This document shows positions 1-64,000 of a DNA stretch of 64,000 bases, in pieces. The stretch's first letter is position 1. Every line of letters begins with the position of its first letter. The notes under the pieces were generated by a model that was not told where the DNA came from, ran no database searches, and was given only the letters and a program-made list of their open reading frames with translations. A program made the translations under genes and the position numbers. Source of the stretch: an uncultured Ruficoccus sp. (GTDB lineage Bacteria; Verrucomicrobiota; Verrucomicrobiia; Opitutales; Cerasicoccaceae); the NCBI GenBank assembly GCA_965140785.1, contig OZ223510.1, forward strand, positions 96,001 to 160,000, in the 5' to 3' direction.

Positions 1-1
1 G

Positions 2-1336
2 ATGCAGGCCCCGACAGACACCGACTACCGCTGGGACGGTAACGCCAGCTATGTCGGGGTTTATCAGGGCGGCGGCACTTCTAACAACAACGTGGAGCAT
101 TTTCTGGTCGATAATACCGGCACACATGCGTTTTGGGGATGGGGGCGTGATGGTGCGCGTGGGAGTGAGTATGTGACTTTGTTTGATGTGCCGCGCCGAC
201 CCCTGTTGTCCCTTGGGCAGTTGCAGCACGTGAATATCGGCAGCGGGATCGATCCTGCGTATGTCCTTGGGAATTCGTGGGCCAGTCCTTTTGTGGACTA
301 CGCCTCCGAAGACCTGACCTACCGGATCAATGAGGCCATGTGGGATACGTTTTATTTCAGTGGTTACGAGGCGGCGGCTCATCGGTGGCTGAACCCCCGG
401 ATCCGGCCGTTGGTGAAAGGGCTGGAAGACGACGACCCACGCCTGGCAGACGCCAAAGACATCTCGAGCCTTTTGGGGGTGGAGGGGATGTTTAATGTCA
501 ATTCCACCAGCGTCGATGCCTGGCGGGCGCAGCTGGCCGCATTGCGGGATCGGGCCGTTATTTATTTTAACGCGGCAAGCGGGAGTACGGCGATGTATGA
601 GTATCAGTCGGAGGATGTGAATGTGCCCATGCCGCGCACCCCGCTGCCATCAGGCGTAGCCTTTTCTCCGACCGATGCGGAGGATGCGACTCTGGGTGCG
701 ATGTGGAATGGCTTTCGTGATTTGACCGACGCTCAGATCGACGCGCTCGCGGGACAGGTCGTCTATCAGATTCAGAAGCGGGGGCCATTTCTGGCGCTGA
801 GCGATTTCGTAAATCGAGACATATCCAGTACAGAGGGTGGAACCTATAGTCCGCGCCAGATGGGAGCGCTCCAGGCGGCAATCGATACGACGGATTCGCA
901 TGCGATTGAAGGAGTGACCTATCTGCCCACCTCCATCAATACGGTACTGGGTGAAAGAATCACCTCCTCTCCGGCTAGAGAACAACAAGTCACCGGAACC
1001 GATCTCGACGGGTTGCCCAACTATGGAGCGGTCATTGATTTGTCCCGCAACCGAGCCGCTCCCGGTTACCTGACCCAGGCGGATATATTGACGCTGATGG
1101 GCAGCTATATCAATGTCCGCTCCGATACTTTTACTATTCGGGCTTACGGGGATGTTGAGAATGTGCTGAGCGGAGAGTTTGCCAGTGCGGTATGTGAGGC
1201 GGTGGTGCAGCGTATACCGACTCCCCTCGATCCTGACCCGGCAGATCCCACGGAGCCGCTGGCTGCCGGCGGGCGGGGTCTGGGGCGAAAGTTTGTTATC
1301 ATATCCGTGCGTTGGCTGACGAAAGATGAAGTTTAG
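2..1336 (+). CDS. Verru_Chthon cassette protein A-like (PilX-type) large protein, C-terminal part (5' end outside window)
   Basis: Motifs GMFNVNSTSVDAW, RGPFLALSDFVNR, PGYLTQADIL..RSDTFTIRAYG, GRKFVIISVRWL shared with the paralog at 54974-58474. Confidence 0.8.
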   Translation: MQAPTDTDYRWDGNASYVGVYQGGGTSNNNVEHFLVDNTGTHAFWGWGRDGARGSEYVTLFDVPRRPLLSLGQLQHVNIGSGIDPAYVLGNSWASPFVDYASEDLTYRINEAMWDTFYFSGYEAAAHRWLNPRIRPLVKGLEDDDPRLADAKDISSLLGVEGMFNVNSTSVDAWRAQLAALRDRAVIYFNAASGSTAMYEYQSEDVNVPMPRTPLPSGVAFSPTDAEDATLGAMWNGFRDLTDAQIDALAGQVVYQIQKRGPFLALSDFVNRDISSTEGGTYSPRQMGALQAAIDTTDSHAIEGVTYLPTSINTVLGERITSSPAREQQVTGTDLDGLPNYGAVIDLSRNRAAPGYLTQADILTLMGSYINVRSDTFTIRAYGDVENVLSGEFASAVCEAVVQRIPTPLDPDPADPTEPLAAGGRGLGRKFVIISVRWLTKDEV

Positions 1337-2021
1337 TATGGTGAGATTCTGTGCCACTTTTATAGCGTTGTCTTGGTTCGTTCTGAGTGGTTATGCCGCT
1401 GAGGACGTGAAGGCGGTGCGCTGTTCCTTATCGGCTATCACCAATAATAGCGCCATCCGGGATCTGCACTATTTGAACAATGGCAAGTGGGAGACACTCG
1501 ATGTCCCCGCCGCCCGAACCTCTCAGCCCTTTGACTATTCAGGGCCGCAGCAGATTAAGTTTTATTCGGAGCCGTACTCTGCGGATGAAGCACCTCCGCC
1601 TCCCTTGGGCAGTGTTCGGTTACAGGGGGCGGGAACTGAGCAGTTGCTGGTCTTTATCCCAAGGTCGAGCGATCCACACCGCTATGATATTGTCGCTATC
1701 AAAGACGATGCCGCGTCGTTCCCTCCGCGTCACTTGCTGTTTTTCAATTTTACTGGTGATCTCATTGCCGGAGCATTTGACAATGAGGTCGTTCAGGTCG
1801 ATCCGGGCAAATCTGCTCTGTTCGCCTACGATGAATCGAAGACTCGCGGGATGCGTATCCAACTGGCGATTCAGCAAAAGTCTAATAATGAGTGGAAACG
1901 GATATATGCTTCCGGGGTCCCCATTTTTCCGAATGTACGATGGTTGGTGCTGTGCGTGCCTGCTGAGCAGCGGCCTTGGCTGTTGATGGTGAAAGATCGG
2001 AAGAGGGCGGGGCAACCGTGA
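1326..2021 (+). CDS. Secreted partner protein of cassette protein A
   Basis: N-terminal signal-like stretch; overlaps stop of upstream gene; a similar gene follows the paralog at 58471. Confidence 0.7.
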   Translation: MKFSMVRFCATFIALSWFVLSGYAAEDVKAVRCSLSAITNNSAIRDLHYLNNGKWETLDVPAARTSQPFDYSGPQQIKFYSEPYSADEAPPPPLGSVRLQGAGTEQLLVFIPRSSDPHRYDIVAIKDDAASFPPRHLLFFNFTGDLIAGAFDNEVVQVDPGKSALFAYDESKTRGMRIQLAIQQKSNNEWKRIYASGVPIFPNVRWLVLCVPAEQRPWLLMVKDRKRAGQP

Positions 2022-2103
2022 GAGAGGCATTCGATATGCGATGACACCTGTCGATACAGGATCGGGTGACGTTGATATATCTTTATGGGGAGAGAGGTTG
2101 ATT

Positions 2104-3120
2104 ATGGAGATGAATATAAAACCGCCGAAAGCGGTGTACTTACTTGATCGTTTTGCATACGACTTAATTTACGGACCTGATGAGCGTCATGACATTGCAC
2201 GACTGACGCAGCTGGACGGCCCGGTTTTAACGGCAGAAACATGGTCTTCACACCCGGATATTTGTGAGCAAGCGGAGGTGATCTTTTCCGGATGGGGCAT
2301 GCCTGTGGTTGATGATGCATTCCTGCGCTCATTTCCCCAACTCAAGGCCGTTTTCTACGGTGCAGGTTCTATTCGAGGGTTCGCCACAGATAAATTTTGG
2401 ATGCGGGATATTGCAGTCACAAGTGCTTACAAGCCCAACGCGGTTCCGGTTTGTGAGTTCACTGTCGCACAAATCGTGCTTTCAACCAAGCGAGTGTGGG
2501 GGCTTTCGTCGCAAGTCCGTCGGTCTCGAACCTGCCCACACCCGAGCACCTTGGATCTCCCCGGCATGTATGGCTCTGTCGTCGGCTTGATCTCGCTGGG
2601 TACGATCGGGTGTATGGTGGCCGATCGGCTGCGTCAGTATGACATCAAGGTTATCGCCTATGATCCCGTGGTCGATCCAGCCCTGGCAACCGATCTTGAT
2701 GTTGAGTTATGTTCGTTGTCGGAGGTCTTTACTCGGGCTGATGTCGTCAGCTGTCATGCGCCGTATATAGAAGAGACTGAGGGCATGCTTTGCTATGAGC
2801 ATTTCATGTCGATGAAACATGGCGCTACTTTCATCAATACAGCACGTGGTGCCGTCGTCGATGAGACCGGCTTAATTGCCGCGATGCGTGAGCGGACTGA
2901 CCTGCATGCGCTTTTAGATGTTACATGGCCCGAGCCTCCTGTCCCGGAGTCTCCATTATACACGCTTCCGAACGTGTTGCTCACACCCCATGTCGCCGGT
3001 AGTGTGGGAAAGGAATGTCGCCGGATGGGACGGACGATGGTGAATGAACTCAAGCGCTACCTGAATGGGCAGCCACTGGAATTCGGTATCTCGCGAGATC
3101 GATTACTGACCATGGCATGA
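2104..3120 (+). CDS. D-isomer-specific 2-hydroxyacid dehydrogenase
   Basis: GLISLGTIG, INTARG, DVTWPEP, TPHVAG motifs; GGAGAGAGG upstream of ATG 2104. Confidence 0.9.
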   Translation: MEMNIKPPKAVYLLDRFAYDLIYGPDERHDIARLTQLDGPVLTAETWSSHPDICEQAEVIFSGWGMPVVDDAFLRSFPQLKAVFYGAGSIRGFATDKFWMRDIAVTSAYKPNAVPVCEFTVAQIVLSTKRVWGLSSQVRRSRTCPHPSTLDLPGMYGSVVGLISLGTIGCMVADRLRQYDIKVIAYDPVVDPALATDLDVELCSLSEVFTRADVVSCHAPYIEETEGMLCYEHFMSMKHGATFINTARGAVVDETGLIAAMRERTDLHALLDVTWPEPPVPESPLYTLPNVLLTPHVAGSVGKECRRMGRTMVNELKRYLNGQPLEFGISRDRLLTMA

Positions 3121-3499
3121 GCAGGCGTCCCGGGAGTAAGTCTGGCAACTTTTATGGGAACAATAGCCGAGACCAAAGGAACCTGCCACGTCCGTGGAAT
3201 CCGGCCCCCTTGGTTTGGGGCAGCTATTTTATGATTGGATAGATGGGGTGCGCGCGGGGTGTTTTACGTCTGTGTCGGATGCTTTGCGTTTAAGACCACG
3301 TCCTGATAAAAGTCCTGGAAGCCGACAAATACCCGACGAGCGGACGTTGGCATCGCCGATCACATGGCGGAAGTCTCAACTGATATTGATACGTTGGACA
3401 ATGAAACCTTAGGGAGTGGCCTATCGCCCTCACTCGACACAGGCGCGTGACTTATGGACCCATACTTTGAATGGGGGCGTATATCACAGAGCCGTCAGA

Positions 3500-4504
3500 T
3501 TAGGCCATGATGCTGTAGATCTGTTCAGTCACTTCATGTTCCAGGGGCAGTCCCGCCAGATAACGTTCCAGTTCGTCAGCCATATACTCCCCCATACGAT
3601 AGCATTCCCCGTTAATACTGCCGGCGATGTGCGGCGTAATGAACACATTGGGCAGCTTCCAGAGCGGGTGGTCCTCGTGGCAGGGTTCCGGGTAGGTGAC
3701 ATCGAGAACCGCGTCCAGGTCGGTCCGGTGACTCAGCGTTTCGACTAAAGCTGGTTCGTCGATCAGGCTGCCGCGGGCCGTGTTGACAAGGGTGGCGTGC
3801 GGTTTCATCGAGTTGAGCAATTCATGGCTTATCATGGCCTTGGTTTCGGGCAGGCTCGGCGCATGCAGACTGACAACATCCGATTTCTCGAACAATTCCT
3901 CCAGTGATACGAGACGTACCCCCAGAGATAACGCATCTGCCGGTGTCGCATACGGGTCGTAGGCGAGCACATTGAGGGTGTGCCCCTCGGTCAAGGCATG
4001 GGCAACCCGTCGGCCAATCGTTCCCAGCGAAACAATCCCAACGGTGGAGCGGAAAATGCCCGCCGCCTCCGGCGGTTTGAGCCACTTATGGTTCAGTTTT
4101 GTGCGCTGCTGCGTGCGCCAGAATTTCTTCAAGCTCAGAATAATGATGGCGTGGGCGAATTCAGCGGTTGGAATCGCATTGGCCCGCCAGGCGGACGAAA
4201 CACCGATACCGCGCAGTCGGGCCTCCGGCGTATAGAATTGGCGGATGGAGCCCGCCCCGTAGAAGACATGCTTGAGCTGTGGCGTGGCTTTCAGGAATCC
4301 CTCATCCATGACCGGCATGCCCCAGCCCGACAGGATGTACTGGACGCAACTAAGCTCTGCGGCATGCTCGCGCCAGGTGCCAGCCGTTAGCTGGAGGGGC
4401 AGGGGACGGGTCAATTCGCGAACTCGATGCTGAGTTCGCTCGGAATAGATTTTTCCAAAGGACCGGTGATCCAATAAATAGGCACTGGGTGGAAGGTGTG
4501 TCAT
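3500..4504 (-). CDS. D-isomer-specific 2-hydroxyacid dehydrogenase (paralog)
   Basis: GIVSLGTIG, VNTARG, DVTYPEP, TPHIAG motifs; start could be 4522. Confidence 0.9.
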   Translation of the reverse strand: MTHLPPSAYLLDHRSFGKIYSERTQHRVRELTRPLPLQLTAGTWREHAAELSCVQYILSGWGMPVMDEGFLKATPQLKHVFYGAGSIRQFYTPEARLRGIGVSSAWRANAIPTAEFAHAIIILSLKKFWRTQQRTKLNHKWLKPPEAAGIFRSTVGIVSLGTIGRRVAHALTEGHTLNVLAYDPYATPADALSLGVRLVSLEELFEKSDVVSLHAPSLPETKAMISHELLNSMKPHATLVNTARGSLIDEPALVETLSHRTDLDAVLDVTYPEPCHEDHPLWKLPNVFITPHIAGSINGECYRMGEYMADELERYLAGLPLEHEVTEQIYSIMA

Positions 4505-4553
4505 GGGATGTGCCTCCGGCATTTTTCCGCTAATGGCTTTCGGTTAAGTGAGT

Positions 4554-5273
4554 CTACTCTTCGATCAAATCCCACAGTTCATGGTTGCCGACGACCTCAT
4601 CGCGCGTCATCGCGGTAGCGCTGCCGTCATAATGGACAACGGCCGCTCGACCATTGTAGCGGTAGGCGGTGGCATGCTTGGTATAGACCTCTTCGCCGCG
4701 GTAGAGATCGGCACTGTCCCTGTCGATGATCCAGTCCAGAGCGTCAGCAAAAGCCAGCTTTTCGTCGGGGGCGATGATGTCCGCGGCGTACATCTGTAAG
4801 CCTTGACCAGCCTCGCCCCAGCGGCCTCGCATGTTTGTGCTATTGTAGCCGTAAGCACGGTCGATCCGAAGGTCGCCGTCTTTCGAGTGTGTAATCTCCG
4901 CTCCGGGTGCGACAAGTCCTTCGGGCCAGATTCTGCCGGGTTTTAGCGAGAAGTAGGCTCGAAATTCCGGATCGCTATGCCAGAAGACCGCTTCACCTTC
5001 TTCCGACCAACTGGCCAGCGGCACATACCCGCCGCTGTGCTCATTGCTGTACAGGGTGTTGGCTATTTGCAGAGAGCGCAGATTGCTGACACTCTTGCTC
5101 AACGAGGCATCGGCGCGCATATTTTGAACCGTCGGTATGATAATCGCCGTCAGGATGGCGACGACCACGATGACGGACAGTAGCTCGATCAGTGAAAAGC
5201 CGGCACGAGTGAACGTGCGTTGCGCCGATCGGCCTTTTCTCGGGATGGCTTGCTGGCAGTGTTGATTCATCAT
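4554..5273 (-). CDS. Prepilin-type N-terminal cleavage/methylation protein (H-X9-DG-like pseudopilin)
   Basis: AGFSLIELLSVIVVVAIL; SNLRSL; C-terminal AYRYNGRAAVVHYDG. Confidence 0.88.
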   Translation of the reverse strand: MMNQHCQQAIPRKGRSAQRTFTRAGFSLIELLSVIVVVAILTAIIIPTVQNMRADASLSKSVSNLRSLQIANTLYSNEHSGGYVPLASWSEEGEAVFWHSDPEFRAYFSLKPGRIWPEGLVAPGAEITHSKDGDLRIDRAYGYNSTNMRGRWGEAGQGLQMYAADIIAPDEKLAFADALDWIIDRDSADLYRGEEVYTKHATAYRYNGRAAVVHYDGSATAMTRDEVVGNHELWDLIEE

Positions 5274-5394
5274 TCAGGGAGAGGGTGACAGGGCCGTGTC
5301 AGCCTGCATGATTCGACAATGGATGAGCGCCCATGTGAAATGGGCTCCTGTAGAGCAAAGGCTGGATTGAGTTCAGTATCTGTTGGCTGGTCCG

Positions 5395-6315
5395 CTAACG
5401 CCGGGAGCCTCTTTTCAGCGCTTGGCGAAAACCGACCACGATCAGAATGGGCAACAGCAGCATTCCGTAGTCGGGCTCGGGGATACCGCTGGCGGAAAAT
5501 TCCGAGACCCCGATGGATACGACGGAACTATTGGGGTTGGAGGTGCCGGTAAAAGAATCGTCCCCGAAGTAGACACCGACGGAAGTGATGTCGCTGAGCG
5601 CCACGCTTTCAAAACTGGCGGAGCCGGCGTCGAATAGCAGCGAGGTGGTCGGGTCGTAAACGGCCCACAGCGTTGAGGTGAGTTCACTTTCGTTGATCGA
5701 GACGGTGACCGATGACCCTCCAGGGCTGTCGATGGTGGCCTGAGAGAGGTAATAGGTATTGTCAATCTGGATCAACCAGCGTCCCGTGGGTGAAAATTCA
5801 TCCGTGGGCGAGCCGGAGGTGTTCTGATAAAAGGTGGTGGACATTCCATTCAGCTTGATCGATCCGGCACTGTAGGGAGCGTTGAAGTCCGCCTGCTTGA
5901 ACACGTAGACCATGGCAAAGGAAAAGGTGCCTTCGCCCCAGCCATCGGTGCGGAAGGTTTGCAGGAATAGCGTGTCATTGCCATCCATTTGAGAGTAGTT
6001 GTTGCGGATCTTCTGGTTGTTAAAGCCAGACTGAATCTCCGTGCTGTCAAAGCGATAGCCGCCGTAAAAAGTGGGGCCGGAGTAGCCGCTGGAAGGACTC
6101 AGCGCGGCCGTATCGCTGAAGGCCGTTTCATCAGTATAAGGGCCGCTTCCCGATTCGGTTGCCGTGCGGGCGTAGTTGACGTCTCCGCTCACATAAGAGT
6201 CGGAGGGCCCGAAATCGACGAGGACGGCGCCCTGACTGTAGGCGCCCAGACCGGCGAAGGTTCCGATCAGAGCGGTGCGCAGGAGGTGGTTGAGGATGGG
6301 ACGATATTTTGTCAT
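5395..6315 (-). CDS. PEP-CTERM sorting-domain surface protein
   Basis: Signal peptide, Ser/Thr/Gly-rich body, C-terminal IPEP + hydrophobic helix + basic tail. Confidence 0.85.
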   Translation of the reverse strand: MTKYRPILNHLLRTALIGTFAGLGAYSQGAVLVDFGPSDSYVSGDVNYARTATESGSGPYTDETAFSDTAALSPSSGYSGPTFYGGYRFDSTEIQSGFNNQKIRNNYSQMDGNDTLFLQTFRTDGWGEGTFSFAMVYVFKQADFNAPYSAGSIKLNGMSTTFYQNTSGSPTDEFSPTGRWLIQIDNTYYLSQATIDSPGGSSVTVSINESELTSTLWAVYDPTTSLLFDAGSASFESVALSDITSVGVYFGDDSFTGTSNPNSSVVSIGVSEFSASGIPEPDYGMLLLPILIVVGFRQALKRGSRR

Positions 6316-6417
6316 GGGATGGGAGGGGTTGGTGTGATTCGGTGGTTTTGAGGGTGAAGGTTCTGTTGCGCGAGGAGGATGGTTTCTTGCGTAGAATGGT
6401 TGTGTCGATGTCCGGGG

Positions 6418-7740
6418 CTAGTCGGAGTTATCTGTCCCAGGTTCGAGAGGGGCGTAAACGAGACGAAGGTAAGTATCCTTTTCCTTGGGGGCGGGGGCTT
6501 CCTGCTCCCATCGGATGCATCGGGGATCATCAAAGCGCTTGGCCGCGCGCCGGAAAACCGTCCATAAATCCCGGGCATCATGATCGCGCATCTCCGAGTA
6601 TGGCCATTCTTCCGGATGATCCATGTAATAGCCCAGGTAGACAACGGCCTGGTGGACACGCGTTTGCTGCTCTGGAAATTCCAGGTCGATTTTATCACAA
6701 ACAGCCAGCACATCGAGGAAGGCTTGCAGGCAAAAGCATGAGTAGTGGAGCGGTCGTGTACGGGCCAGTTCCTGCGGAAGGCGCCCGTCTGGGGCGATCT
6801 GTTCTGTCAGCGCAGGTACCTTCTGAGTGTAGATCTGCCGCATCTCTTCCACGCGCCCGGCATAAACGGCGTAGGCACCGATCTGCGCATAATACCAGAC
6901 GCTGTGGTTGTTCGCTTGCGTGGACTCTTCGTCGGCATAGTCACTGGTCAAAAACCAGTCCAGCAGCTCATCCACCCATTGCCGGAAGGCGGCCTCATCC
7001 TGCGAGGTCCAGGAGCCGGACCCCTGGAGCAGTGTCACGGCATCCAGCATGGTGGGTAGCGACCATGTATCGATCATACCGATGTGTCGCCCATCACATT
7101 CGCCGGGGATGGCTTGCGCATAGCGAAGGTGGGGATTCATCCGGGTGGACTCATCCAGGAAAAAGGCACGCAGCCAAAGGGTGGCATGCCGGGCATAGCG
7201 TTCATCCTGAGTCAGGTAGTAGGCGAGCCCCAGGCGGCGTACTGCGTTCATGACGTTGCCGAGGCTGTTCATGTCTTGCACGTTATCCTTGTTCCACTCC
7301 CCGTCCCGGCGGATGTACGGCAGCCCGTCTTCGCTATCGGGGTTCGGCCACCAGTAGGGCCCGAGGCTATAGTAGTCGTGAGGATTATCGCTGGCAGGCA
7401 GGATCGTTTTGCTAACGACTGTTTGCGGTTGGCGGTTGAGGTCGGCATCAGCGTAACGCAAAAGCACTTCCATCTCCGAAGTTAGTCCGGCCGGGTTCGC
7501 CTGATACTCGGCTTGCATCTGCCGTATCCATGGTCCCTGCCAAATGAGCGTATCAGCAGAGGTCTGGGTGGCCATTGGGGGCACGACGAGCTGTTCCGAC
7601 TGTATCGGAGCAGGCTTCTCGCTGGATGGTTGACATCCAGTTATAAACAGCATCGAGCTTGCCAGAAGGAGGATGCAAACAAGAGGGGAAGGCATGCGAA
7701 CGACTATGCGCTGGGCATAACCCGTTGGCAAGTCGGTCAT
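6418..7740 (-). CDS. Alginate lyase family protein (PL5-like), probable lipoprotein
   Basis: HDYYSLGPYWWPNP..GLPYIRRDG, TRMNPHLRYAQ, NNH, ELARTRPLHY motifs; lipobox-like ITGC. Confidence 0.88.
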   Translation of the reverse strand: MTDLPTGYAQRIVVRMPSPLVCILLLASSMLFITGCQPSSEKPAPIQSEQLVVPPMATQTSADTLIWQGPWIRQMQAEYQANPAGLTSEMEVLLRYADADLNRQPQTVVSKTILPASDNPHDYYSLGPYWWPNPDSEDGLPYIRRDGEWNKDNVQDMNSLGNVMNAVRRLGLAYYLTQDERYARHATLWLRAFFLDESTRMNPHLRYAQAIPGECDGRHIGMIDTWSLPTMLDAVTLLQGSGSWTSQDEAAFRQWVDELLDWFLTSDYADEESTQANNHSVWYYAQIGAYAVYAGRVEEMRQIYTQKVPALTEQIAPDGRLPQELARTRPLHYSCFCLQAFLDVLAVCDKIDLEFPEQQTRVHQAVVYLGYYMDHPEEWPYSEMRDHDARDLWTVFRRAAKRFDDPRCIRWEQEAPAPKEKDTYLRLVYAPLEPGTDNSD

Positions 7741-7911
7741 GTCTGATACAGTTCAGCCAGGCGGTTTTAAAAACCAATTTTGGGGACTCGCGCCATAATG
7801 TGTAGGCAGAGCCTCGTGTCCCGAGTTTGAAGTTCGCGGCATATTGATTGCGGGCTTACGCAGCCCGCGCCAATCGCAGACCCAAAGCATCAAAACTGGA
7901 CCACCCACGGC

Positions 7912-8973
7912 CTAGCTTTCACGCAGGGATTTTCCTTCGATCCAGGTCCCTTCCACCAGAACATGCGTGGTGATGTCCGGGACGCCCATCTCCTGGATAT
8001 TCAACTTCTCAATCAGCAACTCGATGGCGCGTGCGCCGGTCGCATGAGCATTTTGATCCATACCGGTGAGTTGGGGCTGATCTCTCCACGCATCCAGAAC
8101 GGCGTAGCCCACATCACCGGGGATAGTTATGCCAGCTCCTGTGAGGTAATCGTAGATATACGTGCCTTGGGTCAGAATGGCGTCTGGCTTTACGCGGTGG
8201 TACCAATCCAGGATCGTTTTTTTCTTATATTCTTTCGGCAAAAAGAGAGGGATGCATTCCGCCTGCGGCAAATCTGACTGAAACGAACGAACGCCGGCGC
8301 TCCAGCCCCGGTACGTGCGCAGATCCGTTTCGGCATTAATGACAAAGGCAATACGCCGGTAACCGAGTGCATGTAGCTTTTCCATGGCTACCCGTGCCGA
8401 CTGGAAGTGTTGATGCGAGACGAGATGCAGCTTCGGATTTTGCAGCGTGTAGCCAAACGTGACGACGTAGAAACGCGAAAAATCAAATTCCAGGGTGTTG
8501 TTATAACCGGGTAGAGGTGGCACGAGAATGCCCTGGATTTTCCGGGCGTGGAGAATTCTTTTGAGCGAGTTGGCATTGCCGGCTTCCAGGTTGAGGATAT
8601 GCTCCTCAATACGGTATCCCAATTCACTCGCTCGCTCGCAGGCTCCATCATGGTAGGCCGTGTAAATACGTGAATCTCGCCAACTCCAAGAGGTAGGGAC
8701 GACCGAAAGCCAGGCAACGGTAGCTGTGTAGTGGGGAGGGCTGAGCTTCTTGCGGTAGGCAGCCAATCCGCTGAGGTAAGGGTCCGGTGTGTATCCTGTT
8801 TGTTTGGCCAAATGCAGGACTCGCTCAATTGTTTTCTGCGGGATGTCGGGGTGACGCCGCAATGCCATCGAAACCGTGGACTGAGCCAGACCAAGCTGCA
8901 CGGCGAGGTCTTTTTGCGTCGTCCGTTTCTCCTGTGTTTTAGGTTTGGGGCTGGTCGGCATAGCGTGGACCAC
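7912..8973 (-). CDS. LacI-family transcriptional regulator
   Basis: TQKDLAVQLGLAQSTVSMALR HTH; GYRRIA; C-terminal GTWIEGKSL. Confidence 0.9.
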   Translation of the reverse strand: MVHAMPTSPKPKTQEKRTTQKDLAVQLGLAQSTVSMALRRHPDIPQKTIERVLHLAKQTGYTPDPYLSGLAAYRKKLSPPHYTATVAWLSVVPTSWSWRDSRIYTAYHDGACERASELGYRIEEHILNLEAGNANSLKRILHARKIQGILVPPLPGYNNTLEFDFSRFYVVTFGYTLQNPKLHLVSHQHFQSARVAMEKLHALGYRRIAFVINAETDLRTYRGWSAGVRSFQSDLPQAECIPLFLPKEYKKKTILDWYHRVKPDAILTQGTYIYDYLTGAGITIPGDVGYAVLDAWRDQPQLTGMDQNAHATGARAIELLIEKLNIQEMGVPDITTHVLVEGTWIEGKSLRES

Positions 8974-9387
8974 GGGTTAATCTATTACCACGAATGCGGC
9001 ATGCGCTTAGCTTGGGGCTGGGTATATCTGGTCTGCGGAATAGCCGTATGGCAAGTCAAAGCTTCTTCGGAACCTTGTGCACATAAACAGAAATGGAAGC
9101 TGCTATCACGGCTAACCGGCTCGTGTGCCGCTCTCCGGCGGCCATTGCCTGCCGTGCAGAAAGAGGCCAGATTCATCTTTTGCGCTATGCCTGGCGATGA
9201 CGGCGCTGATTCCTGCTGAACCAGCCGCGCAAGGGTCCGACTAAGATCGATTCGAGATCCTGGGTGTGATCATCGTCGATGGGGTGGGGATGGAGGCGCT
9301 TTTTCTGTTCTGAGGGGAGACGATCTTTGGGCGGGGTGTGGTTTTCCCTTTCCGCGGGGGCGAAAATCCGTCTAAATCACCCGCTTC

Positions 9388-10725
9388 GTGGAACAGAAAA
9401 AACAGAGCAAACGGGTTATCCGCATCGGGCTGCTGGGCTTCGGTACGGTCGGGCAGGGCGTGTGGAAGCACCTACGGGCGGACGCGTCTGAGCTGGAGCG
9501 TCGGCTGGGCGTGAAGCTGGAGCTGGTGCGAGCAGCGGTCTCGGACCTGAAGAAGGAACGCGCGGTACGCATCCCGGCCAGCAAACTGACCGACGATCCC
9601 TACGCGGTGGTGGACGACCCGAAGATCGACATCGTCTGCGAGCTGATCGGCGGCACAAAGCTGGCGCGTACCCTGACCCTGCGTGCGCTCAAGGCGGGTA
9701 AGATCGTCGTCTCGGCCAACAAGGCGCTCATCTGCAAGCACGGCAAGGAGATCTTCCCCTTCGCCCTGCGCAACGGCACCTATTACTTTTTCGAGGCCAG
9801 TGTGGCCGGCGGCATTCCCATCATCAAGACCCTGCGTGAGGGGCTGGTGGCGAACCGCTTCCCGCTCATTTTTGGTATCCTCAACGGCACTTCCAACTAC
9901 ATCCTGACCCGGATGGAGCGCGAGGGGTTGAGCTTCGGTGAGATCGTGGGCGATGCCCGCGCACTGGGCTATGTCGAGGCGGACGAGTCGCTCGACCTCG
10001 ATGGTTGGGACGCCGCGCACAAGGCCGTCATTCTGGCCTATCTGGCGCATGGCCGCTGGGTCAAACTGAACGAAATGCTCGTCGAGGGCATTCGCGGAAT
10101 CACCCAGTACGACATCGCCTACGCCCGCGAGCTGGGCTACAAGATCAAGCTCCTGGCCGTGATCACGCGGGACTTTAGCGCCAACTGCCTGAGCGTGCGC
10201 CTGCACCCGGCCCTGATCTCGCGCCGCGAGATGATGGCCAATGTGGACGAGGTGTACAACGGCGTTAGCCTGACCGGCGACGTCGTCGGCACCACGCTGC
10301 TGGTGGGCCGCGGGGCAGGGCAGGACGCCACTTCCAGCGCCGTTATCAGCGATATCGCCGACGCCGTTTACGCGCTTCAGGGCTGGCCCGCGCCGCGCAT
10401 CAGCGAGGAGGACGAAGACATGTACGCCGAGCTGGGCGAGGGCGTACAGCTCGCCACCCCCGAGTGTATCCGCTCGGCCTACTACCTGCGCCTGCGGGTC
10501 AAGGACCAGCCGGGCGTTCTGGCGCGGGTGACGGATATTATTTCCCGCGAGGGCGTCTCTATCGCCACCATGGCCCAGCATCAGGAGCCAGAAACCGGCA
10601 CGGCGAGCCTCTTGTTCACCACCCACGAATCCAACGAAAAGGTCATAGCCGCGACGATGAAGCGCCTCAAGCGACTCAGCGCGGTGATCGATACGCCGTT
10701 TTTGCTGCGGATTTTCCAGCCGTAG
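9388..10725 (+). CDS. hom: Homoserine dehydrogenase with ACT domain
   Basis: GLLGFGTVG, VSANKALI, FEASVAGGIP, GILNGTSNYIL, GRGAG, DQPGVLA. Confidence 0.97.
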   Translation: MEQKKQSKRVIRIGLLGFGTVGQGVWKHLRADASELERRLGVKLELVRAAVSDLKKERAVRIPASKLTDDPYAVVDDPKIDIVCELIGGTKLARTLTLRALKAGKIVVSANKALICKHGKEIFPFALRNGTYYFFEASVAGGIPIIKTLREGLVANRFPLIFGILNGTSNYILTRMEREGLSFGEIVGDARALGYVEADESLDLDGWDAAHKAVILAYLAHGRWVKLNEMLVEGIRGITQYDIAYARELGYKIKLLAVITRDFSANCLSVRLHPALISRREMMANVDEVYNGVSLTGDVVGTTLLVGRGAGQDATSSAVISDIADAVYALQGWPAPRISEEDEDMYAELGEGVQLATPECIRSAYYLRLRVKDQPGVLARVTDIISREGVSIATMAQHQEPETGTASLLFTTHESNEKVIAATMKRLKRLSAVIDTPFLLRIFQP

Positions 10726-10748
10726 GGAGGGCGCTCCCTTTTTTTATA

Positions 10749-10973
10749 TTCTCACACGGAGGCACGGGGACACAGAGGCCAACGGTGCAATATCTCCGCC
10801 CTCGACCGACCGCTGCCCTCACTTAGGTCAAATCTTTACTCAATCACATAATCCCCAAAAACGACCCGCTTTAATCTAACGATTGGCGTGATATTCCTTT
10901 TTCAAGCGTGATGAAGGCCGATAGGGTCATCAACCACCGTTGGCCTCTGTGTCTCCGTGCCTCCGTGTGAGAA
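10749..10973. repeat. 39-bp inverted repeat pair (REP/MITE-like) enclosing ~147 bp
   Basis: TTCTCACACGGAGGCACGGGGACACAGAGGCCAACGGTG at 10749-10787 and its reverse complement (1 mismatch) at 10935-10973. Confidence 0.85.
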
Positions 10974-11052
10974 AAGATAGCCGCTTCCGGTAGCCCCGGC
11001 TCCTTTCGCGCTTGATGCGGGGGGAAAAAGTCGCTTGGCTGGCGGTTTTGTC

Positions 11053-12276
11053 ATGGCCCTGATTGTACAGAAATATGGCGGCACGTCGGTCAAGGATGTC
11101 GATCGCATCCGTAACGTCGCCGAACGCATCAAGAAGACGGTGGACGAAGGTCACCAGGTCGCAGTGGTGGTCTCCGCCCGCGGCGGGGTGACCAATGAAC
11201 TCGTGGCCCGGGCCAAGGAGCTCAACCCCCGTCCCGACGACCGCGAGATGGACATGCTCCTGGCTTGCGGTGAGCAGGAAACCATCGCCCTGACCGCGAT
11301 GGCGCTGCACGCGCTGGGTATCCCCGCCGTCTCCCGGCTGGGCTCGCAGGCCGGTTTCTACACCGACGCCGCCCACACCCGCGCCCGTATCCGCGACATC
11401 ACCGGCGGGGACATCCCCGAGCGCCTGCGCGAAGGCAAGGTCGTCATTGTGGCCGGATTTCAGGGACAGAACGAGCATGGCGAGATCACTACACTGGGCC
11501 GTGGGGGCAGCGACCTGTCCGCCGTCGCCCTGGCCGCCGGTCTCAAGGCCGACGTGTGCCAGATTTACACCGACGTGGAGGGGGTTTACACCGCCGACCC
11601 GCGCGTGGTGCCCAATGCCCGCAAGATTGACGCAATTTCCTATGAGGAGATGCTTGAGCTGGCCTCGATGGGCAGCAAGGTCATGCAGGCCCGCGCAGTC
11701 GAATTCTCCCAGAAGCACAACGTCGTATTCGAAGTGCGCAGCAGTTTTAACCACAACCCCGGAACCATTGTGAAAGCCGAAGTCCCTTCCATGGAAGACG
11801 TCGTCGTGAGCGGCGTCGCACTCGACAAGAACCAGGCGAAGATCGCCGTGTCCGACCTGCCCGACGAACCCGGCACCGCCGCCAAGGTCTTTCAGGCCCT
11901 GGGCGCGGCCAATGTCCTGGTTGACATGATCGTGCAGAACATCGGCCGGGGCGGGGCAGCCAACCTGACCTTTACCGTAAGCAAGGACGACGTGCACCGC
12001 GCTGTCGAGGCGGTCGAGGATGCTCTCCAGAAAATGGGGGGCGGCACGGCCAACTACGTGGGCGACGTGGCCAAGCTGTCCGTCGTCGGCGTCGGCATGC
12101 GCAGCCATGCCGGGGTGGCCGCCACCTTGTTCAGCATTTTAGCCGAGAACGGGATCAACATCCAGATGATCACGACCTCGGAGATTCGCATCTCCGTGGC
12201 TATCGATCTGGAGGAGGCCACTAAGGCCTGCCAGGCGATTCACGACGGTTTCGAGTTGGAAAAACAGCCCGAGTAA
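11053..12276 (+). CDS. lysC: Aspartate kinase
   Basis: MALIVQKYGGTS, TTLGRGGSD, YTDVEGVYTADPR, two ACT domains. Confidence 0.97.
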   Translation: MALIVQKYGGTSVKDVDRIRNVAERIKKTVDEGHQVAVVVSARGGVTNELVARAKELNPRPDDREMDMLLACGEQETIALTAMALHALGIPAVSRLGSQAGFYTDAAHTRARIRDITGGDIPERLREGKVVIVAGFQGQNEHGEITTLGRGGSDLSAVALAAGLKADVCQIYTDVEGVYTADPRVVPNARKIDAISYEEMLELASMGSKVMQARAVEFSQKHNVVFEVRSSFNHNPGTIVKAEVPSMEDVVVSGVALDKNQAKIAVSDLPDEPGTAAKVFQALGAANVLVDMIVQNIGRGGAANLTFTVSKDDVHRAVEAVEDALQKMGGGTANYVGDVAKLSVVGVGMRSHAGVAATLFSILAENGINIQMITTSEIRISVAIDLEEATKACQAIHDGFELEKQPE

Positions 12277-12300
12277 CACGCCCGGAGCGCGCCCGCATCT

Positions 12301-12849
12301 ATGCCTGAGGAGCCCGTCACGCTATTCATCTCCCGCCGAGTCAAGACGGGACAGGAGGACCGGATGGAGGCCTGGACACAGGGCATCCGGGCCGCCGCCG
12401 CGGGTTTCCCCGGCTACCTGGGCAGCCAGACGCTGGAGCACCACGGCGACCGGCGCGACACCTTTGACGTGATCGTGCACTTTGACAGCGTGAAGGCGCT
12501 GGTGGCCTGGCAGGAGTCGGATACCTGCCGCCAGTGGTACAGTCAGCTCGAACCCATGGTCGAGGACGAGCGCATGTCCCGGCTTCAAGGCTACGAGCCG
12601 TGGTTCCCGCCACCCGAGGGGATGGGCTGCGCCCCCAAGCCCAACAAGTGGAAAATGTGGGTCGTCACCTTCGTATGCGTGTACCCGCTGGTCAACCTCA
12701 CGCTCTTCGCGCTGGGGCCGTTCATGGGCGGGCTGGATGTGTGGCTGCGCTTGCTGGTCTCGGTCCCGATCGTGAGCTTTTTGATGGCGTTCTTCGTCAT
12801 GCCCTTCCTCAGCCGGGTTTTTGCCCGCTGGCTGTATCCTCCCCGGTGA
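12301..12849 (+). CDS. Antibiotic biosynthesis monooxygenase-like domain protein with C-terminal TM helices
   Basis: FPGYLG, GYEPWF, KWKMWVVT followed by two hydrophobic helices. Confidence 0.75.
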   Translation: MPEEPVTLFISRRVKTGQEDRMEAWTQGIRAAAAGFPGYLGSQTLEHHGDRRDTFDVIVHFDSVKALVAWQESDTCRQWYSQLEPMVEDERMSRLQGYEPWFPPPEGMGCAPKPNKWKMWVVTFVCVYPLVNLTLFALGPFMGGLDVWLRLLVSVPIVSFLMAFFVMPFLSRVFARWLYPPR

Positions 12850-13058
12850 GGGACAGGCTGGGCTTGCGCAGTCCAGCCGGGTTGCACCCGGTGGCAATGA
12901 AGGGGGCCAGTCCCCCTGCGCCGCCAAAAGGCGGCTACCCCTGGTAGCTTGGTCCAGTCCTGCCGAGGCTGAGTAAAGCCTCAAAATTGGGTCGCACCCT
13001 ATTGATGTTTATGGGCAGGTAGTCGAAATGGAGTTCGAAGCTTATCCGCAAAATTATA

Positions 13059-13101
13059 AAAAAGACGCCCCTGCCGATGACGGAAGGAGCGTCTTTCTTT
13101 T
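13059..13101. terminator. Probable bidirectional intrinsic terminator
   Basis: AAAAAGACGCCCCT...AGGAGCGTCTTTCTTTTT hairpin between convergent genes. Confidence 0.65.
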
Positions 13102-13165
13102 TAGATTCTGAGCGTACCCTGCCTTTGCACTAGGCAAAGGCATCCAGGCTGCAGGGATGCTCTGC

Positions 13166-14476
13166 CTAAGCCTGGGCGAGGGCTTGCTCCAGGTCGGCCT
13201 GGATGTCCTCGAAGTCCTCGATGCCGATGCTCAGGCGCACGAAATCCGGCGTCACCCCGGCGGTGAGGAGTTCGTCCTCGCTGAGCTGGCTGTGGGTGGT
13301 GGTGGCCGGGTGGATGGCCAGGCTCTTGGCGTCACCGATGTTGGCCAGGTGGCTGAAGAGCTTGACCGACTCGATGAACTTGCGGCCCGCTTCGAGTCCG
13401 CCCTTGATGCCGAAGCCCAGCAGCGCGCCGAAGCCGCCCTGAAGGTACTTCTTCGCCGCTTCGTGGTGCGGGTGGTCCTTGAGGCCGGGGTAGTTGACCC
13501 AGGCGACCTTGTCGTGGCCGGCGAGGAACTCGGCCACTTTGAGGGCGTTCTCGCAGTGCCGCTGCATGCGCAGGTGGGCGGTCTCCACGCCGAGCAGGGT
13601 GAGGAAGCTGTTGTGCGGGGAAGGGCAGTTGCCCGTGTCGCGCAACAGTTGGAGGCGCAGCTTGAGCGCGTAGGCGACATTGGCTCCGCCGAAGGGCTCG
13701 AAGCTCTGAAAAACGTCCGCGTAAACGATGCCGTGGTAGCTGGGGTCCGGCTCGGTGAAGCCCGGGTGGCGACCCCGGCTCCAGTCGAAGTTACCCCCGT
13801 CCACAACCATGCCGCCGATGGCCACGCCGTGCCCGCCGAGGAACTTCGTGGTGCTGTGGGCGACGATGTTGCAGCCGTGTTCGATGGGGCGGCAGATCAG
13901 CGGGGTGGCGGTGTTGTCAACGATGAGCGGGATGCCCATTTCCTGGCCGATGGCGGCGACATCGGCGATGGGGAAGACGTTCAGGCGCGGGTTGCCGAGC
14001 GTTTCGCCAAAGAAAGCCTTCGTGTTCGGCTTGGCGGCGCGGCGAAAGTTCTCCGGGTCCTCGCCGTCGATGAAGCTGACCTCGATACCGAGCTTGGGCA
14101 GGGTGTAGTGGAAGAGGTTGTAAGTGCCGCCGTAGAGCTGGGAGACCGAGACGATGTGGTCGCCGCTGCCGGCGACGTTGAGAATGGCATTGGTGATGGC
14201 GGCCGAGCCGCTGCTGTGGGCCACGGCGGTGGTCCCGCCTTCGAGGGCGGCCACACGGGCCTCCAGCACGTCGGTCGTCGGGTTGTGCAGGCGGGTGTAG
14301 ATGTGTCCCAGCTCCTTCAGGGCGAAGAGGTTGGCCGCGTGCTCGGTGTCACGGAAGAGATAACTGGTGGTCTGGTGGATGGGCACCGCCCGCGAGCCGA
14401 AGTCGCTGTCGGGAGTTTGCCCGGCGTGGACGGCGCGCGTGCCGAGACCTTTCATGGGGATTGCGTTGTCGCTCAT
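13166..14476 (-). CDS. metY: O-acetylhomoserine/O-acetylserine sulfhydrylase
   Basis: [20 protein letters not shown] lysine motif [22 protein letters not shown]. Confidence 0.93.
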
Positions 14477-14719
14477 AAGCCAACTATCCCAAATCCTCGT
14501 CGCCCAAAGGCAAGCGCGATTTTGCGGGTTGCACGCGCTGGCATAGAGGGGGGCATGGCCTCCTCAAGCTCGAGTGCGGGCACGCACCGTAATTTGGGGA
14601 TTGCTAAGGGCTGGCTGGGGGCAGATAGTTGGCGGCATCGTTTATCGCTGGCCGCGCGATGTCTACCCCGACTGACGGGCGCGGCAAGTTTCGCATAATC
14701 CCGAGTCGATCTTTTCTCC

Positions 14720-15376
14720 ATGCCATTGCGTTTCGCTGAAGAAATCCTCCTGCTGGCCCTCGACGATGCCAGCGGGAAGCTCCATCCCTTGCCCGACCGG
14801 GCGCTCGACCTGGCCCTGGGCGGCGCGTTACTGATGGAGCTGGCATTTCTGAAGAAGATCGACACCGACGAAAAGGAGCTGGCTGTCCTCGACCGGGAGC
14901 TGACCGGCGACGAACTGCTCGACCTGGTGCTGAGCGCCCTGCCCAAGGACCGGGACCGCCTCCCGATCCAGAACGCCCTGTCAGCCGGGCTGCGCAATAT
15001 CCAGGATGTGCGCCAGAAGCTTTTCCGCGGGCTGGTGGACAAGGGCATCCTCAAACAGGAAAAATGCCGCTTTCTCTGGGTCATGCCCGAACGGCGCTAC
15101 CCGGTGATCGACGGCTCGCAGGAGGCGGAGGTCAAATCCCGCATCCGTCAGGTCGTGCTCAGCGGGGCCATCCCGGACCCCAAGGACGTGGTCATTATCT
15201 GCCTAATGAAGGCCTGCGACCTGAGCCCGTATGTTTTCAGCGAGGAGGAACTGGAAAAGGCCCGCCCGCGCATCGCTGAGGTGGCGAAAATGGACTTCAT
15301 CGGGCAGGCGCTGGCCCGCGCCATCCAGCACATTCAGGAGGCGATCCTCGAAACCATCGCCTACATCGGCATGTAA
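14720..15376 (+). CDS. GPP34 (GOLPH3/Vps74-like) family protein
   Basis: FAEEILLLALDD, GALLMELA, LVDKGIL..FLWV..RRYP pattern. Confidence 0.85.
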   Translation: MPLRFAEEILLLALDDASGKLHPLPDRALDLALGGALLMELAFLKKIDTDEKELAVLDRELTGDELLDLVLSALPKDRDRLPIQNALSAGLRNIQDVRQKLFRGLVDKGILKQEKCRFLWVMPERRYPVIDGSQEAEVKSRIRQVVLSGAIPDPKDVVIICLMKACDLSPYVFSEEELEKARPRIAEVAKMDFIGQALARAIQHIQEAILETIAYIGM

Positions 15377-15523
15377 CCAGGACGTAGTCCTGGACCTGTG
15401 ATCCTACCGGATCACCTATTGCTGCGCCAACCGAAGTGCCATCGCCAACGCGGCGGCATGGGCTTCAGCGATTGACGCCAACCTGACCCGAGCCAGGTTT
15501 GACTTATGCCACTTCTCAAAAAG

Positions 15524-15553
15524 AACAAACCCGGCCAGAGGACCGGGTTTGTT
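15524..15553. terminator. Hairpin terminator between convergent GPP34 and hpf genes
   Basis: AACAAACCCGG-N8-CCGGGTTTGTT perfect 11-bp stem. Confidence 0.65.
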
Positions 15554-15586
15554 GAGAGTTTGGAATTTTTAGTCAGAGAGTGTGCC

Positions 15587-15967
15587 TCAGGCGGCATAGA
15601 CCTTTGGCAATTGGGCCGGAATGTCCACGTCGTGGGGTTGTTTGCGCTTGACCCGGTGGAGCCGCGATCGGCGCCTGAGTTTGCGGTCGAGCTTGTTAAC
15701 CATCTGGTCGATCGACTTGTAGAGGTCTTCGCTAGCGACACTCACGATCATCGGGGCTCCGTTGATCTCGATGTGTCCCTTGGCGATGAACTCTTCCGAC
15801 TTGCCATTGCCCTTATTGAGGTTGTACTCAAGCTCCACGCGCAGGCGGATAATACGTTCCTGATGCTGGAACAGTTTGTCCGCTTTCTCGTGCACGAGAT
15901 TCTTCAGGGCCTCGGTCAGGTCGATATGAAGACCGGAGATGATCACTTCTTTATTGTTCATACGCAT
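15587..15967 (-). CDS. hpf: Ribosome hibernation promoting factor / RaiA
   Basis: ISGLHIDLTEAL..EKADKL; DLYKSID..KLDRKLRR. Confidence 0.9.
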   Translation of the reverse strand: MRMNNKEVIISGLHIDLTEALKNLVHEKADKLFQHQERIIRLRVELEYNLNKGNGKSEEFIAKGHIEINGAPMIVSVASEDLYKSIDQMVNKLDRKLRRRSRLHRVKRKQPHDVDIPAQLPKVYAA

Positions 15968-16029
15968 ATTCCGGTTAGTGGTTAGTGACGTAATGGACTT
16001 TTTTCACTCAGATATCCACTCGTCTAGAA

Positions 16030-16827
16030 ATGAATAGCTTAAAGCATGCCGACAAAAAAATATCCGCCGTCATTGTGACGGGCGGATCTTCGGGTATTGG
16101 GGAAAGCTTCATAGCTTCGATTAGTAACCTAGAGGGTAATCCTGCGATTTGCAACCTTTCCCGCTCGGAACCAGCGAAAAAGTGGCTGGATAAGGGGGTC
16201 AGGCACATATCGTGTGATTTAACTTTAGGACAGGAAATCGAACGTGTCGTTCCCGAAATCCTGAGTTTTATTAACGAACATCCCGGGGGCGAGGTTTTGC
16301 TCATCAATAATAGCGGTTTCGGCGGCTACGGGGAATTTTACGACGTGTCTCTGGAGCGCGATCTTTCCATGATCGACCTGAATGTACGCGCTTGCGTGCA
16401 CCTGGCCGGGAAGCTCCTGCCGACGCTGATCGAGCGGGGAGGGGGCATCATCAATGTCGCCTCGACGGCCTGCTTCCAGCCCACGCCGCTGATGGCCACC
16501 TACGGGGCGACCAAGTCCTTCCTGCACAGCTGGAGCCTCGCCCTGAGCGACGAGCTCAAGGACAAGGGCGTCCGCGTGCTCTGTGTGTGCCCTGGGCCGA
16601 CGGCCACGAACTTCTTCCGCGCCGCCGGCTTCGAGGAGTCGCCGATCAGTGTCGGGACCACTCCGGACAAGGTCGCAGAGGAGTCCCTGCAAGCCTATTT
16701 CAAGGACAAGTGGATCGTGACCAACGGCTTCTGGAACAAGGTCGGTGTCGGCATCTCCTCCAAGTTGCCCAAGGTGCTCGTTACCAAACTCTCCGGCGGC
16801 ACCCTGCGCAAAATCCGCAAGACGTGA
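16030..16827 (+). CDS. Short-chain dehydrogenase/reductase
   Basis: TGGSSGIG, LINNSG, YGATK. Confidence 0.92.
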   Translation: MNSLKHADKKISAVIVTGGSSGIGESFIASISNLEGNPAICNLSRSEPAKKWLDKGVRHISCDLTLGQEIERVVPEILSFINEHPGGEVLLINNSGFGGYGEFYDVSLERDLSMIDLNVRACVHLAGKLLPTLIERGGGIINVASTACFQPTPLMATYGATKSFLHSWSLALSDELKDKGVRVLCVCPGPTATNFFRAAGFEESPISVGTTPDKVAEESLQAYFKDKWIVTNGFWNKVGVGISSKLPKVLVTKLSGGTLRKIRKT

Positions 16828-17663
16828 GCGAACCCCGCCACTATTCAACCTGGCCCCCCATGAACGGGGAGGCCGAGTTGATCGATCCCGCCGAGCTGCG
16901 TACGTGGATCGTCTATGAGGACGAGGACGTGCTCGTCATCGACAAGCCCGGCTGGATCGTCTGCCACCCCTCAAAAAACGGCCCCTGGTCGAGCCTTGTG
17001 GGAGCCTGCCGGGAGCTGACCGGCCTGGAGACGCTCCATCTGGTGGCGCGACTGGACCGCGAGACCAGCGGCATCGTCCTCATCGCCAAACGCCCCGCGG
17101 CGGCCCGGCGGCTGCAAATGGCCTTTCAGGAGCGCCGGGTGGAGAAGAGCTATCTCGCCATCATGGGCGGGGAGTTGACCGAGTCGGTCAGCGTCAATCA
17201 GCCGCTGGCCAAGGACCTTGAGTCGCAGGTGGCGGCGCGTGTCACCGTTCGCAAGTCCCGCTCGGCGCAAAAGGCGCGCACCCACTTTGAGCCGCTGCTC
17301 AGCGGAGGCGGCTATACGCTCGTAAGGGTGAAGCCCGAGACCGGCCGCAAGCACCAGATCCGCGCTCATGCCTTCTGGCTCGGTCATCCCATTGCCGGGG
17401 ACAAAATCTACGGCCCAGATGATACGCTCTTTCTGGAATTCATCACCGGGGGCTGGACGTCCCGGCTCGCCGCCGCGCTGCCTATGCGCCGTCAGGCCCT
17501 GCACGCGGCCAGTCTGACCTTTGAAAACGGACCGCAGTTCCGCCTCCCCCTGGCCTGGGACATGGTGCAGTTCGCTCGGGAAATCATGGGCGTGGACGTT
17601 GAACCTTACTGTCAGAAGCCCGAAGTCAAAAAAACTGCCGAAAATGTCGGTTTTTCCAGTTGA
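16824..17663 (+). CDS. RluA-family pseudouridine synthase
   Basis: DKPGW, RLDRETSG, TGRKHQIR, GHPIAGDKIYG, ALHA; GTGA overlap with SDR stop (alternative start 16860). Confidence 0.93.
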   Translation: MSEPRHYSTWPPMNGEAELIDPAELRTWIVYEDEDVLVIDKPGWIVCHPSKNGPWSSLVGACRELTGLETLHLVARLDRETSGIVLIAKRPAAARRLQMAFQERRVEKSYLAIMGGELTESVSVNQPLAKDLESQVAARVTVRKSRSAQKARTHFEPLLSGGGYTLVRVKPETGRKHQIRAHAFWLGHPIAGDKIYGPDDTLFLEFITGGWTSRLAAALPMRRQALHAASLTFENGPQFRLPLAWDMVQFAREIMGVDVEPYCQKPEVKKTAENVGFSS

Positions 17664-17829
17664 CCGGGGTGCTAGCACCCATAGCATCTCCCGTTTTCCT
17701 GTTCTCCGAAAGTCATTCAGCCTTGGAGCTGACCGCAAAAAAACGCCTCTGGCGTGCGGCAAAACCTTGCGTTGACCGATAATTTCCGGTTGTCTGATCG
17801 TTTATAACGCTTTCGCAACCAAACACTTT

Positions 17830-17905
<76 letters not shown>

Positions 17906-17910
17906 CTTTA

Positions 17911-17944
17911 AATCCCGTAAATCCAGCGATTTACGGGATTTTTT
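17911..17944 (+). terminator. Intrinsic terminator after tRNA-Phe
   Basis: AATCCCGTAAAT-ccagcg-ATTTACGGGATT followed by a T run. Confidence 0.85.
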
Positions 17945-17967
17945 GTACCCGCGACTAGCGGCCCGAT

Positions 17968-18068
17968 AAAATCACTGTGCCATAACTGTGCCATTTTTTA
18001 TTTCCTCTAAACGGGCCTTTTGTGGCCAATCGAGGCCTGTCTGAACCGAACCGGACCTTTCGATGCCC
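17968..18068 (+). repeat. Direct repeat, left copy (17-bp + 61-bp blocks)
   Basis: AAAATCACTGTGCCATA (17968-17984) and TAAACGGGCC...TTTCGATGCCC (18008-18068) recur at 49510-49526 and 49539-49599 (1 mismatch). Confidence 0.92.
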
Positions 18069-18359
18069 TTGGCTCACCATCCTAAGAGTGCTGCCTTTTG
18101 CTGCCCATGGAGCTATTCGATCCCCTCCCCCCGGCAAAATCTTGCATGTTTTTGCCAATATAGGAGAGGGAGGTGGGTTTATGTTCGGATGGATTCCGGG
18201 ATACTCTTCGCTCCAAGCTGCCCCGTCCCTGCCTAAACTGGGCATTCCCTTTTCTCCGTTCAGATGAGATCACGACGAAGTCATCTGAGTGAAGGAGTCA
18301 GCATTGTCTCCAATTTGGTAACATTGCCCATGGACGCCGGGAACCGGGATTAGGTAGCG

Positions 18360-18410
18360 TCGGCAAGATATGTTTTAGGTGCACCTGACGGCTCCCCTAA
18401 AACTCTTGTT
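18360..18410 (-). promoter_or_regulatory. Putative oriT (MOB-P-type nic site)
   Basis: Minus strand: GTTTTAGG..CCTAAAAC hairpin immediately followed by ATATCTTGCC (YATCYTG/Y consensus), just upstream of mobC. Confidence 0.7.
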
Positions 18411-18478
18411 TTCAAAAAAAAGTATATTTTATGAAAAAATATCCGTCATAACTCTTGCGTTCGGGTTAAACTATTTCC

Positions 18479-18868
18479 ATGCCCCGGAAATGTACCCCGA
18501 AGAAGCCCCGACGAACCGACCCTGACACGGCCCGGAATATCCCCATCACCTGCAAGCTCAGTGCCGCTGACTTGGCTGTGATTTCCCGGAAAGCTACCGC
18601 TGCCGGGAAAACCCACAGCACCTTCCTTCGTGACGCCGCCTTGGCGTCCCACGTGCAGGTAAGTCCGGCCATACCGGCTATAAATCGCGACCAGTGGCGG
18701 GAGTTGTCCAAGGTTGCGTCCAACCTCAATCAGCTCACCCATCTCTGTCACATTGACGGAATTGGATCACGGGCTGTTGGTGTGCTGGCCCTCTTGGAGA
18801 GGCTGCGCCCCCAGCTTGCCGACATTCGGGCAGACTTACTCAGACAAGAGAAGGGAGGCCGACCATGA
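18479..18868 (+). CDS. mobC: Relaxosome accessory protein MobC
   Basis: RHH-like N-terminus (STFLRDAAL) and ELSKVASNLNQLTH motif; ATGA overlap with relaxase. Confidence 0.88.
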   Translation: MPRKCTPKKPRRTDPDTARNIPITCKLSAADLAVISRKATAAGKTHSTFLRDAALASHVQVSPAIPAINRDQWRELSKVASNLNQLTHLCHIDGIGSRAVGVLALLERLRPQLADIRADLLRQEKGGRP

Positions 18869-19995
18869 TTGCCCGGATCAACTACCGGGAGAGCTTCGGT
18901 CGAGTCGTGGGCTATGCCATGAAACCGACCAAAGGCCCGGAGGTTGTCGGCGGCAACCTTTCCGCCACGGACCCGGATGGCATGATTGCCGAGTTTAGCC
19001 AACTTGCCGGGCTTAACTCCCGCTGTAAGAAGCCCGTCGCCCACTTGGCATTCTCTTTAAAGACGGGCGAAGCCCTCACTCCCGGTCAATGGGCCACCTT
19101 TGCCCAGCAGGTTGCCGATGAGTATGGCTTTGAGCAGTTTGTCGCGATTAATCACTACGACACCGATTGCGAGCACATCCACCTCATCGGCAACCGAATC
19201 AAGCTGGACCGCAAAGCCGTCTCCACCAGCAATGACCGGCACCGCATGCGGCAGCTATGCCAGCGGGCCGAGGTTGAATTCGGGCTCCAGCAGACCGCCA
19301 CGCGATCCCAGCAGGTTCGCCTCAATAAAGACGAATTGGAGAAGGCTGATCGGCTATACCATGAAGGCAAAGCCGCTCACCCCGTGCCGGGCAAGTTGCT
19401 CGTGGTCGAGCGCATCCGGGCCTGTGCCTACCGTGCCAATTCAACCGAGGACTTCATCGTCTTGTGTCATCAACAAGGAGTTGAAGTGCGTTGGAGACGC
19501 AACCGTTCGGGCACTGTCACTGGCGTATCGTTTGCCGCCGATGATATCAAATTTTCGGGGATTTGTATTGGTTTACCACTACGCACTCTCAACACAAAAA
19601 TAAACATTTATGGAAAAGATAATATCCATCCAACACGCAGCGCAGTTACCCGCTTGGCTGGAGGTGCTCACGGGCAACCTCGAAGAAGCCTTGCGGCAGC
19701 CGCTGGAACAACAACAGGCATTGCTCGCTCAACTGGAGCAAGCCCTCAGCGCCCTGCACGATCAGATCAGCAACCTCAACCAAGGGGGGCGCGATTTGAT
19801 GGACGTGCAGTTAACCCAAGTCGAAACCTTGCAGGATATACTCGAGAGGAAAAGGCAGCCATGACCCAGACGATGAAACGAACGCTACTTCGCGCCGCTG
19901 GCCGCCTCTTGGATGCCTTCGACGCCTTTGACTCAACGCTAAGCGGGCCAGCGATTGGCTCCCGCTCTAACCGTATCGGGAGGACATTGCGGTGA
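18865..19995 (+). CDS. Relaxase/mobilization nuclease (MOB-P type)
   Basis: N-terminal Tyr (VGYAM), PVAHLAFSL, HYDTDCEHIHLIGNRI His motif. Confidence 0.9.
   Translation: MIARINYRESFGRVVGYAMKPTKGPEVVGGNLSATDPDGMIAEFSQLAGLNSRCKKPVAHLAFSLKTGEALTPGQWATFAQQVADEYGFEQFVAINHYDTDCEHIHLIGNRIKLDRKAVSTSNDRHRMRQLCQRAEVEFGLQQTATRSQQVRLNKDELEKADRLYHEGKAAHPVPGKLLVVERIRACAYRANSTEDFIVLCHQQGVEVRWRRNRSGTVTGVSFAADDIKFSGICIGLPLRTLNTKINIYGKDNIHPTRSAVTRLAGGAHGQPRRSLAAAAGTTTGIARSTGASPQRPARSDQQPQPRGARFDGRAVNPSRNLAGYTREEKAAMTQTMKRTLLRAAGRLLDAFDAFDSTLSGPAIGSRSNRIGRTLR
19610..19864 (+). CDS. Coiled-coil protein overprinted in relaxase 3' half (MbeD/MobD-like position)
   Basis: L/Q/E heptad pattern (LEQQQALLAQLEQALSALHDQISNL); AT-rich leader; relaxase frame here is low complexity. 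Confidence 0.6.
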   Translation: MEKIISIQHAAQLPAWLEVLTGNLEEALRQPLEQQQALLAQLEQALSALHDQISNLNQGGRDLMDVQLTQVETLQDILERKRQP

Positions 19996-20486
19996 GTGAG
20001 GACAATGACAAGGAACGTCGTGAGCGGATCAAACGCTTGCGTAAGCAGGATGAGCCCGAGTCAGAATCTTCGATCTCTCCCGAGGAGTTGAATGATCAGA
20101 TGGCTCAATGGCAGCGGGGTCAACTGACCCATTGGGAGAAATTGGAGCAGGAGGCCGAGCGTAAGCACCAGCAGCAGGACGAAAAACTGAAGCGGGTGCT
20201 GGAAGAAAACGGGCGCTTGCGTGAGACGCTCAGGCGCGCCTCCACCCAATGGGTCACACGTACGGAGTGGACGCAAGAAGTGCCAGAGGCTACCGCCCGC
20301 CACATCCGACAAATGGGCCGCTTTGTGAAAGGGTGGTTTTGGAAGCTTGCCGGGATTACGGTCCTTTGCCTATGCCTTTTGGTCATTGGTCTTCTTGTCT
20401 GGATCGGGCAGCACGATGATCGAGACAATGGGGCTACTCTCCCTGCGTCTGACAGCCGTCCATGGACATTGGAAAGGGATGACTAA
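19992..20486 (+). CDS. Mob-operon coiled-coil protein with C-terminal TM helix
   Basis: GTGA overlap with relaxase stop; charged coiled-coil then LAGITVLCLCLLVIGLLVW. Confidence 0.65.
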   Translation: MSEDNDKERRERIKRLRKQDEPESESSISPEELNDQMAQWQRGQLTHWEKLEQEAERKHQQQDEKLKRVLEENGRLRETLRRASTQWVTRTEWTQEVPEATARHIRQMGRFVKGWFWKLAGITVLCLCLLVIGLLVWIGQHDDRDNGATLPASDSRPWTLERDD

Positions 20487-20908
20487 TGGGCTTCCGGCAT
20501 GATCTTACCCTTGGGACCTTTCATGCGAAGGCGGGCCAGCTAAAGTCCGTTCGATGCCAATCCAATGGGCTGTTCATGGACAGCCTGTTGGGAGTGTTTG
20601 GCGTTTCCGGTCAAGGCCTTTCTCATCTCTTTATCGCGCTGGTTCATCAGCGCTGCCGGGTTATTTCCCCGACGGCGCATAAGCCCGCACTTGTCTTTGG
20701 CTGGACCGTGGCTTCAGTGGGAATCGTCCCCCGTCTCCCCAAGAAGGCGGGGCTGATTGATCCCTATGAAGGAAGCCATTTGCGGGGTTGGATGCTGTTT
20801 GAGACGAGGCAATTCTGGCACCTATTCCCGGTGGATCACCTGCTTGGGTTTGGGTACCGAACCAGTTGGCTTTATTTGATTTTTGCGGACAAGGTGGTGA
20901 AATTGCTG

Positions 20909-21169
20909 ATGACCCCCGCGACCGCCAAGAACGAGTTTCATGATTTGATTGCGGACCATGATCGGGAGCGCTACTACACGACTCGGAACGACCAGGAGTA
21001 TCTCTGCGCAAACCCCGGATTACGGAGCCAAGTCCGAGATATTGAGGTTAAGGATTTGGGGTCGGGTGGGATTTCTGGCTTCAGCCTTACGAAATTCTAC
21101 CCGCTCAAACCCGGCTCGGGAGTGGCTCTCTCCATCAAGCGTCCAAGCGTTTCCGTTTCCGGCCCGTAA
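20909..21169 (+). CDS. Small hypothetical protein (3' part of ORF 20486-21169)
   Basis: Protein-like composition from MTPATAKNEF onward; no family recognised. Confidence 0.3.
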   Translation: MTPATAKNEFHDLIADHDRERYYTTRNDQEYLCANPGLRSQVRDIEVKDLGSGGISGFSLTKFYPLKPGSGVALSIKRPSVSVSGP

Positions 21170-21280
21170 AGTTGTTGGTTTCAAGGCCGTAAACCCAAGG
21201 CACAGCCCAATTTTTCGGCTGTGCTTTTTTGTGGGCAGATCATGCCTACGCGGAATTTGTTTTGATCGTATACTCTCATT

Positions 21281-22930
21281 ATGAGTATGAAAGTAACAAC
21301 GAAGGCGAAGCGGAAGGCCTACTCCTACATCCGCTTTTCCTCTAAAAAACAGGAACAAGGCGATAGTCTGAGACGCCAGACCAAAGCCGCTCAGGACTTT
21401 TGTGAGCGGTTCGACTTGGAGCTGAGTACGGAGACGTATCAGGACCTAGGTGTGTCAGCCCTTCGGGGCAAAAACGCTCACGCCGGAAATCTACGCGCCT
21501 TCTTGCAAGCCTGTCAGGATGGTAAGGTCGAGTGCGGAAGCGTCCTGATCGTGGAGAATCTGGACCGGCTCTCGCGTCAGCAAATCGTCGAGGCCACCAC
21601 GCTGTTTTTAGAAATCATCGACTACGTGGACATTGGGGTCTCTCAGCCCCCGGCTAAGATTTACAACAAGACCGAACTCAACGAATCCCGCTTTGCTATT
21701 TTCGAAGTCCAGTTGGCATTCGTCCGGGCCAACGAGGAAAGCGCCGTTAAGAGCGACCGACTCCGAAAGGTCTGGGCCGAAAAACAACGAAAAGCTGGCA
21801 GTGAAATCCTTACCTCTCAATGCCCGGCATGGATGATTCTCAGTGAGAACAAGGAGCGCTTTATCTTGCTGGAGGACCGGGTAAAGCTCATTCGGGAAAT
21901 CTATGCCATGTGTATCGAGGCTGGCTTTGGCGTCTACACCATCACTCACACGCTAAATAAGCGGAATGAACCCGTGTGGGGACGGGGCAAGGTCTGGCAG
22001 GAGTGTTACGTGCAACGCCTGCTCACCACCAAGGCCGCACTTGGCACCTACGTGCAGCATAAACGCGACGATAAAACCGGAGGCCGCAAAACCAATGGCG
22101 TCGAAATTGAAAACTACTACCCGTCTGTCATCGACGAAGCGACTTTCCGCCGGGCTCAAGCTGCTCTTGCCAGCCGCAAAGGCAAAGGCGGCAGGCGAGG
22201 CTACGCCAAGGACAGGACCGTCAACAACCTGTTTACGGGGCTCTTAACCGACGCCTATACGGGCTGCCCGGTCCACTTCTTGAATAAGGGGCGCTGGCAG
22301 TACCTCTCCCCCTCGTACTGCAAGCTTGGCAAAGTCGGCTACTACATGGCGTGGGAGTACTCGGACTTCGAGAGCCTGTTTCTGGTTCATGCCCTCAACG
22401 AGGAGTACCTCGAACTCATGCACGAGGCCGACTCGTGGCAGTCATCCAGAATCGATAAGATCCGGACAGAAATCGACACTCTGAAATCGCAGCTTGAAAA
22501 CGTCACCAAGGCCATTGCCGAGGTCGGACCATCCGAATCTCTCAAACGCCAACTGGTCGAACTGGAGAGCGGCCTATCCGAACGCCAGCAGACCCTCAAC
22601 CGCTTCCTGCTGAGTCAGTGTACCAGCGATGAGGAGATGTTCCTCTTCGCCTTTGACGAGGAACTCGGCACCCGACTACGTTCTGATGCCGTCCTGCGCA
22701 ACAAGTACCGGGCCATACTTGAGAGAACCTTCTCAAAAATCGAAGTCTTCTTCGAGGGCGACGACGAGGCTTACATTGCCAACCGTGCCCAAATCCAGCA
22801 GGGCCTGACGGGCAAGAATGCCACCCACAACCGCGAGTTGGTCAAGTTCATGAAGCTGCAACGCTTCATCCGCGTCCACTATCGCAACGGGGTGACCTGC
22901 CTACGCAAACTGTACCGCATTGAGAGTTAG
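21281..22930 (+). CDS. Large serine recombinase; last ~12 codons supplied by IS end
   Basis: AYSYIRFSS (catalytic Ser), GDSLRRQ, DLGVSA, VENLDRLSR, recombinase domain, NLFTGLL, coiled coil. Confidence 0.92.
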   Translation: MSMKVTTKAKRKAYSYIRFSSKKQEQGDSLRRQTKAAQDFCERFDLELSTETYQDLGVSALRGKNAHAGNLRAFLQACQDGKVECGSVLIVENLDRLSRQQIVEATTLFLEIIDYVDIGVSQPPAKIYNKTELNESRFAIFEVQLAFVRANEESAVKSDRLRKVWAEKQRKAGSEILTSQCPAWMILSENKERFILLEDRVKLIREIYAMCIEAGFGVYTITHTLNKRNEPVWGRGKVWQECYVQRLLTTKAALGTYVQHKRDDKTGGRKTNGVEIENYYPSVIDEATFRRAQAALASRKGKGGRRGYAKDRTVNNLFTGLLTDAYTGCPVHFLNKGRWQYLSPSYCKLGKVGYYMAWEYSDFESLFLVHALNEEYLELMHEADSWQSSRIDKIRTEIDTLKSQLENVTKAIAEVGPSESLKRQLVELESGLSERQQTLNRFLLSQCTSDEEMFLFAFDEELGTRLRSDAVLRNKYRAILERTFSKIEVFFEGDDEAYIANRAQIQQGLTGKNATHNRELVKFMKLQRFIRVHYRNGVTCLRKLYRIES

Positions 22931-23881
22931 TCTGAGCGGGTTAATGATGTGATTTAGGGTTAGGTTGTAGAGGGTGTCAAGGCTTGGGCGGAAGGAGGGC
23001 GTAGCCCGAGTGTAGCCCATGCCTTGGAAGTTGATGTCGAAGGGGGTTGGTGCGGTTTCTTTGGCTGCAAACTCCAGTGGTGTGAGCAGTCCGAGTGAAC
23101 GGTGGGGTCGGATGTTGTTGTACTTCCATCGCCAGTCCTCGATGACGACGCGTGCCTCGGTGAGCGTATAAAACCACTCGCGGTTGAGGCACTCATCGCG
23201 GAGTCTGCCGTTGAAGGATTCTATGTAGCCGTTCTGCCAGGGACTGCCCGGCTCAATGTAGAGCGTCTTGATCTCCTCGTCCGCGTACCATTTACGCAGG
23301 CTCTTCTCGATAAACTCGCTGCCGTTGTCGCTACGGATGTGCTCGGGGCTGCCGTAGGCACTGATCAACTCGCTCATGACGGCTCGCACCTTGGCGGCGT
23401 TGAGGTGGCGATCGACGTGGATGCACAGGCACTCACGGGTGTACTCATCGAGTACCGTGAGCATGCGGATTGATCCGCCCTTAGCCGTACGGTCGGCCAC
23501 GAAGTCGCAGGTCCACACGTGGCCCTGATGAGTAGCCTTTGTCGGTAAGCCCGTCGAGGGGCCGCGCCGACGCTGACGAGGCTTCTTAGTCGGACACTTC
23601 AGCCCCATCTCCTGGCGCAGGCGCTGCACCAGCCGCTTACCTACGTCCCAACCATCGCGCTTGAGTAGATGAGTGATTTTCGGGTAACCCAGCTCCGGAT
23701 GCGCTTGGCTCTTGCGACGCAAAGCCCCACGTAACTTTGCCAACCAGGGCGTAGTCTCCTTCGCCTGATAGCCGAAGGTACTGCGATGCAACCCAAAGTG
23801 ACGGCAGGCCGCCCGCGCTGAACATCTGCCCTGCGACACCACAGATTGCGCCATCTCGCGCTTGTGTGCAGGGCTTACCAT
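22901..23881 (-). CDS. IS3 transposase OrfB (DDE)
   Basis: WTCDF, SDNGSEF, PGSPWQNGYIESFNG. Confidence 0.95.
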   Translation of the reverse strand: MVSPAHKREMAQSVVSQGRCSARAACRHFGLHRSTFGYQAKETTPWLAKLRGALRRKSQAHPELGYPKITHLLKRDGWDVGKRLVQRLRQEMGLKCPTKKPRQRRRGPSTGLPTKATHQGHVWTCDFVADRTAKGGSIRMLTVLDEYTRECLCIHVDRHLNAAKVRAVMSELISAYGSPEHIRSDNGSEFIEKSLRKWYADEEIKTLYIEPGSPWQNGYIESFNGRLRDECLNREWFYTLTEARVVIEDWRWKYNNIRPHRSLGLLTPLEFAAKETAPTPFDINFQGMGYTRATPSFRPSLDTLYNLTLNHIINPLRLTLNAVQFA

Positions 23882-24141
23882 TTTTTTTCGAGCGCCTCCT
23901 TCAGCAGCTCCTTACCAAGTATCTCGTCCGCCAGCATACGCTTCAGCCGAGCGTTCTCCTTTTGCAGTTCCTTCAGTTGCTTGGCCTGATCGACTTCCAG
24001 CATCCCAAGCTCACGCTTCCAGCGGTGGAACGTCTGCTCGCTGATCCCTGCCTCGCGGCAGACATCCACGATCGCTCTGCCAGCATCAGCGGCGCGTAAA
24101 ATGCGGATTTTTTGCTCTGTACTGTATCGCTTGCCTTTCAT
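23875..24141 (-). CDS. IS3 transposase OrfA
   Basis: HTH ISEQTFHRWK plus leucine zipper; A8 frameshift run at the orfA/orfB overlap. Confidence 0.95.
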   Translation of the reverse strand: MKGKRYSTEQKIRILRAADAGRAIVDVCREAGISEQTFHRWKRELGMLEVDQAKQLKELQKENARLKRMLADEILGKELLKEALEKKW

Positions 24142-24310
24142 CGTCTGAGTCCTTTCTAAGCACTCAGACTAACTTTGCAAGCGGCTCAGTTTAAGTGGAC
24201 ACGGTCATAAGCGTTCAGTCGGTATTTTAAGGCCGTTACGCATGTGTAGCAGACTGCTATTGATTATTCTGCTTCTCATCCTTCGGGGTGCATCTCAATG
24301 CCATCGAACT

Positions 24311-26050
24311 TCAGGGGGGCTGCTTCAGCGGTGGATGCCAATTGTTCAACAAGGGCCCCGCATCTTGATTCCCTCTCACTACGTCATGTGTTTGATCGCA
24401 CAAAAGGGATGCGGTTGAGGAGTTGTCCCACGTACCCGCCGCACCATCAACGATGTCAACCCATGTCTTTGTTTTACCCGGTTCAAGATATTCGCAAGCA
24501 AGCTTGAGAGTCTTCTGTTCTCCACCCTTCTTCAGGGTCACGGAGAGTACGATATTGGATAATGGGAAGCGGGAATCATTGCTTAAAATGACATCATCCC
24601 ATAGCAAGTCATCCGTCACGCGCCAAGTCCACTGCGGTGTGACCAACTCAGCAAACTTCTTGCCGTAGCTTGTCCGTACCCGCTGGAGGTCGGGGTCTTG
24701 CCATGCCCAAGCCACATTTGAATAGCCCCGCTGGATGCTTGCGTCCAGCCATTGCAGCGCCTTCTCTGGTGCGCCTGCCCGACTAAGCAGGCAGGCATAG
24801 TTGTAACAGAACCCAGAATCGCTTTCCCGTAGCCTAAGCACCTCGTTCGCATGTTTGAACGCCTCATCCAGCGAGTTCTCGCTCATGAGGGCAAATGCCA
24901 GTGCCTCACGAATCTCTCCAGTTGGATCGGAAGGGCTCATGTCGAGCAACTTGCGCCATAAGGATACGGCCAATTGGCCATTCTTTGTGCTTCCATACGC
25001 CCAATGACCTTTCTGAATCTCCACGGACCGAGCCTCGGAGGCAAACAGCGCAGCAAGATAAACGCAGGCAATACGGTAGTCGTCATAGATCCCGTCCGCT
25101 GGAACAAGGGATGCCGCAGCATATGAGTCTCGCGCAGTGTCGCTGAGTACGTTGCTGTTCCCCGCGGATGCGAGGGCCTTAAAGTAATTGAATGACAAAC
25201 GAGTGATTGGGTCGCGTGGGCGTAGGCTGGCCTGCCTTTTGGCAACGCTCACGAGGGCATCCATGTCGTTTGCTCTGAGAAGACGCGCAACTAGCTGGGC
25301 TTGTTCATCCGAAAGCTCCCAACCAACCTCAGCGGGAGTCCATTCATGTTTCTTTACAAGCGTTCTGGCTGTCGCCTGAGCCTGCATCAAAGATGCCTGA
25401 TACATGTCTCCGATGCGTCTTGCTTCTAGGGTAACAGCACGCTTCCTTACCTCATCGTTCTCGTTTGATTTGTCCCACGCATCAACCGCATACGCAAGAC
25501 CGCCTATGACGAGCGAAATCAGTGCGGCATCCCCGGTGTCATACCCCGAACCAGCCAGTGTTGAAAAAGCTGTTGCGCCAGCATAGCCGCCCCTATAGCC
25601 AGACTCGAAACTGCCTTGCTGTTGTCTCTTGACCGCCTCGGATTCGATTACGCTGATGTTGGCAAGGAAATCTGTATAAGCGTCCAGTGCGGCAATGAAG
25701 TCTGTGAATCTTGCCTCCAAATCCTTGTCCAGTTCGTCGTGTCTCTGGATGTGCTGACTGAATCGAACGGCTTCCTTCCGTAGTTCTCCTGACGCTGCCG
25801 CGAACTCATCCGGGTCCGAAACATCCGACGGCCACTGCCCGTAGAGGGATTCCAAGACCCTCAGCAAGAATAAGTTTTCGTCAACATTGGCCTGGGGGTT
25901 GATGTCTGGGAGGTTTCCCTGCCCGAAGGCAGGGGTTACGCTGACAACAGTAAGGCTGAATATCAGAGCGACCCAAATCGTGCGCCTCAACGTGTGTTTT
26001 ACGGAATTGTACCGTCTGTCATTCGTTGTGCAGTAGAAGAAGGCGACCAT
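24311..26050 (-). CDS. Secreted/membrane TPR-containing protein
   Basis: Signal-like N-terminus; YNYACLLSRAG..ALQWL..GY..DPDL TPR-end motif. Confidence 0.7.
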   Translation of the reverse strand: MVAFFYCTTNDRRYNSVKHTLRRTIWVALIFSLTVVSVTPAFGQGNLPDINPQANVDENLFLLRVLESLYGQWPSDVSDPDEFAAASGELRKEAVRFSQHIQRHDELDKDLEARFTDFIAALDAYTDFLANISVIESEAVKRQQQGSFESGYRGGYAGATAFSTLAGSGYDTGDAALISLVIGGLAYAVDAWDKSNENDEVRKRAVTLEARRIGDMYQASLMQAQATARTLVKKHEWTPAEVGWELSDEQAQLVARLLRANDMDALVSVAKRQASLRPRDPITRLSFNYFKALASAGNSNVLSDTARDSYAAASLVPADGIYDDYRIACVYLAALFASEARSVEIQKGHWAYGSTKNGQLAVSLWRKLLDMSPSDPTGEIREALAFALMSENSLDEAFKHANEVLRLRESDSGFCYNYACLLSRAGAPEKALQWLDASIQRGYSNVAWAWQDPDLQRVRTSYGKKFAELVTPQWTWRVTDDLLWDDVILSNDSRFPLSNIVLSVTLKKGGEQKTLKLACEYLEPGKTKTWVDIVDGAAGTWDNSSTASLLCDQTHDVVRGNQDAGPLLNNWHPPLKQPP

Positions 26051-26108
26051 TCAAATACCATAAGATCGTAGGGTGTCATGTCAAGGCATACGTTCGTATG
26101 GTGTTGGG

Positions 26109-26381
26109 GTGGAAAATTCCCTGACAGAACTGGGCGATCGCCTGCGGGCTTTACGGGCCAAACACGGCCTCACGCAGGAGGAATTTGCCCAGCTGGCTGG
26201 CATCGGCTACAAGTTCTACCAGCAGATCGAGGGAGCGCGTAAAAAGGAGATCTGGCTCTCGACCGTCGAACGCCTCGCCGCCCCCTACGGCCTGCGCGCC
26301 TGGCAACTCCTGGCCCCTGACATGCCCGAAGATTCCAAGCTGACCCGCAAAGTCCCCAGCAGCCGCGTGCATCGGGGGTAG
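26109..26381 (+). CDS. XRE-family HTH regulator
   Basis: RLRALRAKHGLTQEEFAQLAGIGYKFYQQIE. Confidence 0.88.
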   Translation: MENSLTELGDRLRALRAKHGLTQEEFAQLAGIGYKFYQQIEGARKKEIWLSTVERLAAPYGLRAWQLLAPDMPEDSKLTRKVPSSRVHRG

Positions 26382-26385
26382 GGGG

Positions 26386-26713
26386 TGACCTGCCTACGCA
26401 AACTGTACCGCATTAAGAGTTAGTCTGAGCGGGTTAATGATGTGATTTAGGGTTAGGTTATAGAGGGGGGCGGAAGGAGGGCGTAGCCCGAGTGTAGCCC
26501 ATGCCTTGGAAGTTGATTTCGAAGGGGGCTGGTGCGGTTTCTTTTGCTGCAAACTCGAGTGGCGTGAGTAGTCCGAGGGAACGGTGGGGGGCGGATGTTG
26601 TTGTATTGGGCGCTTCGCTGGTGTCGTCGCTACGCTCCTCGGTACCACCTCCAGTCTTCGATAACCACACGGGCCTCTGTGAGCGTATAAAACCACTCGC
26701 GGTTGAGGTGGCG
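26386..26713 (-). mobile_element. IS3 remnant (right end of a relative of the 22893 element)
   Basis: TGACCTGCCTACGCAAACTG end plus LNREWFYTLTEARVVIEDW coding remnant. Confidence 0.88.
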
Positions 26714-27799
26714 TGACCTCCCAGAACCGTACCATTGCATATGAGACACTGGCGGGTAGAACCCGACCAGACAATGAAGCGAAAAAGATACACCGAAGAG
26801 CAGATCGTGGCGATTTTGCGCGAGGCAGACGAAGGCCGTAGCGTGGACGATGTGTGCCGCGAACACAACGTGAGCAAAGCGAGCTTCCATCGTTGGAAGT
26901 CCAAGTATGGGCAGATGGAGTTGCGCGATGTGAAGCGACTCAAAGAGCTTGAGCACGAGAACGCCGAGCTGAAGAAGCTGGGGTCCGACCAGCTTTTGAA
27001 CATCAAAGTACTGGAGCAGGTAAACGCGTAAAAATGGCGAGTCCTGCCCCTGCGGACTCGGTAAGTCCGGGGCACAAGCGCGAAGCGGTGCGCGAGGTGG
27101 CCGAGTCGGGAACGTGCTCGTTAGGGGCCGCCTGCCGGTATCTTGGCCTGCACTGGTCGAGCTTCTGCTACCGGGCTAAAACCGCCAGCGACAAGATGGT
27201 TCGTCTGGTGCGGGCAATCATCGCTGTGAGCCGTGCCAACCCGCGTTACGGTTACCGCCGTGTGCGAGCGCAGTTGGCCAACGATGGCTGGCAGGTCAGC
27301 CGCAAGCTCGTGCAAAAGGTGCGCCGGGCCGAAGGGCTGGGCGTGAAGCCGCCGTGCCAGAGTTTATCGCCACGGCGACCAAGGACTACCTGGAGTCCAA
27401 ACACATCAACACCCTCTACATCGAGCCGGGCTCGCCCTGGCTACCGAGCGAAGCGACACTCGCAAGCGCAGCGCAGCAGAACAAACCCTTACATGGAGAG
27501 CTTCCACAACCACCTGCAGGACGAGTGCCTCAAGCAGGAGTGGTTCCTCTCCTTGACCGAAGCGCACGTCGTTATCGAAAACTGGCGACGCAAGTATAAC
27601 AGCCAGCATCCGCACAGTCGTTTGGGCTTTATATCCCCCGACGCCTTTGCCAGAATCTGGCAACAAACCAAGGCAGTGCTTGGTTCCGTTCGCCCTACGG
27701 GCTCTCTGCACCAAGCACTCCCTCAACCCACAACACAACCAACATAATGCTACCCACCCAGTGTCTTATCGCGCTGGTACGAAAACAGGGGGCCGACCA
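26714..27799 (+). mobile_element. Degenerate IS3-family element (second type), internal deletion in orfB
   Basis: IRs TGACCTCCCAGAACCGTACCA / TGGTACGAAAACAGGGGGCCGACCA; orfA MKRKRYTEEQI with premature stop; orfB lacks the first DDE segment. Confidence 0.85.
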
Positions 27800-28173
27800 A
27801 TTTCTTTGAGCCGGTGTCTCTCTCGCGACGACTAATAGATTTGTAAATGGTGACGCTGGGGTGGCCTGGCGGACCCTTATCGTTACGCATCTGAGATTCT
27901 TTGAGCTTCTATTATGTGTGTCTATATCCATAGCTTGCCTACTCAAAATCAGATCTGCTACAGGTGTCTAATATCCTACCATGCTAGGCTGCGTGGACAA
28001 AATATCTCATGTTGTAATCCTCGTCGCTTTTTTGCCTGAAATTCGTGTCCTCGATTTGACAAGCTTGGATTTTCCTCACTTCGGGGCCCGGATTTTGGAC
28101 TCAAAATCACCTTGGGATGCGAGTTCATTATTTGATCTAAACGACCTCGGAATTTAATCTCAGGCGCTTGTTT

Positions 28174-28185
28174 TGCAACTGTTGG
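28174..28185. promoter_or_regulatory. Putative LacI operator TGCAACTGTTG
   Basis: Palindrome recurs at 31090 and 36394, each upstream of a transcription unit. Confidence 0.55.
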
Positions 28186-28363
28186 ATTTAGTGGACCTTG
28201 CCTTCGTCGCCAACAAGCGGTTCCTTGGAAATTACGCCACAATTATGGCGGTTATAGAGCCCTGAAAAAATAGTTCTTCATCGGTTCTTGCTTTAGGCGT
28301 AGATGAGCGGAGCTCCGCTTCTCTGCGGCGAAGACCGCTCATCAATATTTTAAGTAATTCAAT

Positions 28364-29488
28364 ATGTCTAGCAAATGCGCATTTTCAACGGCTCCGGCGG
28401 TTCCGATTCACCGTGGGGTAACTTTTGGCTTTTTTGCAAAGAATGGTTTTTACGGCTCCCCGCAGGCCCGCCTGGAAGTGGACCGGATGGCCGAATTGGG
28501 GGTGACTTGGGTTTGCGTTGTCACCACGGTTTGGCAAGAGACCTATTCGAGTACCCGGCAATTTCGCGATTTCAAGATGACGCCTTCGGACAACGAGCTC
28601 ATCGCCATCATTGAATACATTCACAGCAAAGGCATGAAGGTCCAATTGCGTCCGATGCTTCAGGGATGGGACGGGTCGTTTCGCATGAATGTGATGTTTC
28701 CTTGGGAAGACGATCCGCCCATCTTTCTGGACAAAAAGGTCGATTATTGGACGCGCTGGTTCGACAGCCTGATCGAGCGCACCTTGCACTATGCCGCGAT
28801 GGCTGAGGCGACGGGCTGCGAGGCCTATGGCTTGGACAGCGAACTTGACCGCACGACCCATGAGCGCCTGAACGCACACTGGAAACGGGTTCTTGCTGCC
28901 GCCCGGAGCGTTTATTCTGGACACCTTACGACCGGACATACGCTTGAAGTCGATTTTCTGCGTGAACTCAAGGAACGTCCGGATCATTGGTTCCGGGATC
29001 TCGACTCGCTGGGAACGAGTTTCTACGTGCCCTTGGGCGATTGCTCGGACGCCATGAAAGCGATGTATCGCATTGGCTCAGCGAAAGCTCCGGCTCCCGA
29101 TTACGCTCCGGACTCCCCGGAAATGATGGCGTGGCTGGAGGGGCCGCGCCAGTATTTTGCAGAGGTTGCGCGATTGCTCGGTAAGCCCTTTTATTTTGCC
29201 GAATGCGGAATACGCTCCACCACGGCAGGCGTTTTCTGTGGCAACGGGAGTATTGCCAATCACGATGGGCGTTACGATGGTCAAGCTCAGGTCTATTTTC
29301 TTGAAAGCGTTCTGAATGCGTTCTGGGACGAGCCTTGGTGGATGGGCATCTATTGGTGGAAATGGGACGAGCATTTCGATCGCCCGCATTACAGGACCGA
29401 TCCGAACGGAGATCAGGGCCTGACCGTTTGGGGCAAGCCTGTTGCAGACACCATGAAACTCTGGTTCGATAAGCCGGAGCGGCGTTGA
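28364..29488 (+). CDS. Glycoside hydrolase family 113 (beta-mannanase-like)
   Basis: RGVTFGF, GMKVQLRP, GLDSEL (acid/base), KPFYFAECG (nucleophile), WWMGIYWWKW. Confidence 0.8.
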   Translation: MSSKCAFSTAPAVPIHRGVTFGFFAKNGFYGSPQARLEVDRMAELGVTWVCVVTTVWQETYSSTRQFRDFKMTPSDNELIAIIEYIHSKGMKVQLRPMLQGWDGSFRMNVMFPWEDDPPIFLDKKVDYWTRWFDSLIERTLHYAAMAEATGCEAYGLDSELDRTTHERLNAHWKRVLAAARSVYSGHLTTGHTLEVDFLRELKERPDHWFRDLDSLGTSFYVPLGDCSDAMKAMYRIGSAKAPAPDYAPDSPEMMAWLEGPRQYFAEVARLLGKPFYFAECGIRSTTAGVFCGNGSIANHDGRYDGQAQVYFLESVLNAFWDEPWWMGIYWWKWDEHFDRPHYRTDPNGDQGLTVWGKPVADTMKLWFDKPERR

Positions 29489-29517
29489 GTCGGTTATAAT
29501 GAAAACACTATCGGTGG

Positions 29518-29970
29518 ATGATTTTGGACGATATCAGAAACGCGCCTGTTTATTACGGGCTCGGTCCTTCGTTTCAGGCCGGGCTGGACTATCTGCGCCG
29601 CTTCGACCCCCGCACGCCGGTTGGGAAATTTGATCTGGACGGGAAGAGGGTACGTGTATCAGTCGAGCAATACACGACAAGCCCCGGGGGTGGTCGCGAC
29701 TACGAGGCTCATCGGCTTCATGCGGACATCCAGTATTTGGTCGGAGGCGAGGAACTCATCTGGCATGCCTCCGTGTCCGGGCTGGCCGAGACCGTGCCTT
29801 ACGATACGGCTAAAGATGTCGCCTTCTATCGTGGCGTGGACATTCAGCCACTGTATCTTCACCCCGGACAATTCACGATTCTGTGGCCCCAGGATGCCCA
29901 CAAACCCAATTGTTGCGTACATGTGCCTGCCGTGAACAAGAAGGTGGTTGTTAAGGTGCGGCTGACTTGA
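29518..29970 (+). CDS. YhcH/YjgK/YiaL (DUF386) family sugar anomerase-like protein
   Basis: MILDDI, EAHRLHADIQY, PQDAHKP, KKVVVKV. Confidence 0.9.
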   Translation: MILDDIRNAPVYYGLGPSFQAGLDYLRRFDPRTPVGKFDLDGKRVRVSVEQYTTSPGGGRDYEAHRLHADIQYLVGGEELIWHASVSGLAETVPYDTAKDVAFYRGVDIQPLYLHPGQFTILWPQDAHKPNCCVHVPAVNKKVVVKVRLT

Positions 29971-30006
29971 GAGAAGGACGTGTTCCGCGAAGGCTTACAC
30001 GATGCT

Positions 30007-31059
30007 TCATCGAGCGGTTCTGAGGGTTTGACCTTCGTGCCAAAGGCTGGGGATGCTTATCTTTAGGCGTGAAGTGATGTCTACAGGGGGGGCGGCGCTG
30101 GTGTCGCCCGATCCCCGCCGTTCCAAGAGGGAGGTCAAGTGGTTGAGGGCCATGGTTCCAATTCGTTCATAATCCACCAGCAGGCCGGATTCATGGCTGT
30201 TTGCAATGCAGTCGATGCGGAAGATGCCTAATTCGTCGGGTATGCGGATGCCTTCAGCGATCGCCCATTGCTCGACGCCAGGTCCGTTAACCAGGATTGC
30301 GTCCGGCTTAAATTTCTTAAGCCATCGCGTGAATGCTGCGCGTGTGTAGGCGGTTTCGGTATCAAAGATACTGCTGAATTTTGTCTCGCGGTTGAATTTC
30401 GCAAATACCATCCCCGACGACATGAGCGCCCACCCACGCATTTCTTCTTCAAGGCGAAGCACGACGAGTCCGATTCTGCGGTAGCCGCGGCTGTGGAGCA
30501 GCGGCATGATCATCGTGGCGTCATCGGGCATGCTGCGTACGATGCGCGGCAGTTCCGGGTTCGCCAGTTCATGGCCAACCTCGACGCCGGTGAGTTGGTC
30601 CCAGTTCATGGCCAGCGACATGGTGGAGCGCTGAAGGGCGGGATTGCCCGAGCAGATGATGCACCCGCGCATACCGCGAGCGTGTAATTGACGCCCTAAT
30701 GCCCGTTGCTGAGCCGCCGAGGTTGGGATGCGGAAGAGTTCCACCCCGTAGCCCAGTTCCTGGGCTCTTCGGGTGGTTCCGGCATGTATTTTTTCCAGCC
30801 AGGGGTAATCCCGATATTCCTGAGAGGGGATGGTTGTCAGAAGGGCTAGTGTTTCTCGGTAAACTGGCTTGTCTGCTTTGCGCGCGAAAGCCAGCGCGTT
30901 GGCCAGCATGGGGTCGCGCACATAGCCGAGACGGTCGGCTGCGTCCTGAACCTGGCGGCGCGTTTCCTTGTTGACCAGGGCGAGGCCGCGGAGTGCTCGC
31001 GACACTGTGGAAACATCCAGGCCGACTTCACGGGCAATGGCCCTCAAACTGACTCGCAT
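30007..31059 (-). CDS. LacI-family transcriptional regulator
   Basis: SLRAIAREVGLDVSTVSRALR; RGYRRIGL. Confidence 0.92.
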   Translation of the reverse strand: MRVSLRAIAREVGLDVSTVSRALRGLALVNKETRRQVQDAADRLGYVRDPMLANALAFARKADKPVYRETLALLTTIPSQEYRDYPWLEKIHAGTTRRAQELGYGVELFRIPTSAAQQRALGRQLHARGMRGCIICSGNPALQRSTMSLAMNWDQLTGVEVGHELANPELPRIVRSMPDDATMIMPLLHSRGYRRIGLVVLRLEEEMRGWALMSSGMVFAKFNRETKFSSIFDTETAYTRAAFTRWLKKFKPDAILVNGPGVEQWAIAEGIRIPDELGIFRIDCIANSHESGLLVDYERIGTMALNHLTSLLERRGSGDTSAAPPVDITSRLKISIPSLWHEGQTLRTAR

Positions 31060-31088
31060 GTCGGTATAGAAAACGGGAAACGCCAGGG

Positions 31089-31104
31089 ATGCAACTGTTG
31101 TTTA
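31089..31104. promoter_or_regulatory. Putative LacI operator ATGCAACTGTTGTTTA
   Basis: 30 bp upstream of lacI start in divergent promoter region. Confidence 0.65.
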
Positions 31105-31297
31105 TCGGTGTTGTTGTGTCTCAAGGTACGATGTGTCTATAGTATTCTCAATAACACCCCTTCCCCTGATCACTCGTTACCCACTTGGAGGTTTACAGGC
31201 TTAATGTGGCCGGAGGGCTGTTCGGGGGGATGACACTGACAGTTCGGGAATCATAATCCAATTCATCCAAAACTACCCACAAATACTAACCTGAAAA

Positions 31298-32125
31298 ATG
31301 AATCGAACGATGAAAGTCATACCATTGCACTATCTCTCGCAGAAAGTCTCCCTGATCGGTTTCTTCCTCCTCTGTGTCGGGACTCTGTCCTGCAACCAGG
31401 CGACTGCCAATGTCGTCTTATATGAAGAGTTGTTTTCCACCTCCACGCCTCTGAGTATGTCCGGGATTGGCTGGGAGGCATTCGGAAGCAGTACGGCTGT
31501 GGACATCAGCGATGTCACTGCCTCGAATACCGTTTATGTGGGATCGGGGCAAGGCAATCCGGCAACTCCGACCGGTTACCTCGCTGCGATCCTTGGGAAT
31601 CCCGATGCGGGGTCGAATGTCAATCGCTATCCTTCTTACGCGGCTTATGAGTCGGGCCTTTCCCTCGACCTTGACGGTGCGACTGTCTCCTGGCGGATGA
31701 ACGCAAGTTCCGGAGCTACATGTCGCGTTCGTGTGTTGATCATGGTAGATAGTGTCTGGTATGTGAGCAATACCAGCGATACCGCATACGAGTATTACAC
31801 GCCCACGACATATGGGACGAGTGCGGATTTTGCTGCGGCTAGTGTCGAAGATGTCGAGAAGTCGTTTAGCTTTACAACGAATGCGTCCTCCTGGCGGGTA
31901 TTCAATCTTGAGGAGGATTCCACCATGTCGATTGGCGATGTTCCCGAGACGGATTTGTCAACTTCTACGATTTCGGCCATCGGGCTTTATATCGTTGGAG
32001 GAGGCACTGGCCGCATTGATACCTTTCAAGTTACCGCCATTCCCGAGGCTTCTACCTATGTCCTGGTGTTGGCTATGGTGTCATTGCTTGCCTCGGCCGT
32101 GCTTAAGCGCCGTCAAAATCGATGA
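31298..32125 (+). CDS. PEP-CTERM-like surface protein
   Basis: Signal peptide; C-terminal IPEASTYVLVLAMVSLLASAVLKRR. Confidence 0.82.
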   Translation: MNRTMKVIPLHYLSQKVSLIGFFLLCVGTLSCNQATANVVLYEELFSTSTPLSMSGIGWEAFGSSTAVDISDVTASNTVYVGSGQGNPATPTGYLAAILGNPDAGSNVNRYPSYAAYESGLSLDLDGATVSWRMNASSGATCRVRVLIMVDSVWYVSNTSDTAYEYYTPTTYGTSADFAAASVEDVEKSFSFTTNASSWRVFNLEEDSTMSIGDVPETDLSTSTISAIGLYIVGGGTGRIDTFQVTAIPEASTYVLVLAMVSLLASAVLKRRQNR

Positions 32126-32199
32126 GCGGTTTTGACGAGAAACATCTTTTCTGTTAGCTTAGTAATTCAATTGTACTTATGGTCTGATTATTCGCTAGA

Positions 32200-32847
32200 A
32201 TGATGAACAACCTACGGATAGATCAGAATGTATGCCAGAATGGGCAGCGAGCATTCTCACTTGTGGAACTACTCGCTGCTCTGGCTATCGTCAGTATTCT
32301 CTCGGTTCTCATTGTTCCAGTGGTCGGTCATATCCGTGCAAAAGCAAGCTGTGTGGAGTGTTTGTCCAACATGCGTCAAATCGCTGTAGGCATGAATCTT
32401 TACGCCAACGATCACAATGATCGCTATCCGAGTTGCTATCCCGATGGGGGTGCGACATGGCGAATGAAATTGTTGCCCTACGTGAACATGCCTGAGGACT
32501 CAATCGGGCTATCTCCTCTGCCGCTGGAAGCGGGTATTTTTGTCTGCCCCAGCTTTGAAAAGGAGTCGTTGGATTCGCGGCAGGCTTCTTATGTTATCAA
32601 CGGACAAATGCGTCCCGAGTATCGCCTGGATTGGGACTACCGGCGTTCGGCTGTTGATCCGGTCACGACGTTCCTTCTGTTGGAATATGACCAGCATACG
32701 TCTCAGTTTCTATATGCATGGGGGGATGAGGATGTGGCCCGCAGGCATCCCAATAATTCGGCCAACTACGCGTTTGTGGACGGCCACGTCGAAAACATTC
32801 AGGAGTTTGTCCCGCGCGGTGATAAACGCTGGTTTTATTCAAACTAA
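32200..32847 (+). CDS. Prepilin-type N-terminal cleavage/methylation + H-X9-DG protein
   Basis: AFSLVELLAALAI, CLSNMRQI, RHPNNSANYAFVDGHV. Confidence 0.92.
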   Translation: MMNNLRIDQNVCQNGQRAFSLVELLAALAIVSILSVLIVPVVGHIRAKASCVECLSNMRQIAVGMNLYANDHNDRYPSCYPDGGATWRMKLLPYVNMPEDSIGLSPLPLEAGIFVCPSFEKESLDSRQASYVINGQMRPEYRLDWDYRRSAVDPVTTFLLLEYDQHTSQFLYAWGDEDVARRHPNNSANYAFVDGHVENIQEFVPRGDKRWFYSN

Positions 32848-33066
32848 TGATGCTATTGGCTATAAGTTTCAGCTCAGCCATCGAACCGAGTGCCTGGCCC
32901 AACACTCAATGGATGCACAATCGCGCTCACGTGGCCTAATCGAAGTACCCAGAGTGGCCTCAGGGAGTTGATTTTAATATTATCGCTAAAACGCCGTTAA
33001 GATTACTTCCAAGGGGTAATGCATGAGGGTTGTTATCCGAGTTTTAAAAAATAATTTAATTAAAAA

Positions 33067-36000
33067 ATGATAATCTACATGTCTATGGGTTCGGTCTTGT
33101 ATATGTTCAATGCCGTTTGTCGTTGGGTGCCGATGGCTCGCGCTTCAACGGGTAAGTGTCTAGGGCCAGTCATCATCACCGTTTTTCTGATGGCAATTTC
33201 CACGGGCCTACGGGGCGAGTCGCTCAGGCCCATGCCTGGCGATGTTTATAATTTTTTCCCTGCCCCGGATTCGCCGGATACAGTTGTGTTCAATGTTGAA
33301 GGATTAACAGATGGGGTATCTGTCGCCTACCGTATCTATAATTACACACAGGAACTAGTCGATGAGGGGCGCACCGAGGTTGTCGATGGGCGTATCGATA
33401 TCTCTATCGAAGTGCCACAGGGATATTATGAGGTTCACTTTCCTGCCTTCAATCAGTCCTTCGGGTTGATCGCGTTGCCGGATTATCCTGTCGGGCACGA
33501 GGGGTATTGGTGCATTGACACAGGGTTGACCTGGAGTAAATGGAGCCCCGAAATGAAAGTGGAGATGATCCGCCTTTTGAATAACAAAGGCATTCGCGGG
33601 TTTCGGGAGCGTTTATCATGGCCTGAGTTGGACGGAAAGGGCAGGTTGAATCTTGAACATGCGAACACTTCACAGGTGCGCGATGAGGTCTACTGCGACA
33701 ATATTGGAGAGCGGCGGGTGTTGGAATTATTTCAGGATTCCCCACTGTATCTGAGACGTGACGCTAGCAATCCATTTTCTATAGATTTGGGCAGAAGCTA
33801 CTCGTCATGGCAGGCGATTGAGGAGCGCTATGGTGCTAGCTGGTCGGCGTTGGAACTGTGGAATGAGCCCTTTTATGTAAAAGGTCTTCCGGCGGATCAA
33901 TATGTGCCAGTGGCGAAGATGGCGGCAGCGGCGGCTTCACGTTCCACCGTGGCGGGTGGGTGCTTCTCTCCAAGCATTTCAGTCGCCTACCTGGATGATT
34001 GCGCTGAGGGAGGATTACTGGATGTGATTGATGCCTTGACGTTGCACCTGTATGGGTCTCCTGAATCCATGCCCAAGCTCATGAGGTTCTACCAGGAGTA
34101 TCTTCAGCGCTATGGGTATCAATCGCTGCCCGTGTGGGTGTCGGAATCCGGTGACCCCGAGTCCATGGGGGAATTTGGACGCGTTTCGTTCGCAAGCGAC
34201 AGGGCGGGCTCAATGAAAACGGTCATGCGAGCGATTGAGTGCAAAGTATACGGTGTAAAGCGATTCTACACCTTCTATCTTCAAAAGCATATCGAGGGGG
34301 TGATTTCGTGGGGAATGACGGATGCCTGGGCGAGTCCTCAGCGTAAGCTGGCTGCCGTTTTGTACGCGGCCCAGAGCGTGGAAGACCGTCCATATCTCGG
34401 GGATCTTAATCCAATGCCCGCAGGGGTGGTTTTCGGTCATGTCTTTGGCGATGAGGAAGAGGCGGTGGTGGTTATTTATGCCCCGGGCCTCGATGCGGTG
34501 AAGCTGCCGTTTCCCGCAGAAAGTCTTGCCGGTGTTGACGGACGGGCGCTGACGGTCAATGCGAATCAGTCGATTCCGGTTCCCGACGGGATTGTGTATG
34601 TGAGACTTCCCCGGGAGAGAATAGAGCCCTTCATCGACCGGGAATGTGACGGCATGAAAGCGCGGCCGGAGTTGGCGCAAGAGCCTCATTCACGTAAAAT
34701 TCATACGCTAGTGCTCCAGCCGGAGTATATCCGCAATCAGACCGAGCAAGTGTCAAACCTGGGGTACTTTCTGGATTCAGAGTCCGCCAGGCATTACACG
34801 GCGGCGACCTACGTGAGCAATCTTTCGGATGAGGTGCAGCAAGTCCGTGTGAGTGTGGACGTGCCGGGCATTGAAAGTGAAGTGCGAGAGGTTTCTTTGG
34901 CTCCGCTCCAGTCGGAGCGAGTCGAGTGGAAGCTTGATCTGAGTCCTGTGATGACGATGCATGAGCGCACCCCGGTGACTTATCATGCCCGCAGCGACAC
35001 GGATGTGGACACGATCACGGTTTATGTGCAGCCTCAGCCTGCCACGCGTATTTACCAAGTTCAGCGTTGTGAGGATGCGCCGAGAATTGACGGAAATCCC
35101 TCGGATGCCTGTTGGGAGCTTGCGGAGAAAACGAAACGTTTGGATTGTCTCGATAATGCGCCCGGCGGTGCTGCGGCTGAGCGAAAGGGGCTGGATGGGG
35201 TTGCGCGTTTCCTGTGGGGGGACATTGGCTTGTACTTCCTGATCGAAGTGGAGGATGAGAAACAGGAATGTCCCGAAAACGCGTCGCTGTCCTGGCAAAG
35301 CGACAGCGTGCAGATCGCTTTTTATCAGGAGAATAGCCCGCAGGACATCAACAGTTTCGAGTGGGGCTTTTTTCGAGATCGAAACGGTGGCTCACGTCGG
35401 GTGCTTTTTCGCAGTTCTCTCGGTGAACCGCTCTCCGAGTCCACGCGCGTCTCAGTTGTACGCGATGAGGCTGAGAAGCGGACCATTTATGAGGGAGTCA
35501 TTGCATGGCTCGACTTGGGCTCCATGAAAGCCATCAATGAGAGGGTTGCCTCGCGTTTTCGACTGAGCTTCATTATCAACGACGCCAATGGCGGCAGCCG
35601 TCGTTGGCTGGAGTGGTCTCCCGGCATCGCCAAGGGTAAAAATCCCTCGGATTATCCAGAATTAATCCTTGTTGATGATGAAGGACATGCAGGGGGGGCG
35701 CAGGCATTGTTGTCGCCTGATGAGGATTGGGAGATTAATATCGAGGGGAGCGTGGAGGTTGTGGAATTCAATCGCGTTCGGGCTTTTAGCATTGACGATA
35801 AAAAGGGGGCCGGGGTTAGTCGGACGGTTCAGCCTGTGGATATGACGCGCCCGCTAAGCTTGACCTTTCGACTTGGGGTGATGGACTTCTCGGAAAATAA
35901 CCGTACCAGCTTTTGCTTTAAAGCTATACTCTGGGGCGAGAAAGATGACGAAGGTTACGAGTGCTGGCTTTCTCCTGATGGCAAACTGTTCGGCGGTAAA

Positions 36001-36276
36001 ACTGGTTTCGTGTTGGCCGATCATGACGGCATGTTGATCAGTCTCGGCAACGAGGATGCTGCTCTTCCTCCGGATGGAAGACTACATAAGATTACGCTGT
36101 GGGTAGATCCGGTCACTCGGATTTTGAAACTTTATGTGGAGGTTAATGGAGTGAATAAACTAATGGCTGAAGGTGTGTCCAAGCGGAATATTGATGATAT
36201 CAACCGATTGGCCTTCACGACTTCCGGATGGGGGTCAGGAGATATCATCCTGGCGGATGTATCCTTGTCCCAATAG
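33067..36276 (+). CDS. Large secreted clan GH-A-like glycoside hydrolase with CBM9-like sugar-binding domain
   Basis: ELWNEP and VWVSESG catalytic-type motifs; PRIDG..W, LYFLIEVED, WQSDSVQIAF CBM9-like pattern. Confidence 0.7.
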   Translation: MIIYMSMGSVLYMFNAVCRWVPMARASTGKCLGPVIITVFLMAISTGLRGESLRPMPGDVYNFFPAPDSPDTVVFNVEGLTDGVSVAYRIYNYTQELVDEGRTEVVDGRIDISIEVPQGYYEVHFPAFNQSFGLIALPDYPVGHEGYWCIDTGLTWSKWSPEMKVEMIRLLNNKGIRGFRERLSWPELDGKGRLNLEHANTSQVRDEVYCDNIGERRVLELFQDSPLYLRRDASNPFSIDLGRSYSSWQAIEERYGASWSALELWNEPFYVKGLPADQYVPVAKMAAAAASRSTVAGGCFSPSISVAYLDDCAEGGLLDVIDALTLHLYGSPESMPKLMRFYQEYLQRYGYQSLPVWVSESGDPESMGEFGRVSFASDRAGSMKTVMRAIECKVYGVKRFYTFYLQKHIEGVISWGMTDAWASPQRKLAAVLYAAQSVEDRPYLGDLNPMPAGVVFGHVFGDEEEAVVVIYAPGLDAVKLPFPAESLAGVDGRALTVNANQSIPVPDGIVYVRLPRERIEPFIDRECDGMKARPELAQEPHSRKIHTLVLQPEYIRNQTEQVSNLGYFLDSESARHYTAATYVSNLSDEVQQVRVSVDVPGIESEVREVSLAPLQSERVEWKLDLSPVMTMHERTPVTYHARSDTDVDTITVYVQPQPATRIYQVQRCEDAPRIDGNPSDACWELAEKTKRLDCLDNAPGGAAAERKGLDGVARFLWGDIGLYFLIEVEDEKQECPENASLSWQSDSVQIAFYQENSPQDINSFEWGFFRDRNGGSRRVLFRSSLGEPLSESTRVSVVRDEAEKRTIYEGVIAWLDLGSMKAINERVASRFRLSFIINDANGGSRRWLEWSPGIAKGKNPSDYPELILVDDEGHAGGAQALLSPDEDWEINIEGSVEVVEFNRVRAFSIDDKKGAGVSRTVQPVDMTRPLSLTFRLGVMDFSENNRTSFCFKAILWGEKDDEGYECWLSPDGKLFGGKTGFVLADHDGMLISLGNEDAALPPDGRLHKITLWVDPVTRILKLYVEVNGVNKLMAEGVSKRNIDDINRLAFTTSGWGSGDIILADVSLSQ

Positions 36277-36392
36277 TAAGGTTTTTCTCTTCCCCCATGC
36301 CTGATTAGCCGGCATCGCGTTCGGATTGACGGTGTTTTGAGTCATTGGATTACGGGGGATGATTACCTGGTTCGAGGCAGGAATTTATGAAA

Positions 36393-36408
36393 ATGCAACA
36401 GTTGTTTT
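36393..36408. promoter_or_regulatory. Putative LacI operator ATGCAACAGTTGTTTT
   Basis: Near-identical to the 31089 site; upstream of the catabolic operon. Confidence 0.65.
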
Positions 36409-36648
36409 ATGGAGGGGTTGTGTGCTCCAGTTGATGATCTATATTGATCGTCATAAATATCTATGAACAAAATTAAAAATATTTTTAGGGTCTCATATTG
36501 TTTAATGCTTAGCTGGTTCGGTATTCCGATGGAGGTGGTAAGTGTTAATTGTCGTTTTGTTTATTATTAAGGATGATGTGAATAGAGTTGGATGTTTGTT
36601 GTTAGTGGTAGTTTTAAGTGTGCATTTTTTGTATTTTAAGATTTCTGT

Positions 36649-37548
36649 ATGATGGATCATTTAAAAGGATGTTTGACGGGGGCGGCACAACACCTCCTTG
36701 ACGTGGGTGCGAATCTGTCGGAGGGACCGTTGTGGGACGAGCGCGAGGATGTGCTCTACTGGGTGGATATCGAGGGGAGGTGCCTGCATCGCTACGATCC
36801 CGCCGCCGACCGGGATGAGGCGTTTGTTATGCCTTCACGGATCGGGATGGTCTGTCTGGGCAAGGATGGGCGCGTAATCGTAGCTCTGGAAAAGGGCATC
36901 TACACGGTGCGGGATGCAAAAACGGTTGAGCTGCTTTACGGCGATGTAGAGCGGATGTTGCGGCGAAACCGCTTCAATGACGGCAAGTGCGACGCGGTCG
37001 GACGGCTCTGGGCCGGCACCATGAACATGGATGGGGAGCGGAACCGTGGGGCGCTTTACCGGATCACGCCCGGCGGGGAATGCGTGAAGATGTTTGATGC
37101 GGTGACAGTTTCTAACGGCATCGAGTGGAGCCCGGACAATCGTTATATGTATTTCATCGACTCGCCTTCCGGTTTTTTGTGGCGTTTCGATTTTGATCTG
37201 GAAACCGGCCGGATCAAACACCCCGTGCAACTGATCGATTACCGCGCAGAGGCGGGCAATTTCGATGGCATGACGATGGACGCCGAAGGGTGTCTGTGGA
37301 TTGCCCAATGGGGAGGGTTTCAGGTTAGCCGTTGGGACCCGCTCAGTGGCAAAAAAATGCTCTCGGTCAAGCTTCCTGTGCCTAACGCTTCCAGCTGCGT
37401 TTTCGGCGGGGAAAATCTGGACAAGCTTTATATCACCACGGCGGTGGGCAAGGACGAGACCGTCAAGCGCGACTACCCGGCTTCGGGGAGTTTGTACGTT
37501 TACGAGGACGGGACGCGGGGCCTGCCCGCCCGGCGTTTTGGCATATGA
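36649..37548 (+). CDS. SMP-30/gluconolactonase family protein
   Basis: EGPLWD, RFNDGKCD..GRLWAGTM, SNGIEWSPD, DGMTMDAEG. Confidence 0.93.
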   Translation: MMDHLKGCLTGAAQHLLDVGANLSEGPLWDEREDVLYWVDIEGRCLHRYDPAADRDEAFVMPSRIGMVCLGKDGRVIVALEKGIYTVRDAKTVELLYGDVERMLRRNRFNDGKCDAVGRLWAGTMNMDGERNRGALYRITPGGECVKMFDAVTVSNGIEWSPDNRYMYFIDSPSGFLWRFDFDLETGRIKHPVQLIDYRAEAGNFDGMTMDAEGCLWIAQWGGFQVSRWDPLSGKKMLSVKLPVPNASSCVFGGENLDKLYITTAVGKDETVKRDYPASGSLYVYEDGTRGLPARRFGI

Positions 37549-38324
37549 GGAACTTTATTATGGATACAAGTTTTGATCTATCGGGACGGAAAGCGTTGGT
37601 GACCGGTTCGAGCCGCGGCATCGGGCGGGCCATTGCGCTCGGGCTGGCCCGGCAAGGTGCGGATGTTGGCGTGCATTACGTCGGGCATTCCCGGGAGGCC
37701 GAAGGCGTAGTCCGGGAAATCCGATCTATGGGGCGGGCGTCTTTTTGCGTCAGGGCTGATCTCGGCACGGAGGATTGCGCGGAGGTGATTTGGTACGCTG
37801 TGGAACGTGACTTTGGGCACTTGGACATTCTGGTCCTGAACGCGTCCATCCAGATCCGAAAACCCTGGGACGAAATCACGGTCACGGACTTTGAGGCCCA
37901 GATGGGGGTCAATGTGCGCGCCTCGCTGCTGTTGATGCAGAAAGTGGTACCGGGGATGAAAGCACACCGTTGGGGCCGCATCCTGACGGTCGGAAGCACG
38001 CAGGAGTTCAAACCCCACCCGGAGATGCTGATTTACGCTTCCTCGAAGGCGGCGCAGACCTTGATGGCCCGTTCGCTGGCTCTGCAACTGGCTCCGCGCG
38101 GGATCACTGTGAACAACCTGGCCCCCGGCACGATTCACACGGACCGCAACTCCGAGGTCTTGGCGGACGAAAGCTATCGCCGGGAAGTGGTCGCGGGCAT
38201 CCCCGCGCAATATATCGGCGAGGCTGAGGACTGCGTGGGGGCGGCCCTGCTGCTGTGTTCCGAAGCCGGGCGTTACATCACCGGAGACAACCTCGTTGTC
38301 GATGGTGGAAAGGCATTTTCCTGA
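37545..38324 (+). CDS. SDR-family sugar/sugar-acid oxidoreductase
   Basis: TGSSRGIG, YASSK, ITGDNLVVDGG. Confidence 0.92.
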   Translation: MRNFIMDTSFDLSGRKALVTGSSRGIGRAIALGLARQGADVGVHYVGHSREAEGVVREIRSMGRASFCVRADLGTEDCAEVIWYAVERDFGHLDILVLNASIQIRKPWDEITVTDFEAQMGVNVRASLLLMQKVVPGMKAHRWGRILTVGSTQEFKPHPEMLIYASSKAAQTLMARSLALQLAPRGITVNNLAPGTIHTDRNSEVLADESYRREVVAGIPAQYIGEAEDCVGAALLLCSEAGRYITGDNLVVDGGKAFS

Positions 38325-38338
38325 ACCGAGAAATTCCT

Positions 38339-39280
38339 ATGAAGACGGTCGGCCTGATTACACTAAATCCTTGTGTGGATAAGACGCTCTTCCTCGACGA
38401 GCTTCCTGCGGAGGGTATTCATACCGCCCGTGAGGTCACCTTTCTGGCGGGGGGAAAGGGTAACAATGTCTCGCGGGTCATGGGACGTTTCGGCCTGAGC
38501 CGAAAATCGCTGGTTATGATCGCGGGCCCGTCTGGCCAACATGTGCGCGAATTGCTGAGCGCAGAGGGGATCCCGGCAGAGTATCTCGAAGTCACGGGCC
38601 TGAGCCGTACGATTACCACGTTGGTAGGCCGTGACTGGCGGCAACTTGCGGTCAAAGAGCGGGGGCCGCAGGTTTCCCCTGCCGATGTGGAGCGGATCAA
38701 GACGCGCTTTCTGGATTTGCTCGCGGGCATTGATTTTCTCTGCTTGTCCGGAACAGTTCCATCTGAGTCTCTGTGGGACTTTCCGGCTTGGGCCATTGGC
38801 GAGGCGAAGAAGCGCGGCTGTCCCGTTTCTTTCGACAGCGACGGCGAAGCCCTTCGCCGTGGGCTGGATGCAGTCCCAGATATTGTCAAGCCCAACGGAG
38901 AGGAAATCCGCGAGGCATGGGGAGTGCCGGTGGACGGACCGGACGACTGGGTGGCCGTGATGCGGCGGATGCTCGCGCTGGGGATTCGCCATCCGATTCT
39001 GAGTCTGGGGGAACACGGAGCCGTGTCCACTTGGGACGGCAACGTTTATCACGTTATCTCGCCGCGGATTCGCTTGGTAAACTCCGTTGGTAGCGGAGAC
39101 AGCTTCGTGGCGGCTTTACTGTATGCCCACATGAACGGGATGGTCTGGAGCGAATGCCTGCGTTGGGCCTCGGCGGCGGGTGCGGCCAATGCCGCCCGCT
39201 GGGAGGCTGCGGGCGTTGGCCCTGAAGACATCCAGTCACTTTTGAACCAGGTGCGTTTCACCCGATTGGGTGAGGTGTGA
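38339..39280 (+). CDS. PfkB (1-phosphofructokinase-like) sugar kinase
   Basis: TLNPCVD, GGKGNNVS, KPNGEE, NSVGSGDSF. Confidence 0.9.
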   Translation: MKTVGLITLNPCVDKTLFLDELPAEGIHTAREVTFLAGGKGNNVSRVMGRFGLSRKSLVMIAGPSGQHVRELLSAEGIPAEYLEVTGLSRTITTLVGRDWRQLAVKERGPQVSPADVERIKTRFLDLLAGIDFLCLSGTVPSESLWDFPAWAIGEAKKRGCPVSFDSDGEALRRGLDAVPDIVKPNGEEIREAWGVPVDGPDDWVAVMRRMLALGIRHPILSLGEHGAVSTWDGNVYHVISPRIRLVNSVGSGDSFVAALLYAHMNGMVWSECLRWASAAGAANAARWEAAGVGPEDIQSLLNQVRFTRLGEV

Positions 39281-40275
39281 ACCGACAGCTTTTCTTTGTC
39301 ATGAAAATTGCCGATTATTTATTGGATCAGCCGGATATTCAGTGGAAGTACGCCGCGCAGATGGGCATCAAGTACGCGGTCGGGCGTATGCCCGATGCGC
39401 AGGTCGTGGAAACAGCCCGGAGCTTTCCGTTACTGGAGGCGATGAAGAAGCGCTACGAGGATGGCGGCTTTAAACTCGTCGTGCTCGAACCGGCCCCTCC
39501 CAACCAAAAAATCAAGATGAACCTCCCCGGGCGCGACGAGGAAATCGAGACCATGCGGCGGTTGATCCGTCATATGGGGCAGTTGGAAATCCCGGTGCTG
39601 TGTTTCAACTTTGTCGCGCACTTTAATTGGGTGCGCACGCACTTGGGCTTGGCAGACCGGGGTGGGGCGCTGGTTTCCGGCTACGACCACAAGACCATGC
39701 AGAGCGGAGAGCTGACCGAGTGCGGCGTGATCGACGAAGCGAAAATGTGGGCGAATCTGGAGTATCTGCTCCGGGCTATCGTCCCGGTGGCGGAGGAGGC
39801 CGGGGTCAAGCTTGCGCTGCACCCTGACGACCCCCCGGTCCCGTCCATCCGCGGCATTGCGCGCATCATCATCAGCGCGGACGCGGCTGAAAAGGCGATC
39901 AATCTTGTGCCCAGTCCGGCCTTGGGTATCACGCTGTGCCAGGGGACATATGCGGCGATGGGCGAAGACATTCCCGCCGTGATCCGGCGTTTCGGCGCTC
40001 TGGAAAAGTTGCACTACGTGCATTTCAGGGACATCCGCGGAGATAAGTACCATTTCAGGGAGAGCTTCCACGACGACGGTATCACGGATATGGCGGCCTG
40101 CATCCGTGCCTACCTCGAAGTTGGCTACGGCGGTTACGCCCGCGTGGATCATGTGCCGACCATGGCTGGCGAAGAAAACAACCGCCCGGGTTACGAATCA
40201 TTGGGGCGGCTTTTCGCCATCGGCTATTTCAAGGGCATGCTGGAGATGTCCCGCTCTAGTCTCGATCCTGTCTGA
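39277..40275 (+). CDS. uxuA: Mannonate dehydratase
   Basis: CFNF..WVRT, LALHPDDPP, GITLCQG, HFRDIRG, F.ESFHDDG, DHVP. Confidence 0.88.
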   Translation: MNRQLFFVMKIADYLLDQPDIQWKYAAQMGIKYAVGRMPDAQVVETARSFPLLEAMKKRYEDGGFKLVVLEPAPPNQKIKMNLPGRDEEIETMRRLIRHMGQLEIPVLCFNFVAHFNWVRTHLGLADRGGALVSGYDHKTMQSGELTECGVIDEAKMWANLEYLLRAIVPVAEEAGVKLALHPDDPPVPSIRGIARIIISADAAEKAINLVPSPALGITLCQGTYAAMGEDIPAVIRRFGALEKLHYVHFRDIRGDKYHFRESFHDDGITDMAACIRAYLEVGYGGYARVDHVPTMAGEENNRPGYESLGRLFAIGYFKGMLEMSRSSLDPV

Positions 40276-40351
40276 ACGTTTTTTCATTTCCAGCCTCAGG
40301 CAATCGGCCAGTGGCTATTCCTACTCACTAAACAAATAAGTAAGATTCATT

Positions 40352-41068
40352 ATGAGTGATAAAATAACCGATACCTACGAGCTTAAGAAGCTCGTCGTTG
40401 ATTACGATGTGAACGCCGTCAGAGCGCGTTACTTGAAGCTATACACGGCGCTGGTTTATGACGCAATGGAGGCGCTTGGGATGTCTGGCCGTTCCATGGA
40501 AAGCGGTGTGTACCCGTTGACCCAGGATATGAAAGTGGCCGGACCGGCCTTTCCCATCCAGCGCTCTTCGACGCCGGTTTGCGATGAATATACGCACAAC
40601 ATTCGGCTGGGCCTGATCAAGAGCATGAGCGATGGTTGTATCCTCATCGCGGATGTTCAAGGCAACAAGAACTGCGGTCAGTTCGGTGAGATCACGGCTA
40701 CCGCCATGCGAGCCCAAGGTTGCGCCGGGGCGGTTATCGACGGGTCCACGCGTGACTCCAGCTTGCTTATCCGCATGGACTTCCCGACCTTCTGCCGATT
40801 CCGTAATCCCGTGGAAGGACTCGGTCGCTCAATGGTCACCCAGTACATGGAGCCCATCTTCATTAACGGTATTGACGGGCAGTTACTGGTTAGCCCCGGC
40901 GACTTCGTCTTCGGCGACTTCGACGGTGTCGTTATCGTCCCCAAGGACATGACCCTGAAGGTGCTCGAACAGGCCGAAGAGTGGTTCAACGGCGAGTCGA
41001 AAAGCCGTCAGGCGATGGCAGAGGGGATGGATCCCTTTGAAGTTTATAACACATACGGAAGATTCTAA
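40352..41068 (+). CDS. RraA / HMG-aldolase family protein
   Basis: TALVYDA, FGEITA, GAVIDGSTRD, VSPGDFVFGDFDGVVIVP. Confidence 0.88.
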   Translation: MSDKITDTYELKKLVVDYDVNAVRARYLKLYTALVYDAMEALGMSGRSMESGVYPLTQDMKVAGPAFPIQRSSTPVCDEYTHNIRLGLIKSMSDGCILIADVQGNKNCGQFGEITATAMRAQGCAGAVIDGSTRDSSLLIRMDFPTFCRFRNPVEGLGRSMVTQYMEPIFINGIDGQLLVSPGDFVFGDFDGVVIVPKDMTLKVLEQAEEWFNGESKSRQAMAEGMDPFEVYNTYGRF

Positions 41069-41069
41069 A

Positions 41070-41717
41070 ATGGACAAGGAAACGGTCATTTCCTCGATTA
41101 TCGGGAGCGGTGTTATCGCCGTCGTGCGCGCCGATAGCGGCGATACCGCTCGGCGGATCGCCGAGGCGTGCCTGGAGGGTGGCGTGTCGGCCATCGAAAT
41201 CACCTTCACCGTTCCCCGGGCGCACCGGGTAATCGAAGAACTGGCGGCTACGTTTTCTCCCGACGAAATTGTGCTGGGCGCCGGGACTGTGCTCGATCCT
41301 GAAACGGCCAGGATCGCTTTGCTCAGCGGCGCTCAGTACATCGTCAGTCCGTATTTTGACCCGGAAACCATTCGCTTGTGCAACCGCTACCGGACGGTGG
41401 CGATGCCCGGAGTCATGAGTGTGCGCGAAGCCGTCCTGGCCATGGAGGCCGGGGCGGACATCCTCAAGGTGTTTCCGGGCGATCTCTTCGGACCGCAGGT
41501 CATTCGTGACTTCCGAGGCCCGCTGCCTCATGCAAAGATGATTCCGACCGGCAACGTCAACACGGCTAATATCGGGGAGTGGATCCGTGCCGGGGCCGTC
41601 GCCGCCGGGGTCGGCTCGGACCTGGTCGGCGGAGCCAAGTCCGGCGACTACGCCGCCGTCACTCGGGCCGCTGGCAACTTCCGCGATTTGGTGGAACAGG
41701 CGCGGGCCGATCTGTAA
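41070..41717 (+). CDS. eda: KHG/KDPG aldolase
   Basis: IAVVR, IEITFTVP, GAGTVLD, LKVFP, PTGNV. Confidence 0.92.
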   Translation: MDKETVISSIIGSGVIAVVRADSGDTARRIAEACLEGGVSAIEITFTVPRAHRVIEELAATFSPDEIVLGAGTVLDPETARIALLSGAQYIVSPYFDPETIRLCNRYRTVAMPGVMSVREAVLAMEAGADILKVFPGDLFGPQVIRDFRGPLPHAKMIPTGNVNTANIGEWIRAGAVAAGVGSDLVGGAKSGDYAAVTRAAGNFRDLVEQARADL

Positions 41718-41858
41718 AACGTTGGAGTAGGACCCCCTGAGTGGATAGAAGCATGCAAGGGGGGGCGGGTTCTGACATCGAAGTGCCCCTGGGGCATGCG
41801 TCCAAGCTCGTATGCGGACAAGAGAAGGGAAAACCATGTCAGGGACATTGGGGTTATT

Positions 41859-42815
41859 ATGATCGATTACGGAACGATCTTTTCGGCGGTGCTGCCGGTT
41901 TTTCTATTGATCGGGATCGGCTGGTTCATGCGGGCGCGTGGGTGGTTCTCCGCCCAGGCGGAAAAGGATGTCATGCGCTTGTTCGTGTGCGTGCTCTATC
42001 CCTGTCTCATCCTGCGTTTCGTACTTGGAAACGAAGTTCTCAGGGACGGGGGACTTGTGACCGAGGCGCTCGGCACTGGCTACCTGAGTGTTGTCGCGGG
42101 TGTGCTGGTAGCGGCTTCTCTGGCCCCTTGCTTTGGGATACGGAACGCCCGCGAGCGGGGAAGTTTCGCTGTTGCCGTCGCCGTGTACAATTACGGCAAT
42201 ATTGCCATTCCTGTGGCCGCATTGTTTTTTCCAGATTCGACCGTCGGCGTCATGCTCGTGGTCAATGTCGGTATCGACTTGGCTATATGGACGCTTGGGC
42301 TAGCAGTGATGGCGGGACGGTTCAGCCGCCGGAACTCGAGGTATGCCCTTTCGCCGCCGGCTTTGGCGGTGTTTGTCGGGCTTCTGCTCAACGACGTGGG
42401 TGGCCAAGCGTTCATCCCCTCGCCTGTGCTCGGGGTGGTCGAGATGTTGGCGGCTTGCGCCATTCCGATCAGTATTTTTGTCATCGGTTCGGCTTTTTGC
42501 GAGCTGGCTCGAGAGAGCGGGATTCGATTGCGTCTCAACATTGCCCTTGGGGCCATATTTATGCGGCACTTGCTGCTACCCGTATTGATGCTAGGAACCG
42601 CATGCTTGATTCCGTTTTCTCCCGCCATCCGATGTGTGATCTTGGTGCACGCCGCCATGCCCTGCGGGATATTTCCCGTTGTATTGGCCAAACACTACGG
42701 TGGTTCGGGGAAACTTGTTTTTCAGGCGGTCATGACCAGCGGTGGACTAAGTATGCTGACCATTCCGCTGTGGATACAAATCGGATTCCGGGTGCTTGGT
42801 GTGCCTGTGCGATGA
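41859..42815 (+). CDS. AEC-family (malate/auxin permease-like) transporter
   Basis: VLPVFLLIGIG, NYGNIAIP, AAMP; about 10 TM segments. Confidence 0.88.
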   Translation: MIDYGTIFSAVLPVFLLIGIGWFMRARGWFSAQAEKDVMRLFVCVLYPCLILRFVLGNEVLRDGGLVTEALGTGYLSVVAGVLVAASLAPCFGIRNARERGSFAVAVAVYNYGNIAIPVAALFFPDSTVGVMLVVNVGIDLAIWTLGLAVMAGRFSRRNSRYALSPPALAVFVGLLLNDVGGQAFIPSPVLGVVEMLAACAIPISIFVIGSAFCELARESGIRLRLNIALGAIFMRHLLLPVLMLGTACLIPFSPAIRCVILVHAAMPCGIFPVVLAKHYGGSGKLVFQAVMTSGGLSMLTIPLWIQIGFRVLGVPVR

Positions 42816-43025
42816 GCGTCCGTTGTGTCTACTTCGACTTATTCGTTTTCGATATGAAGCCGAATTGGGCTTGTTCACGCAACATAACGTAAACTCCGTC
42901 TCTATATTTATGATTCAGTTTCTAATAATTATCGGTAAGGGCTTTGTGTCCTGTTGTCTGTGGAGGATCGCTTCCCTCGGCAACAGACCGGGACCCCTCG
43001 TTCGAAATATTGGAAAGCGGGCTTA

Positions 43026-43159
43026 TGCACACAATTGACTGGTTATTGATCGTGGTGCCGCTCTTGGCGGTGTTTGGGATCGGAGTATTCACGCATCGGT
43101 ACATGCGCAGCGTGGCGGTGGGGTGGCAAGCGAGACCGTTTACGGAGGAATTCACGCGT
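43026..43159 (+). pseudogene. Truncated sodium:solute symporter N-terminus
   Basis: MHTIDWLLIVVPLLAVFGIGVFTHRYMRSVA, typical SSS start, cut just before an IS end. Confidence 0.65.
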
Positions 43160-43470
43160 TGACCGTGTCCACGTAAACTGGGCCGCTTGCAAAGTTAGTC
43201 TGAGTGCTTAGAAAGGACTCAGAGTATGAAAGGTAAGCGATACAGTACCGAACAGAAGATCCGTATTTTACGAGCCGCTGATGCTGGCGGAGCGATCGTT
43301 GATGTTTGCCGCGAGGCAGGAATCAGCGAGCAGGCTTTTCACCGCTGGAAGCGGGTACCGACCCTGTGCCGCTAGGTACGGCGACACTCAAGCGAAGCGA
43401 AGACAGCCTCAACCGCGAGTTGTTTTACACACTCACCGAGGCCCGCGTGGTCATCGAGGACTGGCGGCGG
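43160..43470 (+). mobile_element. Internally deleted IS3 remnant
   Basis: TGACCGTGTCCACGTAAACTG left end, orfA start, then jump to LNRELFYTLTEARVVIEDW. Confidence 0.88.
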
Positions 43471-43477
43471 TCAGTCG

Positions 43478-43556
43478 AAGGGATCATGTCAAAGATTTAA
43501 ATGCTGATTGCTCCCTGGACTTGTGTAGTTTTCCTAAACTATTGACATGACCCCTT
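43478..43556. repeat. 79-bp palindromic element, copy 1
   Basis: AAGGGATCATGTCAAAGATTTA...TAAACTATTGACATGACCCCTT; slightly diverged from copies 2 and 3. Confidence 0.92.
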
Positions 43557-43597
43557 GGTCTGACCCTTTAGGTACATTCGATTTACTTTAATCTAGA

Positions 43598-44689
43598 ATG
43601 AAAAAAAAATATTTAGGATTACTTTTGATTGTAGCGGCACTAGGCGTTTCTATGCCTTTTTTAAGGCATAAAGAGATTGAATCGAAAGTTGATTCTCGGC
43701 CATCTCCGGATGTTCAAAGAAATGAAAATTTTGTATCTAAAATCGATCCAAAAGATAGCAAATCGATAGAGTCAGTAGCGGCAAGTTCCGATGGCGAATT
43801 AATTGATGTTGAAAAACCAATGAACATGAGTGCCTCGGATTGGAGCTTTATGGTGAACAACCACAAGAGGTTTGCTGCTGATAATATGCCTATTAATTTT
43901 TATGGTGTTATTGTTGATCAGCAAGATATCCCAGTTGAAGGAGCAAAAGTACAAATTAAGATATCTGCCTATGATCCATCATTTTCAGCTCAATTAACCT
44001 CAGAGGGAATGAAAACTTTAGAGACAGTCATCGAGGTCGAAAGTGACAAGAATGGCATGTTTTCAATCCGAAATGAATATGGGCGTACGCTGAGGGTCTT
44101 ATCTATATCAAAATCGGGCTATGAGGCTTTGAAGTCTTTTAGATCAGGGTACTCTTATGGAAAAAGTATCGGGGACAAACATCAAGCGAATGAAAGTGAT
44201 CCTGTTCGCTTCAAGCTATGGAAAGCCTCTGAGCCTGCTGAATTAATCAAGATTGATATGGAGATAGACATTTCTGAGAGTTCCGGGCCTGTTTATCTGG
44301 ACTTGAAATCTGGAGATACATTCAGTGTTCAAAACGGGTCATCCGATCTTGAGTTGAGGATGAACTTTATCGAAAAACAGCAGTCGAATCGTTATGGTTG
44401 GGGAATCGTTATCAAGGTGTTGGATGGTGGGATTGCGCTTAGTGATGGCTTTCTTTTTGAGGCGCCAGAAGATGGTTATCTTTCAAGTATTGATTTTTTG
44501 TTTGAGCCAGAAAGCAAACAATGGACTCAACGAATCAATAAAAGGATGTTTGTAAGGAGTAGAGAAGGGAAGCTCTACGCTGGTTTAGTTTTTACTTTTT
44601 ATGCTTACCATACGGGTAACGGGAAGGCTATGTTAAAAGGTTTTTTTAATCCTAATGGTTCGAGAAATTTACAACCGCAAAAACAATAG
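43598..44689 (+). CDS. AT-rich secreted protein with carboxypeptidase-regulatory-like (beta-sandwich) domain
   Basis: N-terminal TM; INFYGVIVDQQDIPVEGAKV, SDKNGMFSI, SKSGY; ends NPNGSRNL. Confidence 0.75.
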   Translation: MKKKYLGLLLIVAALGVSMPFLRHKEIESKVDSRPSPDVQRNENFVSKIDPKDSKSIESVAASSDGELIDVEKPMNMSASDWSFMVNNHKRFAADNMPINFYGVIVDQQDIPVEGAKVQIKISAYDPSFSAQLTSEGMKTLETVIEVESDKNGMFSIRNEYGRTLRVLSISKSGYEALKSFRSGYSYGKSIGDKHQANESDPVRFKLWKASEPAELIKIDMEIDISESSGPVYLDLKSGDTFSVQNGSSDLELRMNFIEKQQSNRYGWGIVIKVLDGGIALSDGFLFEAPEDGYLSSIDFLFEPESKQWTQRINKRMFVRSREGKLYAGLVFTFYAYHTGNGKAMLKGFFNPNGSRNLQPQKQ

Positions 44690-44778
44690 GCCACTTCGAT
44701 CAAGGTAGTGATTTAGATCGAGCCTTCCAGATGTGCTATTTCATATGCCCGCGAAGCGGCGTGAGAGGTCATTGAAGG

Positions 44779-44817
44779 GCCTGACCCGTTAACTTTTTAG
44801 AATAGTTGTTCATTGAC
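44779..44817 (+). repeat. Cassette-end repeat B, copy 1
   Basis: GCCTGACCCGTTAACTTTTTAGAATAGTTGTTCATTGAC. Confidence 0.85.
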
Positions 44818-44865
44818 AGGGACTTACAGGCGGGAAGCATTTTCGTGGTGCTGGCTGAGTCCCAC

Positions 44866-46179
44866 TGACCGTGTCCACTTAAACTGAGCCGCTTGCAAAG
44901 TTAGTCTGAGTGCTTAGAAAGGACTCAGACGATGAAAGGCAAGCGATACAGTACAGAGCAAAAAATCCGCATTTTACGCGCCGCTGATGCTGGCAGAGCG
45001 ATCGTGGATGTCTGCCGCGAGGCAGGGATCAGCGAGCAGACGTTCCACCGCTGGAAGCGGGAGCTTGGGATGCTGGAAGTCGATCAGGCCAAGCAACTGA
45101 AGGAACTGCAAAAGGAGAACGCTCGGCTGAAGCGTATGCTGGCGGACGAGATACTTGGTAAGGAGCTGCTGAAGGAGGCGCTCGAAAAAAAATGGTAAGC
45201 CCTGCACACAAGCGCGAGATGGCGCAAACTCTGGTGTCGCAGGGCAGATGTTCAGCGCGGGCGGCCTGCCGTCACTTTGGGTTGCATCGCAGTACCTTCG
45301 GCTATCAGGCGAAGGAGACTACGCCCTGGTTGGCAAAGTTACGTGGGGCTTTGCGTCGCAAGAGCGAAGCGCATCCCGAGCTGGGTTACCCGAAAATCAC
45401 TCATCTACTCAAGCGCGATGGTTGGGACGTAGGTAAGCGGCTGGTGCAGCGCCTGCGCCAGGAGATGGGGCTGAAGTGTCCGACTAAGAAGCCTCGTCAG
45501 CGTCGGCGCGGCCCCTCGACGGGCTTACCGACAAAGGCTACTCATCGCAACCACGTGTGGACCTGCGACTTCGTGGCCGACCGTACGGCTAAGGGCGGAT
45601 CAATCCGCATGCTCACGGTACTCGATGAGTACACCCGTGAGTGCCTGTGCATCCACGTCGATCGCCACCTCAACGCCGCCAAGGTGCGAGCCGTCATGAG
45701 CGAGTTGATCAGTGCCTACGGCAGCCCCGAGCACATCCGTAGCGACAACGGCAGCGAGTTTATCGAGAAGAGCCTGCGTAAATGGTACGCGGACGAGGAG
45801 ATCAAGACGCTCTACATTGAGCCGGGCAGTCCCTGGCAGAACGGCTACATAGAATCCTTCAACGGCAGACTCCGCGATGAGTGCCTCACCGCGAGTGGTT
45901 TTATACGCTCACCGAGGCACGCGTCGTCATCGAGGACTGGCGATGGAAGTACAACAACATCCGACCCCACCGTTCACTCGGACTGCTCACACCACTGGAG
46001 TTTGCAGCCAAAGAAACCGCACCAACCCCCTTCGACATCAACTTCCAAGGCATGGGCTACACTCGGGCTACGCCCTCCTTCCGCCCAAGCCTTGACACCC
46101 TCTACAACCTAACCCTAAATCACATCATTAACCCGCTCAGACTAACTCTCAATGCGGTACAGTTTGCGTAGGCAGGTCA
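44866..46179 (+). mobile_element. IS3-family element, near-identical to 22893 copy, orfB frameshifted
   Basis: Same IRs; orfA 44932-45198; 1-bp deletion (GCCTCACCGC vs GCCTCAACCGC) near 45888. Confidence 0.95.
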
Positions 46180-46182
46180 TCC

Positions 46183-46389
46183 TCTTGGGCGAGTGCTTTT
46201 TCAGGTTTTGCATCTAAATACCATGAGAATCCTAAATTAACTGAAGGAGAGATTATTGCACTATATGGTGGAATGGGCTCATTTAATGATATTATTCTCT
46301 ATCGCGGGGGAAAGGTCGCTGTGACGGAAACTAATAATTTGGACGATATGCGTTCACGCTTATTTGCTCTTTGCCGACGAAATCAATGA
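46183..46389 (+). pseudogene. 3' fragment of DUF6966-like putative immunity protein
   Basis: Manual translation SWASAFSGF...LYGGMGSFNDIILY...LDDMRSRLFALCRRNQ*; 5' end replaced by IS. Confidence 0.6.
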
Positions 46390-46429
46390 GCCTGACCCGT
46401 TAATTTTTTAGGAATAGTTGTTCATTGAC
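46390..46429 (+). repeat. Cassette-end repeat B, copy 2
   Basis: GCCTGACCCGTTAATTTTTTAGGAATAGTTGTTCATTGAC directly after the stop codon. Confidence 0.85.
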
Positions 46430-46496
46430 GGTCATTTAGGGATGCGCAGGTTTTTTGTGGTGCAACCCCAGTTTCAGCTTCTCTTGGTCAAAGCAC

Positions 46497-46575
46497 AAGG
46501 AGTCATGTCAATAATTTAAATGCTGATTGCTCCCTTGACTTGTGTAGTTGTTCTAAATTATTGACATGACCCCTT
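46497..46575. repeat. 79-bp palindromic element, copy 2
   Basis: AAGGAGTCATGTCAATAATTTA...TAAATTATTGACATGACCCCTT. Confidence 0.95.
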
Positions 46576-46701
46576 CAGATTCTGCGTGACGTGCGGAATA
46601 TCTATCAACAGGATGGTCTGTATACTCCGTATATTAGGCAGCAGCTTCAAGAGATGACCCGCTTGAGCAAGGAACTGTATCCTACCATTTTTGCAAAATG
46701 A
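46576..46701 (+). pseudogene. Extreme C-terminal fragment of a probable polymorphic toxin
   Basis: QILRDVRNIYQQDGLYTPYIRQQLQEMTRLSKELYPTIFAK*; stop overlaps immunity start (ATGA). Confidence 0.55.
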
Positions 46702-47141
46702 GCAGTATTGAAGAGTTAGGACTTATTTTATCTCAAAGAAAACATGGGTATATACAAGCAGTTGAACAATGCTTGGGACAGTTGTGTACTTCTGTTGACG
46801 AAAATATTTTACTTGGCCTTTTCTCCTTGTTTGACGACAGCGCAGAAGATGAGGTTATGTTCTTAATTATTCATACGGTCGAGAGCGTTGATGACGATCT
46901 CTATTGTAAATGCCTGTTTGAATCCGTCGAGTCGCTGTGGAGCCATTCTCCTCGATGGACTCAAATATTGCATATTAGAGTAATGAACTCTTTAACCACA
47001 TTAAGTGTCTACTTGAAATTATATAAGCATGCACCTCAATCACAGTGTCGTGTTGTTGATGAGATCTATAGCTCGATTGAATCTGGATGGCCAAATATTG
47101 CCGCTAAAGCACGGGCGGTCCGTGATGCCATGACGAAATAA
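46698..47141 (+). CDS. Imm30-like immunity protein
   Basis: LFDDSAEDEVMFLIIHTVE..W..ILHIRVMNS pattern. Confidence 0.7.
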   Translation: MSSIEELGLILSQRKHGYIQAVEQCLGQLCTSVDENILLGLFSLFDDSAEDEVMFLIIHTVESVDDDLYCKCLFESVESLWSHSPRWTQILHIRVMNSLTTLSVYLKLYKHAPQSQCRVVDEIYSSIESGWPNIAAKARAVRDAMTK

Positions 47142-47152
47142 ACACCGACGGG

Positions 47153-47173
47153 TGACCCGTTAATTTTTAGGAA
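47153..47173 (+). repeat. Cassette-end repeat B, copy 3 (truncated)
   Basis: TGACCCGTTAATTTTTAGGAA 11 bp after Imm30-like stop. Confidence 0.75.
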
Positions 47174-47598
47174 CACCAACGGCAGAACCTAGCACGTGGA
47201 GTATGCGATTTCTGAAAATCAACCTACGCGCCAACCACGGCATGTCGGATGCCAGTCTGGGAATAAACGCAGTAAAGAGCTTCTCGACTACCAACCCTCC
47301 ATGTTATGTATTCAGGAGCAAATCTCGCCTACATCTAACTGAACAACGAAACACCTTGCCCGCCTCGTGATGCTGTCCCGGTTAACCCCGAAGGCCCATT
47401 GATATCTTTCAATCTGAACCTCAGTTCCTATTCGGTAATCGTGCGACCCTTTACGCTATGTCCTTTTATTCGATGGGTAGCTTTCGAAGGAAGCAATCAT
47501 CTAGGAAGGACAAGCTGGCTGAAAATGCTCTGGTTAACAGTTTCTGAGCCTTTTTGCTCCCCGGAGAAAAACAGAGAATTTTCCGAGGGAGGGAGCAC

Positions 47599-47677
47599 AA
47601 GGGGTCATGTCAATAATTTAAATGCTGATTGCTCCCTTGACTTGTGTAGTTGTTCTAAATTATTGACATGACCCCTT
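47599..47677. repeat. 79-bp palindromic element, copy 3 (perfect 22-bp terminal IRs)
   Basis: AAGGGGTCATGTCAATAATTTA-N35-TAAATTATTGACATGACCCCTT. Confidence 0.95.
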
Positions 47678-48195
47678 CAGGTTACACCAACTGGATTCCG
47701 GGAGGGAACTTTGCGTTGGGGGTAAGCATGTACTTCGGTAAGCCTTGGGCGCGTCAATATGCAGGTGAATATTCGTGGAAGGGTACTATCGACTTGGGAG
47801 TAGATGCCGCCACCGCAGGGATATTCGGCATGGCTGGGAAAGGATTGAGATCCCTCCGTTTTGCCGATGAGTTCGCAGAGGGAGTGTTTGGCAGTGAACG
47901 AGGACTGGGACGTGTTACAGGTTCTTTTGATGCAATCAATCCGGGGCCACTTTCAGATGATCTTGCTGGCACATTTGCTGGGGGAAGGTATAGTGAAATT
48001 ATATTGGAATCAGATACAATCCTATACCGTGCTGGGCAAACCAATAAGCCGTTGGGTGAGTTTTTTGATACAGTTCCAGCTGAGGGTGTATTGCAATCGA
48101 GAATTGACAAAGCTATATTGCCAATTTGGCCTGGCGGTGGCTGCGACTTTGGTCGGAGACTTCATCTATATCATCGGCGCACTCGGGTATCCTGA
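47668..48195 (+). pseudogene. Rhs/CDI-type C-terminal toxin fragment (3' truncated)
   Basis: Gly/Ala-rich pre-toxin linker then NPGPL..TFAGGRY..LYRAG..PLGEFF..RIDKAILPIWP; ATG lies inside the palindromic element. Confidence 0.65.
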
Positions 48196-48442
48196 TTCGC
48201 GGAAACACGATTTTACCCCAGTTTATCGACTTTCCCTCGAAGACTACAGTATTGAATGTGTCGAGACGTCAGGTTCGGCGCCGGGGTGGATTTATCGGCA
48301 CCGAGCAATACTCCAAGCAGACAATGTAATCCGTATTAGCGGAGGGTTGAAGGAGATCAAAGGTAAAGGCGAGGTGTTGCATATTGAGAATCAGCAGACA
48401 TACGAGTTGGACCTCATAAAACGCTTGTGGACAGCGGTTTGA
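48140..48442 (+). pseudogene. 3' fragment of kelch-like/ankyrin-associated protein
   Basis: ATLVGDFIYIIGALGY..TPVYRL..PGWIYRHRA..ISGG in a different frame fused to the toxin fragment. Confidence 0.5.
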
Positions 48443-48457
48443 TCGGCACCCACGGCC

Positions 48458-49462
48458 CTATGCTTGCGGATTGGGGGCGGGAGTGGCAGGAGTGGAGTGG
48501 ACATCCGTGATGGAGATGATATTTCGGCGGGTGTCGTCGGCGTAGTGGGCGTAGTCCTTGTCCATTTTCGGGGGGACTTTGGACTCGATGACAAAGGAGC
48601 CGGTGGCCTTCTCCTTAAACGTCTCCAGAATCTTCAATAGGCCCGGATCGACGGGGACGGCCCCGATGGAGGTTTCGGTTTTGACGGAAAAGAACGTATG
48701 CGGGGCGATGACGATTTCTCCCCTGACTGCATCGACAGATTCCCAGAGCAGTTCGCCGACATCGATTTGGCTACGGTAACGCATGGATGACGACTTTAGC
48801 ATCTCGACATCGGCAAAGGGCAGGGGGGTGGGGAGCTCCATTTCCTTGAGGAGTCCGGTAATCTTGGGGCTGAACAGCGAGCGTGCGTTGCGGACAATCG
48901 AATTCGCGGTGTGCTCTGCTTTACGAATCTTGACCGGGTCATGCTGGGCCTTGGCGATTTCCGATTTCTGCCACTAGCGGATGCGGTCGGCGGTCAGGTA
49001 GCCGAGCGGGGTCTTATCGACCGCTTCACGCCATTTGAGGTGGTGTTTGTGGAAGTGGTCGTACCGCTCCTTGGTTTGAGGGATACCCTTGATGTCTGCC
49101 ACGAGGGTGCGCAGCTTCCGGCAATAGGTGGTAAAGGTTTTGGGGTTGAGGTTGGCACGCTCCTCGACGGCTTTTAGGTATTCCCCGAGGGTGACTGCTT
49201 TGACTTTGACCGCCATCTCCCCCTTAAACTCGCGGATAGTTTTATCCCAGCCGTTCGCCTTCAGGCTGATGTAAATGGCCGCTGCCCGCTTCGCTGCCTT
49301 CACCTGGTTATTGCTCCCGAGCTGGAACCACTCCCTGCGGCCCCGGTGCTGGATGTACACCTGAAACTCTTCGACCGTGGTTGCAGAGCCATCGGTTGCC
49401 TTGTAGCTGCGCTTCTTGATGCGCGACATCCAGTAGTCTTGGTGGGTTTTGGAGATGGCCAT
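48458..49462 (-). pseudogene. Tyrosine integrase pseudogene
   Basis: Arm-binding-like N-terminus (IQHRGRREWF..AAKRAAAIY), in-frame TAG at 48974-48976, VKTETS lysine present but catalytic R and HxxR regions apparently deleted. Confidence 0.75.
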
Positions 49463-49509
49463 CGTTTTTGAGCTTGGGGTGGGTGAAACGTGGGGACTCG
49501 TTTCAGCGC

Positions 49510-49599
49510 AAAATCACTGTGCCATATTTCAAGCCCTTTAAACGGGCCTTTTGTGGCCAATCGAGGCCTGTCTGAACCGAGCCGGACCTTTCGATGCCC
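49510..49599 (+). repeat. Direct repeat, right copy
   Basis: Matches 17968-17984 and 18008-18068. Confidence 0.92.
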
Positions 49600-49892
49600 C
49601 TGCCGCGGAGTGCTGGGCCCGTGGCACATCGATCCGGTCACCACTGAAAATGAGAACGCTCAAGCTGAGTCGTCGAACGCAGCAGGTGCTCGTTACATTT
49701 TTCTGGTCAATGAGGATAATAATCTCTTAGTGGAAAATACACCCGGCTGCCCGGCCCGGCAGCGAATGTTCACCGTTTTCCGTTCCAGCCAATCTAAATT
49801 CAAGGCGAAAAATTCGCCGGTCTTGTTCTGACGCTCTGTCGGCCAGCCAAGGCTTAGCGAGGCAGAAAGACTCATACGGATCATTGATAAAA

Positions 49893-51950
49893 ATGCCCAA
49901 CCAAGAGACCAAAACCTGCAGCTCAGCGACTGTTTCGCGGGCTTCGAATCGTCCCGTCCGGCTTGTCGTCCATCCGCTTTTTTCCGACCACGCCGTCCTC
50001 CTGAGAACTGAAAGCGTTCCGATCTGGGGGCGTGCCATGCCCGATGAAACGGTCAAGGTGGAAATCGCCGGTGTCACCGGGCATGCCGTGGCCAACGACG
50101 CGGGAAACTGGAGAGTCACTCTTGATTTATCCGGTGTGGATTCGCAGCCTCACGAGATGACGATCTCCGCCGGGAGTGAGGTACGAGTCGTTTCCGATGT
50201 GCTGGTCGGGGAAGTGTGGATCGGTTCCGGACAGTCAAACATGGAGTGGCCGCTTGAGCTGACCACGGATGCCGAACAGGAACTTGCCCGCCCCGAAAAC
50301 CCCTTGCTGCGCTTCTTCACGGTGGCAAAAGTCACTGCGCCCCAGCCGCTGGATTCCGTGGAAGGAAAGTGGGTTTTAGCATCTCCTGCCGCATTGGCGA
50401 ACCTCAGCGCCACCGGCTACTACTTTTCCAGAAATATCCAGGTGGAGCTGGGGACGCCGGTCGGATTTATCAATGCAAGCTGGGGAGGCTCTCCAGTGGA
50501 GGCCTGGACGGGCATGGAGAGTCTGGTCAGGGATGAAGAGCTGGGACCACGTGCCGCATCGATAACACAGTACCACGCCGACTTTCCTGCCCTGACCGCG
50601 GCCTTCAAGGAATCCTTCGGAGCTTGGTGCCAGCGGTTGTCCCGCCAGGACATTCCTCAAGGTCAACCCGAGCACTACAACCGGGTGCACGCGTTCAAAG
50701 GGCCATGGGAAAAGGTCAAACTGCCGGGCCTGCTGACCGATTCCGGGGCACCGGATGCGGGTGCTTTCTGGCTGAAGAAAACGATTCAGATCCCCTATGA
50801 GATGGACGGACTCCAGCAATCCGTCCACTTGGGCAGGATCAGCGGTTTCTGCCAGATCTACTGGAACGGAGAGCTGATTCGGGAAGTTTCATCCGAGACC
50901 GGCGCGCAGCCGGATATCATCATCTATACGGACCCGAGCATTATCCACGAAGGCGAGGCCACGCTCGCCATCCGCATCTTCAATCCCGGTTCGGGGACGG
51001 GAATTTTCTGCAACGATTTTTGCGTGGGTGGTTCCATTCCGCTGAGCGGAGACTGGGACCTGTTCGTCGAGAAGGAGCTGGCTCCGCTGACCGCCCCGGA
51101 GCTGGAGGCCATGCCGGTGTTTCCGTTGGCACCCGTGGCGGACTACCACACGGCGACTTTCACCTATAACGGTATGATCGCCCCGATCATCCCTTATGCG
51201 ATCAGAGGCATTATCTGGTTCCAGGGGGAGACAAATGTCACGCGTGCCTGGCAATATCGGCGGGCATTCCCGCTGCTGATCGAAGACTGGCGGGCGAAGT
51301 GGCAACAGGGGGATTTACCGTTCTTTTTTTGCCAGTTGGCGAATTTCGAGGGCAAGGTCTCGGACCCGAATTTCCCCGAGGCGCTGCCCGAGCTTCGCGA
51401 AGCCCAGTCCTTAGCCTTGACGCTGCCCGAAACCGGACAGGCGGTTCTGATCGATGTGGGAGAGGAGGGCGATATTCACTTCCGCAACAAAACCGAGGTC
51501 GGCTACCGTCTGGCGCAGATCGCGCTGGCCAGGGTTTACGGTCGCGACCGGGAGTACTCGGGACCGGTGTATAAATCCCATCGGCAGGAGGGCAGGGCGA
51601 TCCGCCTGGCGTTTACCCATGCGGACAGTGGCCTGGTTGCCAAGCCACTCCCGAACGAGTACCTGTTGCGGTCCACAGGAGCCACCGTCAGGCAACTCAA
51701 GCGCAACCGCCCCGGGAGCGAGCTGGAGGGCTTTGCGATTTGCGGAGCCGACCGCAAGTGGTATTGGGCAGATGCCAGGGTCGAGGGAAACTCTGTCGTT
51801 GTGTCCTCGCCTGATGTCCCGGTCCCGCTGGCGGTTCGTTACGCATGGGCATCCAATCCGACCTGCAATCTCTACAACCAGGCCGGGTTCCCCGCTGCAC
51901 CGTTCCGGACGGACGATTTCGAGCTCAGTACGGTGCAGGCGAGATACTAA
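49893..51950 (+). CDS. Sialate O-acetylesterase-like (SASA domain) carbohydrate esterase
   Basis: GEVWIGSGQSNME, WGGSPVEAW, WFQGETN, LREAQ, DIHFRNK, VRYAW, PFRTD. Confidence 0.92.
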   Translation: MPNQETKTCSSATVSRASNRPVRLVVHPLFSDHAVLLRTESVPIWGRAMPDETVKVEIAGVTGHAVANDAGNWRVTLDLSGVDSQPHEMTISAGSEVRVVSDVLVGEVWIGSGQSNMEWPLELTTDAEQELARPENPLLRFFTVAKVTAPQPLDSVEGKWVLASPAALANLSATGYYFSRNIQVELGTPVGFINASWGGSPVEAWTGMESLVRDEELGPRAASITQYHADFPALTAAFKESFGAWCQRLSRQDIPQGQPEHYNRVHAFKGPWEKVKLPGLLTDSGAPDAGAFWLKKTIQIPYEMDGLQQSVHLGRISGFCQIYWNGELIREVSSETGAQPDIIIYTDPSIIHEGEATLAIRIFNPGSGTGIFCNDFCVGGSIPLSGDWDLFVEKELAPLTAPELEAMPVFPLAPVADYHTATFTYNGMIAPIIPYAIRGIIWFQGETNVTRAWQYRRAFPLLIEDWRAKWQQGDLPFFFCQLANFEGKVSDPNFPEALPELREAQSLALTLPETGQAVLIDVGEEGDIHFRNKTEVGYRLAQIALARVYGRDREYSGPVYKSHRQEGRAIRLAFTHADSGLVAKPLPNEYLLRSTGATVRQLKRNRPGSELEGFAICGADRKWYWADARVEGNSVVVSSPDVPVPLAVRYAWASNPTCNLYNQAGFPAAPFRTDDFELSTVQARY

Positions 51951-51985
51951 ACCCGCGCGTGCATCGCGGCCCCCTGGTGCGTGAG

Positions 51986-52001
51986 TTAACGGTTTAACTA
52001 T
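51986..52001. promoter_or_regulatory. Putative LacI operator TTAACGGTTTAACTAT
   Basis: 15/16 identical to 53794-53809. Confidence 0.55.
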
Positions 52002-52011
52002 CTGGCTCCTT

Positions 52012-52254
52012 GTGAAGATGGAACGAGCGGGTAAGCCTCTCATCATGCCGTTGGAATCCGCCGGGCATATGTTTGTCCCCCAAACCCCAGGATCTATCAT
52101 GCAAAGATTTGAGCTGAGCAGAGCCTCTGGCCTGCCTCTCAAGCTGTGCCTGAGCGGAGCCGATATCTGGTACGATGTCATTGGCTCCTTCTATGTCGAA
52201 ACACCCGAATCGACCGCACCGGTTTACATCGACGAAATCATGCTGCGCAAATAA
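52012..52254 (+). CDS. Small hypothetical protein or gene remnant
   Basis: Ends VYIDEIMLRK (carbohydrate-binding-module-like tail), followed by terminator. Confidence 0.35.
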   Translation: MKMERAGKPLIMPLESAGHMFVPQTPGSIMQRFELSRASGLPLKLCLSGADIWYDVIGSFYVETPESTAPVYIDEIMLRK

Positions 52255-52275
52255 CCCGCCATCTTGCTGAATCAG

Positions 52276-52309
52276 CCCCGCGGGTCTTGCGCTCGCCCGC
52301 GGGGTTTTT
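52276..52309 (+). terminator. Intrinsic terminator
   Basis: CCCCGCGGG..CCCGCGGGG-TTTTT. Confidence 0.7.
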
Positions 52310-52348
52310 CCGCCATTCGCTCAAGCACATCGCCCAATTCGCCTTTTC

Positions 52349-53695
52349 ATGAACATCGTTTACCTTCACGCTCACGACGCGGGTCGCATCATCCAGCCGT
52401 ACGGCTACCCGGTTGAAACGCCCCACCTGATGAACTTCGCGCGGGAGTCTGTGCTGTTCCGCAAGGCCTTCTGTGTCTCTCCGACCTGCGGTCCCTCCCG
52501 GGCGGCCCTCCTCACCGGTCAATATCCGCACCAGATCGGGATGTATGGTCTGCCTGGTTTCCAGGGATGGGCCCTCGATGATCCCGCCAAGCACTGGGCC
52601 CGGCAATTGCGTGCGTGGGGCTACGAAACCATCCTGGCGGGGGTGCAGCACGAGGCCGACCATCACGATTTTTCCTCCCTCGGCTACGAGTGTATTCTTG
52701 AGAATCAGGCTCCCGCCCGTCCCCAGGCGGGAGAGTTTTATCCCGAGACCATTACCAAGGTCGAAAGCCTTCTGGCCACCCGTCCCAAGGGCCCTGACGT
52801 TCGTCCGTTTTTCCTCTCAGTCGGCATCGATGAGCCCCACCGTGACAACATTGCCCGGCCCGAGATGAATCTCCATGGCGAGGGCGACCGCTTCAGCAAA
52901 ACCCGTTACTACGATCCTGCCAAGCTCGACGCCCGCTACACCGCACCGCTGCCCTGGCTACCCGATCTCCCCGAGATTCGACAGGACATGGAAAGCTACC
53001 GTGTCGGCGTGAAAATCATGGATGAGTACATGGGCCGGGTTCTCGACGCGCTCCGCCACAACGGTTATGACGACAACACTCTCGTCATCGTGACAACGGA
53101 TCACGGCATCGAATTTCCCGGTGGCAAAAAGACTCTCTCCGACCAGGGGACCGAGGTAATGCTCATGGTGCGCGGCCCTCAATCCCACCCGTTGGCCTCA
53201 GCGTTCGGGGGAGGGCGGGTGATCGAGCCGCTTGTTACACACCTCGATCTGTATCCCACGCTTTGCGAGCTTCTTGGGCGCACGGTGGCCCATCCTCTCG
53301 AAGGCAAGAGTCTGCTTCCGCTTGTGCACGGACAGGTCTCCCACCTGCATGAAGCCGTTTTCGCCGAGCAGACTTACCACGGTAAATTCGAACCCCTCCG
53401 CAGCATTCGCACCGAGCGTTACAAATACATCCGCCGCCATTTTCCGAACGGCCCCCTCATGACTCACGACGGGCCGGCTTCGCCGCTTGTGCAAAAGTGC
53501 GGCTGGTATGACCGACCCACCGGACATGAAGAGCTTTTCGATCTTTACCTCGATCCCCTGGAGGCGTGTAACCGCATCGAGGATCCATCCATGGCTGAGG
53601 TCAGGGCCGATCTTGCCGCGCGGCTTGAGGAGCATCTGCTCGCCAGCGGCGATCCATTCCTGTCGGGAGAGTTTCCCTCTCCTTGTGTTGGCTAG
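52349..53695 (+). CDS. Sulfatase (S1, Cys-type)
   Basis: CGPSRAALLTG formylglycine motif, TTDHG, ELFDL..DP.E. Confidence 0.95.
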   Translation: MNIVYLHAHDAGRIIQPYGYPVETPHLMNFARESVLFRKAFCVSPTCGPSRAALLTGQYPHQIGMYGLPGFQGWALDDPAKHWARQLRAWGYETILAGVQHEADHHDFSSLGYECILENQAPARPQAGEFYPETITKVESLLATRPKGPDVRPFFLSVGIDEPHRDNIARPEMNLHGEGDRFSKTRYYDPAKLDARYTAPLPWLPDLPEIRQDMESYRVGVKIMDEYMGRVLDALRHNGYDDNTLVIVTTDHGIEFPGGKKTLSDQGTEVMLMVRGPQSHPLASAFGGGRVIEPLVTHLDLYPTLCELLGRTVAHPLEGKSLLPLVHGQVSHLHEAVFAEQTYHGKFEPLRSIRTERYKYIRRHFPNGPLMTHDGPASPLVQKCGWYDRPTGHEELFDLYLDPLEACNRIEDPSMAEVRADLAARLEEHLLASGDPFLSGEFPSPCVG

Positions 53696-53793
53696 TGTCG
53701 CAGGAAGTCCGTTTTGCGCCTGCCATCCATAACAATTGCCTGTGTGTGAATTGGACTTTCTCTGGAAATTCTACTTAAGAGAACAATATTAAA

Positions 53794-53809
53794 TTAACGA
53801 TTTAACTAT
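53794..53809. promoter_or_regulatory. Putative LacI operator TTAACGATTTAACTAT
   Basis: In AT-rich promoter region upstream of PEP-CTERM gene. Confidence 0.55.
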
Positions 53810-53986
53810 AGGACTTCTTGGCGCCGGAGTGTTCTTTGTCATACTTTATTTCATGCAAGCGACATGGGACCCGTCCGATACCAGTCTTTCCTCCGATATG
53901 CCTGATCTTTAACGCTCGTGACGGCGTGAGCTCGATACTTTTTCTCCACTCGAGATCGCATTAACCTAACCCCCAAACCTCCCCAT

Positions 53987-54850
53987 ATGAAGATATTCAC
54001 CTGTATGCTTGGATTGTCTTTCGCCGCCCTGACTTCGAGTCACGCGACCGTTCTTTTCTCCGAAAATTTCGATAGCTACACCTCGGGGGTGAGCATCGCC
54101 ACCGCCGGTCCTGCCAAATGGTCCAAGTCCAACAACCTCACGGGTATTTCCGCCGATATTGTGCAGACAGATACGAACGACTACTTCGGTGCCGGCAGCG
54201 GAAACAAGATGGGCCAGATTTCCCAGCTCTCTCCGAGCGGTAACCTCGCGGTTCTCAACAGTACGACCACGACCTCGTTTGGGCTCACCGGTCAGGTGTC
54301 CTTCGACTACGTGGTGCCTCCCTACGATACGGTTTCTCCCACCTCCGAGCCTTACGTCACGAACAACTACGCATCGGATGGCATTGTCTTCCGCATCGGC
54401 AGTGCCTCCGGCAATGGGAACTCGGCGTTTGGTCTGCTCTTTAAGGAGGGTAGCCTCTACGCTGTGAGCGGCGATGGCCTCGGCGCGCCTGTCCTGCTCG
54501 CTTCTACCTCGGTGTCCACCATGCACAGCCTGTCCATGGTCTATAACAACCAGTCCACCTCCTTCAACTACGACGGCGGCAGCCTGGCGGCCCAATCTAT
54601 GGACGTCTACCTCGACGGAGTACTTGTCGGCGATGACCTCACTCATGGCGCCCTCGCCGCCGATACCGCCATCGCCAGTCTGGGCTTTATCGCCAAGGGG
54701 ATCGGCAACAGCATGGTTCTCACGATGTACACGGATAATTTTGTCGTCTCCGACACCGTTGTGATCCCCGAGCCCGATACCCTGGCCTCTCTTGCTGGTC
54801 TCGGTGCGCTGCTGACCGCAGTGATGCTTCGCCGACGCAAGCGCGACTGA
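53987..54850 (+). CDS. PEP-CTERM sorting-domain surface protein
   Basis: Signal peptide; IPEPDTLASLAGLGALLTAVMLRRRKRD. Confidence 0.9.
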   Translation: MKIFTCMLGLSFAALTSSHATVLFSENFDSYTSGVSIATAGPAKWSKSNNLTGISADIVQTDTNDYFGAGSGNKMGQISQLSPSGNLAVLNSTTTTSFGLTGQVSFDYVVPPYDTVSPTSEPYVTNNYASDGIVFRIGSASGNGNSAFGLLFKEGSLYAVSGDGLGAPVLLASTSVSTMHSLSMVYNNQSTSFNYDGGSLAAQSMDVYLDGVLVGDDLTHGALAADTAIASLGFIAKGIGNSMVLTMYTDNFVVSDTVVIPEPDTLASLAGLGALLTAVMLRRRKRD

Positions 54851-54973
54851 GTTTGCATCTTTTTTTTCTCGTTCTATATATTTTTTCCTGGGTTTTCGGC
54901 AGCAGCGCTGCTTAGCAGTCGTGTTGTGACCGGAGCCCGGGCCTGCCCTCCACATTAGCCATATTCCCACACC

Positions 54974-57900
54974 ATGTATCGAGCCAAAAACCGTCGCGGC
55001 TTTGCTCTGATCATCACGCTTACGCTGCTTGCTTTTGTCGTGTTGCTGATGGTTTCCTTTGCCTCGCTTACTCGGGTGGAAATGCAGGCGGCCACCTATT
55101 CGCAGTACCATGCGCAGGCCCGTCAGAACGCGATCATGGGCCTCTCGATTGCACTCGGACAACTGCAGAAGTTCACGGGCCCCGACCAGCGAGCGACTGC
55201 CACGGCCGATCTCAATGGGAGCGGACAGGCCGGGACGCACGCCTGGACCGGGGTGTGGGGCAATGCCAGCCCCTCTGATGACTATGTCAGTTCGCCTCAA
55301 TTGCTGGGCTGGCTGGTGAGTGGAAACGAGAGTGGGGATTTCGCGGTTGATTTGTCCGCGGCTTCTTTTGGGAGAATCCAGTCCGCCACGCCCCCGGTCT
55401 ACTCGCCGTCCGATACGGTACTCTTTGGTCACGCGGTTACCCAGGGCGCGCTGGCCACTGATGTCCAACTGCGCGATCAGCCTGCGCAACTCTTGGTCGG
55501 ACCCGGGAGTGTGGACGACGATCAGGACTATGTGGTTGCTCCTTTGGTTGACGTTGAGGCCACTGGAGATGGAGCGTCCTCCGTGCTTGGCCGCTATGCC
55601 TGGTGGGTGGGAGACGAGGGGGTAAAGGCCCGGTTCAACCTTACTGATTCGTGGGTATCCAGTGCTTCCAATCGTCAAGAGCGCTTTTACCGCCTCTTGT
55701 TGGCCCAGCGGTATGGGATCGAGCTTATGACCCGTGACGGCAGTACGGTTTTTGGCTCTGGGCTTTATGACGCCGCAGGAACCGATTCGGGCAGCATCCT
55801 GTTTCGTGATGATCTGGACCGTATCCAGTCCTACTCGCAGGTTCCCATGCTCACCGGCTTTGGCACCGGCGATATGCGTGCAGCCCTCAAGCACCGCTAT
55901 CATGACATTACCATGAACTCGCGGGGTGTGTTGGCCGATCAACTGCGTGCGGGGCTGCGGAAGGATCTTACGGTGTTGTTTGAGCAGGACCCCTCGTCCT
56001 GGACGGGAACGCTCAAGACGAGCCTGGACGAGGTGAGCTACACGTATGAGAGTGCTCGGCGTATTGCTGACTTTCAGGACACACGCCTGTACGACGCCAA
56101 CTACTCCATGGACTCGAGCCGAAGCCCGGATTCGCGTTCTCCTGCGGCCGCGACCTGGGAGCAGGTTCGCAGTTTCTATAACTATGGGGCGACTAACAAC
56201 TCGGGCACTGTCAACGTGACTCCGCAGACCGACACGCAGATGGGAGTCTTTCCTGTCGTGCTGCGCTGGGGGGTCTCGTTCGATGTGAGCGCCTCGGCCG
56301 GTGGCACGGGTAAGCTCCATATCTTCCCGCACGTGATTCTGTGGAATCCCTACAATGTCACTCTTCGCGGTAGCTACCGTGTGAGAATGGAGTTTGCCGA
56401 TACGGATAATTCCACGGCCAAGCGTCTCTACTTCGTCACGCCGCGTCTCGATACCGATGGGGTGACTCCTATCTATGCAGCGCCTTACAAGGTTTATCAT
56501 CAGGAGATTTTCGCTCCCGAGACGCCCGGTACGGGTAAGTACAGCCAGCGCACGATGGAGTTTGCTATCGAGTCGGTGGAGATACCGCCGGGCGAGGCTT
56601 ATGTTTTTACACCGGAATCGACTCAGGCCTATAATGCCTCCGGCGATAACATCCTCGCGAATACTTATAACACGGATACTTCCTTTACCCGCCCGATTGC
56701 GCACACCTTTACCGCCGAGGAAGTCGCATCCTCGGCGTTGGCACTGGCCAATATTGCGGGCGGAAGAGGAGGTACAATGTCCCTCCATCTGCTCGACGGG
56801 AATGGAAACAATCTCCAGTTGATTGATGCCACGGGGCTGGCTAACACCGTGAGGGTGGATAAAAACGACGGTACCTCAACGCTGGTTACGGCTGTTTCAG
56901 CGGGCGGTGCCCTTGGCGAATTCTGGGACGTTTCGGGTGGGGTGGTATCCGCGCGTAACCAGGTGGGCTTTTCTTTTCTCAATTCGCTTCAACGGACCGA
57001 TGCCCGCTACAATTGGCTGGCGAATTACAATCAGCGGGCTCCTTCGGTCGGACGCGCATGGTTTGAGTGGAGTAATGGGTTTGTCTCCACGGCCAACTGG
57101 TCAACCTGCCCGGGCCGTTCGGATAGACCGGCATGGAACATCGATCTGGTTTCCAGTGATCCGGCCCGGGCTTATACCGGGCCGAGCATGCTCGCCGCCT
57201 ATGGCGCCCCGCAGGCGATCTTGTTTAACCTGCCCACGACCGACACGCCGGTGCTGTCCCTCGGGCAGCTTCAGCACGCCGCGCTCACTTTCACCGCGTC
57301 GGGCCATGAGCCGACCTATCCGTTTGGCAACGCCTACGCCTCGCCGGAGATTCGCCAGGACCGCCTGCTTAATCCCAATGGCTACGGCTCCAGTTCTTCT
57401 CCTGGCTCCGAGCCCCACTTGACAGATGTTTCGTATCTGCTGAACCGTTCGCTCTGGGACCGTTTCTTTTTCTCCGGCATCCCCGATGTCTCCGATGTCG
57501 TGTTGCAGGCTCAGATCGATATGGGGGACCCGCTTCCCGACGGACGCCTGAGCTATGTCGAGGGTTCCAGGGCTGCCGATGTGCGGAACTTTGACACGGC
57601 AGCCGCTCACCTGATGGTGGACGGAGCCTTTAATGTAAACTCGACATCGGTCGAGGCGTGGACCGCGCTTTTCGCCAGTCTTCGCGATGTGGATGTGTCA
57701 CCCTCGAGCGGATCAACAACCACGGCGATAAACGGTACGCCCTACGTGCGGACTCCCTATGTGCCGGGCGGAGACGACACCAACTCCCGATCTGACCAGT
57801 GGTCCGGCTACCGTTCCCTGACCGATGCACAGGTGCGCTTGCTCGCCGAGTCCATGGTCACCGAGGTGCAGACCCGTGGGCCGTTTCTCTCGCTGGCTGA

Positions 57901-58474
57901 TTTCGTCAACCGCCGGCTTGTTGCCTATCCAGACCAAACCGGTCTCAATGGAACCTTACAGGCAGCAATGGATCGGGTCAACGACCTGAATACCCGGGTG
58001 TTGGAAATGGACCGCCCTGATCTTGGCAGCGGGGTTCAGGTTCCGTATCTTGCCACCGAGACCTGGAGTGTGAACGGCGCCGATTACTACCTGCATAACA
58101 TAAAGGCGCCGCGAAAGAACTTCGCCTATACCGGGCGGAGTAAGGGAGCGCTCGCCCCGGGATTCATCAGTCAGGCGGATATACTCCAGGCGCTTGGGCC
58201 TGGTCTGATGGCTCGCTCGGACACATTTGTTATCCGTGCATACGGAGAGACGATCAATCCCATGCTTACACGTGGCGACGCCGGTTACATCACCGGACGC
58301 GCATGGTGTGAGGCCGTCGTGCAGCGGCTGCCCGACTACGTGGACGCCAGCGGCAATGCCGCAGAAGACGTTCCGGTGACGGATGGGGCCGTCAATCTCA
58401 CCGCCGTCAACCAGCGTCTGGGCAGGCGCTATCAGATGGTGTCCTTCCGTTGGCTTTCACCCGAGGAGATATGA
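54974..58474 (+). CDS. Verru_Chthon cassette protein A-like (PilX-type N-terminus)
   Basis: RRGFALIITL, LQKFTGPDQRATA, YAWWVGDEGVKA, GLRKDL, LWNPYNV, AFNVNSTSVEAW, RSDTFVIRAYG. Confidence 0.88.
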   Translation: MYRAKNRRGFALIITLTLLAFVVLLMVSFASLTRVEMQAATYSQYHAQARQNAIMGLSIALGQLQKFTGPDQRATATADLNGSGQAGTHAWTGVWGNASPSDDYVSSPQLLGWLVSGNESGDFAVDLSAASFGRIQSATPPVYSPSDTVLFGHAVTQGALATDVQLRDQPAQLLVGPGSVDDDQDYVVAPLVDVEATGDGASSVLGRYAWWVGDEGVKARFNLTDSWVSSASNRQERFYRLLLAQRYGIELMTRDGSTVFGSGLYDAAGTDSGSILFRDDLDRIQSYSQVPMLTGFGTGDMRAALKHRYHDITMNSRGVLADQLRAGLRKDLTVLFEQDPSSWTGTLKTSLDEVSYTYESARRIADFQDTRLYDANYSMDSSRSPDSRSPAAATWEQVRSFYNYGATNNSGTVNVTPQTDTQMGVFPVVLRWGVSFDVSASAGGTGKLHIFPHVILWNPYNVTLRGSYRVRMEFADTDNSTAKRLYFVTPRLDTDGVTPIYAAPYKVYHQEIFAPETPGTGKYSQRTMEFAIESVEIPPGEAYVFTPESTQAYNASGDNILANTYNTDTSFTRPIAHTFTAEEVASSALALANIAGGRGGTMSLHLLDGNGNNLQLIDATGLANTVRVDKNDGTSTLVTAVSAGGALGEFWDVSGGVVSARNQVGFSFLNSLQRTDARYNWLANYNQRAPSVGRAWFEWSNGFVSTANWSTCPGRSDRPAWNIDLVSSDPARAYTGPSMLAAYGAPQAILFNLPTTDTPVLSLGQLQHAALTFTASGHEPTYPFGNAYASPEIRQDRLLNPNGYGSSSSPGSEPHLTDVSYLLNRSLWDRFFFSGIPDVSDVVLQAQIDMGDPLPDGRLSYVEGSRAADVRNFDTAAAHLMVDGAFNVNSTSVEAWTALFASLRDVDVSPSSGSTTTAINGTPYVRTPYVPGGDDTNSRSDQWSGYRSLTDAQVRLLAESMVTEVQTRGPFLSLADFVNRRLVAYPDQTGLNGTLQAAMDRVNDLNTRVLEMDRPDLGSGVQVPYLATETWSVNGADYYLHNIKAPRKNFAYTGRSKGALAPGFISQADILQALGPGLMARSDTFVIRAYGETINPMLTRGDAGYITGRAWCEAVVQRLPDYVDASGNAAEDVPVTDGAVNLTAVNQRLGRRYQMVSFRWLSPEEI

Positions 58475-59260
58475 TCATGCGTGCCTTTACATTATTTTTC
58501 GCATCCGCGCTTTGCGGGTTAATCGTTCCAGTTCTTCACGGCCAGTCGGTCGAGCCTCCCCGTCCAGTCTCGATGCGGGTGTTATCCTTTGAGGGCATTG
58601 TTACCGATCTTGCGGTGCGCACGCCTGATGGGCTGACCCGTATCCTTGCTCGGGCCAACGCTTTCAGCCCGGAAATCACTGCCCTGTCCTCTGGGGGTGG
58701 TGTCGATTTCTACCGCGATGCTCCATCTTCGGAGAACTCCTCGAAGGGTGGAACCGGTAACGCCCAGCGCGCGCCGGTAGCCCGTATTGCCGTGCAGCCG
58801 GGTGTGAACCGTTACCTCGTGATTGTGGTGGCGCGGGGGAGCTCCGACGACCGTGTTTACAGCGCGTATTCCATTCCTGACGCCGATGGGGCATTGCCCG
58901 TGGGTTCTGCCCGGGTGGTCAACTTCACCGACGCTCCGCTGGCGGTTCAACTCGGGAATAATTCGGCCATCGTTCGTACCGCCGAATCATCCGTATTGGC
59001 CTGCCCATCTGATAGTGGTGGGGCACGTTAACCTGCAACTTGCCCGACCCGATAGCGAACAGAATTGGGAATTGGTTACGCGGACGCGCCTGAGTGTGCC
59101 GGAAGGCCGTCGCCTGCTGCTGCTGGTTAGTCCTTCTCGGTCACCGGAGCAAGCGGAGGACGGTGTGGTCATGGCCGAGGCCGGCGCATTCAGTTTAAAA
59201 ATACTCTACGACGCGATGCCATCTCCGTCGGCTTCCCTCAGCGCTTTACCTTCTCGTTAA
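58471..59260 (+). pseudogene. Cassette partner protein, frameshifted
   Basis: Similar to 1326-2021; +1 shift in G4 run at 59020-59023 splits it into two ORFs. Confidence 0.7.
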
Positions 59261-59265
59261 ACATT

Positions 59266-59962
59266 ATGAACAACCATCATTGCTCCCTCTTTGCCTGTAT
59301 CGGACTCGTTCTGGGGCTGGCGGGGAACCGTATCAGCCGCGCCAGTTGCCTCGCCCGACGTGGATACGCTTCAACTGCGACCCAACGGGACGTTTACCTT
59401 CGACGAGGTGGATGTCTTCGCGGGCCATTTCTCCCCACATTTTTCGAAGCGTCTGGACCAGGGGTCCCAGCAAGTAACCCCGGGTTATCCGAAGCAGGAC
59501 GGTTCGTCCTGGCAGACCTGTCTCGATTTCTATCTGCCGGATGTTTCCGAGCCCATTACGCTGACCGAAAGTGTGGACAAGCTGGATGCCACCTCCTTCA
59601 GCGTGAGTTACGACGCGCGCCATCCGACGGGTGTTCCTTCTCAGGAGATGTTCGTGCGGTTGGAGATCCCCATCTCGATAGCCTCGGGGCAGTCCATTCT
59701 GCTCGATGGCAAGCCCATCGACCTCCCCGTCGAGCAGGCCACCGGTCAATTGTTTATGGACTACGACCTCATGCCCCACGTGCTGGTGCTTCCATCGGCA
59801 TCGGGCACCGTGACCGTGAAGGGCACGTTCCGGGTGATCGTGCAGGACCAGCGTCAATGGGGCAAAGATGTTTACTCCGTCCGCCTGCCCTTCGAGCCGA
59901 TGGGGAAGGTGCTCACCCACGAGGAAATGAAGGTGACCCTGAGTCATACTCCGCGAAGCTGA
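59266..59962 (+). pseudogene. Secreted protein, frameshifted after the signal peptide and probably truncated
   Basis: Signal peptide in one frame, mature part (FTFDEVDVFAGHF..DQGS..GYPK) in another; shift at G4 59322-59325. Confidence 0.6.
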
Positions 59963-60074
59963 ACCCATACCCGGTCAGGCGGGGGATAATGCGTACCGAT
60001 GTCGTGGCGTTATCGCGTTCCCGACTTCGTTGAGCGCGCCCTGATACTGCCAACCCATACACGATTTCCGTCTC

Positions 60075-60770
60075 ATGAATACCGTATCGCGCCTTTTGCT
60101 GCCTCCATTCTTCGCCGTCGGCCTGTCTGTTCTCGCGCAGGCGGCTTCGGTGTCTCCTCCTGAGATCACCGCTCTGAGAGTGCAGCCGAGTGGAGAGTTC
60201 AATTTCGATCAGATCTCGGTGTTCGCCGGGCATTTTGCTCCGGGCTGGAGCCGCACGGATCAGGGGTCGTCTGCTCTGGAGGCCGGTTATCCGAAGCGGG
60301 CGGATGCGCGCTGGGAGACGATGGTGCCCGCCCAGACGGAATTGAACGGTGTCTTCGCCTCCGTGCGCAACGGCGATACGTTTTGCTCCGTCGCCATCGT
60401 GGCGGTGGATGATCAGCCGCTGGCGGAGAGCTCCCTCCTGCTGATCACGCATCTGACTGATGTGCTGCCAACCGGCGTCCTCTTTGATAGCTCCGATCGC
60501 AAGATACAGGAGTCCGTCGGACGTCTTCCTCTTCTGGTGCGACGCGGCTCGTCCGAGCTGACCTTGAAACTGGAGCCTGACGGTGACTACCGGGCGTGGG
60601 CGGTTTCCTCAACGGGTGCGCGACTGCATGAGGTTTCGCTCTCCCGGACGGATGCGGGCTGGGTCTTGCAGGCCAGTACAGTCACCCCCGAGGGCACTCA
60701 GCTCGCCTACGAAATTCAACGCAACCAATTTCAGGGCATCAATGTTCTGGAGAGTTTTCCGGCACCTTGA
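60075..60770 (+). pseudogene. Secreted protein, apparently internally deleted
   Basis: N-terminus similar to 59266 gene (FNFDQISVFAGHF..DQGS..GYPK) joined to DDQPLAESSLLLITHLTD, a motif seen at C-termini of large glycoside hydrolases. Confidence 0.5.
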
Positions 60771-60829
60771 GCCAGTCCTGCTTCCACCATCCTGTACTAT
60801 CTGCGGTCGTCTGACCGCGTTTCCTCCAC

Positions 60830-62344
60830 ATGTCCCACTCCCATCCAATCGCTGCGTCCGATCGCATCCCTTTTCTGCAAAAAATCAGCTTCGCCGCCGG
60901 TGTGAACATGGACTATGCGGCGACCGGGCTGATGTACATGCTGTGGATGCCGGTCTTCAATATCGGCTTTGGAATCAGCCCGGTCGTGCTGGGGGGCATC
61001 CTCATGATCTTTCGGGGCTGGGATGCCCTGACCGATCCGGTCATGGGGACGATTTCGGACAACACCCACACGCGATGGGGACGCCGCAGGCCCTTTATGT
61101 TCGTGGGGGCGATCCTCACGGCGTCGATCTACCCATTTTTCTGGTACATGCCGATGGAGTGGGGCGATCACGCCAAGCAGATTTACCTGACCTGCGTGGG
61201 GCTTGTCTTCTTCACAATGTTCACGACCTGGTCGATGCCCTACTACGGGATGCAGATGGAGCTGACTCCGAATTACGACGAGCGGTCCCGTCTCACCGTC
61301 TGGATGGCCTTTTTTGGCAAGCTGTTCTTTCTTGGAATAAGTTGGTTTATGCCGTTCGTCCTGGTGCTGGGGGCGTTGGCGCTCGGGGAGTCGGGTGAGA
61401 TCACGGACGAAGGGGCGTTTCTGGCCAAGGTGCTTCAGCCGCTTCAGTCGTGGTTGTCCACGCTGCCCGGTGTGAATGCCGGGGAAAAGCCGATCGTGGT
61501 CGGTATGCGGATCGCCTGCTGGCTCGTGGTCGTGGCGATACTTGTCTTTGGCCTGCTGCCCGCACTGCTGGTCAAGGAACGCTATTACAAGAAAGCCACC
61601 GCGAAGCAGCCGAAGGAACGGTTCTGGAAGAGCATCGGGGAATCCCTGCGCTGCAAACCCCTTTGGGTGCTCATCGGCGTCTCCTTTTTTCTCTCCCTCG
61701 GCACGCATGCGGTGAAAAGCCTCGGCCTGTATGTGAATATCTATTACGTCAATTACGGCGACCTGACCAAGGCCACTGTCATTAACGGATGGCGCGAGAC
61801 GGTCAGCATTTTTGTGGGCCTTGCGACTCTCCCGATCCTTATCAAAACCGCCGAAATCTTCGACAAGCGTCTGCTCACGATTACGGTGCTGGGGATTGCC
61901 ACCGCCGGCCACGCGCTCAACTATGTCTGCATGACGCCGGATCATCCGTACTTGGTGATTTTGCCGGGAGTGTTCGAATCCTGCGCGCTGAGTGCGTTCT
62001 GGATGTTTCTCCCGTCGATGAAGGCGGACGTCGCCGATTACGACGAACTCTACACCGAGCGTCGCCGTGAGGGCTCGATCAATGCGTTCTACTCCTGGTT
62101 CGTGAAGGTCGCCGGCACCCTCGCGCTTGGCCTGGGTGGCCTGGTGCTCCAGTTCAGCGGCTTTGATGTTGAGGTGGGGCCCCATCAACCTGACGTGGTT
62201 CAGAACCGAATGTTCTTTATATATCTGCTGATTCCCCTGTTCACCTGGGGAGTGGCCATTGCCCTGCTGTGGCATTACCCGCTTGGCCGGGCACGCGCCG
62301 AGGAAATCCGCGCCACCTTGGAAGCCCGGCGCGGGAAGCTCTGA
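60830..62344 (+). CDS. MFS glycoside-pentoside-hexuronide sugar transporter
   Basis: WDALTDPVMGTISD..TRWGRRRPF, ELTPNYDER, SMKADVADYDE..RREG. Confidence 0.92.
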   Translation: MSHSHPIAASDRIPFLQKISFAAGVNMDYAATGLMYMLWMPVFNIGFGISPVVLGGILMIFRGWDALTDPVMGTISDNTHTRWGRRRPFMFVGAILTASIYPFFWYMPMEWGDHAKQIYLTCVGLVFFTMFTTWSMPYYGMQMELTPNYDERSRLTVWMAFFGKLFFLGISWFMPFVLVLGALALGESGEITDEGAFLAKVLQPLQSWLSTLPGVNAGEKPIVVGMRIACWLVVVAILVFGLLPALLVKERYYKKATAKQPKERFWKSIGESLRCKPLWVLIGVSFFLSLGTHAVKSLGLYVNIYYVNYGDLTKATVINGWRETVSIFVGLATLPILIKTAEIFDKRLLTITVLGIATAGHALNYVCMTPDHPYLVILPGVFESCALSAFWMFLPSMKADVADYDELYTERRREGSINAFYSWFVKVAGTLALGLGGLVLQFSGFDVEVGPHQPDVVQNRMFFIYLLIPLFTWGVAIALLWHYPLGRARAEEIRATLEARRGKL

Positions 62345-62384
62345 CCTCATTCCCCCATTTCATAGCGAATCGACCTACTTCACA

Positions 62385-62688
62385 CGGGGTAAAGCCGCCT
62401 TCATGCTGATCGAGCTTCTGGGGGTGATTGCCATCATCGGTGTCCTTGCGGGGATCATCGTCTCCATCACGGGAAAGGCCCGCTGTTCGGCTCAGGATGT
62501 AGCCTGCGCCAGCAACCTGCGTCAGATCGGACTGGCCGTTCAGCTCTATGTGGGCGAACACGGAAGGCGATGACTCCTGGTTTAGCTACCGTCACAACTG
62601 CCACATGAACGTCGCATTTGCGGACGGCCATGTCGGTTCCTTCCAGAAGGGCGAGGTGCTCAGACGTAACGTGCAGGTGAATTATTGA
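62385..62688 (+). pseudogene. H-X9-DG pseudopilin pseudogene (central region deleted)
   Basis: AFMLIELLGVIAIIGVLA..CASNLRQIG then out-of-frame YRHNCHMNVAFADGHV. Confidence 0.78.
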
Positions 62689-62748
62689 GCGGCATCGGCC
62701 CTCTTGCCCCGTCCGAGAGCACGTTCCGCCCCCAAGCCCAGGCAAATG

Positions 62749-63864
62749 CTACTGGCCGGAAGGTGGGGCGGATCGCAGAAATGACGGCATCCCCAGTCTC
62801 CAGTCCTTCGCGGAATCATCGTTGTCTGTTGGGCTTGGCCGCGTCGTTTTTCCGGGTTTCCACAGACCGGGAATCGTGATAAGGCGGGGGATGGTGGGTA
62901 GCCCGATCTCGTTGCTCTCAATCTGCTCCACGACCAAGTCCACAGAGATCGCTCCGAGGCGTTCGGGCATCGGATCGACTCCCGACATCTCCGGTGCGCT
63001 CGGGCAGCGGTTCAGTACTGCCACGCTCACGTCCTTGGGGATGCGGATCCCGGCCGCTCGGAGCCATTCCAGGATCGTCCAGTCGAAAGTCAGCACTGCG
63101 TCTGGTTTGACGCGCCGAAACCACTTCATGAAGAACTGCTCGTCCCACTGCCGCGAATCCTCGGGGATACACACCGCCGGGATGTCGGAGAACGTCCCGC
63201 GTGCCCTCAACATGAATTCGTGGTAGGCCGCCGAGCTTTCGAGTCGGGCGCTGCGCGCATGCTGGTGGTTGTGCGCCATGCCAATCCGGCGGCACCCGCT
63301 TTGCCACAGGTGGGTCATCGCCTGGATGACGTTTCCGAAGTAGTCTTCCTTGATCCGGTGGATCAGTGGCCCGAGAATGAAATCACTCTGGGTGGCCACG
63401 GCGAATTTGTCCCAGGCGAGGTCGATGCCTGTCTCGTACTCACGAAACAGCGATAGCACCAGGCCGCGTATGCCCCGGGCCTCCAGAATGCGCCCAAGCC
63501 GTTCGGGAGAACACTCCGGATCGTTGTACCAGAATGTTTGCGCGCGGTAGCCTCTCTCCGCCAAGCGAGTTTTCATGCCCTGGAAGCGTCGCTCGATAAA
63601 GACATACCGCTTGCGCGCGTCGCGCTCCGGGTGGGCAAACACCAGTGCGACCGGGGAAGGGCGGGGCAGGTTTTTCCGTCCCTGACGGATATGCCGCATG
63701 AGGGAAGATACGTGAGCGTTACGGCGATAGCCGAGCGAATTGGCGATCCTGAGAATCTCCTCTTTTTTTGCCGTTGAGACGTTGGGGGCACCGCGTAAAG
63801 CCAGCGAAACCGTCGCAATCGTTGTGCCCGCTTCACGGGCGATATCCTTGAGAGTCGTGGCCAT
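62749..63864 (-). CDS. LacI-family transcriptional regulator
   Basis: TLKDIAREAGTTIATVSLALR; GCRRIG; GLWKPGKT. Confidence 0.92.
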   Translation of the reverse strand: MATTLKDIAREAGTTIATVSLALRGAPNVSTAKKEEILRIANSLGYRRNAHVSSLMRHIRQGRKNLPRPSPVALVFAHPERDARKRYVFIERRFQGMKTRLAERGYRAQTFWYNDPECSPERLGRILEARGIRGLVLSLFREYETGIDLAWDKFAVATQSDFILGPLIHRIKEDYFGNVIQAMTHLWQSGCRRIGMAHNHQHARSARLESSAAYHEFMLRARGTFSDIPAVCIPEDSRQWDEQFFMKWFRRVKPDAVLTFDWTILEWLRAAGIRIPKDVSVAVLNRCPSAPEMSGVDPMPERLGAISVDLVVEQIESNEIGLPTIPRLITIPGLWKPGKTTRPSPTDNDDSAKDWRLGMPSFLRSAPPSGQ

Positions 63865-63875
63865 GCTCGCACTTA

Positions 63876-63891
63876 AGTTAACGATTCAATT
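63876..63891. promoter_or_regulatory. Putative autoregulatory LacI operator AGTTAACGATTCAATT
   Basis: Just upstream of lacI start; similar to 51986 and 53794 sites. Confidence 0.5.
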
Positions 63892-64000
63892 AACGAACAT
63901 ATAGACAAGCCGCTGAGGTAATCAATACTTGTTTGAAGTTTGACCAAAGTCCCTTGGGCAAACCGCATTTTCAGGCCCCGGACAAGCATTGTACAGGGTA

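Follow-up and report, generated by a model that had tools for sequence, protein, structure and literature searches.

A REPIN-like 79-bp element linked to a RAYT-type transposase at the joints of toxin/immunity gene arrays in an uncultured Ruficoccus

The IS200/IS605 elements are moved by Y1 enzymes through single-strand 'peel and paste'; they have subterminal hairpin ends and no terminal inverted repeats, and they insert 3' of a fixed tetra- or pentanucleotide. Rhs/CDI systems reportedly form arrays of orphan toxin C-terminus (CT)-immunity modules (Poole 2011, PMC3150448; Koskiniemi 2014, PMC3967940). In REPIN/RAYT systems, or REPtrons (Bertels & Rainey 2011, PMC3116915; Ton-Hoang 2012, PMC3333891; Corneloup 2021, PMC8266576), a Y1/HUH TnpAREP-like gene lies between its own inverted repeats, and classic REPINs are reported in dozens to >100 copies. 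Ross et al. (bioRxiv 10.1101/471110) describe Bacteroidales rAID-1 arrays as low-GC orphan immunity arrays with co-directional ORFs and repeated intergenic sequences suggesting active acquisition, each array having an XerD-like tyrosine recombinase at its 5' end. In picocyanobacteria, TnpAREP is associated with the expansion of prochlorosin (lanthipeptide) genes; a role in diversifying recombination was proposed, and the authors later found strong evidence neither for nor against causality (bioRxiv 10.1101/2020.03.09.984088).

The window, meaning the whole stretch of 64,000 nucleotides analysed here, contains three forward-strand copies of a 79-bp element, at 43478..43556 (copy 1, the most diverged), 46497..46575 (copy 2) and 47599..47677 (copy 3). 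The 22-bp terminal inverted repeats described by the first-pass annotation were confirmed: the 22-nt arm gave six matches in the window at <=3 mismatches (three left and three right arms), against a mean of 0.00 in 100 dinucleotide-preserving shuffles. The inverted arms are perfect in copy 3 and carry one mismatch in copy 2. In 90-nt alignments, copy 2 shows 82% identity to copy 1 and 98% to copy 3, with which it shares the flanks AGCAC- and -CAG, as had been annotated. When folded as a single strand, the element is predicted to form one long hairpin (-20.6 kcal/mol, z = -4.9), and none of 200 shuffles was as stable. Judged by eye, a single 22-nt arm is not evidently palindromic on its own, and its outer end carries no GTAG or CGTC tag; in both respects it differs from REPIN/RAYT repeats.

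A search of the 4.4-Mb genome (59% GC) with the arm at <=5 mismatches returned 33 matches, which resolved into ten 78/79-bp doublets, two 1001-bp elements and, for the remainder, solo arms. The two 1001-bp elements, on contigs C10 and C43, bear the same 22-bp arms as the doublets and each encodes a 306-aa RAYT-like Y1/HUH transposase, which is the class of trans-acting enzyme that had been predicted. This protein matched Pfam Y1_Tnp above the cut-off (E 4.4e-9), while its best NCBIfam match, REP_Tyr_transpos, scored 64 bits, under the equivalog cut-off of 80. An alignment of 17 homologues shows no variation in the HUH motif (N59, H60, H62) or in Y119-x-HLNP, and the sole PDB match to a profile of the RAYT homologues was E. 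coli TnpAREP (4ER8). The two RAYT copies are 99% identical, and the copy on C43 carries R101C at a nearly invariant position. Since the long elements encode a RAYT-like Y1/HUH transposase, the 79-bp element was assigned as a REPIN/MITE-like derivative of the RAYT unit, and the short doublets are internal-deletion derivatives of the 1001-bp unit. Target-site duplications were absent from all 12 paired elements, whose flanks also showed no fixed target sequence. Of 25 exact TGACCCCTT 9-mers outside the arms, 7 are no more than 25 bp from an arm and match it in orientation; these form tandem units of spacer plus end, a structure also present in one metagenome contig.

The reading favoured here, with a probability of about 0.7, is that the 79-bp element is a REPIN tied to toxin/immunity arrays, a non-autonomous, hairpin-forming doublet of the repeats flanking a RAYT-like gene. 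The annotation had not recognised a described system, but the repeat and its enzyme form a pair of the REPIN/RAYT (REPtron) type: a Y1/HUH TnpAREP-like gene between its own inverted repeats, short hairpin doublets of the repeat in extragenic DNA, no target-site duplications, and a terminal repeat motif conserved along with the enzyme family. Observations that stand against this reading include the low copy number (~12 doublets, unlike classic REPINs), the NCBIfam score under the equivalog cut-off, the arm's lack of an evident palindrome or end tag, the many cargo ORFs that match no family, and the failure to find any cassette in two different arrays. The locus also departs from REPIN/RAYT systems in its duplicated RAYT, patchy in the genus, and in copies that sit almost only in toxin/immunity cassette arrays instead of being scattered. 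With IS200/IS605 it shares the enzyme superfamily (Pfam Y1_Tnp), the absence of target-site duplications and a 1-kb autonomous-looking unit in two near-identical copies plus deletion derivatives, but the element here ends in 22-bp inverted repeats and shows no fixed flanking target.

The features surrounding the three copies lie on the forward strand unless stated. An IS3-family remnant (43160..43467), made up of the 5' 196 bp and 55 bp from the interior, ends 10 bp before copy 1, whose left side abuts this truncated IS3. Cassette 1 is an AT-rich stretch with a 363-aa ORF (43598..44689) that had been called a secreted protein; it does have an N-terminal hydrophobic segment, by eye, but no Pfam or NCBIfam match, and its homologues are all hypothetical at ~30% identity, one of them named from Verrucomicrobiota. 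A second cassette-end repeat (CCTGACCCGTTAAyTTTTTAG...TTCATTGAC) at 44779..44817, which includes a REP-end-like TGACCCGTT, has further copies at 46390-46428 and, shortened, at 47150-47171; this last copy scores as a terminator-like hairpin at 47147-47161. An IS3-family insertion sequence (44866..46174), with an HTH_Tnp_1 orfA and a frameshifted rve orfB, lies directly upstream of a DUF6966 gene fragment (46180..46389; PF22294, E 3.6e-12) that forms the rest of cassette 2. At position 45887 of this IS3 copy, one extra A was present in each of one X1 and one X2 contig, among the matches listed. The first-pass annotation mentions neither this IS3 copy nor the remnant.

A 41-codon ORF (46576..46701) begins at the first base 3' of copy 2, and its stop overlaps the start (ATGA) of an Imm30 immunity gene (46698..47141; PF15565, E 2e-14). 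The Imm30-like half of the earlier description of this cassette was confirmed; the 41-codon ORF is presumed to be the tail of the cognate toxin, and because a homologue search gave none the label 'toxin tail' stays presumptive. A conserved array-end motif (CCAACGGCAGAACCTAGCACG; 47176..47196) recurs at C10:294805, where it closes the ORF next after the Rhs gene, at C48:376399, and at loci L044 of genome G001 and L051 of genome G007, making three species in all.

The third cargo is a polymorphic-toxin C-terminal fragment (47668..48195) whose ATG is supplied by the right arm of copy 3. The Rhs/CDI-type toxin assignment was borne out, as 47704-48144 matches the C-terminal toxin domains of RHS, Hcp/TssD, PAAR-like and Fil_haemagg_2/filamentous-haemagglutinin-type proteins. 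The fragment is truncated at both ends, lacking its N-terminal carrier and ~56 aa at the C-terminal end, a truncation on which the first-pass annotation is silent; the upstream part of the toxin is not encoded in the left flank of copy 3. Fused to it is the C-terminal fragment of an unrelated ORF (48145..48442), with a weak Kelch-like match well under the Pfam cut-off. A reverse-strand tyrosine-integrase pseudogene (48458..49462), with two internal deletions relative to a 440-aa homologue in genome G003, borders the array. No Rhs core was found within the window, as had been noted, but another array trails the only Rhs gene detected in the genome.

Across the genome, eight of nine REP loci touch an island of <45% GC, although such windows make up 4.5% of the sequence. 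Arrays on contigs C12, C43, C10, C48 and C39 have one or two co-oriented ORFs per interval, and 11 of 12 doublets are oriented as the ORFs. The copies take up one intergenic gap after another in these arrays and hardly any elsewhere in the genome. With their clustering in AT-rich arrays and their lack of target-site duplications, they are not ordinary duplication-making MITEs in random contexts. The array cargo comprises Imm30, DUF6966, DUF4274, DUF3997, HEPN, a weak AHH match (tail) and the Rhs/Hcp/PAAR-type toxin fragment; most cargo ORFs have no family match. In their displaced toxin C-terminal fragments and cognate immunity genes, AT-rich and co-oriented, these arrays resemble the Rhs/CDI orphan arrays, and one lies directly downstream of the full Rhs gene on C10 (the only Rhs core detected in the assembly) as its orphan tail. 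Unlike in Rhs/CDI arrays, however, the inter-module repeat is a transposase-linked hairpin and not a piece of Rhs core, and four of the five arrays have no adjacent Rhs gene.

Sister-species arrays are built alike and carry Imm22, DUF2750 and a weak Imm74 match, adding to the toxin/immunity signatures that the annotation had anticipated in the cargo. Sister species also have longer doublets, of 108 and 185 bp, in which more of each end of the RAYT unit is preserved. In three species (G000, G003 and G007) the Rhs-CT/immunity pair is followed by a REP arm or a RAYT remnant, and no similarity was detected between their CT regions. Array flanks are not syntenic between the species compared. Searched with the RAYT of this genome as query (E <= 1e-10), the genomes G001 (98% complete), G004 and G007 gave no match. 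The presence of RAYT in two 99% identical copies and its patchiness in the genus point to IS-like behaviour and not to a domesticated single-copy RAYT. Among 27 RAYT-homologue loci of other Verrucomicrobiota, 17 have flanking inverted repeats of at least 15 nt and 13 contain GGGTCAG. In GC-rich metagenome contigs the same arms are ordinary dispersed REPINs in high-GC contexts, not next to cassettes; the tie to cassettes is therefore lineage-specific and could be incidental.

The copies are junctions and not clean insertions, the sequences to the left and right of a copy being unrelated. An unlikely explanation, which was that of the first-pass annotation, is that RAYT cleaves single strands at the ends of REPs, after ...GACCCCTT, and both excises and integrates the cassette between two such sites, the REPIN being an attC-like site and the enzyme the builder of the arrays. 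Cargo that starts at the first base 3' of the right arm, as seen both in the window and at C10:294952, would fit such a process, as would the one or two co-oriented ORFs in every interval, the lack of target-site duplications and the position of a RAYT copy within the C43 array. The TGACCCCTT tandem units likewise resemble mini-products of end-directed joining. The arm is ~100% conserved while the cognate RAYT is only 54-55% identical, as expected if selection maintains the arm as a site for a protein; and in vitro TnpAREP cuts REPs in single-stranded form and links them to an unrelated oligonucleotide with a 3'-OH (PMC8266576). Against this, the C48 copies have their breakpoints inside the element and not at its end, no cassette common to different arrays or genomes was found, and the public (Logan) contigs yielded no circle and no trustworthy excision joint, the candidates being weak or ambiguous (one skip with only 20 letters on the shorter side; the rest switch strand or re-enter the repeat). 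Arrays persist in G001 and G007 where the RAYT match is absent, the C43 RAYT has its R101C change, and the same REPINs in other organisms do not lie beside cassettes. Diverged direct repeats surround the C43 array (357 bp, 88% identical) and the C10c cassette (109 bp, 93%); long repeats bracketing two arrays in this way suit RecA-type integration and point to single-crossover homologous recombination. Integron-like capture by an enzyme stays hypothetical.

Somewhat less probable still is that REPINs and IS3 elements simply pile up in AT-rich islands, by harmless insertion or local hopping, with no part in the gain or loss of cassettes. The arrays do resemble junkyards, with their truncated toxins, integrase pseudogene and IS3 copy and remnant, local hopping fits the likeness of copies within arrays (doublet identity 88% within and 80% between arrays), and elsewhere the same REPINs are ordinary dispersed repeats; moreover, most of the 132 low-GC islands in the genome are REP-free. 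A passenger role, however, does not explain why copies stand at junctions of unrelated sequences, why they occupy successive array gaps, or why a REP comes after the Rhs-CT/immunity module in three species whose toxins differ.

It is very improbable, and largely refuted, that the element is the ordinary MITE of some DDE transposon or that it serves a tyrosine recombinase as an attC-like site, in the manner of integrons and rAID-1 arrays. Terminal inverted repeats are present, an integrase pseudogene borders the window array and the rAID-1 arrays look alike (low GC, co-directional immunity genes, repeated intergenic sequences; bioRxiv 10.1101/471110), but target-site duplications are absent, the full-length parent encodes a Y1/HUH protein and not a DDE enzyme, and the element ends lack the attC consensus, as had been noted. 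The genome has 14 PF00589 matches, of which none is next to the C12, C43, C10a or C48 arrays; unlike in rAID-1, the linked enzyme is the Y1/HUH transposase inside one array or elsewhere in the genome.

For the REPIN reading, we infer a role in cassette turnover from anatomy only. RAYT would mobilise the hairpins via single-stranded DNA, and the array copies would then serve as portable breakpoints and shared homology. Homologous recombination between co-oriented REPINs, and between other shared flanks, might account for most cassette gain, displacement and truncation; deletion stimulated by the palindromes could add to this turnover, and RAYT cut-and-join at REP ends may contribute as well. 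The prochlorosin case is similar in that a RAYT-type enzyme co-localises with hypervariable genes for presumed antibacterial products, although cargo and phylum differ here and the abstract of that preprint (bioRxiv 10.1101/2020.03.09.984088) does not report a REPIN-per-cassette architecture. In this genus, the element is found almost exclusively where imported toxin-fragment and immunity genes meet, a position that hints at a role in shuffling them.

Three copies of the 79-bp element, each with 22-bp terminal inverted repeats (arms) around a 35-bp core, were located, as the first-pass annotation had reported, at 43478-43556 (copy 1), 46497-46575 (copy 2) and 47599-47677 (copy 3). The window contained six matches to the arm, AAGGGGTCATGTCAATAATTTA, at up to three mismatches, against a mean of 0.00 in 100 shuffled sequences, and the repetition is real and non-random. 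Copies 2 and 3 were 98% identical over 90 nt, including the common flanks AGCAC and CAG. Folding was computed for the whole doublet, and the single-stranded element gave one long hairpin (-20.6 kcal/mol, z = -4.9) whose stability was reached by 0 of 200 shuffles; the arm by itself showed no self-complementarity by eye and no terminal GTAG or CGTC. A search of 43000-49000 against Rfam at E <= 0.1 returned no family, and a promoter and terminator scan gave nothing above shuffled expectation and nothing on the doublets themselves. The same scan listed a terminator-like hairpin in the second repeat at 47147. Positions 47147-47196 of the window read AACACCGACGG [GTGACCCGTTAATTTTTAGG] AACACCAACGG, a 20-nt piece with a REP-end-like motif and the terminator-like hairpin between two copies of an 11-nt sequence, and the 20-nt piece resembles the micro-repeats of spacer plus arm end seen at the ends of the doublets.

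The origin of the element was traced in the source genome assembly (4.36 Mb in 50 contigs, 59% GC). A fuzzy search allowing up to five substitutions recovered 33 arms, which paired as ten doublets of 78/79 bp and two elements of 1001 bp, the remainder being solo arms. The two longer units, at C43:224653-225653 and C10:480074-481074 (C denoting contigs of this genome), are bounded by the same 22-bp arms as the 79-bp element and each encodes a protein of 306 amino acids. This protein matched Pfam Y1_Tnp (PF01797) above cut-off (E 4.4e-9), while its best NCBIfam match, the 'REP-associated tyrosine transposase' REP_Tyr_transpos (NF047646), scored 64 bits, below the cut-off of 80. The HUH motif residues N59, H60 and H62 and the sequence Y119-x-H-L-N-P were invariant across 17 aligned homologues. 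A profile of 17 RAYT sequences had E. coli TnpAREP (4ER8, E 0.005) as its sole match in the PDB, where the single sequence found none. A RAYT-like Y1/HUH transposase, of the kind that the first-pass annotation had suggested looking for, is therefore encoded in this genome. The two RAYT genes were 99% identical. At a nearly invariant position, the gene at C43:224714-225634 encodes QGCY, as opposed to QGRY at C10:480135-481055 and in the 16 other aligned homologues; judged from this substitution (R101C), the array-resident C43 copy may be impaired. The right end of the C10 unit is abutted by a C-terminal fragment of a tyrosine integrase (C10:481075-481290; ...DFHSLRHT, PF00589 positions 111-168), and low-GC restriction/ATPase-like genes (481.6-485.4 kb) and a resolvase-like ORF (485.6-486.2 kb) follow the unit.

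The beginning of the 35-bp core resembles that of the left end of the RAYT unit. The doublets of sister species measure 108 or 185 bp; those of 185 bp retain about 110 bp from the left end of the RAYT unit and 60 bp from its right end. Together these features indicate that the short elements are REPIN/MITE-like derivatives formed by internal deletion. Direct flank repeats of at least 3 bp were present at 0 of 12 paired elements, which excludes an ordinary DDE-type MITE generating target-site duplications, the reading against which the first-pass annotation had set its own. RAYT homologues from other Verrucomicrobiota were also inspected (27 examples, 36-84% identity). Inverted repeats of at least 15 nt flank 17 of the 27, and GGGTCAG occurs at 13 of these 17 loci, so the terminal motif goes with the enzyme family. 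Set beside described REPtrons, the pairing of a RAYT with hairpin-forming doublets of REP arms (REPINs), the family has a TnpAREP/RAYT-type Y1 HUH gene with its catalytic Tyr, cognate inverted repeats around that gene (also in the relative G002 and in metagenome contigs), and over-represented extragenic hairpin doublets, at low copy number. It lacks a single-copy, vertically inherited ('domesticated') RAYT, since the source genome has two copies and the gene is patchy in relatives, and it lacks a palindromic REP with a GTAG/CGTC tag. A GTAG or CGTC tag on a short palindromic REP is given as the mark of groups 2 and 3 in two published accounts (PMC8266576, PMC3733652). The present pair is thus a variant and not a typical member of the class.

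The copies were clustered. Five arrays were found, on C39 (the window, C39:96001-160000), C43, C12, C10 (~295 kb) and C48 (~190 kb); elsewhere lay the second RAYT copy and three solo arms. Eight of nine REP loci touch a window below 45% GC, a class making up 4.5% of the genome, and doublet and ORF orientation agree in 11 of 12 cases, a weak statistic, as copies within one array are not independent. Every inter-REPIN interval in the arrays holds one or two ORFs of 26-45% GC, all on the same strand. Stretches of 13-35 kb below 45% GC and free of REP arms also occur, on C9, C20, C28, C41 and at C39:275601-305800, probably representing large islands of foreign DNA or contigs binned in error.

The nature of the cargo was examined by family searches, in which most of the ORFs had no family at all. 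Matches were obtained for Imm30 and a DUF6966 fragment in the window, for DUF4274 beside a weak AHH-nuclease-like tail on C48, and for DUF3997 and HEPN on C12. The ORF after copy 3 matched the toxin C-terminal domains of RHS, Hcp/TssD, PAAR-like (DUF4150) and Fil_haemagg_2 proteins (15 matches, best E 6e-34). This homology is limited to 47704-48144: the toxin lacks its carrier part and its last ~56 residues, and the missing upstream part is not encoded to the left of copy 3. Longer proteins yielded no homologue of the 41-residue tail. The earlier assignment of the cargo to toxin and immunity functions is supported by the sequence signatures of Imm30 and the Rhs-type C-terminal (CT) fragment, and finds no such backing for the 41-residue tail or for the majority of ORFs. 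The C10 array is the tail of the sole Rhs gene found in the genome: a 2210-residue Rhs ORF ending ...NPWTKFDPQGL plus CT is followed by a 68-residue ORF, a REPIN, a 65-residue tail ORF starting at the arm's own ATG, a 105-residue ORF and a REPIN with inverted core. The hallmark of Rhs orphan CT/immunity arrays is accordingly present, in this Rhs tail and in the window's CT fragment and Imm30, and no Rhs core fragment was found between the window's modules.

Several other genes adjoin the arrays. DUF932-like genes (weak Pfam matches) lie beside two REP arrays, at C43:222731-223087 and 226874-227230 and at C10:630331-630942, and the C43 array has the 3' part of such a gene on either side, the two copies being 88% identical. 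The window carries an IS3-family element at 44866-46174 (orfA HTH_Tnp_1, orfB rve) and an internally deleted, truncated second copy at 43160-43467. In the full copy orfB is frameshifted, and one contig from each of two public read data sets (X1 and X2) is listed at 45887 with one extra A, so that this copy looks inactivated. A phage-type tyrosine integrase pseudogene occupies 48458-49462 on the minus strand; it lacks two internal segments relative to a 440-residue homologue in the relative G003 (L113:2613-3932), at least the second deletion falling between short direct repeats (AHY...AHY), and the toxin/immunity array begins a few bases past its stop.

The arm was next sought outside the source genome. 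Of 301 genomes drawn from the order, 6 had it, all members of one family, whereas a reversed control pattern occurred in 0. In G001, G002 and G003 of the same genus and in G007 of another genus, arms border stretches of 35-43% GC, and among the cargo of the relatives are Imm22 (DUF4284), DUF2750 and an Imm74 match that fell short of the cut-off. The Rhs-CT/immunity pair of G003 is directly followed by a RAYT unit with an internal deletion and that of G007 by a solo arm, so that three species have a REP after the Rhs toxin/immunity module; the CT regions of the G000 (source genome), G003 and G007 modules gave no detected similarity to one another. The motif GAACACCRACGGCAGAACCTAGCACG recurs at cassette or array ends in G000 (window 47176, C10:294805, C48:376399), G001 and G007. 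With this RAYT as query at E <= 1e-10, G002 had one full copy (84% identity) and a fragment and G003 a truncated copy, and none was found in G001 (98% complete), G004 or G007 (97% complete). The left and right flanks of the window map to different contigs in G001-G004, where orthologous DNA is ~67-69% identical. A metagenome scan gave 29 stretches with the arm, mostly in contigs of 67-70% GC. In these GC-rich contigs the arms form perfect palindromic doublets of 42-75 bp that are dispersed in ordinary DNA and flank RAYT genes, several standing, by eye, directly after apparent stop codons; the family can therefore exist as a classic REPIN population without cassettes. The metagenome RAYTs are 54-55% identical to that of G000 and the arms ~100%, so that the arm is under strong constraint as a protein site.

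At the junctions, the REPIN copies join stretches of DNA that are unrelated to each other. Copy 1 borders an IS3 remnant interrupted mid-element, and copy 3 the toxin fragment with its missing upstream part. Doublet identity averaged 88% within arrays (9 pairs) versus 80% between arrays (57 pairs), and the doublets carry substitutions specific to their array. The arm's own ATG opens only two long ORFs, and the start of one more lies in a micro-repeat copy of the end; with two such ORFs and no promoter-like match, the right arm was rejected as a start codon or promoter. The REP end was likewise rejected as a mimic of the DPxGL-coding Rhs junction. At C10:294944, GACCCCTTCGGGTT is identical to DNA that encodes DPFGL in the Rhs gene of G007, but two codons upstream the GAC frame is already closed, and downstream it does not remain open in the cassette-array copies, so the match is possibly a coincidence. 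An ORF at L047:736-900 of G003 reads ...DPIEEKGGANLYGMVGND, which by eye has the look of an Rhs core end (no Pfam match at E <= 0.01), and continues directly into the left arm of a 185-bp doublet, placing this repeat about where a DPxGL core/toxin junction would be. Public reads covering the stretch comprise two runs of one study, both as contigs that break at repeats; candidate joints in them, such as 47191>47599, are weak, one having 20 letters on its shorter side and others a strand change or a run back through the repeat.

The element is of a known kind, a REPIN with its RAYT; what is unusual is its lineage-specific association with toxin/immunity cassette arrays. Our preferred interpretation, to which we give a probability of roughly 70%, is that in this genus the copies move together with Rhs-type orphan toxin/immunity arrays, whose breakpoints they mark. 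Cassettes would turn over mainly by homologous recombination, with co-oriented REPINs and other shared flanks as the sites of exchange, palindrome-stimulated deletion would add to this, and cut-and-join by the RAYT could contribute. TnpAREP has been shown in vitro to cut REPs in single-stranded form and to link them to unrelated 3'-OH DNA (PMC8266576), and the chemistry for such joints therefore exists.

A second interpretation develops the integron-like capture first proposed for the window. In such a 'HUH integron', the RAYT would cut after the conserved ...GACCCCTT end and join foreign DNA to it. Toxin-tail/immunity modules would in this way be taken up, stacked and swapped behind hairpin sites. 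The base-exact starts of cargo, the one- or two-ORF cassettes and the resident RAYT all fit, as do micro-repeats derived from the end: outside many ends stand tandem units of a 4-11-nt spacer plus the arm's terminal 8-10 nt, also seen at one metagenome copy, and of the genome's 25 exact TGACCCCTT 9-mers outside arms, 7 are no more than 25 bp from an arm and all 7 match its orientation. The units of spacer plus 9-nt end would be scars of the reaction. Against it, no cassette was common to different arrays in a tblastx comparison of 16 regions from G000, G001, G002, G003 and G007 (REP/RAYT masked); all that this comparison picked up was duplicated assembly in G003 and, within G001, a local duplication of 240 bp. 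Both copies on C48 retain the left arm plus the core and have lost the right arm, which puts the breakpoint inside the element. Direct target repeats of 357 bp (88% identity) enclose the whole C43 array, and others of 109 bp (93% identity) the cassette at C10:629.6 kb; long diverged repeats of this kind would be expected if a circle from a donor differing by roughly 10% had integrated through a single homologous crossover. Arrays occurring in genomes where the RAYT was not found, the R101C change in the array-resident copy, and cassette-free REPIN populations elsewhere also count against capture. The enzyme class and the toxin/immunity cargo of the original proposal thus stand, and its integron-like step appears unlikely.

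Somewhat less probable again is that the REPINs are pure passengers, since this would leave unexplained both the junction nature of the copies and the REP after an Rhs module in three species. DDE-MITEs or attC sites of a tyrosine recombinase can be practically discounted, as target-site duplications and a DDE parent are both absent, the parent enzyme is Y1/HUH, and no integrase is linked to the arrays. The integron and rAID-1 hallmarks, an IntI/XerD-like recombinase at the array 5' end and attC-type sites, were absent; GTTRRRY ends are lacking, as already observed at first pass, and the 14 PF00589 matches of the genome all lie away from the C12, C43, C10a and C48 arrays, which largely disposes of the tyrosine recombinase once offered as an alternative trans-acting enzyme. 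The window's only integrase is degraded, of phage type, and at the far end of the array.

Returning to REPIN-marked orphan arrays, a functional likeness can be drawn to Rhs orphan arrays (PMC3150448, PMC3967940) and to the rAID-1 poly-immunity clusters of Bacteroidales, described as low in GC, with genes that all point one way, sequences repeated between them and a XerD-like recombinase (bioRxiv 10.1101/471110). A tie between a RAYT and the hypervariable, presumed antibacterial-peptide genes of prochlorosins was proposed and later softened by its authors (bioRxiv 10.1101/2020.03.09.984088). Our literature search, with supplements outside its scope, found no paper tying RAYT/REPIN to toxin-immunity arrays.

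A REPIN family is here almost restricted to the joints of toxin/immunity arrays in several species of one Verrucomicrobiota genus. What benefit RAYTs and REPINs bring to their hosts is an open question, and the assembly of orphan toxin/immunity arrays outside Rhs-core recombination is poorly understood. One enzyme, one 79-bp hairpin and small cassettes make up a testable system for asking whether a Y1/HUH transposase drives or helps cassette turnover, and a capture function of the REPIN/RAYT pair in arrays is a testable hypothesis. If it holds, enzymes of a third type would build gene-cassette arrays, in addition to integron integrases and XerD-like rAID-1 recombinases, and a long-sought host function for a RAYT would be at hand. 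If shared homology and palindrome instability alone are at work, this would still be a new way for a selfish repeat to structure loci of interbacterial warfare.
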